In this document: piece by piece, positions 1-48,077 of the stretch
Numbering within the stretch: the stretch's first letter is position 1
How the letters are laid out: the number at the start of each line of letters is the position of its first letter
Assembly: GCA_036339735.1 (NCBI GenBank)
Contig: JAYZAL010000027.1
Location: 1 to 48,077 of the forward strand
DNA from: Candidatus Poribacteria bacterium
Lineage (GTDB): Bacteria > Poribacteria > WGA-4E > UBA9662
DNA length: 48,077 nucleotides
Direction: 5' to 3'
Program-made: the position numbers and the translations under genes
Notes under the pieces: generated by a model
Databases searched by the model: none
Seen by the model: the letters and a program-made list of their open reading frames with translations, nothing else
Told to the model about the DNA's origin: nothing

Positions 1-951
1 ATGTGGTGCTACATTTAGCTGATATACATCAGCTAAATCACCAATTTTTTTGGATTGTGAAAATCCATTCCAAGGAATATCGATCATAAAAATATCTGCT
101 GCCCGAGCATCAAAGTAAGGTAAAAACTCCCTCATATAGAACAGATTTTCACCGGTACAAATCTTAGTCGAAGTCGAGTCTTTAATCTGGCGTATAGCTT
201 GGTGGTCATACATATCAATTTCCAACCACAGAAGATCAAAAGGCTCCAAAATTTGGGCAATCCGCATACAAGCTTCGGGTTTAAAATTAAAATTGAGATC
301 CAGATTGATATCAACTCCGGAACCAACTGACGAACGGAAGGTGCCAATCAAGTTTTCAATATGATCTAGCATTTCATTACTGACTGTTCCATCAGTGGTA
401 CCAGGGGGGCCGCCAAAACCAGTAAAATAAACCGAAGCCGGTTCACCTGGTAAAATAATATTTGTTTTGAGGGCCGTGAAACCTTGGCTGACAACTTCAC
501 GCCCTAAGTCAGCGATATCTTCCATAGTTTTAAGAGGAGGTGTCCCCAATAGTTCCGAGCTAGTTGCCCTAGAGGTTCCACAATGAGACCAGTAAACACG
601 TACGTCTTTTCGGGTTGGTCCACCAAATAATTCTACTACTGAAATACCCAAAGCTTTGGCTTTGATATCAATTAAGGCTAATTCAATACCGGCAATGGCT
701 TTAGCGACGATACCACCCGGGCTTTGTCGGGTACCTCGAATCAGATCCCAAAATCTCATTTCATAAGGCCGTGGATCCTGATTGATCAACAATGGTTTCA
801 TATCCTCGACAGCTCCAACCACCGCCTTGGGATTACGACCATCACTGCACTCCCCAAAACCTGTAATTCCCTGATCTGTGTCGATCTGAACAAAAATCCA
901 CGGTCGCCAGCCTGCATCTACTACATAGGTTTCAACGTTGGTTACTTTCAT
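1..951 (-). CDS. Mandelate racemase/galactonate dehydratase-like enolase-superfamily enzyme, truncated at the left window edge (absent from the ORF track)
   Basis: Manual translation from ATG at 951: MKVTNVETYVVDAGWRPWIFVQIDTDQGITGFGE...AIAGIELALIDIKAKALG...DLN...WLE...TGEN...VAPH. The frame stays open to position 1. Confidence 0.9.
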   Translation of the reverse strand, partial: MKVTNVETYVVDAGWRPWIFVQIDTDQGITGFGECSDGRNPKAVVGAVEDMKPLLINQDPRPYEMRFWDLIRGTRQSPGGIVAKAIAGIELALIDIKAKALGISVVELFGGPTRKDVRVYWSHCGTSRATSSELLGTPPLKTMEDIADLGREVVSQGFTALKTNIILPGEPASVYFTGFGGPPGTTDGTVSNEMLDHIENLIGTFRSSVGSGVDINLDLNFNFKPEACMRIAQILEPFDLLWLEIDMYDHQAIRQIKDSTSTKICTGENLFYMREFLPYFDARAADIFMIDIPWNGFSQSKKIGDLADVYQLNVAPH

Positions 952-992
952 TATTGATTGAACTCCATTTTATTATCGTGCTATGGATAGGT

Positions 993-1021
993 TTGACACT
1001 CATCCGGTCGGTATCTATAAT
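993..1021 (+). promoter_or_regulatory. Sigma-70 promoter of the sulfatase gene
   Basis: Perfect consensus TTGACA-17nt-TATAAT, 38 nt before the GTG start. Confidence 0.8.
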
Positions 1022-1059
1022 AGCTGTTTATTATTTCGCCTCGCTAATCGGAGTATTTT

Positions 1060-2466
1060 GTGAGTAATCCCAGCAGAAGACCGAATATTTTGTTCATCAT
1101 GTCTGACGACCACGCTTCACATGCCATCAGTGCTTATGGTAGTCGCATCAACCAAACCCCCAATATCGACCGTATAGCAAAAGAAGGTATCAGGTTTAAC
1201 AACTGTTTTTGTACCAATTCGATTTGCACACCGAGTAGGGCTACCATTCTAACGGGAACCTATAATCACGTCAATAACGTGACTACACTTAGCTCGAAGT
1301 TAGATGGCCGGCTGACAACTTTTCCCAAGCTACTACAGGCAGAGGGTTATCAAACAGCCATCGTTGGTAAATGGCATCTAGGTCATGGTGGACATGCTGA
1401 TCCGACTGGATTTGATTACTGGAATGTTCTACCAGGCCAAGGACTCTACCACGATCCTGAAATGATTGACATGGGGGAGAAAAAGGTTTATCCGGGTTAC
1501 GTTACCGATATTATTACCGATTTGTCGCTAGATTGGCTAAAAGAGAGAGATCCGGAACAGCCATTTATGTTGATGACACATCATAAAGCACCTCATCGTC
1601 CTTGGGATCCAGATGAAAAATTGATGCATCTATATCAAAATACAGATATACCTGAACCGGAAACTTTTCATGATGATTATAGCAATCGAGCATCAGCAGC
1701 TAGGGAAGCTAAGATGCGAGTTGATCGTGATATGACTGATCGGGACTTGAAATATCCTGTTCCTGAAGGGTTAACTTCAGCCGAAGAAAAACAGTGGAAA
1801 TATCAAAGATATATTAAAGATTATCTAAGGTGTGTAGCTTCCATCGACAATAATGTTGGTCGAATGTTGGATTACCTTGACCAAGAAGGATTAGCTGAAA
1901 ATACAATAGTAGTCTACACTTCTGATCAAGGTTTTTTTCTAGGTGACCATGGCTGGTATGACAAGCGCTTTATGTATGAGGAGTCGTTACGGATGCCGTT
2001 TGTAATGCGTTACCCAAGAGAAATTGAGGCTGGAAGTATCAATGATGAGATGATACTCAATCTGGATTTCGCTCAAACTTTCCTTGACTGTACAGATGTG
2101 GATCAGACAGACGAAATGCAGGGCCGCAGTTTTCGCCCTCTCATGAATGGAAAAACCATAGAAGATTGGCGAACTTCAATGTATTATCGCTACTGGATGC
2201 ATTTGGCTCATCACCATGTCTATGCACACTATGGCTTAAGAACACATGACTACAAGTTGATCTACTACTATGCTGATGGCCTCGGCACCCCAGGCTCAGC
2301 TGATGATCCTAAACCACCTGAATGGGAATTGTTTGATTTGAAAAAAGACCCACACGAAATCAACAGTGTTTATGATAATCCGGATTACTCTGAGATCCAA
2401 GCTCAGCTGACTTCTGAATTGTACCAATTACAGTCGAAATTCGGGGACCAACCCTATCAATCTTAG
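1060..2466 (+). CDS. Cys-type formylglycine-dependent sulfatase (arylsulfatase A family), no signal peptide
   Basis: RPNILFIMSDD, catalytic CTPSR (CxPxR) followed by TG, GKWHLG, YTSDQG, DKRFMYEES, ELFDLKKDPHE. Confidence 0.95.
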   Translation: MSNPSRRPNILFIMSDDHASHAISAYGSRINQTPNIDRIAKEGIRFNNCFCTNSICTPSRATILTGTYNHVNNVTTLSSKLDGRLTTFPKLLQAEGYQTAIVGKWHLGHGGHADPTGFDYWNVLPGQGLYHDPEMIDMGEKKVYPGYVTDIITDLSLDWLKERDPEQPFMLMTHHKAPHRPWDPDEKLMHLYQNTDIPEPETFHDDYSNRASAAREAKMRVDRDMTDRDLKYPVPEGLTSAEEKQWKYQRYIKDYLRCVASIDNNVGRMLDYLDQEGLAENTIVVYTSDQGFFLGDHGWYDKRFMYEESLRMPFVMRYPREIEAGSINDEMILNLDFAQTFLDCTDVDQTDEMQGRSFRPLMNGKTIEDWRTSMYYRYWMHLAHHHVYAHYGLRTHDYKLIYYYADGLGTPGSADDPKPPEWELFDLKKDPHEINSVYDNPDYSEIQAQLTSELYQLQSKFGDQPYQS

Positions 2467-5400
2467 GGCTCATCAGCCACCGCACTGAGTGGGGCAAGAA
2501 TCAGGAATGCTTGTCCCACTCTCACTGCCCTATCTTCAACCGTATTAATATCTGCTGCGGAGATGGTCCGAAATCTTCCTCTATCTCCAATCACTATTGA
2601 GATAGGAAGATCTTTTAAACCTTCCAACTCAAAAAGATCTTCTAGCGTTTTAAAGTGGCTATTGTATGGTATACCAATCAAGTTAACACCAGCCTTCAAG
2701 TCCACGGGCAAAATAGGTCGTTGTTTCCCACTCAATTTCAGCTTGATATCGTCTGTGTTCGGTCTAGTGAGGACCAACATGCCAACCTTCGGATCCAAAG
2801 GTTGATCAGCTAATCTACCCCTTGATTCGGATCCTAAATAACTTCTCCACACTTTATCTCGATGATGGTAAGTAATCAGATGGCTGATTTTATCGGATCC
2901 GATGACGGAAAATAGGTCGCCTACAGTTTTAATATTTATTGGTTGATCATTAATTTTAGTAATTTCTAGTGGTAAATTAATAAAGCTCAGACCTGTTGGG
3001 ATAATCATTTCCAATGTTCTGTAAGCAGAGAACTCGACCATCATCTCTAATTCTGAACGATTACCGGCTAAATCTTGGGCTACAATACGAACAGACTTAA
3101 GTCCGCTAGGCTCCGTTGTGTTTTGATCGATAGCCAATTGGGTCGAGAAAAACTGACCTGTTTTTGCCATTTTTTTTAGTCTTGGTAGTTTCTTATCCAA
3201 AGCTGAAATGTCCACCCAGACTTCCGCTGGAATTTCGGTTTCGAACTCAACCTTCATAGAGCTGTTTTGATTATTTGTTACAACAACCAACGGATCTGAT
3301 GGCTGCTGAATGCCATTTATGTAGACATTTGCTGGTAAAAGTAATGGAGGTTGTGTGTCCAGACTGAATGCCGAATCAATAATTCTTTGTCCCTGACCTA
3401 ACTCTATTATTAAACTGTACATACCATCCATCGATTGATCACCAAGCTGATTTACAATTAATTCTCCTTTATAGATACCTGCGTTCATTGTTGATTCAGC
3501 TAGTGGTATGCTTGCAATTGTGGCATTCTCCCTTGATCGTAATGATATCTCACCCGATAGTTCAGGCACACCAATAACAACAATCTCCATTTCTTGGTTC
3601 AGTTTCAACGGAGTTGCAACCGATCCTGGTTGCCAACGTTGACCTCCAATCTGAACTTCGATAATCGGACTTTCAAAAGCTATCGGAAAGACTGAAGCTG
3701 GAAATAAATCTTTTGTTGATTCTAAATCCCGAACCCGAACTGTTAGCAAAGATAAGCCTGGTTCTGTATCGGTATAACTAACACTCACTCTGGGTTGATT
3801 AATTTCGAGAGCTGTAATCGGCTGATTAACTTGATTAAAAAACTGGCCACTAGGTTGATCAGATTCGAACAAAATCATTAATTGACCGGCAGGGTTATAG
3901 TTTTCCCCCAATAAGTCTTGTAAACCGATATTCAGCGGAATTTTCTCTCCTACATATCTTTTTGGAATTTGATTCAAATCGATCTTAGGTTGAACTCGAG
4001 GTGGGTCATTGATCGGATTAACCCTAACTTGTATTGGTACAACAAGTTGACTACCATGTTGATCAATAGCGGTTAAGGATAACTGCGTAGTTCCATACTG
4101 ATCAGTTTTGGGAATTAATGTTAGCTGTTCTTTCTCTAAAACTGCGTGTAATAACTGATTACCACTAACTTCATATCGAAGTTGGTCCCCATTGGTTAAG
4201 ATATCAGGATCACTAAAAACACCAGCGATACTAAATTGATAACCACTGCTATCCTCATCCATCTCGATTAGTTGTAATTGATCCACCACGAGATTTGGAG
4301 GATCATTAACAGGTTGAATTTGGACCTCAAATTCTGTTTCGGCCTTAGCATTTAGCATATCTAAGGCTGTGACTGTAACTTTGGTAATACCGTTGCGATC
4401 ATCTCTGGGTACTAATTTCAATTCATTACCCATTATCGTCAACACCAGCAAGTTGTTAGTTTCTTCAGATGTGAAGCGAAGATTGTCAGAAAGAGTATTA
4501 TTGGCAGATACTGATTTGACATCTAGATCATCGAAAATTTCATCCAAATTGAAAGTGATCGCAGATCCATCTTCTAACAACAATAGGTCCTCAATTTCTT
4601 CGATCACAGTCGGAGGATGGTTACCTGTAAACTTTTTTATTCTTAATTTATGGCTAGCAGTCAATCCAGCTTTATCGCTAGCAACAATTATTAGTTCAAA
4701 TTGGTCTGATTCTTCATCGAATGGGTTAACCAATGTTAGCCTTAACAGCTCAGGATCAATCAACTCAGTTTCAACAGGTGAATTTTCAGCTTTGACCTGA
4801 AAGGTTAATTGATCGTCGTCCGTCTCTACATCTGGGTCAATAAATATAGCACTTAAATCGATAGTTGTTGACTGATTCCAGTTGATTTCAACTTCGCTGA
4901 CAGCCTGTTTCATTTCAGGTTTGTCGTTGACAGGTTGAATTGTTACAGAGAAAGTTTGATCTTGGCTAGCAGCAGATTGATCGGTTGCCGTAATAGTGAC
5001 ATCCACCGTACCGTGTTGGTTAGGATTGGGAGTCAACTCTAGAACGGTTTCTACCCCCGAGTCAGTCTGATCAACAGTCCTAATCTTATAATCTAATATC
5101 TGTCTTCCTTTTTCCTCTTTTTGATTTACCTCGGCGCTAAATTCCAACTTATCTTTCCATAATGAATCAGCATCTGAAAAATAAGGGCTGGTACCATCTT
5201 GATTTCTTAAGATGATAACTTGCTTTTGGTCTTCGTTCAAAATAAGATCAGGCAACAACAAACTAGATATTGGTGGATCGTTGATCGATTTGACTGATAC
5301 ATTTATCGCTGCACGAACCGTTTGGTTGGCACTATCAGTTGCTGATAGGGTAATTTTGGTGTTTCCGTGCCAATTAGCTTCGACCGGCTTCAAAAGCAAT

Positions 5401-8400
5401 TTAGCCGATTGATTGACAGTAGCTGGCTGTATTGTAGCCTTTATCTCTGTTGATGAGCCCGACTCCACTCGGAAAGTCAATCCATTTAAATCGTCCACAT
5501 CGCTGAAAATCTGGTTAAGAAGAACAGTCTTGTCTTGATCTTCTTCCATTTCGACAGTATAAAGTGGGAACGTCGTCAGATTGTCTTCACCAACTTTAAT
5601 ATCTAGTCCTACTGTGTTGACTGAGCTATCTTCTATAAATAGATCTGATGATAATTGTATTTCTTCTATATCCAACCCAAAATTGTCCAAATGATCATTT
5701 GTTAAATCAATTTGTTTCTGATCAATAATTCGTCGATTATCCAAAACCAAGCGTAAATCTAAAATGTCCCCATTTTGAGCCAAAACTGGAAAGTCAAATA
5801 AGATAAAACGAAAAATTCTTCTTGCTACGGGCTTAGAATCCTGTTTTACCAAATTCAAGGTGTTAACTATTGGTTTTGAACGGATAGTTTTACCATCAGC
5901 TGAGATAATTTGACTAATCATCTCGAATCTGTGGTTGTTCAGATTGGGAAGGTCTGCGGCGCTGGTTGAACTCGATAAAAACAAGCTACCATTTACAATT
6001 AATACGCAAGTTTCAGACGCCGGACTATATTCTGCAACGGGGGGAATATCAATTAACGTGATTGGTTCTGTAACTTGATGAAAACTCAACCCAACATCTG
6101 CAATCGATAGTTCGATCGTAGGACGACCAATTCCGGAGCTATTTACTCGTATGATATAAGCTTCACCGGTTGGGGTGGAGGATACTCCAACCAACCAGTC
6201 AGTTGAGATTTCTTTCAATTTCCCTGAGCTTATTCTCCCAACTTCCATTGATTCAACATAATTATCAATCTGAGAATCGACAGAAGGCCGGCCGATCAAA
6301 TTGTAACCATTGGATAAATTAATTGGGGGTGAAACTTCCTCAGAGCGAATTGCTTTCACTTTTAACGTGATCGGTTGAGCTAAAGGAGACCGAACTATCA
6401 TTATTCCTTGGCTTGGGTTGATAGGTTTATTTATGTCTCCCAAGAATTGATATGGTTGCCATTTGTTGCTGACTGATTCTGGGTGAATTAAAGCTAGTAA
6501 TTGCTGGTCAGTATTGAGAAGAAGATACAGAGCAGCTAATGAGTCAAGAGAGACCTCATCATCATTAATGCTGTAAACCTTCTGAGGTAACTGGATTAGA
6601 GACAAACCTTGTGGAATCACCAAATCGTATTCGTAATAATTATTAACATCAAATTCGATGGGCAGTTCGGTTATCATTGATACATTACCAGCCAAATCAG
6701 TCGCCCAAATTTTGATAGGGTATTGGCCAGACATAATTTCGGTTTGGATTGGGATAGAGAATTGGCCAACGTACGTTTCTGATTGCCCCACCGCTTCTAG
6801 TTGTATAATATGAGGTCCTTCCAGAGGCACAAATGAGCCAATGTCTGCCTCAACTGTCAATCCAGATTCTGCATCTACCATTACAGCTGAAGTTTCGCCG
6901 TTGTTTAGCCGCTGACGATTGCCATTCAGGTGAGCTGATAAAATTTGAGGGGATTGATTATCAACTTTAATCAAAATTTCAGTAGAATCACGATGCTTCA
7001 AACTACCAATCAGGTGATCAAATTTGAACGTAATTGGGTATTGGCCATCATCTAGGGCTAACTGATTGGCGTTGATGTCCGTTATCGCACTCGCTTCAAT
7101 TACTTCAAAATCACACCTGTAATTTCCCCGGTGAGTAGCAACAAGTGGGAGTTCATAACCAGCAATCTGCATCTGGCCAGTCAGATCTAAGCGACCATTG
7201 CTAGTAATAACAACGACAGAGACAGTCGTATTGGCTCTTATGTTACCGTGCGATGGTACCAGAACAACTTCAGCAATATTACTGACTACGGATAAATTGA
7301 GACCTCCTGATTCCCAATTAGCTGAGTTAGCATTTAATTGAACCGAACCGGGTTGGGTTTGCTGGTAAAAAACCTGAACTGAATCCTTCAGTTCAGGAAT
7401 AGTAACAGTTGTAATTTCCCAACCGTTACTATCAATAAACTTTCCATTAGTTGGCTCGCCAAGAACTATGTTATTGGCTGTTAACTGTACGGATACCGGT
7501 ACAACTGTTTGATACCCGTTATCATTAGTATCCAGTAGTGAAACGACTAGAGGAATCCAGTCTCCAATCTGATAGTATGATTGAGAACGGTTTGAAAAAG
7601 CTAATGAATCATGTTTCATCTCCAGACGACTGGGTTTTGGAGCGTTAATCGTAGTTCCTACTTGCTCCATATCTGTCGCTACAATCTCAACTTTTTGATC
7701 GCTTACATAACTAGCAGTTGGGCGAACTACACATCGAAAACCATATTCTGTACTGTGTGTTAATGCTGGTAATGAAATGCGAGCCGAAATAACCAAATCG
7801 TCTTCCGTACTATTCCAAGATCCACCACGCGCAACCATTATTCGGTCATTATTAACTTGTTGGTAACCATTGACAGCTGAAGCTATGTCATAGTAACCCG
7901 CTACGGGGTTTTTTAATGGACTGAAATGATAGAAATCTTCTTGGTAGGTATCCAAACACCATTCAGCCACATTACCCAACATATCATATAAACCATACCC
8001 ATTTTCATCTAATTGCCCAACCTTTGCAGTTTCAGTCCAAATATCTCTACCTTCAGTATTTTGATAATTCGCCTCATCACGAGAAATATCATCACCATTG
8101 AGATACTTTTGTCCCACTAACCCACCTCGAGCTGCATATTCCCATTCGGCTTCTGTTGGCAAACGCTTACCAGCCCACTGTGCATAGGCCATAGCATCTC
8201 TCCAACTAACACCAACAACCGGTTGGTCATTTTGATTTAAATTGGCGTAATTCAGTGTGTTCCATAAACTGGGTTCTGCGTGACCTGTATCTTCAATGAA
8301 ACGCCGATATTGGGCATTAGTCACTTCGTATTTATCGATATAGAAACTAGAAATTTCAACAGGGTGTACAGCTTGATCGACGGGATTATTAATGTGGTCT

Positions 8401-11400
8401 CCCATTTGGAATCCACCAGCCGGTATTTTTACCATTCTGGCTCCGTCCGACGGCCAAGTTATTTCTGCCTGTCCTGTAGTGGCTGATGGTTGTTGATTAA
8501 GTTTAAGTGCAATTGGAATGATGATAGGTGCTAACTTGTCTATTTCGATAATTAGCTTAATCCCATCTAATGGTAATGGTGAAAAGTGTAAATCTAAGCC
8601 GGGTGTTAATTTGAATGGTATGTCCAATGATTGGTTGACGGCAATCCGATTGTCCATGGATTGGCTAAACAATTGTTGTGTGTATTTAGATAATTCGATC
8701 GAATCTATGCCCGACCAATTAGCATAAATATCCTTGATGTTTAGCATTGTCTGGCCTGTATTTTTTAAGGTTACAGTTTTGACCACTGGTTCTTGTATAT
8801 TATCCTGGCTCGTATTTAACTCCAAATTAATACTCGATGGTTCCCAATCCACAGTACGAACGAAAGTCAGCTCAACTCGGAAGTGAATTTCATCTGCATT
8901 CTCGCCTTGGATATCCTTAGCCCTAACAACTAATTGAGTTGAACCTTCCACAAATTCATTAAAGTCCAGCTTTAACAGGCCATCTGATTTTACAGCTAGT
9001 TTGGCTTTGCCCGTGTTTGGATCTACCATAGAATTATTGAATAGTCCACTGCGGGATAGAGTAAGTGTCCCATTCAAATCCCCTGCTAGATATTGGTGAT
9101 CTAACATAAAAGTTAAACTACTACCATCCTCGAAATTAAATTCAACCGTCTGATTGACAGTTTGGGGACTGACTGTAGCTGAAATTCGGTCTTGTTGATC
9201 TTTGGTCTTGATCGTTAATCCAGAATCAATAAAAGTAAAGGTACTAGTCATTAACAAATCATCAAAATGATCAATTCCACCATGTTGGTAGTTTATAGTG
9301 TCAGTATCAATCCACTTCAAAGCTGTACCATCATAGAGATAGCTGATTGGCTCAGCTGTTTCCACTTCGAAGGTTAATCTATCACCAACGTTAAAATCTG
9401 GGTCAGTAAAATATTGACTCAAATCGATTATTCTATCTTGGTCATAAGGCGAACCAGTAAGATCATCAATTTGAGAAATTGTTTCTGGTTTCTGGTTTTT
9501 TAACGTCATGATGTAGCTTAAATGTCTGGCCTCTGATACTAGCATCGAACCAACACGCGTAGTAGGTAAGAATTCCAACCTACTTCCATCAGTAGATGCC
9601 AAAGCAATTGTGTCTGCTTGTTCGGATGGGATTTGAATTTCCATCGGTTGTTCATTCAGTTGGGTCACGTCTTGACCAGTCGAATCAGTTATTTTGACTT
9701 CTAACATGTGTTCAATGTCGAGTCTTTGCTGAAGTATCGATTTGAGACCGACATTAGGTATCTCTGAAATCTTGGCTTGTCTAGCTATCTTGAACTGCAT
9801 TACTGCTGCGGTTGGAGGTATAGTCAATAATGCTTGTTGCCCGCCCAACTTGATTGACTCAACCTGTGCTTGGCTTGGTGAATCGATAGCTAGTGCAATG
9901 TCCCAATTCACAACTAATGTGGACAGATGGTCTTCGGTAATAGTCAACTGTTGACTAGTTAAGACACGACTACCGTTGGTTGAAGTCTGGATTAGAAATC
10001 GTTCGATTTGATCATTGAGACGAACCAAGGTATGAGGATGAACCCAGGTTAGACGAAATTGCCCGGCTCGATCTATCTTCAAAGGTTCCTCTGCCATTGG
10101 AGTTGGGTTTAGTTTAGGGTTGATCAGTCGGTAGCTTAAAGACGACGTCTCCATTTCTGTGATGACTCGACCTGATCGATCTCTCAAGCGACCATGAATT
10201 TGTAATATGGGAGACGATTGTGGAATTGAATAAGGAAGTAAGACTTGACCTTCCGTCAACGGCCAATCAACACCACTAACCGTCAGTTTGTTAGCCCCCA
10301 AGGTTTCAATAAAAAAAGCGGCTCCACCCTGAACAGGTACAGTATTTAAGTCTGGCTTATTCCATGGATCTCCAGCCACTACTACACTGATCAAATCGTT
10401 CGGGATACTCATGGAATTGGGCAAATTCAATAAGTTTTCACTATCCATAATGTCAGGCTTAATTGACAGACCAATCAAATTCCATCCCTGATTTAGAATT
10501 ATTACCTGACTATTCACACCATTACTGCTTGACCAATTACGACCTTCTACCTTTAGTGAAATTGCTTCAACAGTGTTGGGCCTTACGACTAGTAAACCCC
10601 TATCAGCAGTTAAATCTAAATTAGATTTTAGATCGTGTGGATAACTTTTCCAGTTTTGGCTAGAAAGATCTTGGGTAACAATAAAACGAACATCTGTAGT
10701 CCCGGGTATTGTATTTTCCAGTACATCATATAAATCACTAATCTTGGTTAGTGGTTGATAAGTTCCGTTGATAAACCGAATTTGTAATGGTATGTGTAAG
10801 AGGCTTATACCAGCAGGAATTTCGACATCTAAACTCTCAAAATCAATCTCTACATCTAAAGACAGATTGGTTGGATGAGAAATCAATTGTCCACTCGGTG
10901 ATCCTTGAGTCGACAGATTGAAGGTTAATGGTCTCACCGGAGGTACAATTGAAATGGGGTTGAAGATCAGCTTTATAGTTTGATTTTCTGCTAACTCTTC
11001 GATAGGTACGATTATCTCACCATTTTCCTGATCTTCGATTTCGAAAGTCCAATTGCCGACTAATCCTTCGCTAATGACTTGAAAATTGTCTGCTGTGGGG
11101 GTTATCCAGTTTCCTGGTTGTTCCAACCTAATTCTTCCACCATTCATCTGGCCCATTGCAGTATAGGTGAGTTCTAAGCTGCCAGATTCGCCAGCTTTCA
11201 GGATTGTTGAGTCAGTGTTTGCATCCTTGGCTAGGCTAGCCAGATTCCCGGAACCGTCCTCTGCCTGAATCGTCAACAAATCAGTCTTCAGCATTGATTC
11301 ACTGAAGTTAGAAGATTGATCAATTTGCTGGTATCCGGTGGTCCACAATTTAAAATCGCTACCCAAACGAATTAATTTCGAATCTGAAATTGAAATTGTA

Positions 11401-14009
11401 TTGTTGGCATAAGTCAAATACAGGTTTTGACCAGCCGACATCCATCTCAAGAGGAGGTCGATCTGTCGTCCATTGGTCGAAATTGACTGTACCATCTGAG
11501 CTGGCTCGGCCACGATAAAACCAGGGCTGTTGGCATCATAAGATTGTGGAACTACCCAATCATCAGGTAGTTGTAGCCGAATTTGTTCTCCATCCATTAT
11601 CCCTTCAGCGGTAAAAGTAAACACAAGTTTGTTAATGATTGTTTTAGCTGATATAACCTGTCCTAAAGAACTGCCATTAGTTGAGAAGGCCTCTACTGAC
11701 AATAAACCTGACCCTGCAGCAGCTGTGGTAGTATTAACTTGGATTCTTTCAACCTCGACAGAACGCCCAAATGGCTGATTTTCGGAAGATAGGCTAAAGG
11801 TAAAATGGTGCTTGCCCAAATAATTCGGTACTGCTAATTTGCTGTAATCGATGGTTAAGCTCTTATTTGGCCGTAGTTTTTCAATGTTTAATTCAACAGT
11901 TTGAGTTAAATCACTAGTCTCGGTTGGGTGTGTTATGGGAGTAACAATTCTGGCCGTTACATCTCTAGCAGGTGAAACCACCAAGGTTGTTGCTGATTCC
12001 GTTGATTCATCTAAATTAGGAATTGGCCAATCAGTTGGGATTTGTAAGTAGAGTTTGGCATTTTTTAAGTCTTCGCCAGCCTGATTGGTATAAGTGAATC
12101 TCAAGGATTGATCGGTTGTACCTGCTGGCACACTAGATTTGTCTACAGCAACTGATCCACTACCATCTAGAACCAATTGAAATGGAACCTCTATTTGCCT
12201 ATCCCCCATTGAAATTTCGAAATTACTTTGGCTTGGTCTATTATTGGTAGTAGCAGTATAAACAGCTTTGGTTACATTATCACTATTGGGTCTAGGTGGA
12301 TTAGCTACCAGAAAAATACTTTCTTTTTCTCCTGTGAGATTACTTTCATCAGAGAGTGAGGCAACCAAATCTTGACTAGCGGACGAAAAAACTATACTTT
12401 TACCATTGGGACTAATACGCGCTTGCCTAGCAATAATACCTTCATTTGTACCAGACTCAGATTGACTTACTAGCTGAGTGATGCCTGTTTGACGATCGTG
12501 AACAAAAACATTTAATAATTTTTGCTCGGCTGAGGTGGCTAAGTTACTGGCAGTGGACTCGAATACAATAAACCGACCATCTGAACTAACTGAGGGGTTA
12601 ATACAGTCTTGATTCGCTTGTATCTGGTCGGAAGCAACACTCACCCGATTGATTTGTCCTGTCGACACTTGGTAACAAAAAACATCCTTGTAGCCATTAG
12701 TGTCATTCGCTACTAGGTTGGTAGCCGACGACACAAATACAACCCAACTTCCATCTCCGCTGATAGCCGGGGATTCACTATCAGCATTGGCTAAGGTTTG
12801 ATCAGCTTGTTGGCTAACACAAATAGTACCTCCAATCTCTGTCCATAAATAGATCTGTTCAAAAGATGTTGTTAATGTTTTCCCCTCAATCAAATTCGTA
12901 GCTCCAGAAGCAAAGGCGACAGCAGTTCCACTATTACTAATACTAGGATTTCGGCTGTTCCCATTTCCAGCTATCTGACTACTATTTTGACTAATCCGAA
13001 CTAGTCCTACGCTGTCTGTCCAGAGGTAAATTTGATAAAAGCCAGTACCTTGATCCGGAATTGTATCCAAATCATCCGGTATCAGTGGTGGTGGTAATGG
13101 AACTAGGTTGTCTGCTTGGGACTGAAATGCAATGAATTTTCCATCGCTATTTACCACGGGTAACTCGCTGTCTGCATCCCCATAATTCTGGTTAGTGCCT
13201 TGACTAATTCGTTTGGTGGTACCACCATTTTGCCATAGATAAATCTGCTGAAAATTATTAGCTGGTTCTAAATCAGCAATCATTGGCCGGATATCGGTGG
13301 CATTAGAAACAAAAACAACATAGTTCCCGTCGGTGCTAATACGAGGCTGGATACTCTCAGAATTGGCCGAGCTACCGTTCTCCGCAACACTAACCCGTAT
13401 GATATTTATCGTTTCTGCACCATTTTGTACTTGTCGATTATAATGATAAATCTCGTTTTGGTTAATCCCAGAAGCAAGCTGGTCCAAATCAGTAGATTTC
13501 GAAGCAAAGGCTACGGAAACCGTTTCTGTTTCATTATTAGTAGAAATGTCTGGTAACAGAACATTATCCTCTGCTTGAATAAGTCGCTCAACTGAAATAA
13601 TACCTCGATAACGACCCAGTCTAAGCTGGCCTTCGTCGAAGTCGCTCTCGACAAGTTCAAGAGGTTGCCATTTTTCGATTTCTCCAGACTGGGTAGGCAC
13701 AAATAACTTGATGTTTTGGCTATCTATCGGTGACCAATTATCCGGCGGTTGGATGCTAATCCTCTGGTAACGAGTACCAGTAAGATGAATTGTGATCTTA
13801 ACATCAGTATTGACAGGAAAGACAGAATTACCTTGTATATTCTGAATCAACTGACCTGAGGGGAGTCGGTCTATATAAACCTGGGCATAATAGGTTCTAC
13901 CTAGAGCCGGAATAACTAATACTAGTACAAAATTACAGTAAATCAGAGTCAAGTAAGCAAGCTTAGGCAATAAACGGTACATACCTACCATACCAAGAAT
14001 AGAATCCAA
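2463..14009 (-). CDS. Giant secreted/surface multidomain protein: TolB/PD40-like beta-propeller, Ig-like repeats, FGE-sulfatase (SUMF1-like) domain, cadherin-like repeats, and three copies of an unassigned IPxG domain
   Basis: 3848-aa ORF with a hydrophobic N-terminus. P(S/A)ISxDGxxVxFxSxA repeats (~12310-13400); IPAGGFQMG...RLPTEAEWEYAARGG...YGFRCV (~7726-8456); PVNDPP-linked repeats (~3990-5560). The true start may be an ATG at 13991 or 13982. Confidence 0.9.
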   Translation of the reverse strand: MDSILGMVGMYRLLPKLAYLTLIYCNFVLVLVIPALGRTYYAQVYIDRLPSGQLIQNIQGNSVFPVNTDVKITIHLTGTRYQRISIQPPDNWSPIDSQNIKLFVPTQSGEIEKWQPLELVESDFDEGQLRLGRYRGIISVERLIQAEDNVLLPDISTNNETETVSVAFASKSTDLDQLASGINQNEIYHYNRQVQNGAETINIIRVSVAENGSSANSESIQPRISTDGNYVVFVSNATDIRPMIADLEPANNFQQIYLWQNGGTTKRISQGTNQNYGDADSELPVVNSDGKFIAFQSQADNLVPLPPPLIPDDLDTIPDQGTGFYQIYLWTDSVGLVRISQNSSQIAGNGNSRNPSISNSGTAVAFASGATNLIEGKTLTTSFEQIYLWTEIGGTICVSQQADQTLANADSESPAISGDGSWVVFVSSATNLVANDTNGYKDVFCYQVSTGQINRVSVASDQIQANQDCINPSVSSDGRFIVFESTASNLATSAEQKLLNVFVHDRQTGITQLVSQSESGTNEGIIARQARISPNGKSIVFSSASQDLVASLSDESNLTGEKESIFLVANPPRPNSDNVTKAVYTATTNNRPSQSNFEISMGDRQIEVPFQLVLDGSGSVAVDKSSVPAGTTDQSLRFTYTNQAGEDLKNAKLYLQIPTDWPIPNLDESTESATTLVVSPARDVTARIVTPITHPTETSDLTQTVELNIEKLRPNKSLTIDYSKLAVPNYLGKHHFTFSLSSENQPFGRSVEVERIQVNTTTAAAGSGLLSVEAFSTNGSSLGQVISAKTIINKLVFTFTAEGIMDGEQIRLQLPDDWVVPQSYDANSPGFIVAEPAQMVQSISTNGRQIDLLLRWMSAGQNLYLTYANNTISISDSKLIRLGSDFKLWTTGYQQIDQSSNFSESMLKTDLLTIQAEDGSGNLASLAKDANTDSTILKAGESGSLELTYTAMGQMNGGRIRLEQPGNWITPTADNFQVISEGLVGNWTFEIEDQENGEIIVPIEELAENQTIKLIFNPISIVPPVRPLTFNLSTQGSPSGQLISHPTNLSLDVEIDFESLDVEIPAGISLLHIPLQIRFINGTYQPLTKISDLYDVLENTIPGTTDVRFIVTQDLSSQNWKSYPHDLKSNLDLTADRGLLVVRPNTVEAISLKVEGRNWSSSNGVNSQVIILNQGWNLIGLSIKPDIMDSENLLNLPNSMSIPNDLISVVVAGDPWNKPDLNTVPVQGGAAFFIETLGANKLTVSGVDWPLTEGQVLLPYSIPQSSPILQIHGRLRDRSGRVITEMETSSLSYRLINPKLNPTPMAEEPLKIDRAGQFRLTWVHPHTLVRLNDQIERFLIQTSTNGSRVLTSQQLTITEDHLSTLVVNWDIALAIDSPSQAQVESIKLGGQQALLTIPPTAAVMQFKIARQAKISEIPNVGLKSILQQRLDIEHMLEVKITDSTGQDVTQLNEQPMEIQIPSEQADTIALASTDGSRLEFLPTTRVGSMLVSEARHLSYIMTLKNQKPETISQIDDLTGSPYDQDRIIDLSQYFTDPDFNVGDRLTFEVETAEPISYLYDGTALKWIDTDTINYQHGGIDHFDDLLMTSTFTFIDSGLTIKTKDQQDRISATVSPQTVNQTVEFNFEDGSSLTFMLDHQYLAGDLNGTLTLSRSGLFNNSMVDPNTGKAKLAVKSDGLLKLDFNEFVEGSTQLVVRAKDIQGENADEIHFRVELTFVRTVDWEPSSINLELNTSQDNIQEPVVKTVTLKNTGQTMLNIKDIYANWSGIDSIELSKYTQQLFSQSMDNRIAVNQSLDIPFKLTPGLDLHFSPLPLDGIKLIIEIDKLAPIIIPIALKLNQQPSATTGQAEITWPSDGARMVKIPAGGFQMGDHINNPVDQAVHPVEISSFYIDKYEVTNAQYRRFIEDTGHAEPSLWNTLNYANLNQNDQPVVGVSWRDAMAYAQWAGKRLPTEAEWEYAARGGLVGQKYLNGDDISRDEANYQNTEGRDIWTETAKVGQLDENGYGLYDMLGNVAEWCLDTYQEDFYHFSPLKNPVAGYYDIASAVNGYQQVNNDRIMVARGGSWNSTEDDLVISARISLPALTHSTEYGFRCVVRPTASYVSDQKVEIVATDMEQVGTTINAPKPSRLEMKHDSLAFSNRSQSYYQIGDWIPLVVSLLDTNDNGYQTVVPVSVQLTANNIVLGEPTNGKFIDSNGWEITTVTIPELKDSVQVFYQQTQPGSVQLNANSANWESGGLNLSVVSNIAEVVLVPSHGNIRANTTVSVVVITSNGRLDLTGQMQIAGYELPLVATHRGNYRCDFEVIEASAITDINANQLALDDGQYPITFKFDHLIGSLKHRDSTEILIKVDNQSPQILSAHLNGNRQRLNNGETSAVMVDAESGLTVEADIGSFVPLEGPHIIQLEAVGQSETYVGQFSIPIQTEIMSGQYPIKIWATDLAGNVSMITELPIEFDVNNYYEYDLVIPQGLSLIQLPQKVYSINDDEVSLDSLAALYLLLNTDQQLLALIHPESVSNKWQPYQFLGDINKPINPSQGIMIVRSPLAQPITLKVKAIRSEEVSPPINLSNGYNLIGRPSVDSQIDNYVESMEVGRISSGKLKEISTDWLVGVSSTPTGEAYIIRVNSSGIGRPTIELSIADVGLSFHQVTEPITLIDIPPVAEYSPASETCVLIVNGSLFLSSSTSAADLPNLNNHRFEMISQIISADGKTIRSKPIVNTLNLVKQDSKPVARRIFRFILFDFPVLAQNGDILDLRLVLDNRRIIDQKQIDLTNDHLDNFGLDIEEIQLSSDLFIEDSSVNTVGLDIKVGEDNLTTFPLYTVEMEEDQDKTVLLNQIFSDVDDLNGLTFRVESGSSTEIKATIQPATVNQSAKLLLKPVEANWHGNTKITLSATDSANQTVRAAINVSVKSINDPPISSLLLPDLILNEDQKQVIILRNQDGTSPYFSDADSLWKDKLEFSAEVNQKEEKGRQILDYKIRTVDQTDSGVETVLELTPNPNQHGTVDVTITATDQSAASQDQTFSVTIQPVNDKPEMKQAVSEVEINWNQSTTIDLSAIFIDPDVETDDDQLTFQVKAENSPVETELIDPELLRLTLVNPFDEESDQFELIIVASDKAGLTASHKLRIKKFTGNHPPTVIEEIEDLLLLEDGSAITFNLDEIFDDLDVKSVSANNTLSDNLRFTSEETNNLLVLTIMGNELKLVPRDDRNGITKVTVTALDMLNAKAETEFEVQIQPVNDPPNLVVDQLQLIEMDEDSSGYQFSIAGVFSDPDILTNGDQLRYEVSGNQLLHAVLEKEQLTLIPKTDQYGTTQLSLTAIDQHGSQLVVPIQVRVNPINDPPRVQPKIDLNQIPKRYVGEKIPLNIGLQDLLGENYNPAGQLMILFESDQPSGQFFNQVNQPITALEINQPRVSVSYTDTEPGLSLLTVRVRDLESTKDLFPASVFPIAFESPIIEVQIGGQRWQPGSVATPLKLNQEMEIVVIGVPELSGEISLRSRENATIASIPLAESTMNAGIYKGELIVNQLGDQSMDGMYSLIIELGQGQRIIDSAFSLDTQPPLLLPANVYINGIQQPSDPLVVVTNNQNSSMKVEFETEIPAEVWVDISALDKKLPRLKKMAKTGQFFSTQLAIDQNTTEPSGLKSVRIVAQDLAGNRSELEMMVEFSAYRTLEMIIPTGLSFINLPLEITKINDQPINIKTVGDLFSVIGSDKISHLITYHHRDKVWRSYLGSESRGRLADQPLDPKVGMLVLTRPNTDDIKLKLSGKQRPILPVDLKAGVNLIGIPYNSHFKTLEDLFELEGLKDLPISIVIGDRGRFRTISAADINTVEDRAVRVGQAFLILAPLSAVADEP

Positions 14010-14027
14010 TTCAGTTGAGACTACTAA

Positions 14028-15455
14028 CTAAGGCAAATCAAAACAATAAACGTGATCTCTACCACGTAGATACAAAAAACCGTTTGCTACCACTGGGGCC
14101 GACCAAGCGGGGTATTTTAAGCCAAAAGTCTCTGATAATTTGTGCGAGGCACACAGGTCAAAATGGCCCGAGTTGAGACGAATCAGTAATAGAGTGCCGT
14201 ATTCACCCAATGCGATAAGATAATCACTCACAGCGGTCAGAGACATCCGCTCGTCAACTCTTTTCGACCAAACTACCGTACCGTTGTTGATGTTTATACA
14301 ACGTAATTCAGCACCTGTAGTGTGCCGGCCTGAACATCCATATAAAAAACCATCATGATGAATCGCCGTATTCCAGTGTAACATTAAGGATTTCTTCCGC
14401 TGTTTTTTCAGGTCTTTCCAAACTACTTGGTATCCTTCATTAGAAACTCGTAACAATGCACTACCTATCTGATAAGATTCGCTAATAAATACTAATTTCG
14501 ATTCCGGTCTATGGTCAGAAATAATAACCGGGCTTGACGCATTAACTGACTCGAATTTTTCTGCACGCCAATCAAAATTGAAATTGACCACTCCCTTTAC
14601 TGGATCAAAACCAACTAATCCACTTCTCATAAAAGCAAACCCCCAAAACCTAGAACCAATCTGCGTTACCATTGGGCTTGCATAGCTAGATAGTTGGTCT
14701 GAAATTTGGTACACCAGATGACCACTATGCTTATCGAAAGCAATAATACCTGATCCATTTCCACTTAGATGATCCTGCACTGAGTAAATATCCGTAGAGG
14801 CTGTAGATTGAGAACCACCAACCGTTACAATTAATAGATCACCAACCAAGATCGGGGATGAACCAACTCCAAAAAAATTTTGAACGACATTGAATCGCTT
14901 AGTTGTATTGACGGACCAAACTAGTTGGCCCGAAGAAATATTCAAACAGTGTAACATTCCTTCAGCGCCAAAAATATAAACTCGATCTTGATCAACTGAC
15001 GGTGAACTACGAGGACCATTGTTATAGCCTAGTAAATCTTGGTAGTCAGTCAAGTAGTCAAATTCCCATATTTTTTCACCGATATCGGCTCTGTAGCAGA
15101 CTAGGCGAGCTAAATTATCTTCTCGATCAAACAGGAATAAGCGATTTTGAGAAACCGTGGGACTACCGTAACCTTCACCAGTTTTAGCCTGCCAAACTAA
15201 ATTTAAATCATCTTGCCAATTAGATGGATTCGTGGTCAATGACGACTTTCCATTTCGAGAAGGCCCTAGAAATTGGGGCCAGTCCTGATCTTGATTGGTT
15301 TGGTTCGTTACTTCATTCGCTAAAGTTGATATATGATGGGTCAAATAAATTAAGAATATAAGTAATTGTTTTAGCCAATTGTAGGACTTGAAAATTGAAA
15401 AGAGTTCTCGCCAAATCATACAACCTATTTTAGTTGTCTCTACCCTAAAAAACAA
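14028..15455 (-). CDS. PQQ-binding-like beta-propeller protein (BamB-like, Planctomycetes type)
   Basis: DWPQFLGPSRNG, GYGSP, GPRSSP, SYASP and C-terminal WSAPVVANGFLYLRG..VYCFDL. The start codon is uncertain. Confidence 0.9.
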   Translation of the reverse strand: MFFRVETTKIGCMIWRELFSIFKSYNWLKQLLIFLIYLTHHISTLANEVTNQTNQDQDWPQFLGPSRNGKSSLTTNPSNWQDDLNLVWQAKTGEGYGSPTVSQNRLFLFDREDNLARLVCYRADIGEKIWEFDYLTDYQDLLGYNNGPRSSPSVDQDRVYIFGAEGMLHCLNISSGQLVWSVNTTKRFNVVQNFFGVGSSPILVGDLLIVTVGGSQSTASTDIYSVQDHLSGNGSGIIAFDKHSGHLVYQISDQLSSYASPMVTQIGSRFWGFAFMRSGLVGFDPVKGVVNFNFDWRAEKFESVNASSPVIISDHRPESKLVFISESYQIGSALLRVSNEGYQVVWKDLKKQRKKSLMLHWNTAIHHDGFLYGCSGRHTTGAELRCININNGTVVWSKRVDERMSLTAVSDYLIALGEYGTLLLIRLNSGHFDLCASHKLSETFGLKYPAWSAPVVANGFLYLRGRDHVYCFDLP

Positions 15456-15530
15456 CTAGCTATGCAGCTATCAAACGCTGTGATATAATTAGCGGTCATA
15501 ATATGATTGGCTAATATTAAGGACTTAGAT

Positions 15531-16286
15531 ATGGCAAATATACCAATAGCACTAGAGTTATACTCGGTTCGTAACGAACTAGTAGAAGATACAGCTGGCA
15601 CCTTGAAAGCTGTAGCCGAAATGGGCTACGTAGGAGTTGAATTCGCAGGGCACCCAAACAATACTGCGCAAGAATTACGCACACTATTAGATGATTTGGG
15701 TATTGTTTGTTGTGGTTGGCACACACCAATTGATTTGGTTCAAGATGATAAATTATCTGAAACTATTGAGTTTAACCAGATTTTAGGAAATTCAAACATT
15801 ATCATCCCTGGAATACCTCAGCATATGAGGGAAACACGGGAAGACTGGCTAAAAATGGCTGAATTTTTTAATCAATTGGCTGAAAAATTAGCATCACATG
15901 ATATGGCAACTGGTTACCACAATCATCATATTGAGTTTGAAGAGTTAGGTGGCGAGCTACCTTGGGATACTTTTTTCGGTAATACTAACTCTGAAGTAAT
16001 AATGCAACTTGATACTGGTAATGCTTTTTACGGTGGAGCCGAATTATTATCGATTTTCGAGCGATATCCCAACCGGGCAATCACAGTTCATCTAAAACCC
16101 TATTCCAAAACTGATGGTTTTCGACCCCTGATCGGTGATGATGATGTACCTTGGTTAGATGTATTCAAGGCCTGTGAAACTAATGGTGGTACTGAATGGT
16201 ACATTGTTGAATATGAAAGTGACCTCTATGAGCCGTTAGAATCAGTTGAACGCTGCTTGAAAAATTTGAAAGCAATGGGAAAATAA
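15531..16286 (+). CDS. Sugar phosphate isomerase/epimerase (xylose isomerase-like TIM barrel)
   Basis: LYSVR, GVEFAG, GYHNH, QLDTG, VHLK, IVEYE. ATG 15531 is preceded by AAGGA and is preferred over the track's TTG 15507. An extended -10 TGATATAAT lies at 15481. Confidence 0.9.
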   Translation: MANIPIALELYSVRNELVEDTAGTLKAVAEMGYVGVEFAGHPNNTAQELRTLLDDLGIVCCGWHTPIDLVQDDKLSETIEFNQILGNSNIIIPGIPQHMRETREDWLKMAEFFNQLAEKLASHDMATGYHNHHIEFEELGGELPWDTFFGNTNSEVIMQLDTGNAFYGGAELLSIFERYPNRAITVHLKPYSKTDGFRPLIGDDDVPWLDVFKACETNGGTEWYIVEYESDLYEPLESVERCLKNLKAMGK

Positions 16287-16296
16287 AATCGAGAAT

Positions 16297-16923
16297 ATGC
16301 CACTGGATCAAGTAACTTTTGATAGTGTATTAGATCTTGTTTATCGGGAATGCAGAGAACAAGGAATACCTATGTTGGGTCCAGAGAAGGCTCAGTTTTT
16401 GGCCGAGTTAATACGATCAATTCGGCCAAACCTAGTTGTTGAGTGTGGGACAGCTATCGGCTACTCTGGATTGTGGATTGCGAGAGAACTAAAAAAAGCT
16501 AACAAAGGAAAGCTCATCACTATTGAGCTTAACCCTGATCGTGCTCAACAAGCAAGGTTAAATTTTGAACAGGCCGGTGTCGGAGATTTAGTTGAGCAGC
16601 GAGTAGGTAATGCTGAGTATATTTTAAGTACCCTAGACTCCAGCCTAACAGTTGATTTGATCCACTTTGATAACGAATTTGATAATTATTACTCGTGTTT
16701 TAGAGCAGTCGAGAGAAACCTAGTCGATGGCTCCATTTTATTGGCAGATAATGTTGGGATTGGCGCCGATCAGATGGAAGATTATCTCAATCTAGTACGT
16801 TCGGATTTTGTCTCTCGAACTGAGTGGTTTGAAATTGACTTGCCTTGGGTCAAACAAGATGCCATGGAACTTAGTACCTATCAATCGAGCTTGATCAAAA
16901 ATTCAGTTTCGCCAAACGATTAA
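16297..16923 (+). CDS. Class I SAM-dependent O-methyltransferase (Methyltransf_3 family)
   Basis: VVECGTAIGYSGLW SAM-binding motif, LITIE, LLADN. Confidence 0.9.
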   Translation: MPLDQVTFDSVLDLVYRECREQGIPMLGPEKAQFLAELIRSIRPNLVVECGTAIGYSGLWIARELKKANKGKLITIELNPDRAQQARLNFEQAGVGDLVEQRVGNAEYILSTLDSSLTVDLIHFDNEFDNYYSCFRAVERNLVDGSILLADNVGIGADQMEDYLNLVRSDFVSRTEWFEIDLPWVKQDAMELSTYQSSLIKNSVSPND

Positions 16924-17755
16924 TCAACTTAGCAGACAAAGAGCCATGTTGTACAACAACCCTATAGGATAACAACACAGATTCAGTCGCTGCTAATCGG
17001 ATCGGTTGATAGTAAGTTGGTGAGGGATGAAGCAACCCATAATCAGATCCATTCCTAATCCACCAAGTGGTTGGGTAATTCGGGTTTTTGGGTTGGTCAA
17101 TGATAGTAATACTATAGGTTTGACTATCATTGGTGTGTATCCCAGACCAACCGCACCAATGACTCGATTGGCCAAAAATTTGGTCAGCTTCAGTACGACC
17201 ATTAGCATCCAATAACTCAGCATGGGTAAGTCGATTGTCGAAGCGTATGGTCAGCCCACTGTAGAAACACCCACCTTGCCCTGGTTCTCCTCTTTGCAGG
17301 TCTAATATGACAGGGTGTTCTAGTGCCTTCAATTCAAAATCAACATCTATTAACATATAACAATCGGTTGGAGAATAAATCTTCATACTACGCTTCTCGA
17401 CCAAATGAGATTTATCCTGCCAATCTACCCACAAGTTTGTAGATGAGAAACCACATTGATCGTCAGAAACATACGGGCTGATCAGTTGTTGAACAACCCT
17501 GCCAAATCCAGTAGAGTCAGTGTTGGATGCAGGCTCTTCCCAGAAATTAACACCATTGACTTTTTTCCAGGCTAGCCACATTCCTTGATGATGGACGTGA
17601 TCACTTGGTCGATTAGCTGTCAGTGGTGGAGAATCAGGCAACTGCAACGGATGCCAAAAGCCACGATTTCCATCTTTGGGGTACTGATAGGACACTAGTA
17701 GTTTGTTATTCCATCTAAAATCAAGTTGATGACCCATCTGAATGGTAGAAAACAT
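16895..17755 (-). CDS. PmoA-like family (DUF6807) protein, not a true methane monooxygenase
   Basis: HPL...P.DHVHHQGMW...VNGVNFWEE and PKNPNYPTTWWIR. The start is moved to ATG 17755, which follows AAGGA; the longer track ORF overlaps the upstream gene. Confidence 0.75.
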   Translation of the reverse strand: MFSTIQMGHQLDFRWNNKLLVSYQYPKDGNRGFWHPLQLPDSPPLTANRPSDHVHHQGMWLAWKKVNGVNFWEEPASNTDSTGFGRVVQQLISPYVSDDQCGFSSTNLWVDWQDKSHLVEKRSMKIYSPTDCYMLIDVDFELKALEHPVILDLQRGEPGQGGCFYSGLTIRFDNRLTHAELLDANGRTEADQIFGQSSHWCGWSGIHTNDSQTYSITIIDQPKNPNYPTTWWIRNGSDYGLLHPSPTYYQPIRLAATESVLLSYRVVVQHGSLSAKLINRLAKLNF

Positions 17756-17774
17756 CGACATTCCTTTTGATAAT

Positions 17775-18581
17775 TTAAAGCTGCAAGACCTGGCCATCAA
17801 AGCTAAGCCCGATACTTTCAGGCAGGTCAAAGCCTTGTTCCAAGCATTGATCATTGAAGTAACGATGATCAATGCGGTGCATCATATGTATTAGGTAAGT
17901 ATTCTTGGGTTGAATTTTTTCCCATATAGCAATCGCATCCTGAACTGAGAAGTGTGTCGGGTGCCCTGGATTAAAGCTAAGAGCATCAATAATTAGTAGG
18001 TCAACACCTTTCAGGAGTTCTAGCGATTGTGGAGGCATTAATTTTACATCTGGAATATAACCAAAATTCTGTATTCGATAACCAAACGTATCAACTGTAC
18101 CATGTTGAACTGGAATTGGAACGATCTCCAGCCCAAATAAGTTGAATGGGCCAGTTACCGGATTAGGTACTAAATGGGCTACTCCTCCCCCCTGAAAAGT
18201 ATCTTTGCGAAACATATAATCAAAATTGCGTTGGAGAATGCTCATGGTCTCAGTTGGGCCATAGATCGGCATATCCATGTTTTGTTTTCGACAAGGCATA
18301 ACTAGGTCATTAGTACCACTGATGTGATCAGCATGACAATGAGTGTAAATAACTGCATCAATTCGATCTATCTGACAGCGATCGATTTGATCGATAAAGT
18401 TAGGTCCTACATCAAATTGGATATGCTTAATATTATCAGAAGTAGCAACCTTAATATGGATAGAAGTGCGGGATCTGTAGTTCTTAGAACCATAAACGCG
18501 AGCATCTTGACATGTATCACACTGGCATTTGTATTCTGGAATACCAGTTGACGTTCCAGACCCAAGGATCGTTATCTTCAC
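17775..18581 (-). CDS. MBL-fold metallo-hydrolase, PhnP/lipoyl-associated type
   Basis: ITILGSGTSTGIP..C.C..C, THCHADHISG (HxHxDH), HPTHFS, HMMH. Confidence 0.9.
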   Translation of the reverse strand: MKITILGSGTSTGIPEYKCQCDTCQDARVYGSKNYRSRTSIHIKVATSDNIKHIQFDVGPNFIDQIDRCQIDRIDAVIYTHCHADHISGTNDLVMPCRKQNMDMPIYGPTETMSILQRNFDYMFRKDTFQGGGVAHLVPNPVTGPFNLFGLEIVPIPVQHGTVDTFGYRIQNFGYIPDVKLMPPQSLELLKGVDLLIIDALSFNPGHPTHFSVQDAIAIWEKIQPKNTYLIHMMHRIDHRYFNDQCLEQGFDLPESIGLSFDGQVLQL

Positions 18582-18599
18582 AGTACAGTCCTCAGTTGA

Positions 18600-19286
18600 T
18601 TAATCATAACCTTGTTGGAAGCGTAGATCGCCAATTGCAGCCATTGCTTCTTGACCAATTAGCTTGTACTGTTGACGACGAGGCTCATTAGCAAAATGAG
18701 AGAAATCGAGGGGTTGACCGAACGAAACAGTAATTTTAGCTGGTTGAGGCAGAAAGCTATGTCTAGGTAGAAACCTTTCGGCACCGCCGATGAAAGCCGG
18801 GATTACTGGAACATCAACTTGTTTAACAATAAAACCTATACCATCCACTGGTTTTCCCAGTTGCCCATCAAGACTTCGTGTACCTTCTGGAAACAACATG
18901 ACCCGTTTTCCCGAATTTAGCAGACTGATAGTGCGTTTCAAAGCTCTCAGATCTGGGCTACCCCTCTTGACAGGATATCCATTGAAAAAATCTAACATGC
19001 TACCGATTACGGGCCAAGAAAGGGCATCGTCTCGCACCATAAAATGAAATTCTTGGTTGGCAGCTGTAGCAATTACGAAGGGATCAACAAAACTGACATG
19101 ATTGGCTAAAAGCAAAAAGCTACCGTGTTTTGGAAGCCTCTCACGACCAACAGATTCTAGCCCGCCGGTCAAATTGAACAACACACTAACAGCTCGGAAA
19201 CCACGGCGAAATCGATTACTATCTTGGCAGCTATGAACAAAATTGATAGTCGGTTCGCCCTGAATTGGACTTAAAAAGTTAGCCAT
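18600..19286 (-). CDS. plsC: 1-acyl-sn-glycerol-3-phosphate acyltransferase
   Basis: NHVSFVD (HX4D) and FPEGTRS motifs; lies downstream of cmk. Confidence 0.9.
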   Translation of the reverse strand: MANFLSPIQGEPTINFVHSCQDSNRFRRGFRAVSVLFNLTGGLESVGRERLPKHGSFLLLANHVSFVDPFVIATAANQEFHFMVRDDALSWPVIGSMLDFFNGYPVKRGSPDLRALKRTISLLNSGKRVMLFPEGTRSLDGQLGKPVDGIGFIVKQVDVPVIPAFIGGAERFLPRHSFLPQPAKITVSFGQPLDFSHFANEPRRQQYKLIGQEAMAAIGDLRFQQGYD

Positions 19287-19305
19287 AGAAAATCGATCAA
19301 AAAAT

Positions 19306-19998
19306 TTAATTCGTCGCGAACTGATCAGTTTTCGTTAACACCATAGAAACGACCTCATCTATGGTCAAATCAGAGGTATCAATTACCATCGCTTCCTGAT
19401 CTATTTTTAGTGGGCTATTTGATCGAGATTTGTCAGCCAAATCTCGATCTTCGATCTCTTGAGCGATTTGTGAAACAGAGCAATTAAGGCCCTTTCCTTG
19501 AAGTTCATTAAACCGTCGGTAGGCGCGCACATCTACTGATGCCGTTATATAAAATTTCAGATCAGCATTCGGCAAAACGACGGTTGTTGTATCGCGTCCC
19601 TCTGCGACTACCCCCCCGGAAGATGCAATCCGTCGTTGCTGATGAATCATTTCCTTACGAACTCCTGGCACTTTGGCTACAGCCGCAACTTGAGCATCAA
19701 TAACGGGAGTTCGAATTTGAGCCGATACGTCAATTCCATCGAGCAAGGTTGTTTGTCCATTATCGACAAATTCAATTTGGCAATTCTGAGCCAACTCAGT
19801 TAGAGCAATCTGATTGCTCGGTTCGACTCCTGACTGTACGGATAACAACGTTATAGCTCGATACATCGAACCAGAATTAAGATAAACATAATCCATCCGT
19901 TCGGCTATTAGGCGAGCAACTGTACTTTTTCCAGAACCTGCAGGACCATCGATAGCAATCGTGAGAGCTGTCAGTGAACCAGGCATATCAACTGTCAT
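19306..19998 (-). CDS. cmk: Cytidylate kinase
   Basis: IAIDGPAGSGKST, SGSMYRA, VVAEGRD, R...SPL. Confidence 0.95.
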   Translation of the reverse strand: MTVDMPGSLTALTIAIDGPAGSGKSTVARLIAERMDYVYLNSGSMYRAITLLSVQSGVEPSNQIALTELAQNCQIEFVDNGQTTLLDGIDVSAQIRTPVIDAQVAAVAKVPGVRKEMIHQQRRIASSGGVVAEGRDTTTVVLPNADLKFYITASVDVRAYRRFNELQGKGLNCSVSQIAQEIEDRDLADKSRSNSPLKIDQEAMVIDTSDLTIDEVVSMVLTKTDQFATN

Positions 19999-20875
19999 TT
20001 TTTTCTTCCAAAGACTCTAATACTCGCTTGGCAGAGTCTAAATAGAAATGAATGGCATTGGCATCTCTGTTTTCCAGATATGTTTGAAACAGCTGAAGAT
20101 CATTGATTAAGTCAGAAATCATCGTGATCATGTTAGATCGGTTTTGTAGGAATATACTATTCCATAATTCAGGCGAGCCAGATGCTATCCGAGTAGTATC
20201 TCGGAAACCTGTAGCCGCATACTTAGTAGCAGCCTCCCCATTTACCATAACTTTTCCTACTGTTTCGGCCAAAATAGAGGCAACTAAGTGTGGTAAATGA
20301 CTAGCAGCTGCCAGTAAAGAATCATGTTGATCAGGTGTTAGAATGTAAACAGCTGATCCCACTGACTCCCATAGTTGAGTCACCATTTTTAAGGCTAAAG
20401 AAGAGGTATTGTCCGTCGGTGTCAGAAGACACTTGGCTGATTGGTACAGATCAGATCGAGCAGCAGAAACACCTGTTTTTTCTGAGCCGGCCATCGGATG
20501 ACCACCCACAAATTCAATGTTAGGGCACTCTAATAAAAGCTGATCTATGGTGTGAACAGGTTCTGATTTAACACTTCCAACATCGGTCAAAATTAACGAT
20601 TTAGAGGAATCTACCGATCTTAACACCCTTTCTATCATGGGTACAATCTGGTCCACGGGGGTGCATATAACAACTAGATCAGTATCAAGTAGTGCCTGAC
20701 CGAAATCAGTGGTGATTTTGTCCACAGCCTTAAGAGATTGGGCTATCTCTAGTCGTTCGATTTTTCGGCCCAGACCAACAATCTTACCTGAAAAACCATT
20801 TTGCTTTAAAGCCAGACCGAGGGAGCCGCCCATTAGGCCAACACCTAGAATAGTAATTTGTTGGATTTGATTCAT
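19988..20875 (-). CDS. tyrA: Prephenate/arogenate dehydrogenase
   Basis: GVGLMGGS, TDVGSVK, GGHPMAGSE, SHLPH, GFRDTTRIA. Confidence 0.93.
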   Translation of the reverse strand: MNQIQQITILGVGLMGGSLGLALKQNGFSGKIVGLGRKIERLEIAQSLKAVDKITTDFGQALLDTDLVVICTPVDQIVPMIERVLRSVDSSKSLILTDVGSVKSEPVHTIDQLLLECPNIEFVGGHPMAGSEKTGVSAARSDLYQSAKCLLTPTDNTSSLALKMVTQLWESVGSAVYILTPDQHDSLLAAASHLPHLVASILAETVGKVMVNGEAATKYAATGFRDTTRIASGSPELWNSIFLQNRSNMITMISDLINDLQLFQTYLENRDANAIHFYLDSAKRVLESLEEKNDS

Positions 20876-20918
20876 TCTATATTAGTAATAAATAACAACA
20901 TCATTGAACTGGTGACAT

Positions 20919-20948
20919 AAAAAAAGCAGGGCCAATAAGCCCTGCTTT
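20919..20948 (-). terminator. Rho-independent terminator 43 nt upstream of tyrA
   Basis: Minus strand AAAGCAGGGC-TTATTG-GCCCTGCTTT-TTTT: a 10-bp stem with a U tract. Confidence 0.85.
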
Positions 20949-20972
20949 GTGGGCCGTAGGAGGTTGGTGTAG

Positions 20973-21017
20973 CTAGTAGCTACTCTTACCTCCTACGACC
21001 GTATCTAATGGACACAT
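20973..21017 (-). CDS. Putative 14-aa leader/small peptide MCPLDTVVGGKSSY
   Basis: ATG preceded by AAGGAGGTGATC, a 12-nt complement of the canonical 16S 3' end; TAG stop at 20973-20975. Confidence 0.5.
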   Translation of the reverse strand: MCPLDTVVGGKSSY

Positions 21018-21050
21018 ACGATCACCTCCTTCTTCAATGGACACGCCAGA

Positions 21051-21079
21051 AAAATATCATGATTAATATATCATGTCAA
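21051..21079 (-). promoter_or_regulatory. Sigma-70 promoter for the small transcript and possibly the tyrA operon
   Basis: TTGACA-17nt-TATTTT with extended -10 TG. It overlaps two ATATCATG direct repeats. Confidence 0.6.
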
Positions 21080-21112
21080 GTCAAAAATAAAATGCCAAAG
21101 TCAACTGGAATC

Positions 21113-21142
21113 TTGACTCATGAAATTGTTAGGGGGTATGAT
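21113..21142 (+). promoter_or_regulatory. Sigma-70 promoter of the DUF4398/OmpA pair
   Basis: TTGACT-18nt-TATGAT, 17 nt before ATG 21160. Confidence 0.55.
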
Positions 21143-21159
21143 AGAAAGGGGTAAAGGTC

Positions 21160-21585
21160 ATGCGATATAGTATGTTATTAGTCAGGGTGATGTTTTTTTC
21201 CATGCTAGGAACGGTTGTTTTGTTAGCCGGTGGCTGTGGTGGGATTCCACCGGAAATGGTAGCAGAACGAATTCAGGGAGTAAGTACCAAAATCCAAGCG
21301 GTATCCAGCCAATCTGAGCCATTAACTGAAGCCGAAGACTATCTAAGGCAGGCTAAAAACGCTCAATTAAACAAGCAGTGGCAACAGGCCTACCAGCTGA
21401 GCCAATGGGCTGAACTGCGAGTCAAAGTTGCAATTGCAATCGACGATGCTGAAAAGATAGAGGGACGTGCTAATCAAATTGAGCAACTATTAGTAGCACA
21501 AAAAAAGGCCGTCGAGTTAGCTAAAACTAGTTATGAAACAGCCGAAAGCAATCTTTACTTATTACAGAAGGAACGTAATCAATGA
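21160..21585 (+). CDS. Helical lipoprotein, DUF4398-like
   Basis: Lipobox LAGGC, Ala/Gln-rich helices (LTEAEDYLRQAK...AYQLSQWAEL); ATGA overlap with the OmpA-domain gene. Confidence 0.7.
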   Translation: MRYSMLLVRVMFFSMLGTVVLLAGGCGGIPPEMVAERIQGVSTKIQAVSSQSEPLTEAEDYLRQAKNAQLNKQWQQAYQLSQWAELRVKVAIAIDDAEKIEGRANQIEQLLVAQKKAVELAKTSYETAESNLYLLQKERNQ

Positions 21586-23294
21586 TCCGTTGTCGCCTAA
21601 ATTGTTTATTTTTTTTCAGAAGATTAAGTTTACTTGCGGTGATTTTATATGTAGGTTGTGGTACTGCTAAGGTTGATCCATTAGAGTTAGGCCGCCGTTT
21701 TCACCAAGCGGAGCAAGCTATAAAGATGGCTCGGCAGCAGAATGTACCAGAGCTTGCTGAATCGGCCTTTTTTCAAGCCGATCAGCTTTTTACTCAAGCA
21801 AAGCAAGCACTGGAAGACGGGCAACAAAATTACGGTCTAGAATTGGCAGTGCAAGCTCAATCTGAGGCTGATTATGCGGTTGCAATTGCCAGGAAAATTC
21901 AGGGTCAGGAAAAAATTGAGCAGTTAAACAAACAACTTTCAGTGGCCCAGATCGAAGAAAATAGCCTAAAAATAAAGGCTGCTCAAGCTTATCAATCTTT
22001 GGCCGAAGAGCGAGCTACCCAAGCCGAAGCTAGAGCCGAAGCTGCTGAACGGAGGGCTAACTCAGCTGAGGGGACTGCGAATCAAGCTAAGCAAAAATCA
22101 TCTGCTGAAATTCAGCGAGCAAGTATTCAACTACAACTTGACAGAGCTAAAATTTATTTGGAAATCGCTAAAGCCACTGGATCTGGCACTCACGCCCCTA
22201 CGGACTACCTACAAGCGGAATCAACTATCCGAGAGGGCGAAGAACTTTTGAATAACTACCAATTGGAAGCAGCAAGAGACCTATCGGCCCATGCTGAAGC
22301 CTTAGCTAAAGATGTCCAGATGATAACTATGGTAGCAGCAGCGGAAGAACTAACTAATTCATCCCAAGTATTAGCAATGGCTGAACTAACTATTCAACAA
22401 GTTGAAGATGAAATTCGTCAATCCGTCAAATTCAATGCTGAAAAACATGCGCCAGATACGATCGCAGAAGCAAAAAGGTTATTAGATCAAGCCAAGCTAC
22501 AAATTACGCAAGAAAGTTATCAACTATCTTATCGATCAGCAAAACAGGCTCTTGTACAATCAGAAAAAGCAACAGCTATTGCTGAAAATTCGGAAAAAGA
22601 ACTTCAAAAGGCTGAGGCTAAAGCAGAACAAACAGCACAAGCCAAAGATGTAATATTTAAACTGGAGGAACAGCTAAATAACAAAGAAATAGTGGAACGA
22701 ATTTCTCAGTTGGCAAACAATGATTACCAATCGGTTCTCACTCACTATGAGAAGGCGAAAATCGCGAAGGAACAGGAAAATTACCCTGAGGTTCTCGCTG
22801 AGGGACAAATAGGGTTGGCAACACTAAAAAGTGCTATCAATATTGCAAACTTAGTTGAAGAAAAAGAAAAGAAACTAGAGCAACAACTCAGAAAGCAAAT
22901 GCCAAAAAACGTCCAAATCGAGCGTACAGAAAAAGGCGTCATGGTTCGTTTAGACACTGACATTTTCGAGCCAAACAGCATTACGCTGAACCCGAAACAT
23001 TACTCAGCTCTTAAACGGTTGGGCTATGTTATCAAATCGAACGCAAGCTACAAAATCAATATTGAGGCACACAGTGATAGTATTGGCTCAGATAAAGCTA
23101 ACCTAGCCATGTCCCAGAAACGTGCAGACAACTTTTCCTCGTATCTATCTCAAAAATGTGGTGCACCAAAAGAAAGGCTAAAAGCGATTGGTTTGGGTGA
23201 AGGATTTCCCGTGGCTAGCAACATAAATAAGAAGGGAAGAGCTAAAAACAGACGAGTAGATACCATATTCTTGACTCGTGAAATGTCTAAATGA
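21582..23294 (+). CDS. OmpA-family peptidoglycan-binding lipoprotein with tandem DUF4398-like helical repeats
   Basis: Lipobox YVGC, long coiled coil, C-terminal IEAHSDSIGS..NLAMSQKRA...G.GEGFPVASN....GRAKNRRV. Confidence 0.9.
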   Translation: MIRCRLNCLFFFRRLSLLAVILYVGCGTAKVDPLELGRRFHQAEQAIKMARQQNVPELAESAFFQADQLFTQAKQALEDGQQNYGLELAVQAQSEADYAVAIARKIQGQEKIEQLNKQLSVAQIEENSLKIKAAQAYQSLAEERATQAEARAEAAERRANSAEGTANQAKQKSSAEIQRASIQLQLDRAKIYLEIAKATGSGTHAPTDYLQAESTIREGEELLNNYQLEAARDLSAHAEALAKDVQMITMVAAAEELTNSSQVLAMAELTIQQVEDEIRQSVKFNAEKHAPDTIAEAKRLLDQAKLQITQESYQLSYRSAKQALVQSEKATAIAENSEKELQKAEAKAEQTAQAKDVIFKLEEQLNNKEIVERISQLANNDYQSVLTHYEKAKIAKEQENYPEVLAEGQIGLATLKSAINIANLVEEKEKKLEQQLRKQMPKNVQIERTEKGVMVRLDTDIFEPNSITLNPKHYSALKRLGYVIKSNASYKINIEAHSDSIGSDKANLAMSQKRADNFSSYLSQKCGAPKERLKAIGLGEGFPVASNINKKGRAKNRRVDTIFLTREMSK

Positions 23295-23408
23295 AGCTAA
23301 AAAATTGGCCGGTAGATTTGAGTAAACCTTCGGTTTCATATAGTGCGTTCTTGAAAAATTGGAGGAAACGCGTAACACCCAATTTGATTCTCAGAAATAA
23401 TCTGCCGG

Positions 23409-24227
23409 TCATACCTTTTCATTATATTTTGGGATTTCAATAGGCAAATCAGGTCGATTACCCCACTCTTGCCAAGAACCGATGTAGTTACTAACTCTCG
23501 GATAACCAATTAGCCTGAGGGCCAGATATGAGTGTGCTGATCGATAACCGCCTTGACAGTAACATACAATTTGCTTGTCAGCAGTCACTTTGGCCGATTG
23601 ATACATTTTTTTTAAGTCAGACACAGATCTAAAGTATCCATCAGGTGTAAGGTTTTGTGTCCACTCCATATGGATAGAATTTGGAATAGAACCAGCTCTT
23701 TGGGCGCGAGCTACTCGGCCGTAGTGCTCGTCAGCAGATCGTGTGTCTAACATCAACACATCGTCATCTTCCAAGTGCTGCAAAATTTTGTCGGCACTCC
23801 AGTGAGAGCAACTGTTTGGAGAAATGTTCTTTGCTGGAAAGGTTGGAGGCTCAGTCGTTTCTCTCGTTAGGGGGTGCCCATTATTAATCCAGGATTTTAC
23901 CCCGCCGTCTAGTACCCGGACCGTATAACCAAAATATTCGCAAAACCAGAATCCACGAGCAGATCGCATACCAGAGATATCATCGTAAAACACGATTTCC
24001 TTACTAAAATCAACGCCACGTTTACTGAATAAAGCAGCGATAGTCCACATAAATGAAGTAAATGATTCGATTCTAGTATCATTCAAACTTAAATAAAATA
24101 AATCGAGAGACAAAGCGTTGGGTAGGTGGCCAGCCGAAAATTGATGAACAGAGCGAGTGTCAATCAGCGAAACTTGGCTCAATCGACCCGCCAGTTCATC
24201 GACTGAAATAAGTAATTTTGTTTCCAT
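23409..24227 (-). CDS. Two-domain rhodanese/thiosulfate sulfurtransferase (SseA family)
   Basis: GHLPNA, VLDGG...W, LDTRS..E, GSIP, active site YCQGGYRS, NYIGSWQEW. ATG 24227 is preferred over the track's TTG 24254. Confidence 0.92.
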   Translation of the reverse strand: METKLLISVDELAGRLSQVSLIDTRSVHQFSAGHLPNALSLDLFYLSLNDTRIESFTSFMWTIAALFSKRGVDFSKEIVFYDDISGMRSARGFWFCEYFGYTVRVLDGGVKSWINNGHPLTRETTEPPTFPAKNISPNSCSHWSADKILQHLEDDDVLMLDTRSADEHYGRVARAQRAGSIPNSIHMEWTQNLTPDGYFRSVSDLKKMYQSAKVTADKQIVCYCQGGYRSAHSYLALRLIGYPRVSNYIGSWQEWGNRPDLPIEIPKYNEKV

Positions 24228-24516
24228 TAATTTAGCCGATCTATTTTTTATCAAAAACCTAAACAGAGATCATTCTACATCAAGAATGAGTATGAATCAA
24301 GATAGGAAAAACATTTGAATCTGACAACCTCGATTTATTGACTAACAAATGTTTTTTAGTTAGATCGTGTTGGGAATAAATATTGCTATAAACATTGCCT
24401 TGTTGGAAAGGATCCAGTAGAGAAATCTGCGAAAAAATCGTGTTTGAGCTTACGAGTAAAAATTTAGTTTTACTCATAAAACCATTGAATAAGAATTTCG
24501 CTATGGCATTCCACAA

Positions 24517-24554
24517 TTATATAACGAGAGATTATTTATATAACGAGAGATTAT
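24517..24554. repeat. Perfect 19-bp tandem duplication
   Basis: TTATATAACGAGAGATTAT twice (24517-24535 and 24536-24554). Confidence 0.95.
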
Positions 24555-24602
24555 TAATTGAAACAAGAAAATGGGTATGCTGTTTACATTGTTATTTGCA
24601 CA

Positions 24603-24633
24603 GTTGAAATTCCGCTGATTTCAACGTTATAAT
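24603..24633 (+). promoter_or_regulatory. trpD promoter with an overlapping inverted repeat (candidate operator)
   Basis: TTGAAA-18nt-TATAAT; palindrome GTTGAAAT-N7-ATTTCAAC at 24603-24625. Confidence 0.6.
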
Positions 24634-24665
24634 GGACCAAGGATGAGAGGAATAGATACAGGAAA

Positions 24666-25676
24666 ATGCAAGACGCGATTCAAAAAGTAGTGGCTGGGAA
24701 TCACTTAGAACAAGACGAAATGGTTAAGGTCATGGACAAAATTATGACTGGTGTTGCTACACCAGCACAAATTGCTTGTTTTATTACTGCCCTGCGTTTG
24801 AAAGGTGAAACAGTTGATGAAATAACTGGCGCAGCGAAAGTTATGAGGGCAAAAGCAACTCGTATCCGAACTCGTCATTCACTCGTAGTAGATACTTGTG
24901 GTACCGGTGGAGACCAATCACATACATTCAATATATCAACCACTGCAGCTTTCGTTGCTGCTGGCTCTGGATTACCTATTGCTAAACACGGTAACCGTTC
25001 GGTATCCAGTAAAAGTGGTAGTGCCGAGGTCCTCGCTGAACTGGGCGTCAATCTCGAAATTACGGCAGAAAAAGTCGGTCAATGTATTGATCAAATTGGT
25101 ATTGGGTTTCTATTTGCTCCAGCCCTACATTCAGCCATGAAGTTTGCAATAGGTCCTAGGCGTGAAATCGGCATTCGGACTATTTTCAACCTCTTGGGAC
25201 CATTGACTAATCCGGCTGGAGCTAGAGCTCAGTTGGTTGGAGTCTACGCACGAGAACTAACCGAGCCGTTAGCTAATGTACTGAAAAAACTTGGAGCCCA
25301 AACAGCCTTCGTTGTGCACGGACATGATGGATTGGATGAAATCAGCACAACAACGAAAACTCAAGTCTCAGCCCTCACTGATGGCAACATAAAAACCTAT
25401 AACATTTCACCGGAAGATTTCAATTTGAAGGTCGCTAAACCCACAGATTTAGTTGGTGATGATCCTAGCAATAATGCCAAAATTACTCGTCAAATTTTAG
25501 ATGGACAGATCGGTCCCAAAAGAGATATTGTGCTACTGAACTCAGCAGCTGCCATAGTAGCTGGTGGCAAAGCAAAAAACTTAGAAGATGGGATTACAAT
25601 TGCAGCCGAAACCATTGACAGTGGAAGGGCTAAACAAAAATTAGAAGAACTTATCTCATTCACTAACCAAAAATGA
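24666..25676 (+). CDS. trpD: Anthranilate phosphoribosyltransferase
   Basis: [45 protein letters not shown]. Confidence 0.97.
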
Positions 25677-26482
25677 TTTTAGACCAAATTGTTAATAGAA
25701 AGAAAGAGGAACTATCATTTGACCAGAGCCAAGAGCCTTTGACTGAATTAAAATCCAAAATTGCAGACCTTCCACCTACGCGCAATTTTGCGGCAGCATT
25801 GAGAACAAAGAATGAACGAAAGCCAGGCTCAATATCCTTGATTGCTGAACTAAAAAAGAAATCACCGAGCAAAGGTATAATCCGACAGCAATTCGACTTA
25901 GTTGAAATCGCACAGACATATACGAGTAATGGAGCCTCAGCCATCTCAGTATTGACCGATGAGCACTTTTTTGGTGGCCACATCAATAATCTACAAAAGG
26001 TCAGAACAATCACACAACTACCATTGCTAAGGAAAGATTTCACGATTGCACCCTATCACCTCTATCAGGCCCGAGTGGCAGGTGCTGATGCTGTTTTGTT
26101 AATTGTCGCCATTTTATCTCCAGCTCAAATTGGCGAATACTTAGATCTGGCTCATCAGCTAGGTTTAGCTGCTTTGGTTGAGGTTCATACAGAGCACGAA
26201 ATGGAGATTGCGCTAGAAGCGAAAGCTGGAATTATTGGTATCAATAATCGTGATTTAAAAATATTCGAAACCGATTTAAACACCACGTTTCGCTTAAAAG
26301 AAAAGTGTCCAGAGAACAAGATTATTGTAAGTGAAAGTGGCATTCGAGACCGTAATGATGTATTGAAGCTACAGTCAGCCGGTATTGATGCCATTTTAGT
26401 TGGTGAGTCGCTAATGATGAGTAAAGATATAGGGGCAAAAGTAAAAAGTCTACTCGGCAGAAAAAACCCTAATACTACTTAG
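25673..26482 (+). CDS. trpC: Indole-3-glycerol phosphate synthase
   Basis: [48 protein letters not shown]. Confidence 0.97.
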
Positions 26483-26556
26483 GTGGCTGCTTTTTAGCTT
26501 TTGCTGATTTTTCTAGGTTAATAGACAGTTAATCCGCAACCGAGTTTAGCTTAAAG

Positions 26557-27987
26557 TCAATTAATGACAATCCAATCAAGCCTTTGATCACTCCACTCGA
26601 AAGTTTCCAGTGGTCCAAATTTCAGATTGATAGTCAAACTTTTGGGCGTTGGTGACACATTAAATTGGTTGAAATCCCTCACAACTACGTAAGTGTGCTC
26701 CCCATCCTGAATGTTTTGGCAAGCTACAATAAAATCAGCTAGGTTTTTGGTCGGCTTACCGTTGATTTCTAATATTACGATTTTTGAATTTCCACTCCGG
26801 TCTCGTCGACCAACTTGTGAAAAACTACTTCCCGCTTCAGAAAAAGACATGTAGATGCCGTCGATATCGACATAGAGTAGGTGACGCAGTTGAGGTGTGA
26901 TTTTATGAAAAATGGCACCGCCAAATCGAACGAATTTACGAACTTTCTGTTTTTCTAAATCATCAACTAAAACTTCAATCGGTACCAGTTTGCCATTTCT
27001 ATAAACGTCTAATTTGACTGTTTGATCAACATGTTGGTCTAGTATCTCGTCAAATTGATATAGGTCATCCCGAATGAGTATATCATTAATACGGTAAATT
27101 ATATCGGAAGCCCGTAGACGATCAACGCCGGTCGATAATGGTATGATTGACTCGATTTGAATAACTCGCGGGGTTCCAGTGGCTGGTCGTCCAATTTCCT
27201 TTCGACAAGATTCAGGCAAACGAAAGTGTCGAATAGCCTCACCAATCGAGATGAGTTCTAAATCTACCCCAATTTCACCACGCTGAATAGGCTGAATCTG
27301 CTGAAGTTTCAATAATGCTGATTTAAGATAGTCAATTGGTAATTCAAAACTAGAGGTGTCAGTACCCCTGGCATGAATAGCAACTACTTCGCCACTAGTA
27401 TTCCAAACTGGGCTGCCACTAGAGCCTCCAGTACGATCAAAAGTAGTATGTAAATAACTAGAATGTCGGTCGCCTTTGTCGACGTTTAAGTTAGCGACAT
27501 TCCCGTACTTAATGGAATATTCCTCTTTTTCGTTGTTTCCGATTAATAATAAATCTTCACCAATAGATAAATTACGCCAAGATCCTAGCGAAACTGACTT
27601 CATATCGAAAAGTACTGTCTCTGGGTCAATTTGGTAAAATCCAAAATCATGTGTTGGGTCGTAATACAGCAAACGGGCTTGCGTAAAACTACCATCATGA
27701 AAATTGATTTTGACGTAAGAAGGGCTACTTCCAGTCACATGTTGGTTAGTAGCAATAATTCCCCTTTCTGAATCAATAATGAATCCAGTTGCAAAACTAA
27801 TACCCTTAGATTCAAGTCCAAAAACAATTTCTGATGCTGTCTCTATATTGACCACCATTGGTTTGTACTCTTCAATATGATGTGACCAATCGTAAGCAAC
27901 TAAGTGTAGCTCAAAAAAAAGATTGATTAACAACCCAAGCAACCAAACTTGAGTATGGAATGGGCGATTTCTAAGGTTTATAAACAC
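26557..27987 (-). CDS. Secreted trypsin-like serine protease with PDZ domain(s), Nma111/DEG7-like
   Basis: Catalytic triad TNQH, HDFG, GGSSGSP; downstream PDZ (DIIYRIND...V.L.V.R.G); hydrophobic N-terminus. Confidence 0.88.
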   Translation of the reverse strand: MFINLRNRPFHTQVWLLGLLINLFFELHLVAYDWSHHIEEYKPMVVNIETASEIVFGLESKGISFATGFIIDSERGIIATNQHVTGSSPSYVKINFHDGSFTQARLLYYDPTHDFGFYQIDPETVLFDMKSVSLGSWRNLSIGEDLLLIGNNEKEEYSIKYGNVANLNVDKGDRHSSYLHTTFDRTGGSSGSPVWNTSGEVVAIHARGTDTSSFELPIDYLKSALLKLQQIQPIQRGEIGVDLELISIGEAIRHFRLPESCRKEIGRPATGTPRVIQIESIIPLSTGVDRLRASDIIYRINDILIRDDLYQFDEILDQHVDQTVKLDVYRNGKLVPIEVLVDDLEKQKVRKFVRFGGAIFHKITPQLRHLLYVDIDGIYMSFSEAGSSFSQVGRRDRSGNSKIVILEINGKPTKNLADFIVACQNIQDGEHTYVVVRDFNQFNVSPTPKSLTINLKFGPLETFEWSDQRLDWIVIN

Positions 27988-28164
27988 TTGCTTCTTCCTC
28001 TGTACTTATCATAGATTAATATATTCTAATTGTATCTCAGTTAGCACTTCGGTTCGCCTGTAAGTTTCAAATGTAATGTTTAATTCTTACGCAATTCGAA
28101 GATGGTAATTTAGTCAGTAAAAACCATTTATAGCAAAAAAAACGCTAAAAGTAAGTTGTTGAGA

Positions 28165-28180
28165 TGGCATGTCTATTGCT
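28165..28180 (+). promoter_or_regulatory. Sigma-54 (-24/-12) promoter
   Basis: TGGCATGTCTATTGCT matches TGGCAY-N5-TTGCW with exact GG-N10-GC spacing; A-tracts lie upstream. Predicted start ~28191. Confidence 0.75.
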
Positions 28181-28190
28181 CATACCGCTG

Positions 28191-28300
28191 TACGCTTAGG
28201 TTACTCCTTGAGTGATAGTCAGGGTTTCAGAGATGGTTTTGATCAGTAATCTCTCCTTACTGTTGTTATCCAGCCGTCCTGAAGCCTTGACTTCTTTGCT
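28191..28300 (+). ncRNA. Putative sigma-54-dependent sRNA (two hairpins with CUCC-containing tips)
   Basis: Hairpin 1: UUACUC-CUU-GAGUGA (28201-28215). Hairpin 2: 14 bp (28217-30/28279-92) + 7 bp (28232-38/28272-78) + 6 bp (28244-49/28257-62) with loop UCUCUCC, followed by UCUUU. Four G-U pairs in the two lower helices favour the + strand. Confidence 0.6.
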
Positions 28301-28759
28301 GTAGAAATTTACCAAATTAGCTAGACGTGAGCAGAATGTGAATTGTCTTTTTACCAATCTTAGACTCGTGATAGTCCGGAGGGTGAACTCATTTCTCCGT
28401 GCCTTTTGCTCGAAAAATAGTATTGTGTTTAACAGAGTAGTTTGTTAATATCCATTCGAGGTTAACGATACGTCGTTGAACGGCTAAAGGCATCTCACGA
28501 GATTCCCGAATTCATGACCACTTCTTATTCTTACAGAAAAACATTCAGACCACAGAATAGTATTTAGTTTTGATTCAATACAGGCTGCGACCGGTGGTAA
28601 ACCCAATCTGAAAATAACATTTAATCTGGTAAGATTGCTAGTATCACTCCGATTGAGGATAACAATACTACGTTGTAAACCGATCGGAATTTGGGTAGGG
28701 ATTCTGTGTTCCCGGAATCTGCTTGCTTACCATCAGCTTCTTCAATATTTTAATTCATT

Positions 28760-28781
28760 TTTGTATAGAATTTGTATAGAA
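28760..28781. repeat. 11-bp tandem repeat just upstream of the PEPCK gene
   Basis: TTTGTATAGAA twice. Confidence 0.85.
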
Positions 28782-28800
28782 ATAATTCAATAATTAAGCC

Positions 28801-31800
28801 ATGCATTCCTCTAATACTTTATTAACTCGAATCGGGTTTGATACCGAAATGAGTACTTCTGTCGTTCCTAAATTGGACATCATCGAATTTATCAATATGC
28901 AACTTGATGTCCTTGGTCAGCCGATCTTTGGTTGTCGTTCTGAGTACCCGTTATTGCAGGCTAGCCAAACGATGATGGCACGATACCGAGCCAAAGAAAA
29001 ACTACGAGATAACTTACAATCTCCAGTTGATCAACGTATTCAGATTTGGCTAAATTCTTATCTAGGAGATAAAGCTCCTCAGTTGCCGTCTCAGAATTTT
29101 GAATTAAGCCAACATGGTATTGCACGTAGTTTGTCCCTGCCACCTAATGGCGATGAATTTCACAGTTCCATTATCTCTAGTTACAGAGTTAACAATGGAG
29201 TACTTCATAATCCGATCAATGACCGACGAACGACAGCCGGTAGTTTTCACGTAGCTGAAGGTGGATTACCAATCCCTCAAGATAAAAAATCTGTTCCACT
29301 GGATACTTTTTCTCGACTCCTGTCAATTGCTTTACAACCACCCGAAGAGGTTATGGAGTTACCATTAACTGCGAACCAAGACAAGTCAGCATGTGCATGG
29401 GTCTCTTTATTATTGAGACCCGTGGTCTGCCCAGAAGTGAACGGATTTGTTCGCGAAAAAAGTATGGAAATTCGCTTTTTTGCTCCAGGTAATCTTGTAA
29501 GTAACCTAGATTTTGTAGAAAGTATTTTTGGTAATGCGGGTGATCCATACCTTTTAGAGAACGATGCAGGTCTAGATATTGATCACTGGAGTGGACACAC
29601 AGGTTGCGTGATCCTAGCACCTCACCTTGATTCAATCACAAAAGAATCAGTAGGATTGCCACACTTTTCATCTGCTTCCCCCAGACAACGCAAAGACGGT
29701 ATGTGTTGGACCCAAAAAGACGAAAAGTATAACGATGGTTCTCCTTTCAAATTAACGGCTCGGAATTCTGATGGCGTAATTATCACTATAATCTCCGATA
29801 ATTATTTTGGATACTGTAAAAAAGAAGTCAAAACGCAAATAAGTTTCGCTTGTAACCTGATGGGGTTATCGGAGGAAGAACACGCTGGTGGTACTTTGGC
29901 TTTTCCTAGTTATGATTTAGGAGAAGACTTTCGATTAAACTCGAAAATCTTTCCTGAAGCTAATCACAAAATTAAAACAGTAATTGACCATTTAGGTTCG
30001 CGTATCAAAGTGCAGAAAGAAGGCCATGCTATCGACCAATACTATCCAGATGTTATTTACGTGCCTGAAAATTCTGTTTTTAGACTCAACAATCGTAGTA
30101 TTTCCTGGAAAGACCCCGACGACTCATCTATTCAGCAAAAGATTAAGTTGTTAGCAAATAAAGTTTACTTATTACCTTCGGGCTATAAGGTACAGTTGTC
30201 AAAATCGGCTAATCAACCACTTGGTTCATGGAAGTTAATTGGTACACGTGCTCAACCCTGTATGGCTCATAAACCATGTACTGTTTCGGGAGGTGGCAAA
30301 TCAGAGATCTCAAAATCGATTGCTGATGCAATAATCCATGCCCCATTTTATGTGAGCAATTTATCGGACAGTTTGGATGCTGTTGAAAAAGTATTAAGCC
30401 ACAACTACCAAAACCGATTTAAAAATCAAGACCGAAATCAGGACCAACGTTCAATATTAGATCAAGACCGTTCTCTAGGTTCGGTAATTCAGTTGTTAAC
30501 ACCTTCAGATTCATACACAGATCAGCATAATGCTTTTATTGAGTCAATTCCGACCGAAACTAAAGAATTAGTTCTACTTTTGAAGCGACTTTACAAACCA
30601 ACTTGGGGACAAGACTGGAAACAACACTTTGGTGTGACAATGATTAACGGTGTTCCAGGACATGAACTCCGTTATCAAGGAAGATTAGTTGCCACAAATT
30701 ATCTTAGAGTAGGTTATGAAACTGATAAATCTTGGAGAATCTTCCGTCTTCGAAAGGACTTCTCTCCAGCTCAAAAAATTCAGACGGGGGATGATATTAC
30801 AGCCTCCATTTTAGTACCAAGAAATTGGTTGACTGTTGAATTCGGAGAGATAGAGAACCCATCAGTCAAATTAGTTCACAATTGTGAATATAGGCTATTT
30901 CAAAGGCCTGACGATGCTATCATTGCCGGTTATGATCATCAAACCGAACATGACCTATCGCGTTCCAACAATTTTCTTGTTAATTACGAGCCAATCCCAC
31001 AGGTACAAGCTGAAGAGATTATAGATGATGTCGTTCATTTTGATGAGTTTACCGAACCAATGAAAAGATTCATTCAAAAAGTTGGTCAGAATATATCTAG
31101 CGAATCTTATTTTTGCTGTTCATCCTACCCGAGAGTTATTGCAGGCAACCCCTCAAAGAACCCACGTTACTTACAAAATCGGCCTGATCTGGATAACCCT
31201 CGTGATCAGTATGTGGCTGAGATGGGATTGCGACTTTTCCGACACCTAACCTTAGATGATCCCATTCACACACCAGTTGATGTGGTATGTCCAGGAAGAC
31301 GAAACAATCCACCAGAAGAAAGCGTTCGCTGTTTAGCTGTCTTCAACCCAATCCATTATTTGCCACTGCCTGAAGCTTTTATTGAATTCATTTCATCCAT
31401 GACTGGGAAAAGTCCTTCCACTACTGGTGCTGGAAGCGAGGGTGCTTTAACAAAAGGGCCCTTTAATGCTTTGCTTCCAATTCATGATTTAAACGCAGCA
31501 CTATTGTCTTATATTATAAGTGGTTATAATCCGTTCGTTACGGCCTCAGGTTATGTAGGCCCCAATTTTCGTGTAGACCACGATATTAGTCTATTAGTCC
31601 CAGAAGTTTTTTGTCGAATGGAACGTCATGAAAGAGATCCGGAGTGGTTGATTAAAAATCGAATGCTAGAACCTGTCCCCGATTTAGTTTATCAGAACCG
31701 AACCTTGCCTAGCTCAATTCTTGGCTATCGCATCACTGACGATTTTATTAACCGGTTTATGGCTCGTATATTTAGCCACCCATCTGTTCTATTCACCGAG

Positions 31801-32238
31801 TCTATGCTGAAACCTGAGCTACAAGACCTTGATGCTTTCGCTGAAGGTATTGACAATGTTATGTCAACTCATCGTCGAGTAGCTCAATACTACTTTGAAG
31901 ATAAAAGTATCAAATATGCGGTTCCTCCACTAGTTGCACTACTTCATATTATGAAGGACGGCCACTACCAGAACAAAACGCTCAAGGATTCCGAAATTCG
32001 AGGTTTATTTAAACGCGAATATGTGATAGAAAGCGAATGGTATCAAGAACGCCTTATATCACAGCAAAATCGGGATATTGTGAGAAGTCGGCGGATAGAA
32101 GCATATTTGGGAACGTTGGAATCTACCAGTGAGCTACAAGAGAAAAAGAGCCAGATAGACAAGCAGATTGAGTATTTTCAATCCGGATCATACCTTAAAT
32201 CGTTGGTCGGTACAATTGGGCGAGATCCAGCCCTTTAG
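28801..32238 (+). CDS. PPi-dependent phosphoenolpyruvate carboxykinase (PEP carboxytransphosphorylase type)
   Basis: 1145 aa. GVLHNP..DRRTT.G.FH, SNLDFVESIFGNAGDP, DNYFGYCKKEVKTQIS, HKPCTVSGGGKSEISK (P-loop-like), RLFQRPDDA and TGKSPSTTGAGSEGALTK, as recalled for the Propionibacterium/Entamoeba family. Confidence 0.88.
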   Translation: MHSSNTLLTRIGFDTEMSTSVVPKLDIIEFINMQLDVLGQPIFGCRSEYPLLQASQTMMARYRAKEKLRDNLQSPVDQRIQIWLNSYLGDKAPQLPSQNFELSQHGIARSLSLPPNGDEFHSSIISSYRVNNGVLHNPINDRRTTAGSFHVAEGGLPIPQDKKSVPLDTFSRLLSIALQPPEEVMELPLTANQDKSACAWVSLLLRPVVCPEVNGFVREKSMEIRFFAPGNLVSNLDFVESIFGNAGDPYLLENDAGLDIDHWSGHTGCVILAPHLDSITKESVGLPHFSSASPRQRKDGMCWTQKDEKYNDGSPFKLTARNSDGVIITIISDNYFGYCKKEVKTQISFACNLMGLSEEEHAGGTLAFPSYDLGEDFRLNSKIFPEANHKIKTVIDHLGSRIKVQKEGHAIDQYYPDVIYVPENSVFRLNNRSISWKDPDDSSIQQKIKLLANKVYLLPSGYKVQLSKSANQPLGSWKLIGTRAQPCMAHKPCTVSGGGKSEISKSIADAIIHAPFYVSNLSDSLDAVEKVLSHNYQNRFKNQDRNQDQRSILDQDRSLGSVIQLLTPSDSYTDQHNAFIESIPTETKELVLLLKRLYKPTWGQDWKQHFGVTMINGVPGHELRYQGRLVATNYLRVGYETDKSWRIFRLRKDFSPAQKIQTGDDITASILVPRNWLTVEFGEIENPSVKLVHNCEYRLFQRPDDAIIAGYDHQTEHDLSRSNNFLVNYEPIPQVQAEEIIDDVVHFDEFTEPMKRFIQKVGQNISSESYFCCSSYPRVIAGNPSKNPRYLQNRPDLDNPRDQYVAEMGLRLFRHLTLDDPIHTPVDVVCPGRRNNPPEESVRCLAVFNPIHYLPLPEAFIEFISSMTGKSPSTTGAGSEGALTKGPFNALLPIHDLNAALLSYIISGYNPFVTASGYVGPNFRVDHDISLLVPEVFCRMERHERDPEWLIKNRMLEPVPDLVYQNRTLPSSILGYRITDDFINRFMARIFSHPSVLFTESMLKPELQDLDAFAEGIDNVMSTHRRVAQYYFEDKSIKYAVPPLVALLHIMKDGHYQNKTLKDSEIRGLFKREYVIESEWYQERLISQQNRDIVRSRRIEAYLGTLESTSELQEKKSQIDKQIEYFQSGSYLKSLVGTIGRDPAL

Positions 32239-32252
32239 AAAGAGTTAATCAC

Positions 32253-32885
32253 CTACTTCTTTAGGCTAGCCCAAGTGTTTGCTAAAAGTCGAAGAGGCTT
32301 GACAGCCGTAATGGCGTCTAAAAAAAGGAATGTGTTCTGGATAGAAACAAAATCACTAACCGGTGTGGTGACAGGGATACTAGTACCAGTTAGCATATAT
32401 CCTTTCCCTTCATCAACAGCAATCACTTGAAAAAACTTAACTTGCGTTCCATCGCTAGCACTACCAGTGTAAATTAGTCGGTATGCTGGCCGCCCCCCTA
32501 ATTCAACCAAATCGATAATAAGGTTATTTAAATTCCTAATTCCGACCTGGAGCGCTAATAAACTGATATCTAGATAATTATTTAGAGTTACTTTTCTGGA
32601 AGAGAGTTTCTCGGCTTCGACACTGAGATTGGCTATAATACCTCTATTGGCCAAAGTTTTATCATCTGTTGACATCATAAATAAAAGTTTTGGTATATTA
32701 TCTTGTAATCGCCAATGAGAGAAACTCACTGGTAGACTAATCCGAAAATTAAAATCGGTGTTAGTGTAAGTATTACCCTGAATTCCAGTTTTATGTTGTG
32801 CTAATGACGAATTAACACTACTCATCATCAGAATAGCGGCCATCAAAGATATAAATCGAAAGTTGTGGTTAATCAACATTCTCAC
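32253..32885 (-). CDS. Secreted PsbP/DcrB-like protein with a Poribacteria-type C-terminal motif
   Basis: Signal peptide ending SSLA|Q, YTN..FNFRISLP...W, LGGRPAYRLIYT, GKGYMLT; ends AVKPLRLLANTWASLKK. Confidence 0.7.
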   Translation of the reverse strand: MRMLINHNFRFISLMAAILMMSSVNSSLAQHKTGIQGNTYTNTDFNFRISLPVSFSHWRLQDNIPKLLFMMSTDDKTLANRGIIANLSVEAEKLSSRKVTLNNYLDISLLALQVGIRNLNNLIIDLVELGGRPAYRLIYTGSASDGTQVKFFQVIAVDEGKGYMLTGTSIPVTTPVSDFVSIQNTFLFLDAITAVKPLRLLANTWASLKK

Positions 32886-32940
32886 TCCACCAGCTTAGAT
32901 TTTCCGTTTTTTTTCGGTTAAGCCGCAATAAATTCAGTTG

Positions 32941-34002
32941 TTATTGGTCAATTCGAACTTCTTTCCCAGCTGATTGACTTTGATAGATACCGTCCAGAAT
33001 GGACATAACTTGTTTTGACTGTTCTGGAGGAACTGGTGAGGGAGCACCATCAACAATTGCTTGAGCAAATTCAATACATTCTTGAGCGTGTGCTTCTAAC
33101 GTTTCTGGGAAGTTTTTTAATTCTTTTTCTTCGAAAGACTTATTTTCCTTATCATCCCATAAAAACTCACACTTTGGCCAGTGGCAACCTGCTTTAGTGC
33201 CATAAAGCCACATTTGCATATCTTCACCAGTAGTACGATGATGCATAAGCCAACTGACTTCCAAAACTAGGGTTGCTCCATTTTCAAATCGAACAAAAGC
33301 TGCAGCATAATCTTCCACGTCAAATTCTTTTGGAATCTCACTATGTCCCCAACCAGTAAATGATCCATCTTGTTTGGCAAGCGGTGCCGCGGCTACACCA
33401 CTGACCGCCACTGGATTAGGATTACCCATAAACCATAAGGTTAGATCAAGAATATGTACACCGATGTCTATACAAGGTCCCCCACCACTGTTTTTTTTCA
33501 AAATGAATCCCGAACCGGTTGGTATTGCCCAGCGACGAATCATCCAGCTTCGAGCATGATAAATATCTCCAAGTGTGCCCTGATCAATTTCGGCCTTCAT
33601 GGCTTTGGAATTACCCTGAAAGCGAAAGTGCTGTGCCGTCATTAGCAATTTCCCCGACTTATTACGAGCGTCAATCATTTTTTGGATATCCGATGGCTTT
33701 GGCGCCAACGGTTTTTCACAAATAACATGCTTGCCAGCTTCTAATGCTGCAATAGACAAAGGCGCATGATACATATTTGGCACACAAACATCAATTATAT
33801 CAATGTCAGGGTCATTGAATAAATCTGAGGGGTCATTAGTCAATTTTTTGACATCATGCTCTTTCCCCCAATCTGGAAGAATATCTTCGCGCAAATCGCA
33901 ACCAGCAACAATCTCAGCGTGCGGGGATGCTTTCCAACCAGGTAAGTGAGTATTTGAAATTCCACCAACACCAATAATACCAACTTTCAAGATCTTCGAC
34001 AT
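32941..34002 (-). CDS. Gfo/Idh/MocA family oxidoreductase
   Basis: VGIIGVGGIS, GKHVICEKP, SGGGPCIDIGVH, DVEDYA. Confidence 0.95.
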   Translation of the reverse strand: MSKILKVGIIGVGGISNTHLPGWKASPHAEIVAGCDLREDILPDWGKEHDVKKLTNDPSDLFNDPDIDIIDVCVPNMYHAPLSIAALEAGKHVICEKPLAPKPSDIQKMIDARNKSGKLLMTAQHFRFQGNSKAMKAEIDQGTLGDIYHARSWMIRRWAIPTGSGFILKKNSGGGPCIDIGVHILDLTLWFMGNPNPVAVSGVAAAPLAKQDGSFTGWGHSEIPKEFDVEDYAAAFVRFENGATLVLEVSWLMHHRTTGEDMQMWLYGTKAGCHWPKCEFLWDDKENKSFEEKELKNFPETLEAHAQECIEFAQAIVDGAPSPVPPEQSKQVMSILDGIYQSQSAGKEVRIDQ

Positions 34003-34054
34003 TATTTTTAACTCTCCGACTTTCTATACACCAATTAATCCTTACAGAGGCTAG

Positions 34055-34083
34055 ATTATGCCTATTTACTTAGCAAATGTCAA
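34055..34083 (-). promoter_or_regulatory. Sigma-70 promoter of the oxidoreductase gene
   Basis: TTGACA-17nt-CATAAT on the minus strand. Confidence 0.7.
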
Positions 34084-34161
34084 AGTATAAGGCCAACCGA
34101 ATCGGCTTCTGTCTTGCTAGATTGTGTACCATTTGATATTATCCAATCTGTGACCGACAAC

Positions 34162-35034
34162 ATGACAGATAAAACTCAAGAAATCCTCAAAAAAATCCAG
34201 CGTATCGAAGTTCTTACTCGCCGGTTAGTCAATAATATCTTTGCCGGCGAATATCAGAGTACTTTTCGAGGTCAAGGTATGGAATTTGATGAAGTACGTG
34301 AATATCAGCCAGGAGATGAAATTCGAGCTATAGATTGGAATGTAACTGCTCGTATAGGACAACCATTTGTCAAAACCTTTGTCGAAGAAAGAGAATTAGT
34401 AATGATGCTGCTAGTTGATGTTAGCAGATCCAATGACTTTGGTACAAGACAACAAATTAAAGCAGAAATTATAGCAGAAGTTGCTGCTCTGATGGCATTT
34501 TCCGCTATTAAAAATAATGATAAGGTTGGGCTAATTAACTTCACTGATCAGATCGAGATTTTTGTTCCACCTCGCAAAGGTAAAAAGCATGTGTTGCGAT
34601 TGATTCATCATATTTTGCAGGCTAAACCAAATGGAAAAGCAACCGATATCAGTTTAGCTTTAGAATATCTCAGTCGTGTACAAAAAAGGCGGAGTGTGGT
34701 TTTCCTAATTTCTGATTTCCAAGATAAAAAATATGAAACATGGCTACAGGTCGTCAACCAAAAGCATGACCTCATCGCGATTGTGGTCACCGACCCGGCT
34801 GAACTATTTTTGCCTAATGTAGGACTGATAGAATTAGAAGATGCTGAGACCAACTCGACCTTATTACTGGACACAAGTAATACTAAGACACGGAATGCTT
34901 ATAAAGAACTAGGACAAAAGAAATCCGAAGAGCGACAGTTACTTCTTAATTCGAACAAAATTGACCAAATTGAAATCCGAACGGATCAATCTTATGTCTT
35001 TCCTTTACTAAATTTCTTTCAGAATCGACGTTAA
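34162..35034 (+). CDS. DUF58 / vWA-domain protein (MoxR-associated family)
   Basis: GEYQS.FRGQGMEF.EVREYQPGD..R.IDWNVTAR, EEREL, DVSRS (MIDAS), LISDF. ATG 34162 is preferred because the track's TTG 34114 coincides with a plausible -35 (TTGCTA-17-TATTAT). Confidence 0.93.
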   Translation: MTDKTQEILKKIQRIEVLTRRLVNNIFAGEYQSTFRGQGMEFDEVREYQPGDEIRAIDWNVTARIGQPFVKTFVEERELVMMLLVDVSRSNDFGTRQQIKAEIIAEVAALMAFSAIKNNDKVGLINFTDQIEIFVPPRKGKKHVLRLIHHILQAKPNGKATDISLALEYLSRVQKRRSVVFLISDFQDKKYETWLQVVNQKHDLIAIVVTDPAELFLPNVGLIELEDAETNSTLLLDTSNTKTRNAYKELGQKKSEERQLLLNSNKIDQIEIRTDQSYVFPLLNFFQNRR

Positions 35035-35035
35035 T

Positions 35036-36568
35036 TTACTGCCAATAATTACGATCTAAACTTCGGTATTGAATGGCTTCCGAAACATGGACTGGCCGAA
35101 TATTTGGACTGTAGTCCAAGTCTGCAATGGTACGAGAAACTTTCAAGATACGATCATATGCACGCGCACTCAACCCTAATTGATCCAGCGCTACTCGCAA
35201 TAAATCCTGAGCATTCTCCGTGACCTGACAATATTGTCTAATTTCTTTCGGACGCATACTGGCATTAGAATGAATGTTGGCCTCAGTAAATCGATCTACC
35301 TGAATCGACCGGGCGGCCTGTACACGTTGTCGAATTTCCACTGATGGTTCCCCAATGGTACTATCTGCTAAATCTTGGTATTTGACTGCTGGGACCTCAA
35401 TTTGAATATCGATACGGTCTAATAATGGCCCCGAGATTTTCGAAACATAACGCTTTATTTGTTCAGAATTACACTGGCAGTTACGGCTGGTATCTCCAAA
35501 AAAACCGCAGGGGCAAGGATTCATAGCTGCTACTAGCATAAAATTAGAGGGGTAAGTTAAGGCTGCGCTGGCACGAGAAATTGTCACTTCGCCATCTTCC
35601 AACGGCTGTCTCATTACTTCTAGTACATTCTTCCGGAACTCGGGGAGTTCATCTAAGAATAGAACACCATGGTGAGACAGGCTAACTTCGCCAGGTTTGG
35701 GAATTCTACCACCACCAATCAAACCTGCATCGGAAATAGTATGATGTGGGGATCGAAAGGGTCTAGTGGCAATTAAAGGCATTCGATCATTGATCAGACC
35801 TAAAATACTATGAATTTTAGTAGTTTCCAAAGACTCACTCATACTCATATCAGGAAGAACTGTTGGGACTCTTTTTGCAATCATCGTCTTCCCAGAACCA
35901 GGAGGACCAATCATAATAATGTTATGCCCCCCCGCTGCAGCAACCTCGATCGCACGCTTTGCGTGCTCCTGCCCTTTAACATCCGCGAAGTCGATAGTAT
36001 ACTGCGACTGCTTTTTCAATTCTGCTTGGCTATTATAGGAAAATGGAGGGATAGTTAATTTACCATTAAGAAAGTGAACAACTTGCTGCAGATTCTCAAC
36101 CGGATAAATGTCAATACCATCTACCATAGCAACTTCTTTAGCATTTTCTTGAGGTAATAGGAAACTCGTCAATTGATTAGACTTGGCACTTAGAGCAATA
36201 GGTAGACTACCGTTAACAGGACGAATACGACCATCAAGAGCCAATTCACCAACCGTTATTACACCATTTAAATTGTCAGCATCAATCTGGCCCGTAGCAG
36301 CTAAAATACCCAACGCAATAGGTAAGTCAAAGGCCGATCCCTCTTTTCGAATGTCAGCCGGAGCCAAATTAATGGTAATACGACTGGATGGAAAATGAAG
36401 GTCAGAGTTTTTGATAGCCGCAGTGACTCTGTCTTTGCTCTCTTTAATAGCACTATCAGGAAGACCCACCGTATTATAAGCAGACGATCCATCAGAAATA
36501 TCAGTTTCAACTTGAACTAGATAAGCATCCACACCTAACAAAGTACTACTCAAAACATGTGCTAACAA
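35036..36568 (-). CDS. comM: YifB/ComM Mg-chelatase-related AAA+ ATPase
   Basis: VGLPD, ITINLAPADIRKEG, GPPGSGKT, PFRSPHH, FLDELPEF, AMNPCPCG, SGPLLDRID. Probable TTG start at 36568. Confidence 0.93.
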   Translation of the reverse strand: MLAHVLSSTLLGVDAYLVQVETDISDGSSAYNTVGLPDSAIKESKDRVTAAIKNSDLHFPSSRITINLAPADIRKEGSAFDLPIALGILAATGQIDADNLNGVITVGELALDGRIRPVNGSLPIALSAKSNQLTSFLLPQENAKEVAMVDGIDIYPVENLQQVVHFLNGKLTIPPFSYNSQAELKKQSQYTIDFADVKGQEHAKRAIEVAAAGGHNIIMIGPPGSGKTMIAKRVPTVLPDMSMSESLETTKIHSILGLINDRMPLIATRPFRSPHHTISDAGLIGGGRIPKPGEVSLSHHGVLFLDELPEFRKNVLEVMRQPLEDGEVTISRASAALTYPSNFMLVAAMNPCPCGFFGDTSRNCQCNSEQIKRYVSKISGPLLDRIDIQIEVPAVKYQDLADSTIGEPSVEIRQRVQAARSIQVDRFTEANIHSNASMRPKEIRQYCQVTENAQDLLRVALDQLGLSARAYDRILKVSRTIADLDYSPNIRPVHVSEAIQYRSLDRNYWQ

Positions 36569-37242
36569 ATCCGACTTCCCCCAATATAATAAGACCAACA
36601 CAAAAAGTGGTTATATCATTTTCGGACTAAATTGACAAATTAAACCTTGTTCTCTAAACCATTAACATCATCAATTTCTTTTCGTGCGACAATATCCACT
36701 GACGATAATAATTAATTCTACTGATGGTGCACAACGAATGATTTTACTGCTGATTTTAGGTGTCGAACTTTCCAGATAAAGATTAACTGCCCACGGTAGA
36801 GAACTGAGTATCTCTTGATAATTTGACGAACTAAGATTTTGAGTTATCAAAGTAACATACTGATCAGATCGAAAAAAACTTGATTGACTGATGATTTGGG
36901 ATGAGTCTACCACTCAATACATTCTCAACTGAAAGATTAATACCAATTTTAAAATCATTTCGGGTTCGATCTCACAATTAAGATAACTTTTCTTATATTA
37001 TATAACCTGATACCTTCTCGTTTAACACATGAAAGATTTGTAGAACTATTAAACCCACTTTGTAGACCACAGTAGAGGTTCTACGTTTCTTATTCTCATA
37101 GAAATCAACGAAATAAGCTTAGTTAAGACCTAATTATCCGGAATTTTTTAGAATTCTACGATCCAATAGTATTGGTAAAAAGAGCCACAAAATCGTTTAT
37201 TTATTCGCCTAGTTTCGTTCTTCGAGACCAACATTACGAATT

Positions 37243-39411
37243 TTACTGGCTTTCAATCGAGTCGTTAGTTGCACTAGTAGATTGAATTAAGTGATCAATT
37301 CGTGTTCCTAACTGGTTAATATAAAACTCTTCACCATCAACTTTTACCACAGCTAATGGTGGAAACGATGGGAAAATAATGCTTCCAGATCCTTGCGCTA
37401 CTTGGTTAATTATGCTGGATTTGGATGCCTCAAATCTTTGAAGTTGAGATAGGTATTCTACTCGGTTAATTTGTTGGTTTTGATCTTGATCGTAGAAGTT
37501 GAAAAAGTCTTTAATTTCGATTTCATTACTTTCACTACTGACTAAGGCTAGATGAAAAAGCTCTACAAGTCGATTAGTTTTTGCTGCTTCAATCGATAAA
37601 AACTCTCTGGAACGCCCAAATTCACTCTCCCCGATTTGCCCGTCTCGATTTAAATCTAGCTGATCAAAATAATTTTTATACTGTTCGGATATAGGTACAA
37701 AATCTCCCATATCAATAGACATAAAACAAAATCCACTTGAATTTGTATTCGAAGAAACCAATTCTAACTGTCCAAGACTCTCCAAATGAAAGAAATCAGA
37801 AGCTTGATCAAATTGAGGCGAGATTTGGTATTGTCCACTCTTATCAATATAGCCATATTTACCGCTGACGCCATCCAAGGCACAAGCCAACTGATACTGA
37901 AAGTTTCTTGCTTGCTGGAACTGAGCTGGAATTACAACATTACCGCCTTGGTCGATATAACCGAACTTAGGTTTTTTATCGGAGGTTGGGCTCTCTTTGT
38001 TACCGACCGACTCAACAATGGAAAAAACGGCTAAGTTGTCGAAAAAATTATATGCAAGGCCTAAATCTACTTCGAATTGAAAATCCCCATTTCTGTCAAT
38101 ATAGCCACGTCTTGTCTGCCCCAAGTTGTCGGTTTTTTCTACATACGCCCGATTATTCGAAAAATCTTCAGCAAAAGTAAACTGGGGGTTAATAACCATT
38201 TCGCCGAATTCATCAATATAGCCGAATAAACCACCTCCAACGGGTTTGCCGTCCATTAAACGTCCACCGATCAAAATACGTGCCAACCCATCTACTAGGT
38301 CGCCACAGTAATTGTACTGAGCAGGAATTTTGGTAATCAAGTCAGGGCCATCTGGTTGATAAGCCAAAAAACCATAATCCATCTGACTATTCATACCACT
38401 CGTATATTGGCCGAACCGAATTAGCCTCGAAGACATCTGACCAATCGCGTCGAAAGTTAGATTTTTACCAGGTAGATAAGAATCAGTCGGGGACGAAATG
38501 GGTTTGGCTAATATGAGTTTGAAAGGAGTTGCTTCACCGGGTGTTATTTGCAAAAATGACCAATTCCCTCGATTTCGAACAATCGCTAATTTGTCAACTG
38601 TATCATAAGCTTGTTGGTAAGTAGCTGGAACGACAATCAAAGGGTCATTAATCTGTGTTGCACTCAATTGCTGATTTCCTACCTCTGCAATTTTTTGAAT
38701 ACTAATGTAACCATATCGCTTACCCTGAACGATTTTTGCAATACCATCAGCTGAAAATGGAAAAGCCTGAGTGTACTTGGCTGGAACAACTTCAGATATA
38801 GGAGGTTTTTCATTCTTACAATATCTAAGATACCCAAATTTTCTCCCTGACTGAAAAGGTGCCAGTATCCATTGGTCGGCGTTTACTTCAATTTTAACGA
38901 AAGAGCCAACTTTTGTGTACTTCGGCGGCAACACCATATTACCTCTCACATCGACATACCCATATTTGCGTGACTTTATGTTACCAATCCCGACAGCCGC
39001 TAATTGACAATGAAAAGTATCAGCGTCATCGAACTGCCAATCCATAGCCTGATGACCTTTTTGATCTATAAAATGCCATCTCTGATCAATTTGCACACAA
39101 GCTAACTGACGTCCATTTTCACCGACTATAGCCGAAAAATCTTTAGCCGATTTATACTTAGCATCCACTATACGGTGACCATTTTTGGAAATGAAACCAA
39201 ACCTCTCTCCAACTTGAATCCGCGCAAAACCATTTTTGAAAGGGAAAGTTCGAATTTGGAAATATTTATCTGGTACTTGTACCGATAACGAATTGAGAGG
39301 AACGATAAGTGAAACCAACCATAAAGATATCAGTTTCACTACTGTTCTATAAAAAGTGGACACGCTTGATTTCACTTGGAGGATGATGTACGATGGCCTG
39401 GACTTTCCCAT
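37243..39411 (-). CDS. WG-repeat (KWG-type) exported protein with an EF-hand insertion
   Basis: About ten (Y/F)G(Y/F)ID..G..VI.P.F..A..F repeats; EF-hand loops DLNRDGQIGESE and DQDQNQQINRVE. Confidence 0.85.
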   Translation of the reverse strand: MGKSRPSYIILQVKSSVSTFYRTVVKLISLWLVSLIVPLNSLSVQVPDKYFQIRTFPFKNGFARIQVGERFGFISKNGHRIVDAKYKSAKDFSAIVGENGRQLACVQIDQRWHFIDQKGHQAMDWQFDDADTFHCQLAAVGIGNIKSRKYGYVDVRGNMVLPPKYTKVGSFVKIEVNADQWILAPFQSGRKFGYLRYCKNEKPPISEVVPAKYTQAFPFSADGIAKIVQGKRYGYISIQKIAEVGNQQLSATQINDPLIVVPATYQQAYDTVDKLAIVRNRGNWSFLQITPGEATPFKLILAKPISSPTDSYLPGKNLTFDAIGQMSSRLIRFGQYTSGMNSQMDYGFLAYQPDGPDLITKIPAQYNYCGDLVDGLARILIGGRLMDGKPVGGGLFGYIDEFGEMVINPQFTFAEDFSNNRAYVEKTDNLGQTRRGYIDRNGDFQFEVDLGLAYNFFDNLAVFSIVESVGNKESPTSDKKPKFGYIDQGGNVVIPAQFQQARNFQYQLACALDGVSGKYGYIDKSGQYQISPQFDQASDFFHLESLGQLELVSSNTNSSGFCFMSIDMGDFVPISEQYKNYFDQLDLNRDGQIGESEFGRSREFLSIEAAKTNRLVELFHLALVSSESNEIEIKDFFNFYDQDQNQQINRVEYLSQLQRFEASKSSIINQVAQGSGSIIFPSFPPLAVVKVDGEEFYINQLGTRIDHLIQSTSATNDSIESQ

Positions 39412-39525
39412 GATTGTTCTATACCACTTAAAATTTAACAGAAGCTAACGATTGCAACGCATGTCCGGCACTTTTGTTTCACATAACCGATTAAGCGAGT
39501 AAATTACTTTTACCCGATAATATAA

Positions 39526-41502
39526 ATGACTAAGTTAGTCCATAGCCAAACTGCTAATAGCCCAACTCTACGATCTATAATTATGGGCCTACTACTAGTT
39601 ATATTATTTTGTGCGGTTATTCCCTATAATGATTTTTACATTGAAGGAACATTTCTTGCTGGTAATCACTTTCCGATCGGAGCCATGTTCTTATTCATCT
39701 TCATTTTATTTATTATTAACCCTCTGTTGAATTTACTTTCTAATATTAATAATAAGTTCGATCATGCATGGGTTTTGAATGAGGTTGAATTAGTTACCAT
39801 ATGGTGCATGATGATAGTTTCAATTAGTGTACCGACAGTTGGCCTAGCACGTTGGCTATATCCAATTCTAATTGGTTTTCGATATTTTGCGACACCCGAA
39901 AACGACTGGCAGGCACTATTTGGCCACTATTTCCCTGAGTGGTTAGCTCCAACTGATTCATATGCTATTCGTTATTTCTATGAGCAACTTCCTGATGGGG
40001 CACCAGTCCCATACTGGGTTTGGTTCAAACCAATTTCATTCTGGATGGGAGTGATTGGAGGTCTATGGTTGTTAATGATTACTTTGAGTACTATTTTCAG
40101 ACAGCAGTGGATCGAGCGTGAGAAGTACACTTTCCCTTTGGCTGAATTGCCCAGCGAATTGGCCAAGCAGCAATCGATTGGTAGCAGATCGAGCCATCTT
40201 TTGAGGCAAAAGATGATGTGGGTTAGTATATCAATTCCGGTTGTTATTCATACTTGTAATGGAATAAACTTTTACTTTCCAAACTTTCCTGCATTTCCTC
40301 TCAAGCTTAATCTTAATAGTTACCTGAATGAAAAACCGTGGTCTGTGGTTCGGCCAATGTGGCTATTTTTATTTCCATCGGTGATTGGTTTCACATACCT
40401 AGTACGGTTGGACGTTTCTTTGAGCATTTGGTTTTTTTTTCTTTTCTATCGATTACAATTAGTCACCGCTAGCACTTTGGGTATCCCTATGGAACAATCA
40501 ATGGGGTATGTAAGCAAGGCATACGCTTCTCATATGGAAATAGGTGGTTATGTAGTTGCAGTAACATATTTTTTGTGGACTGGCCGGCGGTATTTATTTG
40601 AAATATTATGGTCTTTTTTCAGCCGCACTCGATCTGACCCTAATCAGCCTATCGCAGAACCATGGGTTCTACCTTGTCTAGCAATTGGTGTTCTCCTTCC
40701 ATCTTTGTTACTCTACAGTGCCGGAGCTAGTCTACTCCTTTCTATGGGAGTGATTATTCTAATGGGAATTGCCTCAATTATATTGACTTACATAGTCGTT
40801 GCTGGTGGTGTCATTCACATTAATAGTTCATTTCGAGCTTTTGATTTTTACCATACTGCATTAGGCTCAAGTAAAATTAGCCCAAATAGTCTCGCCGTTT
40901 TATCGATACCCTCAGCCATTTTTCGTACTAAACGTGGCCTTCTAATGCCGCACGTGAGTAATGCATTTAAAATGGCCACAGCGTCTAATATCAAGAGCCA
41001 ACAACTTCTCACTACTATGATACTTTCCATCACTTTAGCCGTAATACTTACAAGTTTCTTCTTTCTAAAATTAGTTTATCAGCACGGGGCTCTGAACTTA
41101 CAGTACTGGACTTTCATGACTGCACCTATAGTTCCATTCCGTTGGTTGGAAACGCAATTCCAAACACCAACTGAAACTAACTGGGTCAATCTCGGTTTTG
41201 TAATTACAGGAGCAATAGGAACTGGTTGGCTATATTGGATGAGAAGTCAATTTGTTTGGTGGCCATTTCATCCTATTGGATTTATAGCTTCGCCTGGGGA
41301 ATTTGCATTGAATAATATATGGTTTTCTATTTTTGTGGGATGGGTTTTAAAAAAAATCCTACTAGGGACCGGTGGTTTGAAGTCATTTCAAAAGGCTAAG
41401 CCTTTTTTTATTGGTTTAGTATTAGGTGATTGCTTTATAGGTGGTGTATGGGCAATTGTTGGCCTTGTGGTTGGTGAAGGCTATACTATGCTGCCAGGCT
41501 AA
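39526..41502 (+). CDS. Polytopic membrane protein, DUF6785/DUF6784 family (OPT-like putative transporter)
   Basis: Many TM segments; W..W..P..FW, RQQWIEREKYTFPLA.LP, WWPFHPIGF, PFFIGLVLGD. Confidence 0.8.
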   Translation: MTKLVHSQTANSPTLRSIIMGLLLVILFCAVIPYNDFYIEGTFLAGNHFPIGAMFLFIFILFIINPLLNLLSNINNKFDHAWVLNEVELVTIWCMMIVSISVPTVGLARWLYPILIGFRYFATPENDWQALFGHYFPEWLAPTDSYAIRYFYEQLPDGAPVPYWVWFKPISFWMGVIGGLWLLMITLSTIFRQQWIEREKYTFPLAELPSELAKQQSIGSRSSHLLRQKMMWVSISIPVVIHTCNGINFYFPNFPAFPLKLNLNSYLNEKPWSVVRPMWLFLFPSVIGFTYLVRLDVSLSIWFFFLFYRLQLVTASTLGIPMEQSMGYVSKAYASHMEIGGYVVAVTYFLWTGRRYLFEILWSFFSRTRSDPNQPIAEPWVLPCLAIGVLLPSLLLYSAGASLLLSMGVIILMGIASIILTYIVVAGGVIHINSSFRAFDFYHTALGSSKISPNSLAVLSIPSAIFRTKRGLLMPHVSNAFKMATASNIKSQQLLTTMILSITLAVILTSFFFLKLVYQHGALNLQYWTFMTAPIVPFRWLETQFQTPTETNWVNLGFVITGAIGTGWLYWMRSQFVWWPFHPIGFIASPGEFALNNIWFSIFVGWVLKKILLGTGGLKSFQKAKPFFIGLVLGDCFIGGVWAIVGLVVGEGYTMLPG

Positions 41503-41521
41503 CCCAAAAAATAGTAGTTCG

Positions 41522-42334
41522 TCAACTAAAAAATAGGATAGAACGGTTAGTTGGCGCCAAGTCGTATTTTTTGGCTAACTGATAAAAATATTCTAAACCG
41601 TCTATTTCTTCTGAACCAAGATTGAAGAAAATATGCTTTGTCAAATAACGATGACAAAGTTCAAAAGAAAATCCTAATTTCTTAGCCTCCTCACTTGCGA
41701 TTATCTCAATTTGACTTAATCCTTCATCTTTTGATTGATTCAGAATTCGACTAATGTCTCCTAGTTTAGTATTCGATCGCCCGACCCAACAAGCATATAC
41801 AAACGGTAATCCAGTCAATTGCTGCCAAATTTCTCCTAAATCAAACACATATTTGGTGTCTTTCCGATAACGTAGAGCTTGGTCTCCAATCAACATCACG
41901 GCGTCGGCTCCATGGTTTGATGGTTGTGTATTTGGTGAGCAGTCTACAAACTCAGGGTAAATTTGCCAATATTCAGCCAACAAAATTTTTACCAGTGCTT
42001 GAGAAGTGCGAGAACTACTATCGAGACCAACAGATTTGCATTGGCTCAGTGGTTTTTGACTAAATAGGAGAATACTTTGAACTCGACCTCTTGAAGCAAT
42101 ACAGATATCAGGAACAATGCGGTAGTTAGGTTGACGAAAGTACTCAATAATAGGGATTAGAGCTAGATCTAGCTCTTCTTTTTCCAACTGACCAGACAAG
42201 AGACTAGGATAACCAAGACTAAGTTTAATGTCAGGTATTGGAGATTGAATCAGTGAATGTACAAGCGGTTTTGTATTTAGAAAAGAAACCGCACCAATTC
42301 GTTTCTGTTTTGGAGAAGTGATAGTCAACTCCAA
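41522..42334 (-). CDS. mqnA: Chorismate dehydratase (futalosine menaquinone pathway)
   Basis: RIGAVSFLNTKPL, SSRTS, LIGDQAL, DLGEIW...TGLPFVYA.W. Confidence 0.93.
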   Translation of the reverse strand: MELTITSPKQKRIGAVSFLNTKPLVHSLIQSPIPDIKLSLGYPSLLSGQLEKEELDLALIPIIEYFRQPNYRIVPDICIASRGRVQSILLFSQKPLSQCKSVGLDSSSRTSQALVKILLAEYWQIYPEFVDCSPNTQPSNHGADAVMLIGDQALRYRKDTKYVFDLGEIWQQLTGLPFVYACWVGRSNTKLGDISRILNQSKDEGLSQIEIIASEEAKKLGFSFELCHRYLTKHIFFNLGSEEIDGLEYFYQLAKKYDLAPTNRSILFFS

Positions 42335-43465
42335 TTATGCGGCAACTGATTGCCAATCACTACCATTACGTATGACCTGATTGTAGAGCGTATCTCGCTC
42401 AATTGGATCTCGACCAGCTTCTCTAATCAATTGCGCAATCTGATCAACAGATACTGACTGTGGAGAAGAAGCCCCAGCCATATGGGTAATCTTTTCCTCA
42501 GTAACTGTGCCATGAATATCGTCAGCACCGAAATTGAGGGCAACTTGAGCCGTTTTTAGACCAAGCATAATCCAATAGGCTCTAATATGGGGAATGTTAT
42601 CTAGCATCAGGCGAGAAACTGCGACACACCTCAAGTCAGTTAAGCCTGACGTACTAGGCAAGTATGCCAAACGAGTATTTTCCGGGTGGAATGCCAAAGG
42701 TATAAAGGTCACAAATCCCCCAGAAACGTCTTGGCCTTCCCGAACTCGAACAAGGTGATCGACACGATCTTCAACCGTTTCTAAATGCCCGTAAAGCATG
42801 GTAACGTTTGATGGGATGCCCAACTCGTGGGCCTGACGATGAATATCGAACCATTCATCTGCATCAATTTTACCCCGGCAAACCTTGTCGCGCGTTTGCT
42901 TCGAAAAAATTTCAGCACCCCCACCAGGCATGGAATCCAGACCAGCTTCCTTCAGTGCTGACAGGGTCTGATGGATTGATTGTTTGGACAGTCGGGCTAA
43001 ATGATGAATTTCGACTGCGGTAAAGAATTTTCTGTGGACTTGTGGCATCCTTTCTTTTAACCCACTCAGCAAGTCAAGATAGTATTGAAATGGCAATTTA
43101 GGGTGCAAGCCACCAACGCTATGTATTTCAGTACATCCATTTTCTAATGAATACATGGCTTTATCGAGAAATTGTTCTAAGCTCAATTCCCAAGCCCCCT
43201 GAGTTTCAATATTTTTGCGTGCAAACGCACAGAAATGGCATCGGGCGTGTAGAATGCAAACATTTGTGTAATCAATATGCTGGTTCAGATTGTAATAGCC
43301 AACATTTCCGTTTGTTCTTTCACGCACGATGTTAGCTAAGTAACCAACTCCTAGTAAATCCCGACTATTAAAAAGGGTTAAACCATCTTCGTAACTCAGC
43401 CGTTCCCGGTTCATAACTTTTTGATGAATAGAAACGAGTGCTTGGTCGCTCAGTTGAAAATCCAT
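42335..43465 (-). CDS. mqnE: Aminofutalosine synthase (CofH-like radical SAM enzyme)
   Basis: LAN.VRER..G, VGGLHP, FTAVEI, SMPGGGAEIF, TMLYGH.E, FIPLAFHPEN, RLMLDNIPHIRAYWIM, GTVTEEKI.HMAGA; adjacent to mqnA. Confidence 0.9.
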   Translation of the reverse strand: MDFQLSDQALVSIHQKVMNRERLSYEDGLTLFNSRDLLGVGYLANIVRERTNGNVGYYNLNQHIDYTNVCILHARCHFCAFARKNIETQGAWELSLEQFLDKAMYSLENGCTEIHSVGGLHPKLPFQYYLDLLSGLKERMPQVHRKFFTAVEIHHLARLSKQSIHQTLSALKEAGLDSMPGGGAEIFSKQTRDKVCRGKIDADEWFDIHRQAHELGIPSNVTMLYGHLETVEDRVDHLVRVREGQDVSGGFVTFIPLAFHPENTRLAYLPSTSGLTDLRCVAVSRLMLDNIPHIRAYWIMLGLKTAQVALNFGADDIHGTVTEEKITHMAGASSPQSVSVDQIAQLIREAGRDPIERDTLYNQVIRNGSDWQSVAA

Positions 43466-43497
43466 CTGTGATTATTCCCTCTGTTGGATATTGTTTA

Positions 43498-44094
43498 CTA
43501 ATTCGCTGTTTTCAATACTTTATCAACAAAGTATCGATGTACTAGATTATCTTCAGTTAGTTCAGGATGGAAGGTCGCAATTAGGACTCTTTCATTTTCT
43601 GCTAGGACAACGGTCTCTTCTGATGATTGTTCCAATTTATTGAGACCCAACACGTTTACATCTGGCCCCACCGTTTGAATTTTGGGTGCACGGATAAATA
43701 CACCCTCAAAGGCAGTGATTTTCCCATCTAACTTAAGTTCAAGGGAATCAATAAACGAATCGACTTGTCGACCGTAAGCGTTTCTTTCAATACTGGCGTT
43801 AATTAGCCCAAGTGGTTCCATAGGATGGTTCGAGACATGTGTCGCAAGTAAAATCGAGCCCGCGCATGTACCGAATATCGGGTGGTGCTGTGCAAATGCG
43901 CGAATCGGATCAACAAGCCCAATATTATGAAGTAACTTAATCAACGTTGTTGACTCACCACCAGGCATGATTAAGCCTGTACAACCGTGCAACTCTGTCG
44001 GTTTTCGAACTAGTGTAGTTTCCACATTCATCCGTTCAAGGGACACTTGGTGGAGTGAAAAGTCGCCTTGTAGAGCTAGTACACCAATCTTCAT
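43498..44094 (-). CDS. pdxT: PLP synthase glutaminase subunit
   Basis: GVLALQGDF, PGGESTT, GTCAG, RNAYGRQVDSF, FIRAP, FHPEL. Confidence 0.97.
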   Translation of the reverse strand: MKIGVLALQGDFSLHQVSLERMNVETTLVRKPTELHGCTGLIMPGGESTTLIKLLHNIGLVDPIRAFAQHHPIFGTCAGSILLATHVSNHPMEPLGLINASIERNAYGRQVDSFIDSLELKLDGKITAFEGVFIRAPKIQTVGPDVNVLGLNKLEQSSEETVVLAENERVLIATFHPELTEDNLVHRYFVDKVLKTAN

Positions 44095-44121
44095 TACTTG
44101 TTTATTGAACCCTATTTGCTG

Positions 44122-45012
44122 CTACCAACCTCTCTCCTGCATACGCTCAGCCTCTGGAATATCGTCGATTTCAATTCCCTTCATAGCTTCGCCAATACCC
44201 TCGCTTGCTTTTGCAACTTCGTCAGGGTCAAGATAATGCGTTGTTGCATGAACAATAGCTCTGGCACGCTCTGGGGGGTTATCAGATTTGTAGATGCCGC
44301 TACCAACAAACACCGTCTCGGCTCCGAGTTGCATCATCAATGCGGCATCTGCTGGTGTAGCAATGCCTCCTGCAGCAAAGTTAGGTACGGGGAGCTTACC
44401 GTTTTCCTTAATGCTCCGAATTAGTTCGACTGGAGCACCGATAGTTTTACCAAAATCGACTAATTCTTCGGGACCTAATGCACAAATTTGCTTGATTTCG
44501 CTTTGAACAGAACGCATATGCCGAACAGCTTCAATGATGTTACCAGTACCAGCCTCACCTTTAGTGCGAATCAGAGCTGCCCCCTCCGCAATTCTGCGTA
44601 AGGCTTCTCCCAAATTACGGCATCCACAAACAAAGGGAACCTTAAAACGCCATTTATCGATATGGTACTGATTGTCAGCCGGAGTCAAAACTTCGCTTTC
44701 ATCGATGAAGTCAACTTCTAGAGACTCCAAAACTTGTGCTTCAGCAAAGTGGCCAATTCGGCACTTTGCCATTACTGGAATCGTAACACTTTCCTGAATT
44801 TCACGAATTAACAGAGGGTCACTCATTCGGGCAACGCCTCCGTCTCGGCGAATATCTGCAGGAATGCGTTCCAATGCCATGACTGATACGGCGCCCGCTT
44901 CTTCAGCAATTTTAGCTTGTTCTACGTTGGATACGTCCATTATGACGCCTCCTTTCAGCATTTCAGCAAGAGCCGTTTTTTTTCTATATTCTTCCTCTTG
45001 GTACCACACCAT
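44122..45012 (-). CDS. pdxS: PLP synthase lyase subunit
   Basis: [47 protein letters not shown], ends MQERGW. Confidence 0.98.
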
Positions 45013-45117
45013 GTTTAATCCTTGTTCATTGATATTTCTTTCTTGTTAAGTCAATAAAGATTTGGGTTATCTGGCATTATTTTTTTAGAGAATGTTTCCC
45101 GCCCGCGCGGCTCACAG

Positions 45118-45146
45118 ATTATAGCCCACAGCCTAGACCAGTTCAA
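45118..45146 (-). promoter_or_regulatory. Sigma-70 promoter of the pdxS operon
   Basis: TTGAAC-17nt-TATAAT on the minus strand, ~105 nt before the ATG. Confidence 0.7.
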
Positions 45147-45507
45147 GCCAAATCACCGATGGCGATAATGGACGTGAATCAATAGCATAACTAATGCTAC
45201 TTCTCATGACGATGCATTATGGTCAGTTTGAAACCATCAAGACTATCGGCTTAATAAGGGCCTTCCAGCCTTAGCTCTAGGTCTAAAGTATCGATAGAGC
45301 CAAGAGTTAGTAATTTATCACCTTCACGAAATTAACATATAACGGTAGAGTTATATTCAGGTCATCTTAGGAAATACCATTTGCAATAAATCTCACAAAT
45401 GTTAATAACCAAGTGATAGAGCATACTTTATTAGATACCCACAAACCCAGTTTAAGACGCAAAAGTTACAATTAGTAGCATTTTCTATAGAAGCGTACGT
45501 AAATAGG

Positions 45508-45540
45508 TACTAACCTGATCCAAGCAAGATCAGGTTAGTA
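45508..45540. repeat. Perfect 13-bp inverted repeat (possible terminator of the GT-C gene)
   Basis: TACTAACCTGATC-CAAGCAA-GATCAGGTTAGTA, with no clear U tract. Confidence 0.8.
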
Positions 45541-45646
45541 ATGGAAACAGAAGGAGTTCAAAATTATATAGTTTTTCGATTTTGCCACTTAAATCCATCT
45601 ATGACTGAGACACTACTATGTTGACCCTGAATAAGTTTACAAACAA

Positions 45647-46834
45647 TCAGATAATCAAATCAAAACTATTAGTCCAAAAGACCATCAAAGCCCCCTGCAA
45701 CATTGACAAACTAGTTACTGTCAGTTGATAGTACCAACTATGTGCAGGAATCTTGGCACACAGTATATAAATGGGAAAAACTACTAACGAGTAGCGCAAC
45801 ATGCTATTCATACACGTATGACCTGCAAGCGGTGGAAAGATCATTAAAATCATTGCCATCAGCGAATAAGCCAAAGGTATCTGCCGTATGCCTATACAAA
45901 TTATGAAGATCATACTGATTGAGAAAATGCCATTACAAAGGTGTAAAATATTACCATCTTGTAAACTTCGCCATAAGACTATCAATGGATTAGTCAATTC
46001 ATGTCCCCAACCAGTCTGTTGAATATGAGCAAAAGCCAAAAAGTCTCCTGTTACCAAATAGCACTGCAAGCAAAATAAGCCTAGACCCAACGGAACGAAG
46101 GCCAAGCACAAGATATCGGCCCGAATTTTATGTAAATTGAAACTGCGATTTTGTAGATAGAGTAGAAATAGAGGCAAACTAATAAACACACCAACCGATC
46201 GAGTGAGAGCAACTAAACCGCCAAAAACACCTGCCAGAAACCAACGATCCTGTTTGGCAAAGTAAAAAGCGGATAGCATACACAATACAAACAAGGATTC
46301 AGAAAAAACGGCAGAAAAGATAAATGCCGTTGGAAACAAGAACATGAATAAGACGGCTCGGTCCGCTGTTTCTGAACCTGACTGATTCGAAACAAGTTTG
46401 TGAAGTACGTAAGCTCCAAATAAAAAAGCCAGATTAGAAATTAGTAACCCACTAATAAAATTATTTCCTATGATAAAACCCACTATTCGCATCAAAAATG
46501 GGTAGAAAGGGAAAAAACCGTAATTAGCCCCTCCATGACCATTTAAAATGTTGTTATACCAATTCTGAGCGATATTTAGATACCAGCCAGTATCCCAAAC
46601 GCCCCAAATATTCAACCAAGTGTGGGTGTCGGGATAGGTTGGTGCTCTATGGGGTACTTTACTGAAGTCAATTCTCTGTTGTAAGTAAAAACGAGAAAAA
46701 ACACCGATCAACGTCAATATAAGCCTTGAACTAAAAAATAAAACAGCAATATACCGAATCTCAACGGGGGTTTTCTTGACCAGTTTTGCTAACATAACTA
46801 CATATTTCGAGATAGTTCTAAAATGATATGCCAT
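45647..46834 (-). CDS. GT-C membrane glycosyltransferase, PIG-V/mannosyltransferase-like
   Basis: WDTGWYLNIA, FFPFYP, FPTAFIFSAVFSESLF, ALTRSVG, LRY; multiple TM helices. Confidence 0.88.
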   Translation of the reverse strand: MAYHFRTISKYVVMLAKLVKKTPVEIRYIAVLFFSSRLILTLIGVFSRFYLQQRIDFSKVPHRAPTYPDTHTWLNIWGVWDTGWYLNIAQNWYNNILNGHGGANYGFFPFYPFLMRIVGFIIGNNFISGLLISNLAFLFGAYVLHKLVSNQSGSETADRAVLFMFLFPTAFIFSAVFSESLFVLCMLSAFYFAKQDRWFLAGVFGGLVALTRSVGVFISLPLFLLYLQNRSFNLHKIRADILCLAFVPLGLGLFCLQCYLVTGDFLAFAHIQQTGWGHELTNPLIVLWRSLQDGNILHLCNGIFSISMIFIICIGIRQIPLAYSLMAMILMIFPPLAGHTCMNSMLRYSLVVFPIYILCAKIPAHSWYYQLTVTSLSMLQGALMVFWTNSFDLII

Positions 46835-46864
46835 TCAAAATTTGGCCAGCTTTGGATCGTATAC

Positions 46865-47986
46865 TCATATTTTGAAGCTGTGATCGATTATATAATTTTC
46901 ATCTGGTACAATGCCAAGCCCAGCTGCATCTGGAACATTGACAACAGCTTGGTCAATTGTCAAGTTGGTTGCAACCATATTATCCAAGAACACTGGCGCA
47001 TTTAGCTCTGGTGGAAAAACCAAATCTAGGGTTGAAAAAAGGTGGGTTGACGCTATAAAACCAACGCCTGATTCAGTTAAACCACTACCGAATAATTCAA
47101 TAGAATTAGCCGAGGCTAAGTGAGCTACCTGCCAGCATTGACGGATTCCAGCCGATTTGCAAATTTTTAAGACTACAGCATCGACACACTCAAGTCGGAT
47201 GATTTTTGCTAGGTCATAGATGGAAAAACACCCTTCATCAACTGCAATCGGAACATGGCTGTTTTCGCGTATTCGTTTTAAGCCTAGCCAATCTTGGCTT
47301 ATTAGTGGCTGCTCAAAAACTTTAACAGCCGGTAAATTTTCAATTCGTCGAAGTAAACTTATGGCTTGAGAAAGAGTATAACTTTGGTTAGCATCAATCC
47401 AAATCTCAGCATGTTTTACAGATTCAGCCACCGCTCTGATCCGATCTTCATCAAGATCTGGGTCACCGTTGATCTTAACTTTGAAGTGTCTACAAGGAGA
47501 AAGAAGTAGAGCTTGCTGAGCCATAATTTTGGGCTGATCAATACTGAGCGCATAGCAGAGTGGTAGCTGATTGTACTTTTTCCCACCGAGCAAGGCATGA
47601 ATCGGTGCTCCTAGCATGTGTCCAACTAAATCATGCAAAGCGATATCAACAGCGGCTACTGCGAATGGGTGACCATTGCTAACTGAAGGTTTTATGATTT
47701 GGCTTATTTTTTGATGAATAAGATTGATCTGTAATGGGTTGGATCCCAAGAGAATTGGCTTGATATAACGACTAATCGTCGTTACCATAGACTCTATAGT
47801 TTCGTAACTCCAAGAGGGTAAAGCACGTTGTTCTCCCCAACCAATAAGACCATCTTCGGTGACAATTTTAACAAACAAGTGATCACCAGCAGATAAGTTA
47901 TCACCAACGAACCCAGTTCCGATATCGAAGGTTGTTTTAAGACCTACTTTAACTGGAAAAATCTCCACACGTTCAATTTTCGACAT
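46865..47986 (-). CDS. Muconate cycloisomerase/dipeptide epimerase-subgroup enolase-superfamily enzyme
   Basis: GWGE, AAVDIALHDL, FKVKI (KxK), DANQ, EQP, DEG, LKICK. ATG 47986 is preferred over the track's TTG 47998. Confidence 0.9.
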   Translation of the reverse strand: MSKIERVEIFPVKVGLKTTFDIGTGFVGDNLSAGDHLFVKIVTEDGLIGWGEQRALPSWSYETIESMVTTISRYIKPILLGSNPLQINLIHQKISQIIKPSVSNGHPFAVAAVDIALHDLVGHMLGAPIHALLGGKKYNQLPLCYALSIDQPKIMAQQALLLSPCRHFKVKINGDPDLDEDRIRAVAESVKHAEIWIDANQSYTLSQAISLLRRIENLPAVKVFEQPLISQDWLGLKRIRENSHVPIAVDEGCFSIYDLAKIIRLECVDAVVLKICKSAGIRQCWQVAHLASANSIELFGSGLTESGVGFIASTHLFSTLDLVFPPELNAPVFLDNMVATNLTIDQAVVNVPDAAGLGIVPDENYIIDHSFKI

Positions 47987-48077
47987 AATAGCATTCAATA
48001 AGATAGCATTAATTCTGAATTTAGCAACGAGTCTTCAATCTAACACAGTTTATGATATGATTCAACTATGTCTAACC

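Follow-up and report, generated by a model that had tools for sequence, protein, structure and literature searches.

The question raised by this locus is what a short unit, with its own promoter, an unusually long Shine-Dalgarno (SD) sequence, a 14-codon open reading frame, a strong stem and an intrinsic terminator, is doing just ahead of tyrA in a genome of Poribacteria. It could be a leader acting on the next gene, a gene for a micropeptide, or a stand-alone RNA. All coordinates given here refer to the minus strand of the window, that is, the whole stretch of DNA analysed (48,077 nt).

Layout and folding of the unit

The predicted promoter (21079-21051) consists of TTGACA (21079-21074), a 17-nt spacer and a TG-extended TATTTT (21056-21051); it scored 10/12 in a consensus scan with the TG included, and its position would place the transcription start at about 21048-21044. 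TTGACA-17-TAnnnT promoters occur at the equivalent position in the copies of families f3 and f4. SD1, AAGGAGGUGAUC (21031-21020), is 12 nt long and perfectly complementary to the 3' tail of the 16S rRNA. It is followed by a mini-ORF running from AUG at 21017 to UAG at 20975-20973, whose 14 codons would give the product MCPLDTVVGGKSSY. In the P1 hairpin (21023-20997), GAUCGUAU (21023-21016) pairs with AUACGGUC (21004-20997); P1 includes the 3'-terminal part of SD1 as well as bases one and two of the start codon, and its final four bases, GGUC, are also the base of P2. The latter (21000-20952) is a 13-bp helix of GGUCGUAGGAGGU (21000-20988) with ACCUCCUACGGCC (20964-20952), with a second SD copy, SD2 (AGGAGGU, 20994-20988), in its 5' arm inside the ORF, and the anti-SD-like ACCUCCU (20964-20958) in its 3' arm. 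The stop codon is held in the part formed by an internal loop and the apical hairpin, GUAGCU-ACU-AGCUAC (20983-20969). The terminator scan placed an intrinsic terminator at 20948-20919 (11-bp stem 20948-20923 with 6 G-C pairs, loop UAUU, U7 ending at 20919), and the predicted RNA is about 130 nt long in the window's genome. The parts listed in the earlier note (promoter, SD, ORF, stem and terminator) were thus all recovered at their positions and on this strand. The repeat GUGUCCAUU, to which it had also drawn attention, is present in both copies (21044-21036 and 21015-21007), but it is not kept as a repeat in genomes G001 or G004 and a meaning for it is unsupported.

The next gene, tyrA (prephenate dehydrogenase, 19988..20875; Pfam PDH_N 2e-37 and PDH_C 3.9e-25), starts 44 nt past the U-run of the terminator; cmk and the genes for an acyltransferase and an MBL-fold protein come after it. 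It has no SD, and the promoter scan detected no promoter-like site in the interval between the terminator and the tyrA ATG. The presence of the RNA gene ahead of tyrA would explain why the latter lacks a promoter and an SD of its own, tyrA being expressed by read-through.

The 141-nt RNA folded at -64.6 kcal/mol (z = -6.98), and none of 200 shuffles folded as well. Two mutually exclusive folds had been proposed, with ACCUCCU on either SD copy, and both exist among the predicted structures: the fold in which ACCUCCU pairs with the ORF's own SD has -50.8 kcal/mol vs -58.2 for the minimum-energy fold and is thus 7.4 kcal/mol less stable. The full P1 was seen in the alternative fold, the minimum-energy fold of the window copy having a shorter inner hairpin instead. 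In all lineages P2 comprises about 20-22 bp of helix. A long-range helix of the minimum-energy fold, GGUGAUCGUA/UAUGUCACC, was dropped because it is broken in G001, G002 and G004.

Distribution and genomic context in Poribacteria

Judging from the sequences, the unit is conserved across one order of Poribacteria. We recovered it in 12 genera from three families, nearly always in one copy per genome (a single copy in the window's genome), and the conservation in related genomes on which the earlier proposal depended is therefore present. Since these genomes are kin, the conservation counts do not represent independent events. The search pattern AGGRGGTGATC-N20-40-GGRGGT matched in five of the six f1 genomes and in the window's own genome, as well as in 11/11 f3 and 29/29 f4 genomes. 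One of the f4 matches was false, the true copy in that genome being without SD1; in the sixth f1 genome the RNA is present with GGUC replacing GAUC. A copy with SD1 deleted was found in one genome of genus g8, which we counted against a stand-alone RNA. The pattern search recovered the unit in 0/112 genomes of f2, the largest family of Poribacteria, and no related element was found upstream of dapB at 14 f2 loci.

Matches in f5 and f6 genomes, together with second matches in G015 and G139, fell in apparent coding sequence and were not counted. A loosened pattern applied to all genome contigs gave one true copy among the 120 matches listed. A covariance model built on seven close sequences (R1) found the f4 copies and missed those of f3 (0/10); its negatives were considered unreliable because the simple pattern had found all the f3 copies that it missed (11/11). 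Five usable variants were added by a 17-mer scan of metagenomes, from which contig L099 was left out, as it diverges past the apical hairpin and is possibly a chimera.

The description of the unit as unannotated stood for the window and for the f1 and f4 loci, none of which matched an Rfam family. At the gathering threshold, Rfam 15 gave no match in the window, the best sub-threshold match being Atu_C8 (25.3 bits vs a threshold of 50). At E <= 0.1 the scan covered the f1 and f4 loci and gave nothing relevant. The element was not found in the titles and abstracts of the literature on Poribacteria small RNAs, SD usage and dapB leader attenuation. A survey of 2017 reportedly named a motif 'Poribacteria-1'; we found no paper under this name, and the motif, if it is in Rfam 15, does not match this RNA.

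Four unrelated genes lie downstream of the unit: tyrA in genera g1 and g3; dapB in g5, g7, g6, g14, g23, g24 and g25 (seven genera, two families); a 3-keto-disaccharide hydrolase/DUF1080 gene in g8 and g12; and the gene for a Laminin_G_3 (LamG) protein in g2. This diversity, with one copy per genome, was counted for a stand-alone RNA, as was the situation in g2, where the tyrA leader has kept the promoter, the terminator and some remnants (UUGAAGAAG, AUGUGU, GACGGU) and has lost SD1, the ORF and P2, the intact copy being located elsewhere in these genomes. The RNA is nevertheless co-directional with the next gene in 12/12 genera and in all four gene contexts, mostly within about 110 nt, and a cis-acting leader therefore fits this placement at least as well as a stand-alone RNA. 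In g3, g8 and g12 the gap to the next gene is of 17-30 nt, with no promoter and no room for one. A single 151-nt metatranscriptome contig covers 20849-20999 and crosses the terminator into tyrA; its depth of 3.35, vs 4.12 for the body of tyrA in the same run, was counted against a stand-alone RNA, and its end at 20999 is uninformative, like the stretches of the locus that no contig covers, as such contigs cannot show transcript ends.

SD pairing, covariation and the mini-ORF

The 16S tail was taken as GGAUCACCUCCUUUCU from four relatives, the window genome's own 16S not being in the assembly. The 12-mer of SD1 occurs once in the 4.32-Mb genome vs 0.42 times expected from base composition, and it is the longest complement to the 16S tail anywhere in this genome. 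Among 2600 crudely called starts, 1.35% of the genes have a 6-mer SD and 0.42% a 7-mer, and even a 4-nt SD core is seen in about a fifth of the genes only. The earlier note had described SD1 as far stronger than the SDs seen on the protein genes of the window. Within the RNA family, the complement to the tail is 12-13 nt long, AGGRGGUGAUC is kept in all members of the ORF table, and the predicted 5' end is about 15-25 nt away from SD1.

The pairs of P1 and P2 were counted by a script with anchored arms, because a MAFFT alignment of the f1 and f4 copies misaligned both helices; the cmsearch alignment was excluded, reverse-strand matches being mixed in. Among 24 distinct arm sets of P1, position 5 is GC, AU or GU, position 7 AU, UA or GC, and position 8 UA or CG. 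In the seven close sequences, five of the 13 pairs of P2 show wobble-preserving changes, all in the 3' arm, and none is broken. When families are compared, both bases of the pair differ at positions 2, 5, 6 and 7, GGRGG and its partner remaining fixed. The proposed logic of an SD, a copy of it and an anti-SD arm is therefore borne out by the comparison: these three elements are fixed in sequence, and compensatory changes are found in the adjoining positions of the P1 and P2 helices. SD1 is the only conserved single-stranded stretch in the family.

An in-frame NUG is found 7-9 nt past AGGRGG, and a stop codon 3-4 codons past the GGA GGU pair, in 42/42 distinct sequences from the 12 genera. The start codon (AUG, UUG or CUG) follows the frame through three spacing classes, and the stop codon is UAG in 37, UAA in three and UGA in two of the sequences. 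This tracking of the frame by the start, together with the changes of stop codon, suggests from the comparison of sequences that the ORF is indeed translated, as had been proposed. It has 13-16 codons in the family and passes through P1 in its 3' arm and P2 in its 5' arm, ending in the apical loop of P2. The stop triplet was lost in at least three variants of a duplicated hairpin, P2b, that lies outside the frame, and we counted this for a stand-alone RNA. The putative start is CUG in 17 of the 42 sequences; known bacteria initiate poorly at CUG, which was counted against a stand-alone translated RNA. In the window copy only, a +1 frame stays open through the terminator and stops 5 nt short of the tyrA start; in G001 and G004 this frame already stops in the loop of the terminator, and frameshifting was dropped for this reason.

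The encoded peptide is variable. The P1 loop encodes residues 2-6, which vary both in sequence and in number, and g1 and g3 by themselves already have Y, C, F or V at the last position (codons UAC, UGC, UUU, UUC or GUC in close relatives). There remains a loose pattern, [MT]-[IV]-x-G-G and then 3-4 residues, in which the codon of x is GUA, AAG, AUG or GAG with compensation on the opposite strand of the stem. Those residues that are conserved are encoded by stem nucleotides with covarying partners. Moreover, the third positions of ACG GUC GUA GGA GGU show no change between g1 and g3, two genera in which the RNA is 83% and the TyrA protein 66% identical.

Proposed mode of action, alternatives and implications

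The order-wide conservation of one copy per genome points to an undescribed RNA working by its translation and not through its peptide. We tentatively favour, at somewhat less than an even chance, a small RNA that stands alone, is translated and is operated by the ribosome, tyrA being carried along by read-through. The ribosome would be the ligand of this RNA. Pairing of the 30S subunit with all of SD1 would have to melt the GAUC end of P1, freeing the start codon, and the elongating ribosome would then unwind P2. With the stop codon in the A site, SD2 is 7-10 nt upstream of the P-site codon, just as far as in an initiation complex, and the terminating ribosome could therefore grip SD2 with its 16S tail. 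Once P2 is open, its anti-SD arm could capture SD1 and block a second initiation; upon release of the ribosome, P2 would re-form and the RNA be reset. It would follow from these steps that each RNA engages ribosomes singly and slowly. The output is the weakest step of the scheme: the RNA may sense or buffer 30S subunits whose 16S tails are free, few genes having a strong SD, and the downstream gene (tyrA here) would be a passenger expressed from transcripts reading through the terminator. The ribosome or sRNA decoy that the earlier note had also proposed may apply. That an abundant ribosome-directed RNA should hold ribosomes singly, by its 16S-tail complement, slow mini-ORF and SD/anti-SD helix, and in this way monitor or buffer those 30S subunits that have free tails, appears unlikely to us. 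If it did, the balance between SD-led and SD-less translation would be shifted, and the RNA would be a counterpart of the protein factors that mask the anti-SD.

A cis-acting ribosome-sensing leader, in which the frequency or speed of mini-ORF translation sets the passage through the terminator or the life of the read-through mRNA, is the main rival and only somewhat less likely than the stand-alone RNA. It would make the next gene (tyrA here, dapB ancestrally) depend on translational capacity instead of a single amino acid. The close co-directional placement in every genus argues for it, together with the short promoterless gaps of g3, g8 and g12 and the lack of a promoter before the tyrA of the window, the dapB linkage kept in seven genera of two families, the contig bridging 20849-20999, and the decayed g2 leader that retains its promoter and terminator ahead of tyrA. 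Against such a leader, the terminator formed at 15/15 modelled ribosome positions both in G000 and in G004, and in eight genus representatives the duplexes of the 3' arm plus linker with the upstream terminator arm, and those of the 5' region in both of its comparisons, were within about 1.5 sd of shuffles; outliers with the downstream arm were limited to g1 and g6 and not shared. The suggestion that translation switches the terminator accordingly found no support, no competing pairing consistently beating shuffles. The distance from stop to terminator also varies, from 27 nt in f1 to 38 in g6 and g14 and 63-76 elsewhere, and the single copy per genome, the unrelated downstream genes and the intact g2 copy that outlived the tyrA-linked one speak against a leader as well. 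An attenuator of tyrA of the trp/phe/his type, with the terminal Tyr codon sensing tyrosyl-tRNA, is a much more remote prospect. As in the trpL, pheL and hisL leaders, an ORF close to the promoter, about 14 codons long and with an SD, ends in a hairpin and precedes a terminator ahead of a biosynthetic gene, here one of the tyrosine pathway, and the last codon is UAC. Unlike in those leaders, there is no regulatory codon run, the single Tyr codon giving way to one for Cys, Phe or Val in close relatives and the dapB-linked copies having 0-1 Lys codon; the predictions gave no antiterminator, the peptide lacks conservation, and there is no fixed link to one operon, the single copy of each genome preceding tyrA, dapB, the hydrolase gene or the LamG gene. 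Because the unit looks like an attenuator and lacks both of its defining features, it would be either a new mode of translated leader or a free-standing RNA sensing or buffering ribosome availability.

The strong promoter, the very strong SD, the terminator of its own, the frame open in 42/42 distinct sequences and the loose pattern of residues would all suit a gene whose product is the 13-16-residue peptide, the RNA structure merely tuning its synthesis. We nevertheless hold this quite improbable, and the earlier idea of a micropeptide gene found no support, since the residues encoded by unpaired RNA (2-6 and the last) vary and the shared ones are those encoded by covarying stem nucleotides; the invariant third positions and the CUG starts point the same way. 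A processing or stability module, with P2 as an RNase III-type target and the long SD as a 5' stabiliser akin to STAB-SD, setting the half-lives of the RNA itself and of the read-through mRNA, deserves marginally less credence still. It would account for the constant length of P2 and for a perfect long SD so close to the predicted 5' end, but the geometry of the ORF explains the helix length equally well, and a start codon with a conserved frame follows the SD, unlike in STAB-SD. Titration of CsrA/RsmA, the GGA-rich SD-like motifs serving as a protein sponge, can be almost wholly discounted: each RNA has two to six GGA-containing SD-like motifs, but these lie mostly within helices, and PF02599 was found in 0/6 f1, 0/11 f3, 0/20 g8 and 0/4 g6 genomes and not in the window's genome, in a search that detected it in three of 14 named control genomes (E. 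coli, B. subtilis, T. maritima). TRAP-like triplet spacing, a T-box and hopping of the gene 60 type were set aside by eye, their conserved features lacking.

Other known systems resemble the stand-alone translated RNA in part. STAB-SD elements are 5' mRNA stabilisers of Bacillus, such as that of the cry3A leader; they share the unusually long perfect SD near the 5' end, whose value likely lies in ribosome binding and not in protein output. Here, in contrast, a start codon stands at canonical spacing, 7-9 nt behind the SD, with a frame-conserved ORF in 42/42 distinct sequences, and the predicted terminator would end most transcripts before any long gene. The ermC/ermB, bmrB-bmrCD and mef/msr leaders are ribosome-stalling uORFs of resistance genes. 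They also have a short translated uORF whose ribosome remodels a downstream helix hiding an SD-like sequence; here, however, the hidden SD copy is inside the uORF with no start codon behind it, no pairing was found that connects the switch with the terminator, and no resistance or transporter gene lies downstream. The prfB +1 and dnaX -1 frameshift sites contain internal SD-like elements that act on elongating ribosomes, and resemble this unit in having a strong in-frame SD copy at a fixed short distance (7-10 nt here) before the P-site codon at the stop, but there is no slippery site here and no longer product is conserved. SgrS/SgrT, RNAIII/hld and SR1/SR1P are dual-function sRNAs carrying a small ORF. 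Like them, the unit would be a short, independently terminated transcript, both structured and translated, its promoter and terminator being predicted and conserved; it differs in having neither a conserved peptide, which varies where the RNA is unpaired, nor a conserved single-stranded seed for base pairing, the fixed sequences being all ribosome-related.

If the reading as a stand-alone RNA operated by the ribosome is true, Poribacteria would carry an undescribed RNA gene under strong conservation, in which every conserved part relates to the ribosome: the SD of 12-13 nt, its in-frame copy, the anti-SD mimic and a reading frame of which the peptide is unimportant. The immediate gain for annotation would be one added RNA gene ahead of tyrA. 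The apparent absence of the unit from f2 would provide a contrast for finding its partners. The unit may also offer a natural case for three questions: the effect of over-long SD pairing on a ribosome, the use of CUG as a start behind such an SD, and the effect at termination of an SD placed before the stop codon.

The copy upstream of tyrA

The unit lies on the minus strand and starts with a predicted promoter composed of TTGACA (21079-21074), a 17-nt spacer and a TG-extended TATTTT (21056-21051). The repeat GUGUCCAUU occurs at 21044-21036 and again at 21015-21007, and the long Shine-Dalgarno (SD) sequence SD1, AAGGAGGUGAUC, occupies 21031-21020. The mini-ORF runs from an AUG at 21017 through 14 codons (MCPLDTVVGGKSSY) to a UAG at 20975-20973. 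It overlaps P2, a 13-bp helix in which GGUCGUAGGAGGU (21000-20988) pairs with ACCUCCUACGGCC (20964-20952) beneath a GUAGCU-ACU-AGCUAC cap, and is followed by a terminator with an 11-bp stem (20948-20923) and a U7 run ending at 20919. All these elements, described in the earlier note, were confirmed in the sequence. The folding energy of the 141-nt RNA (-64.6 kcal/mol, z = -6.98) was equalled by none of 200 shuffles.

The tyrA gene (prephenate dehydrogenase) begins 44 nt beyond the U-run on the same strand; cmk, an acyltransferase gene and an MBL-fold gene come after it. Upstream, in the opposite orientation, are a gene without a Pfam match, whose sequence reads as having a lipoprotein-like signal, and an OmpA-family gene. 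The tyrA of the window has no SD in front of its ATG, and a scan of the interval between the terminator and this ATG found no promoter-like site. Within 20875-20919, TAAUAU lies 3 nt upstream of the tyrA AUG, and in genus g3 the U-run and the tyrA AUG are only 17-20 nt apart; translation of tyrA may be SD-independent or leaderless. The genome has a G+C content of 40.6%, and the record titles of its close relatives are those of Candidatus Poribacteria MAGs.

Because the 16S genes of four relatives end in GGAUCACCUCCUUUCU (the 16S of the window's own genome is unassembled), the SD1 12-mer is a perfect complement of the 16S tail. The 4.32-Mb genome contains it once, where composition predicts 0.42 occurrences, and it is the longest such complement there. 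Among 2600 crudely called gene starts, GGAG or GAGG was found at -18 to -4 in 22.3%, against 3.2-3.5% at control positions, with only 1.35% carrying a 6-mer SD and 0.42% a 7-mer. The earlier description of this SD as far stronger than the others was right. With a 4-nt core at about one fifth of these crude starts, the genome thus makes sparing use of SD sequences. Genome-wide, AGGAGG (952 occurrences against 1295 predicted from base composition) and GGAGG (3796 against 4359) are slightly rarer than predicted.

Distribution and architecture of the RNA

The RNA is present as a single copy in the window's genome. A BLAST search over 41 genomes recovered the unit upstream of tyrA in both other genomes of the same genus (g1) and in one g3 genome, the RNA being 83% identical over 117 nt between g1 and g3 and TyrA 66% identical. 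Variants from metagenome contigs were added to this close-relative set. A covariance model built from close sequences matched 26 of 26 genomes of family f4 (28-44 bits), and these matches share the SD and the terminator of the model sequences, along with a hairpin and one or two GGGAGG/CCUCCC helices. The model matched none of 10 genomes of family f3; since all f3 copies were thus missed, its negatives carry little weight.

A family pattern drawn from the f1 and f4 versions (AGGRGGTGATC, 20-40 nt, GGRGGT) was applied to all of the phylum's 176 genomes. It matched five of six genomes of family f1 as well as the window's own, 11 of 11 in f3 and 29 of 29 in f4 (one being a false match in a g8 genome whose real copy lacks SD1), and none of 112 in f2; the reversed control pattern gave six matches in total. 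This count leaves out matches in f5 and f6 and two extra g8 matches, all in coding-like sequence. In the sixth f1 genome the RNA is present with GGUC replacing GAUC, and in one g8 genome a deletion removed the leader and SD1. In this SD1-less copy (L151, G139:C193:17595-17986, minus strand), the -10 box abuts CAUUCUUG, which could be an artefact of assembly or a deletion between short repeats that arose naturally. Genome G148 has the RNA twice (L153 and L156, contigs C1 and C3), with identical sequence and the same genes alongside, a doubling that probably arose in assembly rather than from the presence of two loci. No similar element was found in the dapB upstream regions of 14 f2 genomes. 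The RNA had been proposed to be unannotated, and no Rfam family matched the f1 or f4 versions scanned; its conservation in relatives, left to homologue searches in the earlier note, extends throughout f1, f3 and f4, by pattern or inspection.

Common to all members are a near-consensus promoter, a short leader able to pair with the 5' half of SD1, SD1 itself, the hairpin P1 (with a 5' arm reaching from the GAUC of SD1 to the start codon), the helix P2, and the terminator. The 5' arm of P2 begins at the final four bases of P1 and contains an SD copy (SD2), and its 3' arm is an anti-SD-like CCUCC. Genera g8, g12, g23, g24 and g25 have an extra hairpin region between P2 and the terminator, which in g8, g12 and g25 duplicates the P2 hairpin (P2b).

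In a seven-sequence alignment, five of the 13 P2 pairs had changed on one side and none was broken. All these changes fell on the 3' arm and gave G-U or U-G wobbles; they would be C-A mismatches on the opposite strand, so that selection acts on the minus strand as RNA. Across 24 distinct arm sets (sequences of kin, the counts not being independent events), two-sided changes were found in P1 at positions 5 (GC/AU with GU intermediates), 7 (AU/UA/GC) and 8 (UA/CG), and in P2 at positions 2 (GC/AU/GU), 5 (GC/AU), 6 (UA/AU) and 7 (AU/GC), while GGRGG and its P2 partner were fixed. Fixed SD1 and SD2 beside covarying neighbours are what a three-part switch would require, one anti-SD arm having two possible partners.

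Reading frame and terminator

The reading frame was examined in 48 sequences (42 distinct) from 12 genera. In each, AGGRGG is followed at a distance of 7-9 nt by an in-frame NUG; the distinct sequences start with AUG (8), CUG (17) or UUG (17) and stop with UAG (37), UAA (3) or UGA (2). The mini-ORF has 13-15 codons, or 16 in g24 counted from an earlier in-frame UUG, and its stop falls in the P2 apical loop, three (f3, f4, g2) or four (g1, g3) codons after GGA GGU. The distance between SD1 and SD2 is 26, 27, 30, 31 or 33 nt, representing all three classes modulo 3, and the NUG is in the frame of the stop in every case across these classes. The P2b triplet equivalent to the stop, which is outside the frame, was lost in at least three variants, and an out-of-frame UAG in the P1 loop has become CAG in one g6 genome. 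The reading frame is genuine.

The peptide is probably not the product of the RNA, since neither the identity nor the number of the residues encoded by the P1 loop is constant, stem bases with covarying partners specify the shared [MT]-[IV]-x-G-G, and the peptide ends in Y, C, F or V within g1 and g3. Among close relatives, each variable codon alters its residue, and the codons ACG GUC GUA GGA GGU do not vary even at their third positions. The proposal of a micropeptide gene thus fared poorly; when covariation was set against peptide conservation, the former held for both P1 and P2 and the latter failed in the P1 loop.

A translation-coupled switch had also been suggested. A 31-nt ribosome footprint was blocked codon by codon at 15 positions, and the terminator formed in every one of these folds for both G000 (the window's genome) and G004. 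Duplexes of the 3' arm plus linker, and separately of the 5' region, with either terminator arm were evaluated in eight genus representatives, those of four other genera being left out where a simple terminator finder failed. In these eight, pairings with the upstream terminator arm and all those of the 5' region were within about 1.5 sd of shuffles; pairing with the downstream arm was better than shuffles in g1 (about 2.4 sd) and g6 (about 3.1 sd) and in no other tested lineage. The stop codon is 27 nt from the terminator stem in f1, 38 nt in g6 and g14, and 63-76 nt in the others. The terminator always forming in the model, most of the pairings being near shuffles and this distance varying, both an antiterminator and ribosome occlusion misfit the family, and the terminator looks unconditional.

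In f3 (L162-L171), the terminator is a much longer hairpin, about 110-190 nt downstream of SD1; its strands are anti-SD-like and SD-like, resembling CCCUCCUCUC on the 5' side and GGGGAGGAGGG on the 3' side. Terminators of the form AAAGCAGGG-loop-CCCUGCUUUUUUUAU occur at unrelated loci in g2 genomes (L111, L112, L113), and the conserved terminator sequence of the RNA may therefore be of a type common in the group rather than a specific signal.

Candidate mode of action and function

Full pairing of the 16S tail with SD1 would melt the GAUC end of P1 and free the start codon, and the translating ribosome would unwind P2. With the stop in the A site, SD2 is 7 nt (f3, f4, g2) or 10 nt (g1, g3) upstream of the P-site codon; since this spacing equals that between SD1 and the start, the 16S tail could hold SD2 there. 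The anti-SD arm of the open P2 could meanwhile capture SD1. The two alternative folds of the earlier note exist; the forced SD1/anti-SD fold is at -50.8 kcal/mol vs -58.2 kcal/mol for the minimum-energy fold, and it arises unforced when the 5' arm is blocked. Release of the ribosome would let P2 re-form, and the net effect would be to engage ribosomes slowly and singly.

The gene downstream of the RNA is tyrA in g1 and g3, dapB in g5, g6, g7, g14, g23, g24 and g25, a 3-keto-disaccharide hydrolase (DUF1080) gene in g8 and g12, and that of a Laminin_G_3 protein in g2. The RNA could be a leader of whichever gene comes next, a reading that we hold to be rather unlikely. In its favour, the RNA is co-directional with the next gene in every case and mostly within about 110 nt of it, and some downstream genes have no promoter of their own, the gap leaving no space for one in g3, g8 and g12. 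A free-standing function of the RNA, which we tentatively put ahead of this, is favoured by the single copy per genome, the unrelated neighbours, the very strong sequence conservation and the situation in g2, where the tyrA-linked copy decayed and an intact one persisted away from tyrA. The tyrA leaders of g2 (L058, L063 and L067 in G003, G005 and G006, about 60-230 nt upstream of the tyrA start) keep the promoter, the terminator with its UUUUUUUAUGUYCA tail and scattered remnants (UUGAAGAAG, AUGUGU and GACGGU in G003) and have lost SD1, the frame and P2, and thus look like decayed copies, the intact RNA being elsewhere in the same genomes. In the window's genome, dapB lacks an RNA of this kind. 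If the function is free-standing, tyrA would be a passenger expressed through terminator read-through. Parts of the locus are present in marine metatranscriptome assemblies, with an identity of at least 99%, and one 151-nt contig (run X5, depth 3.35, against 4.12 for the tyrA body) covers 20849-20999, from the P2 interior through the terminator into tyrA; this is a weak hint of read-through transcripts, as such contigs are uninformative on ends, strand and level and may derive from DNA carry-over. Titration of CsrA was ruled out, CsrA being absent from most carriers.

Two candidate insertions adjoin members of the family. Beside the copy in G036 (g8), an ORF of 105 residues with a Cas12f1-like TNB domain (L129:2401-2718, minus strand, 2.5e-22) probably represents a TnpB-type fragment that inserted behind the hydrolase gene. 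In G145, a 77-nt near-perfect palindromic hairpin between the terminator and dapB (L150:356-432), with Rfam microRNA matches at chance level, may be an inserted repeat element.

In its working, the RNA is closest to leader-peptide or uORF attenuators. Leader-peptide attenuators are defined by regulatory codons and an antiterminator; the RNA has neither and is not bound to a single operon. It has an over-long 5' SD in common with STAB-SD elements, an in-frame SD ahead of the stop with prfB-type sites and a translated small-RNA form with dual-function sRNAs, and differs from all three. It is a real, conserved, unannotated, order-wide RNA family with a translated mini-ORF and a core made of an SD, an SD copy and an anti-SD.

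Follow-up and report, generated by a model that had tools for sequence, protein, structure and literature searches.

A gap of 813 nt separates the gene for a PPi-dependent phosphoenolpyruvate carboxykinase (PEPCK) from the divergent gene for an HtrA-like protease in a marine member of the Poribacteria. Does it contain a regulatory RNA that acts on other mRNAs, or the 5′ leader of the carboxykinase mRNA? Poribacteria are an uncultured phylum, and we addressed this question by computational analysis of a stretch of 48,077 nucleotides (hereafter the window) from a 92%-complete, 4.32-Mb MAG (G000). The gene on the left of the gap (26557–27987, − strand) codes for an HtrA/DegP-like serine protease with Trypsin_2 and PDZ domains, whose matches to the Do-family models of NCBIfam fall under the model cut-offs. 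The gene on the right (28801–32238, + strand), a possible cis target of any RNA made from the gap, codes for a protein of 1145 aa that matches PDB entries 6k31_A and 8e1u_A over nearly the full length with E = 0; a profile search of this protein against Pfam and NCBIfam gave no match. No compositional anomaly was found in the GC profile of the locus. A first-pass annotation of the window had proposed that a sigma-54 promoter in this gap drives an undescribed trans-acting translational repressor, a hairpin RNA that displays anti-Shine-Dalgarno (anti-SD) motifs in its loops.

Positions 28165–28180 of the + strand read TGGCATGTCTATTGCT (TGGCATG-N4-TTGCT), with GG at 28166–28167 and GC at 28178–28179, and show no mismatch to the extended −24/−12 consensus TGGCAYG-N4-TTGCW. 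What had been annotated as a near-consensus promoter about 620 nt from the next coding sequence is an exact consensus match located 621 nt upstream of the CDS start at 28801. The pattern occurs once in the 48-kb window, where shuffled sequences predict 0.05 occurrences (5 of 100 shuffles contained a match), and the entire 4.32-Mb genome contains two such sites, this one included. The promoter is kept in all five sequences of the element that we were able to collect (see below), and its flanks are variable. We conclude that 28165–28180 is very probably a sigma-54 promoter. With C28179 taken as position −12, the usual geometry of such promoters predicts a transcription start at 28190–28192.

The gene for the cognate sigma factor, the presence of which had been suggested as a check, is found in G000, with a Sigma54_DBD match of 186.8 bits within an open frame of 516 aa. 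The genome also codes for eight enhancer-binding proteins (bEBPs) with a Sigma54_activat domain, seven of the receiver type and one of the GAF type; none of the eight genes is located on the contig of the window. Other intergenic sites of the same form, TGGCAT-N5-TTGCT, are found in G000 70 to 150 nt upstream of classic sigma-54 targets, such as the genes for a flagellar rod protein and for a binding protein of the Peripla_BP_5 type, and some precede less typical genes. Two TGGCAT-N5-TTGCT sites lie 3 kb apart on the contig that carries rpoN (C101, 45919–45934 on the − strand and 48804–48819 on the + strand). A gene for a stand-alone response regulator follows one of them, and a DUF4159 gene follows the other; the DUF4159 ribosome-binding site AAGGAGAGA ranks among the best matches to the second loop of the RNA described below. 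On contig C36, a TGGTAT-N5-TTGCT sequence (48493–48508, − strand) precedes the gene for a ClpB-type chaperone by 97 nt; this could be a heat-shock or envelope-stress gene that depends on sigma-54.

RNA read from the promoter's strand folds into a stable structure. The segment 28186–28310 reaches −45.1 kcal/mol on the + strand (z-score of −5.43, with none of 200 shuffles as good), whereas the same stretch on the − strand reaches −26.1 kcal/mol (z-score of −1.39, with 17 of 200 shuffles as good). Because the + strand folds far better than the − strand, the G-U pairs assign the structure to the strand of the promoter, in agreement with the first-pass annotation. The RNA of a divergent congener (G001) has the same architecture and a z-score of −5.66, so that the comparison with dinucleotide-shuffled controls favors a genuine fold in both species. 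When the sequences behind 12 sigma-54-like sites were folded, only 28165–28180 was followed by a stable structure (z-score of −5.9); the 11 other sites, behind which paralogues had been sought, gave values from −1.0 to +1.3.

Two hairpins make up this structure. Hairpin 1 (28200–28216) comprises 7 bp closed by a CUU triloop, GUUACUC/CUU/GAGUGAU in the MFE fold. A small hairpin with CUCCUU at its tip had been expected, and the hairpin is indeed there; its tip needs a qualification, as the CUC of CUCCUU (28204–28209) is paired in this fold and only CUU lies in the loop. An alternative 8-bp fold of the same region exposes UUACUC. The unpaired probability of CUCCUU ranges from 0.37 to 0.57 in this species, and in G001 it is 0.09–0.10 for CUC and 0.93–0.99 for CUU. 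Hairpin 2 (28217–28292) corresponds to the predicted interrupted hairpin of about 27 bp with loop UCUCUCC(UU): we found 31 pairs in four segments and an apical loop UCUCUCC (28250–28256), the unpaired probability of which is approximately 1.0 in both this species and G001. The tail that follows, UCUUUGCUGUA (28293–28303, + strand), is U-rich as claimed, yet it contains no U run. Possibly the RNA ends here, or the tail acts as a weak terminator; a terminator scan of 27900–28900 called no site, and canonical terminators with T runs are present elsewhere in the window. The remainder of the putative leader, 28293–28640, has no unusual fold (z-score of +0.84). Regarding coding potential, the only ATG within the RNA opens 5 codons, and conservation of a 53-aa open reading frame on the − strand (28196–28357) was judged unlikely. 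A 66-aa frame on the + strand of G001 was discarded, as the window has no counterpart of at least 40 aa.

Homologues of the element were found in two other species of the genus, at 94% identity in G002 and 72–73% identity in G001, and on two metagenome contigs (L126 and L127), which together with G000 form the set of five sequences used for covariation analysis. A loose two-motif pattern searched over genome contigs returned only two real relatives (L029 and L031) among the best 80 of 119 matches. A stricter pattern searched over metagenome contigs returned two loci, both close relatives, and the covariation set therefore stayed at five sequences. The promoter, the motif around hairpin 1 UUACUCCUUGAGU and the hairpin 2 apical motif CUCUCCUUACU are invariant in all five, and the stems differ. 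Two G-U pairs of hairpin 1 are replaced by A-U pairs in the congener. An alignment made with the covariance model shows pairing in 98% of 203 cells, and both sides have changed in a compensatory manner in 8 of 41 pairs, a level reached by none of 500 shuffles and compared with 0 to 2 in slid controls; the fit of this alignment was guided by the structure, and it represents in effect two lineages, namely four near-identical sequences (94%, one pair measured) and one divergent sequence. Within these limits, the covariation analysis that had been recommended supports the structure.

Comparison of the intergenic regions of G000 and G001 by blastn revealed a single significant conserved block, 28076–28268 (73% identity, E-value of 8e-32), the other match being the start of the PEPCK gene. 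Hence, the conserved unit consists of an upstream block, the promoter and the hairpins, and excludes the following 470 nt. The tail is not conserved either in the congener, which reads UCUUCUGCUAA. The upstream block itself, which begins the aligned region, spans 43 bp (28076–28118, −115 to −73 relative to the predicted start) and is near-invariant in all five sequences, including the 73%-identical congener. An inverted-repeat search of 28040–28170 detected no dyad symmetry in the region of the block, and a blastn search of the genome found no second copy of it. We consider it a candidate enhancer site for a bEBP or, alternatively, a candidate promoter or operator of the divergent HtrA-like gene. 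Altogether, the module spans 28076–28292 and is composed of the block, the promoter and two hairpins; the hairpins form a real, conserved and strand-specific RNA structure.

The distribution of the RNA is narrow. A covariance model of this RNA matched its own genome once, at the element itself, and a blastn search of the genome yielded no further copy. Within the order, the model matched 3 of 151 genomes, all three from the same genus (g1, one of 17 genera). A search of the whole window against Rfam 15 at the gathering score yielded no match, and relaxing the threshold to E ≤ 10 for 27900–28900 yielded only three eukaryotic snoRNA/lncRNA models at chance level. The RNA is undescribed in this respect, as had been asserted; it represents a new family within a kind of RNA that is familiar from other organisms. 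It is also the first such candidate in Poribacteria, and a literature search combining Poribacteria and small RNA returned no paper on Poribacteria sRNAs among the matches listed.

How could such an RNA act? Ahead of 2965 crudely defined ORF starts of the genome, GGAG, AGGA and GGAGA are strongly enriched, with a maximum at −14 to −8, which indicates that the organism uses a Shine-Dalgarno (SD) sequence of the form AAGGAG(A). This consensus is the complement of the invariant CUCCUU and UCUCUCC motifs. No SSU rRNA gene was found in the MAG, and the anti-SD tail of its 16S rRNA is taken to be the usual CCUCCUU. The UCUCUCC loop with CUCUCCUUACU constitutes an accessible and conserved candidate seed, and CUCCUU is only partly accessible. 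Target prediction did not bear out the expected preference for ribosome-binding sites: duplex energies calculated for 2961 TIRs showed no enrichment over intragenic controls for either loop, the share at or below −14 kcal/mol being 2.7% for loop 2 (2.6% in the controls) and 5.6% for loop 1 (5.3% in the controls). Single matches of 9 to 10 nt at ribosome-binding sites do exist, in a number expected by chance. Searches of the 92%-complete genome yielded Rho but no Hfq and no CsrA.

Given these observations, we assign about an even chance to a trans-acting, Hfq-independent RNA with C/U-rich loops, controlled by sigma-54 and a bEBP and either free-standing or derived from a 5′ UTR. According to this model, one of the eight bEBPs would switch on the promoter at 28165–28180, transcription would start near 28191, and the first 100 nt or so would fold into the two hairpins. 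CUCCUU and the loop UCUCUCC together with UUAC, being complementary to the SD consensus AAGGAG(A), would pair without Hfq with the purine-rich ribosome-binding regions of mRNAs and lower their translation. An RNA of approximately 100–110 nt might be released at the weak end formed by the hairpin and the U-rich tail or, alternatively, be cut from a longer transcript running towards the PEPCK gene. We infer the transcription start, the 3′ end, the trans action and the targets; of the original proposal of an undescribed trans-acting translational repressor, novelty stands and trans repression gains no support from target enrichment. The observations that had been named as refuting it, such as a missing rpoN, a fold on a par with shuffled controls or a lack of conservation, were not made.

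The neighborhood of the element raises the main competing explanation. The order HtrA-like gene, element and PEPCK gene, with the RNA and PEPCK in the same orientation, was observed at all five loci, G001 being counted because two of its contig ends overlap by 55 nt. PPi-PEPCK was found in 3 of 41 relatives and, across the phylum, in 3 of 176 genomes, which all belong to this genus. Within genus g1, the element is inseparable from PEPCK. Hence, the 28165–28180 promoter could be a distal, condition-specific sigma-54 promoter of the PPi-PEPCK gene, and the hairpins, rather than being a free sRNA, a 5′-terminal element of its mRNA that stabilizes the message, causes pausing or attenuation, or is bound by a regulator. 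We regard this explanation as possible, on the unlikely side. Linkage and shared orientation at five of five loci keep it in contention, as do the genus-only distribution common to the RNA and PEPCK and the lack of a canonical terminator after the hairpin. On the other hand, neither conservation nor unusual structure was seen in the 470 nt that separate the hairpin from the PEPCK start, and a partner that recognizes sequence accounts better than a stabilizer hairpin for loops that stay invariant on changing stems. Masking of the PEPCK ribosome-binding site in cis was considered and rejected, as PEPCK lacks an SD-like sequence in all three species; pairing of the RNA to the TIRs of PEPCK and of the HtrA-like gene was no better than for shuffles in either species.

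PEPCK genes from other organisms also speak against a leader. The nearest homologues outside the genus, at 62–64% identity, bear Verrucomicrobiota names, which suggests that PEPCK was acquired horizontally. None of 80 PEPCK loci from other phyla matched the covariance model at E ≤ 10, and a sigma-54-like motif lies upstream of PEPCK in the sense orientation in 1 of the 80 and in the antisense orientation in 2, without enrichment. Hence, PEPCK genes do not generally have this element as a leader. In G001 (contig C79; L006 498–3770), PEPCK aligns in two pieces, residues 1–237 and 322–1145, within a frame of 1092 aa, and approximately 80 residues near positions 240–320 are divergent or missing.

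Available RNA evidence, which comes from assembled contigs of marine metatranscriptomes and gives neither the strand nor the true ends of transcripts, bears on both explanations. In run X1, contigs cover 28222–28482, 28489–28736 and 28792–29244 at a depth of 2 to 6 and are thus almost continuous from within the hairpin into PEPCK, as expected for a leader. The first of these contigs begins at a position compatible with a start at 28190–28192, and it bridges the 3′ end of hairpin 2 and the tail, which implies at least some read-through or the presence of DNA in the library. The X1 data therefore suggest that transcripts, or DNA in the X1 library, partly read through from a point at or before 28222. 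In two other studies, contigs that extend into PEPCK begin at 28633 (X4, records 20 and 21) and 28636 (X3, record 13), which counts against the leader explanation; these positions are a weak hint that the PEPCK mRNA may have a proximal 5′ end of its own on the + strand, created by a promoter or a processing site. They lie about 165 nt before the PEPCK start, and a TTTAAT hexamer is present at 28620–28625. No RNA cover was seen over 28006–28221 in X1 and 28018–28610 in X3/X4; considering the low depth and the reliance on contigs, we did not take these uncovered stretches as evidence. One X1 contig carries 104 other letters in place of 114 nt of the PEPCK leader (28656–28771 of the window), which looks like a strain variant in the non-conserved part of the intergenic region.

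Another explanation would turn the RNA into a ligand or decoy for a protein, its pyrimidine-rich loops binding a protein instead of mRNAs; ribosomal protein S1 and other regulators that bind RNA would be examples. Two motifs that are alike and invariant, together with the lack of target enrichment, agree with such a role, and the partner would have to be a protein other than Hfq and CsrA, since neither was found. We nevertheless deem this quite improbable because no candidate partner emerged and each motif type is present in one copy, whereas known sponges carry many. Finally, a DNA-level feature or chance conservation beside the divergent HtrA promoter, to which the upstream block could belong, is highly improbable in view of the strand-asymmetric folding, the compensatory changes, the exact and invariant 16-nt promoter match and the single-copy nature of the element, which is therefore not a repeat element.

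We thus favor a trans-acting RNA with anti-SD-like loops, on the grounds that the loops stay invariant on stems that differ, that loop 2 is open, that initiation is SD-led in this organism and that Hfq and CsrA were not found. Its independence from PEPCK is supported by the 80 loci of other phyla, none with the RNA and one with a sense motif, and by the contig starts at 28633–28636. Several observations weaken this case, namely the absence of a terminator call, the non-conserved tail and the bridging X1 contig, as well as the narrow distribution that the RNA shares with the adjacent PEPCK in five of five loci. The lack of TIR enrichment, the absence of paralogues behind other sigma-54 sites and the mostly paired CUC of the first motif weigh in the same direction, as does covariation that stems from two lineages in an alignment fitted to the structure.

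In RepG of Helicobacter and RsaE/RoxS of Firmicutes, the seed that targets G-rich or SD sequences is a C/U-rich hairpin loop; these RNAs of Hfq-poor bacteria are unrelated in sequence and are made from sigma-70-type promoters. Qrr, GlmY/GlmZ and GlnZ are Hfq-dependent RNAs of Proteobacteria, and Rfam holds a model of alpha-r14, an RNA of Alphaproteobacteria. Considering function, the closest counterparts of the Poribacteria RNA would be CuKoo/NfeR1, CJnc230 and the Qrr, GlmY/GlmZ and GlnZ group; it belongs to none of them, as no Rfam model matches it. According to a preprint, NfeR1 or “CuKoo” (alpha-r14) of Alphaproteobacteria has a redundant pyrimidine-rich anti-SD motif in each hairpin that pairs with ribosome-binding sites, with CCUCCUCCC in each of three hairpins, an RpoD-type promoter and LsrB and NtrC inputs (bioRxiv 10.1101/2025.11.14.688489). 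In contrast, the Poribacteria RNA has two hairpins with CUCCUU and UCUCUCC, a sigma-54 promoter and a host from another phylum, and no Rfam model for it was found at E ≤ 10. Synthesis of Qrr (LuxO), GlmY/GlmZ (GlrR) and GlnZ is reported to require sigma-54 and an enhancer-binding protein (PMC10162802, PMC3045617, PMC9731577). The Poribacteria RNA likewise stands behind a sigma-54 promoter, and it differs in that it has no Rfam match, that no bEBP gene is on its contig and that Hfq was not found in the genome. CJnc230 (FlmE) of Campylobacter jejuni also depends on RpoN: RNase processing of a longer RpoN-dependent transcript, the flgE mRNA, releases from its 3′ end an RNA of some 98 nt that folds into two stem-loops and bears a CCUU anti-SD motif in a single-stranded linker, and such sRNAs of this species act on ribosome-binding sites (PMC11187230). 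The Poribacteria RNA is instead placed at the 5′ end of its transcript and has its motifs in or next to hairpin loops.

A bolder version of the favored mechanism is that the two loops mimic the CCUCCUU tail of 16S rRNA, so that an RNA fired by a bEBP would broadly compete with ribosomes for AAGGAG(A) sequences; it would be independent of Hfq and would have arisen de novo in a single marine genus, beside the horizontally acquired PPi-PEPCK gene, and would couple a sigma-54 signal to central carbon metabolism. We consider this version unlikely in its entirety. Even so, the position of the element beside a genus-specific PPi-PEPCK raises the question of a link between the signal sensed by a bEBP and PEP/oxaloacetate metabolism. 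Should the element act only as a leader, it would represent an ordinary lineage-specific 5′ UTR element. If it is a bona fide sigma-54-controlled RNA, it would offer the first handle on post-transcriptional control in Poribacteria and an independent case, outside Proteobacteria, of sigma-54 combined with an anti-SD-loop RNA, in a compact module of enhancer block, promoter and RNA of about 100 nt that is suited to heterologous assays. If the bolder version is true, this RNA would be the first regulatory RNA to be described in Poribacteria.
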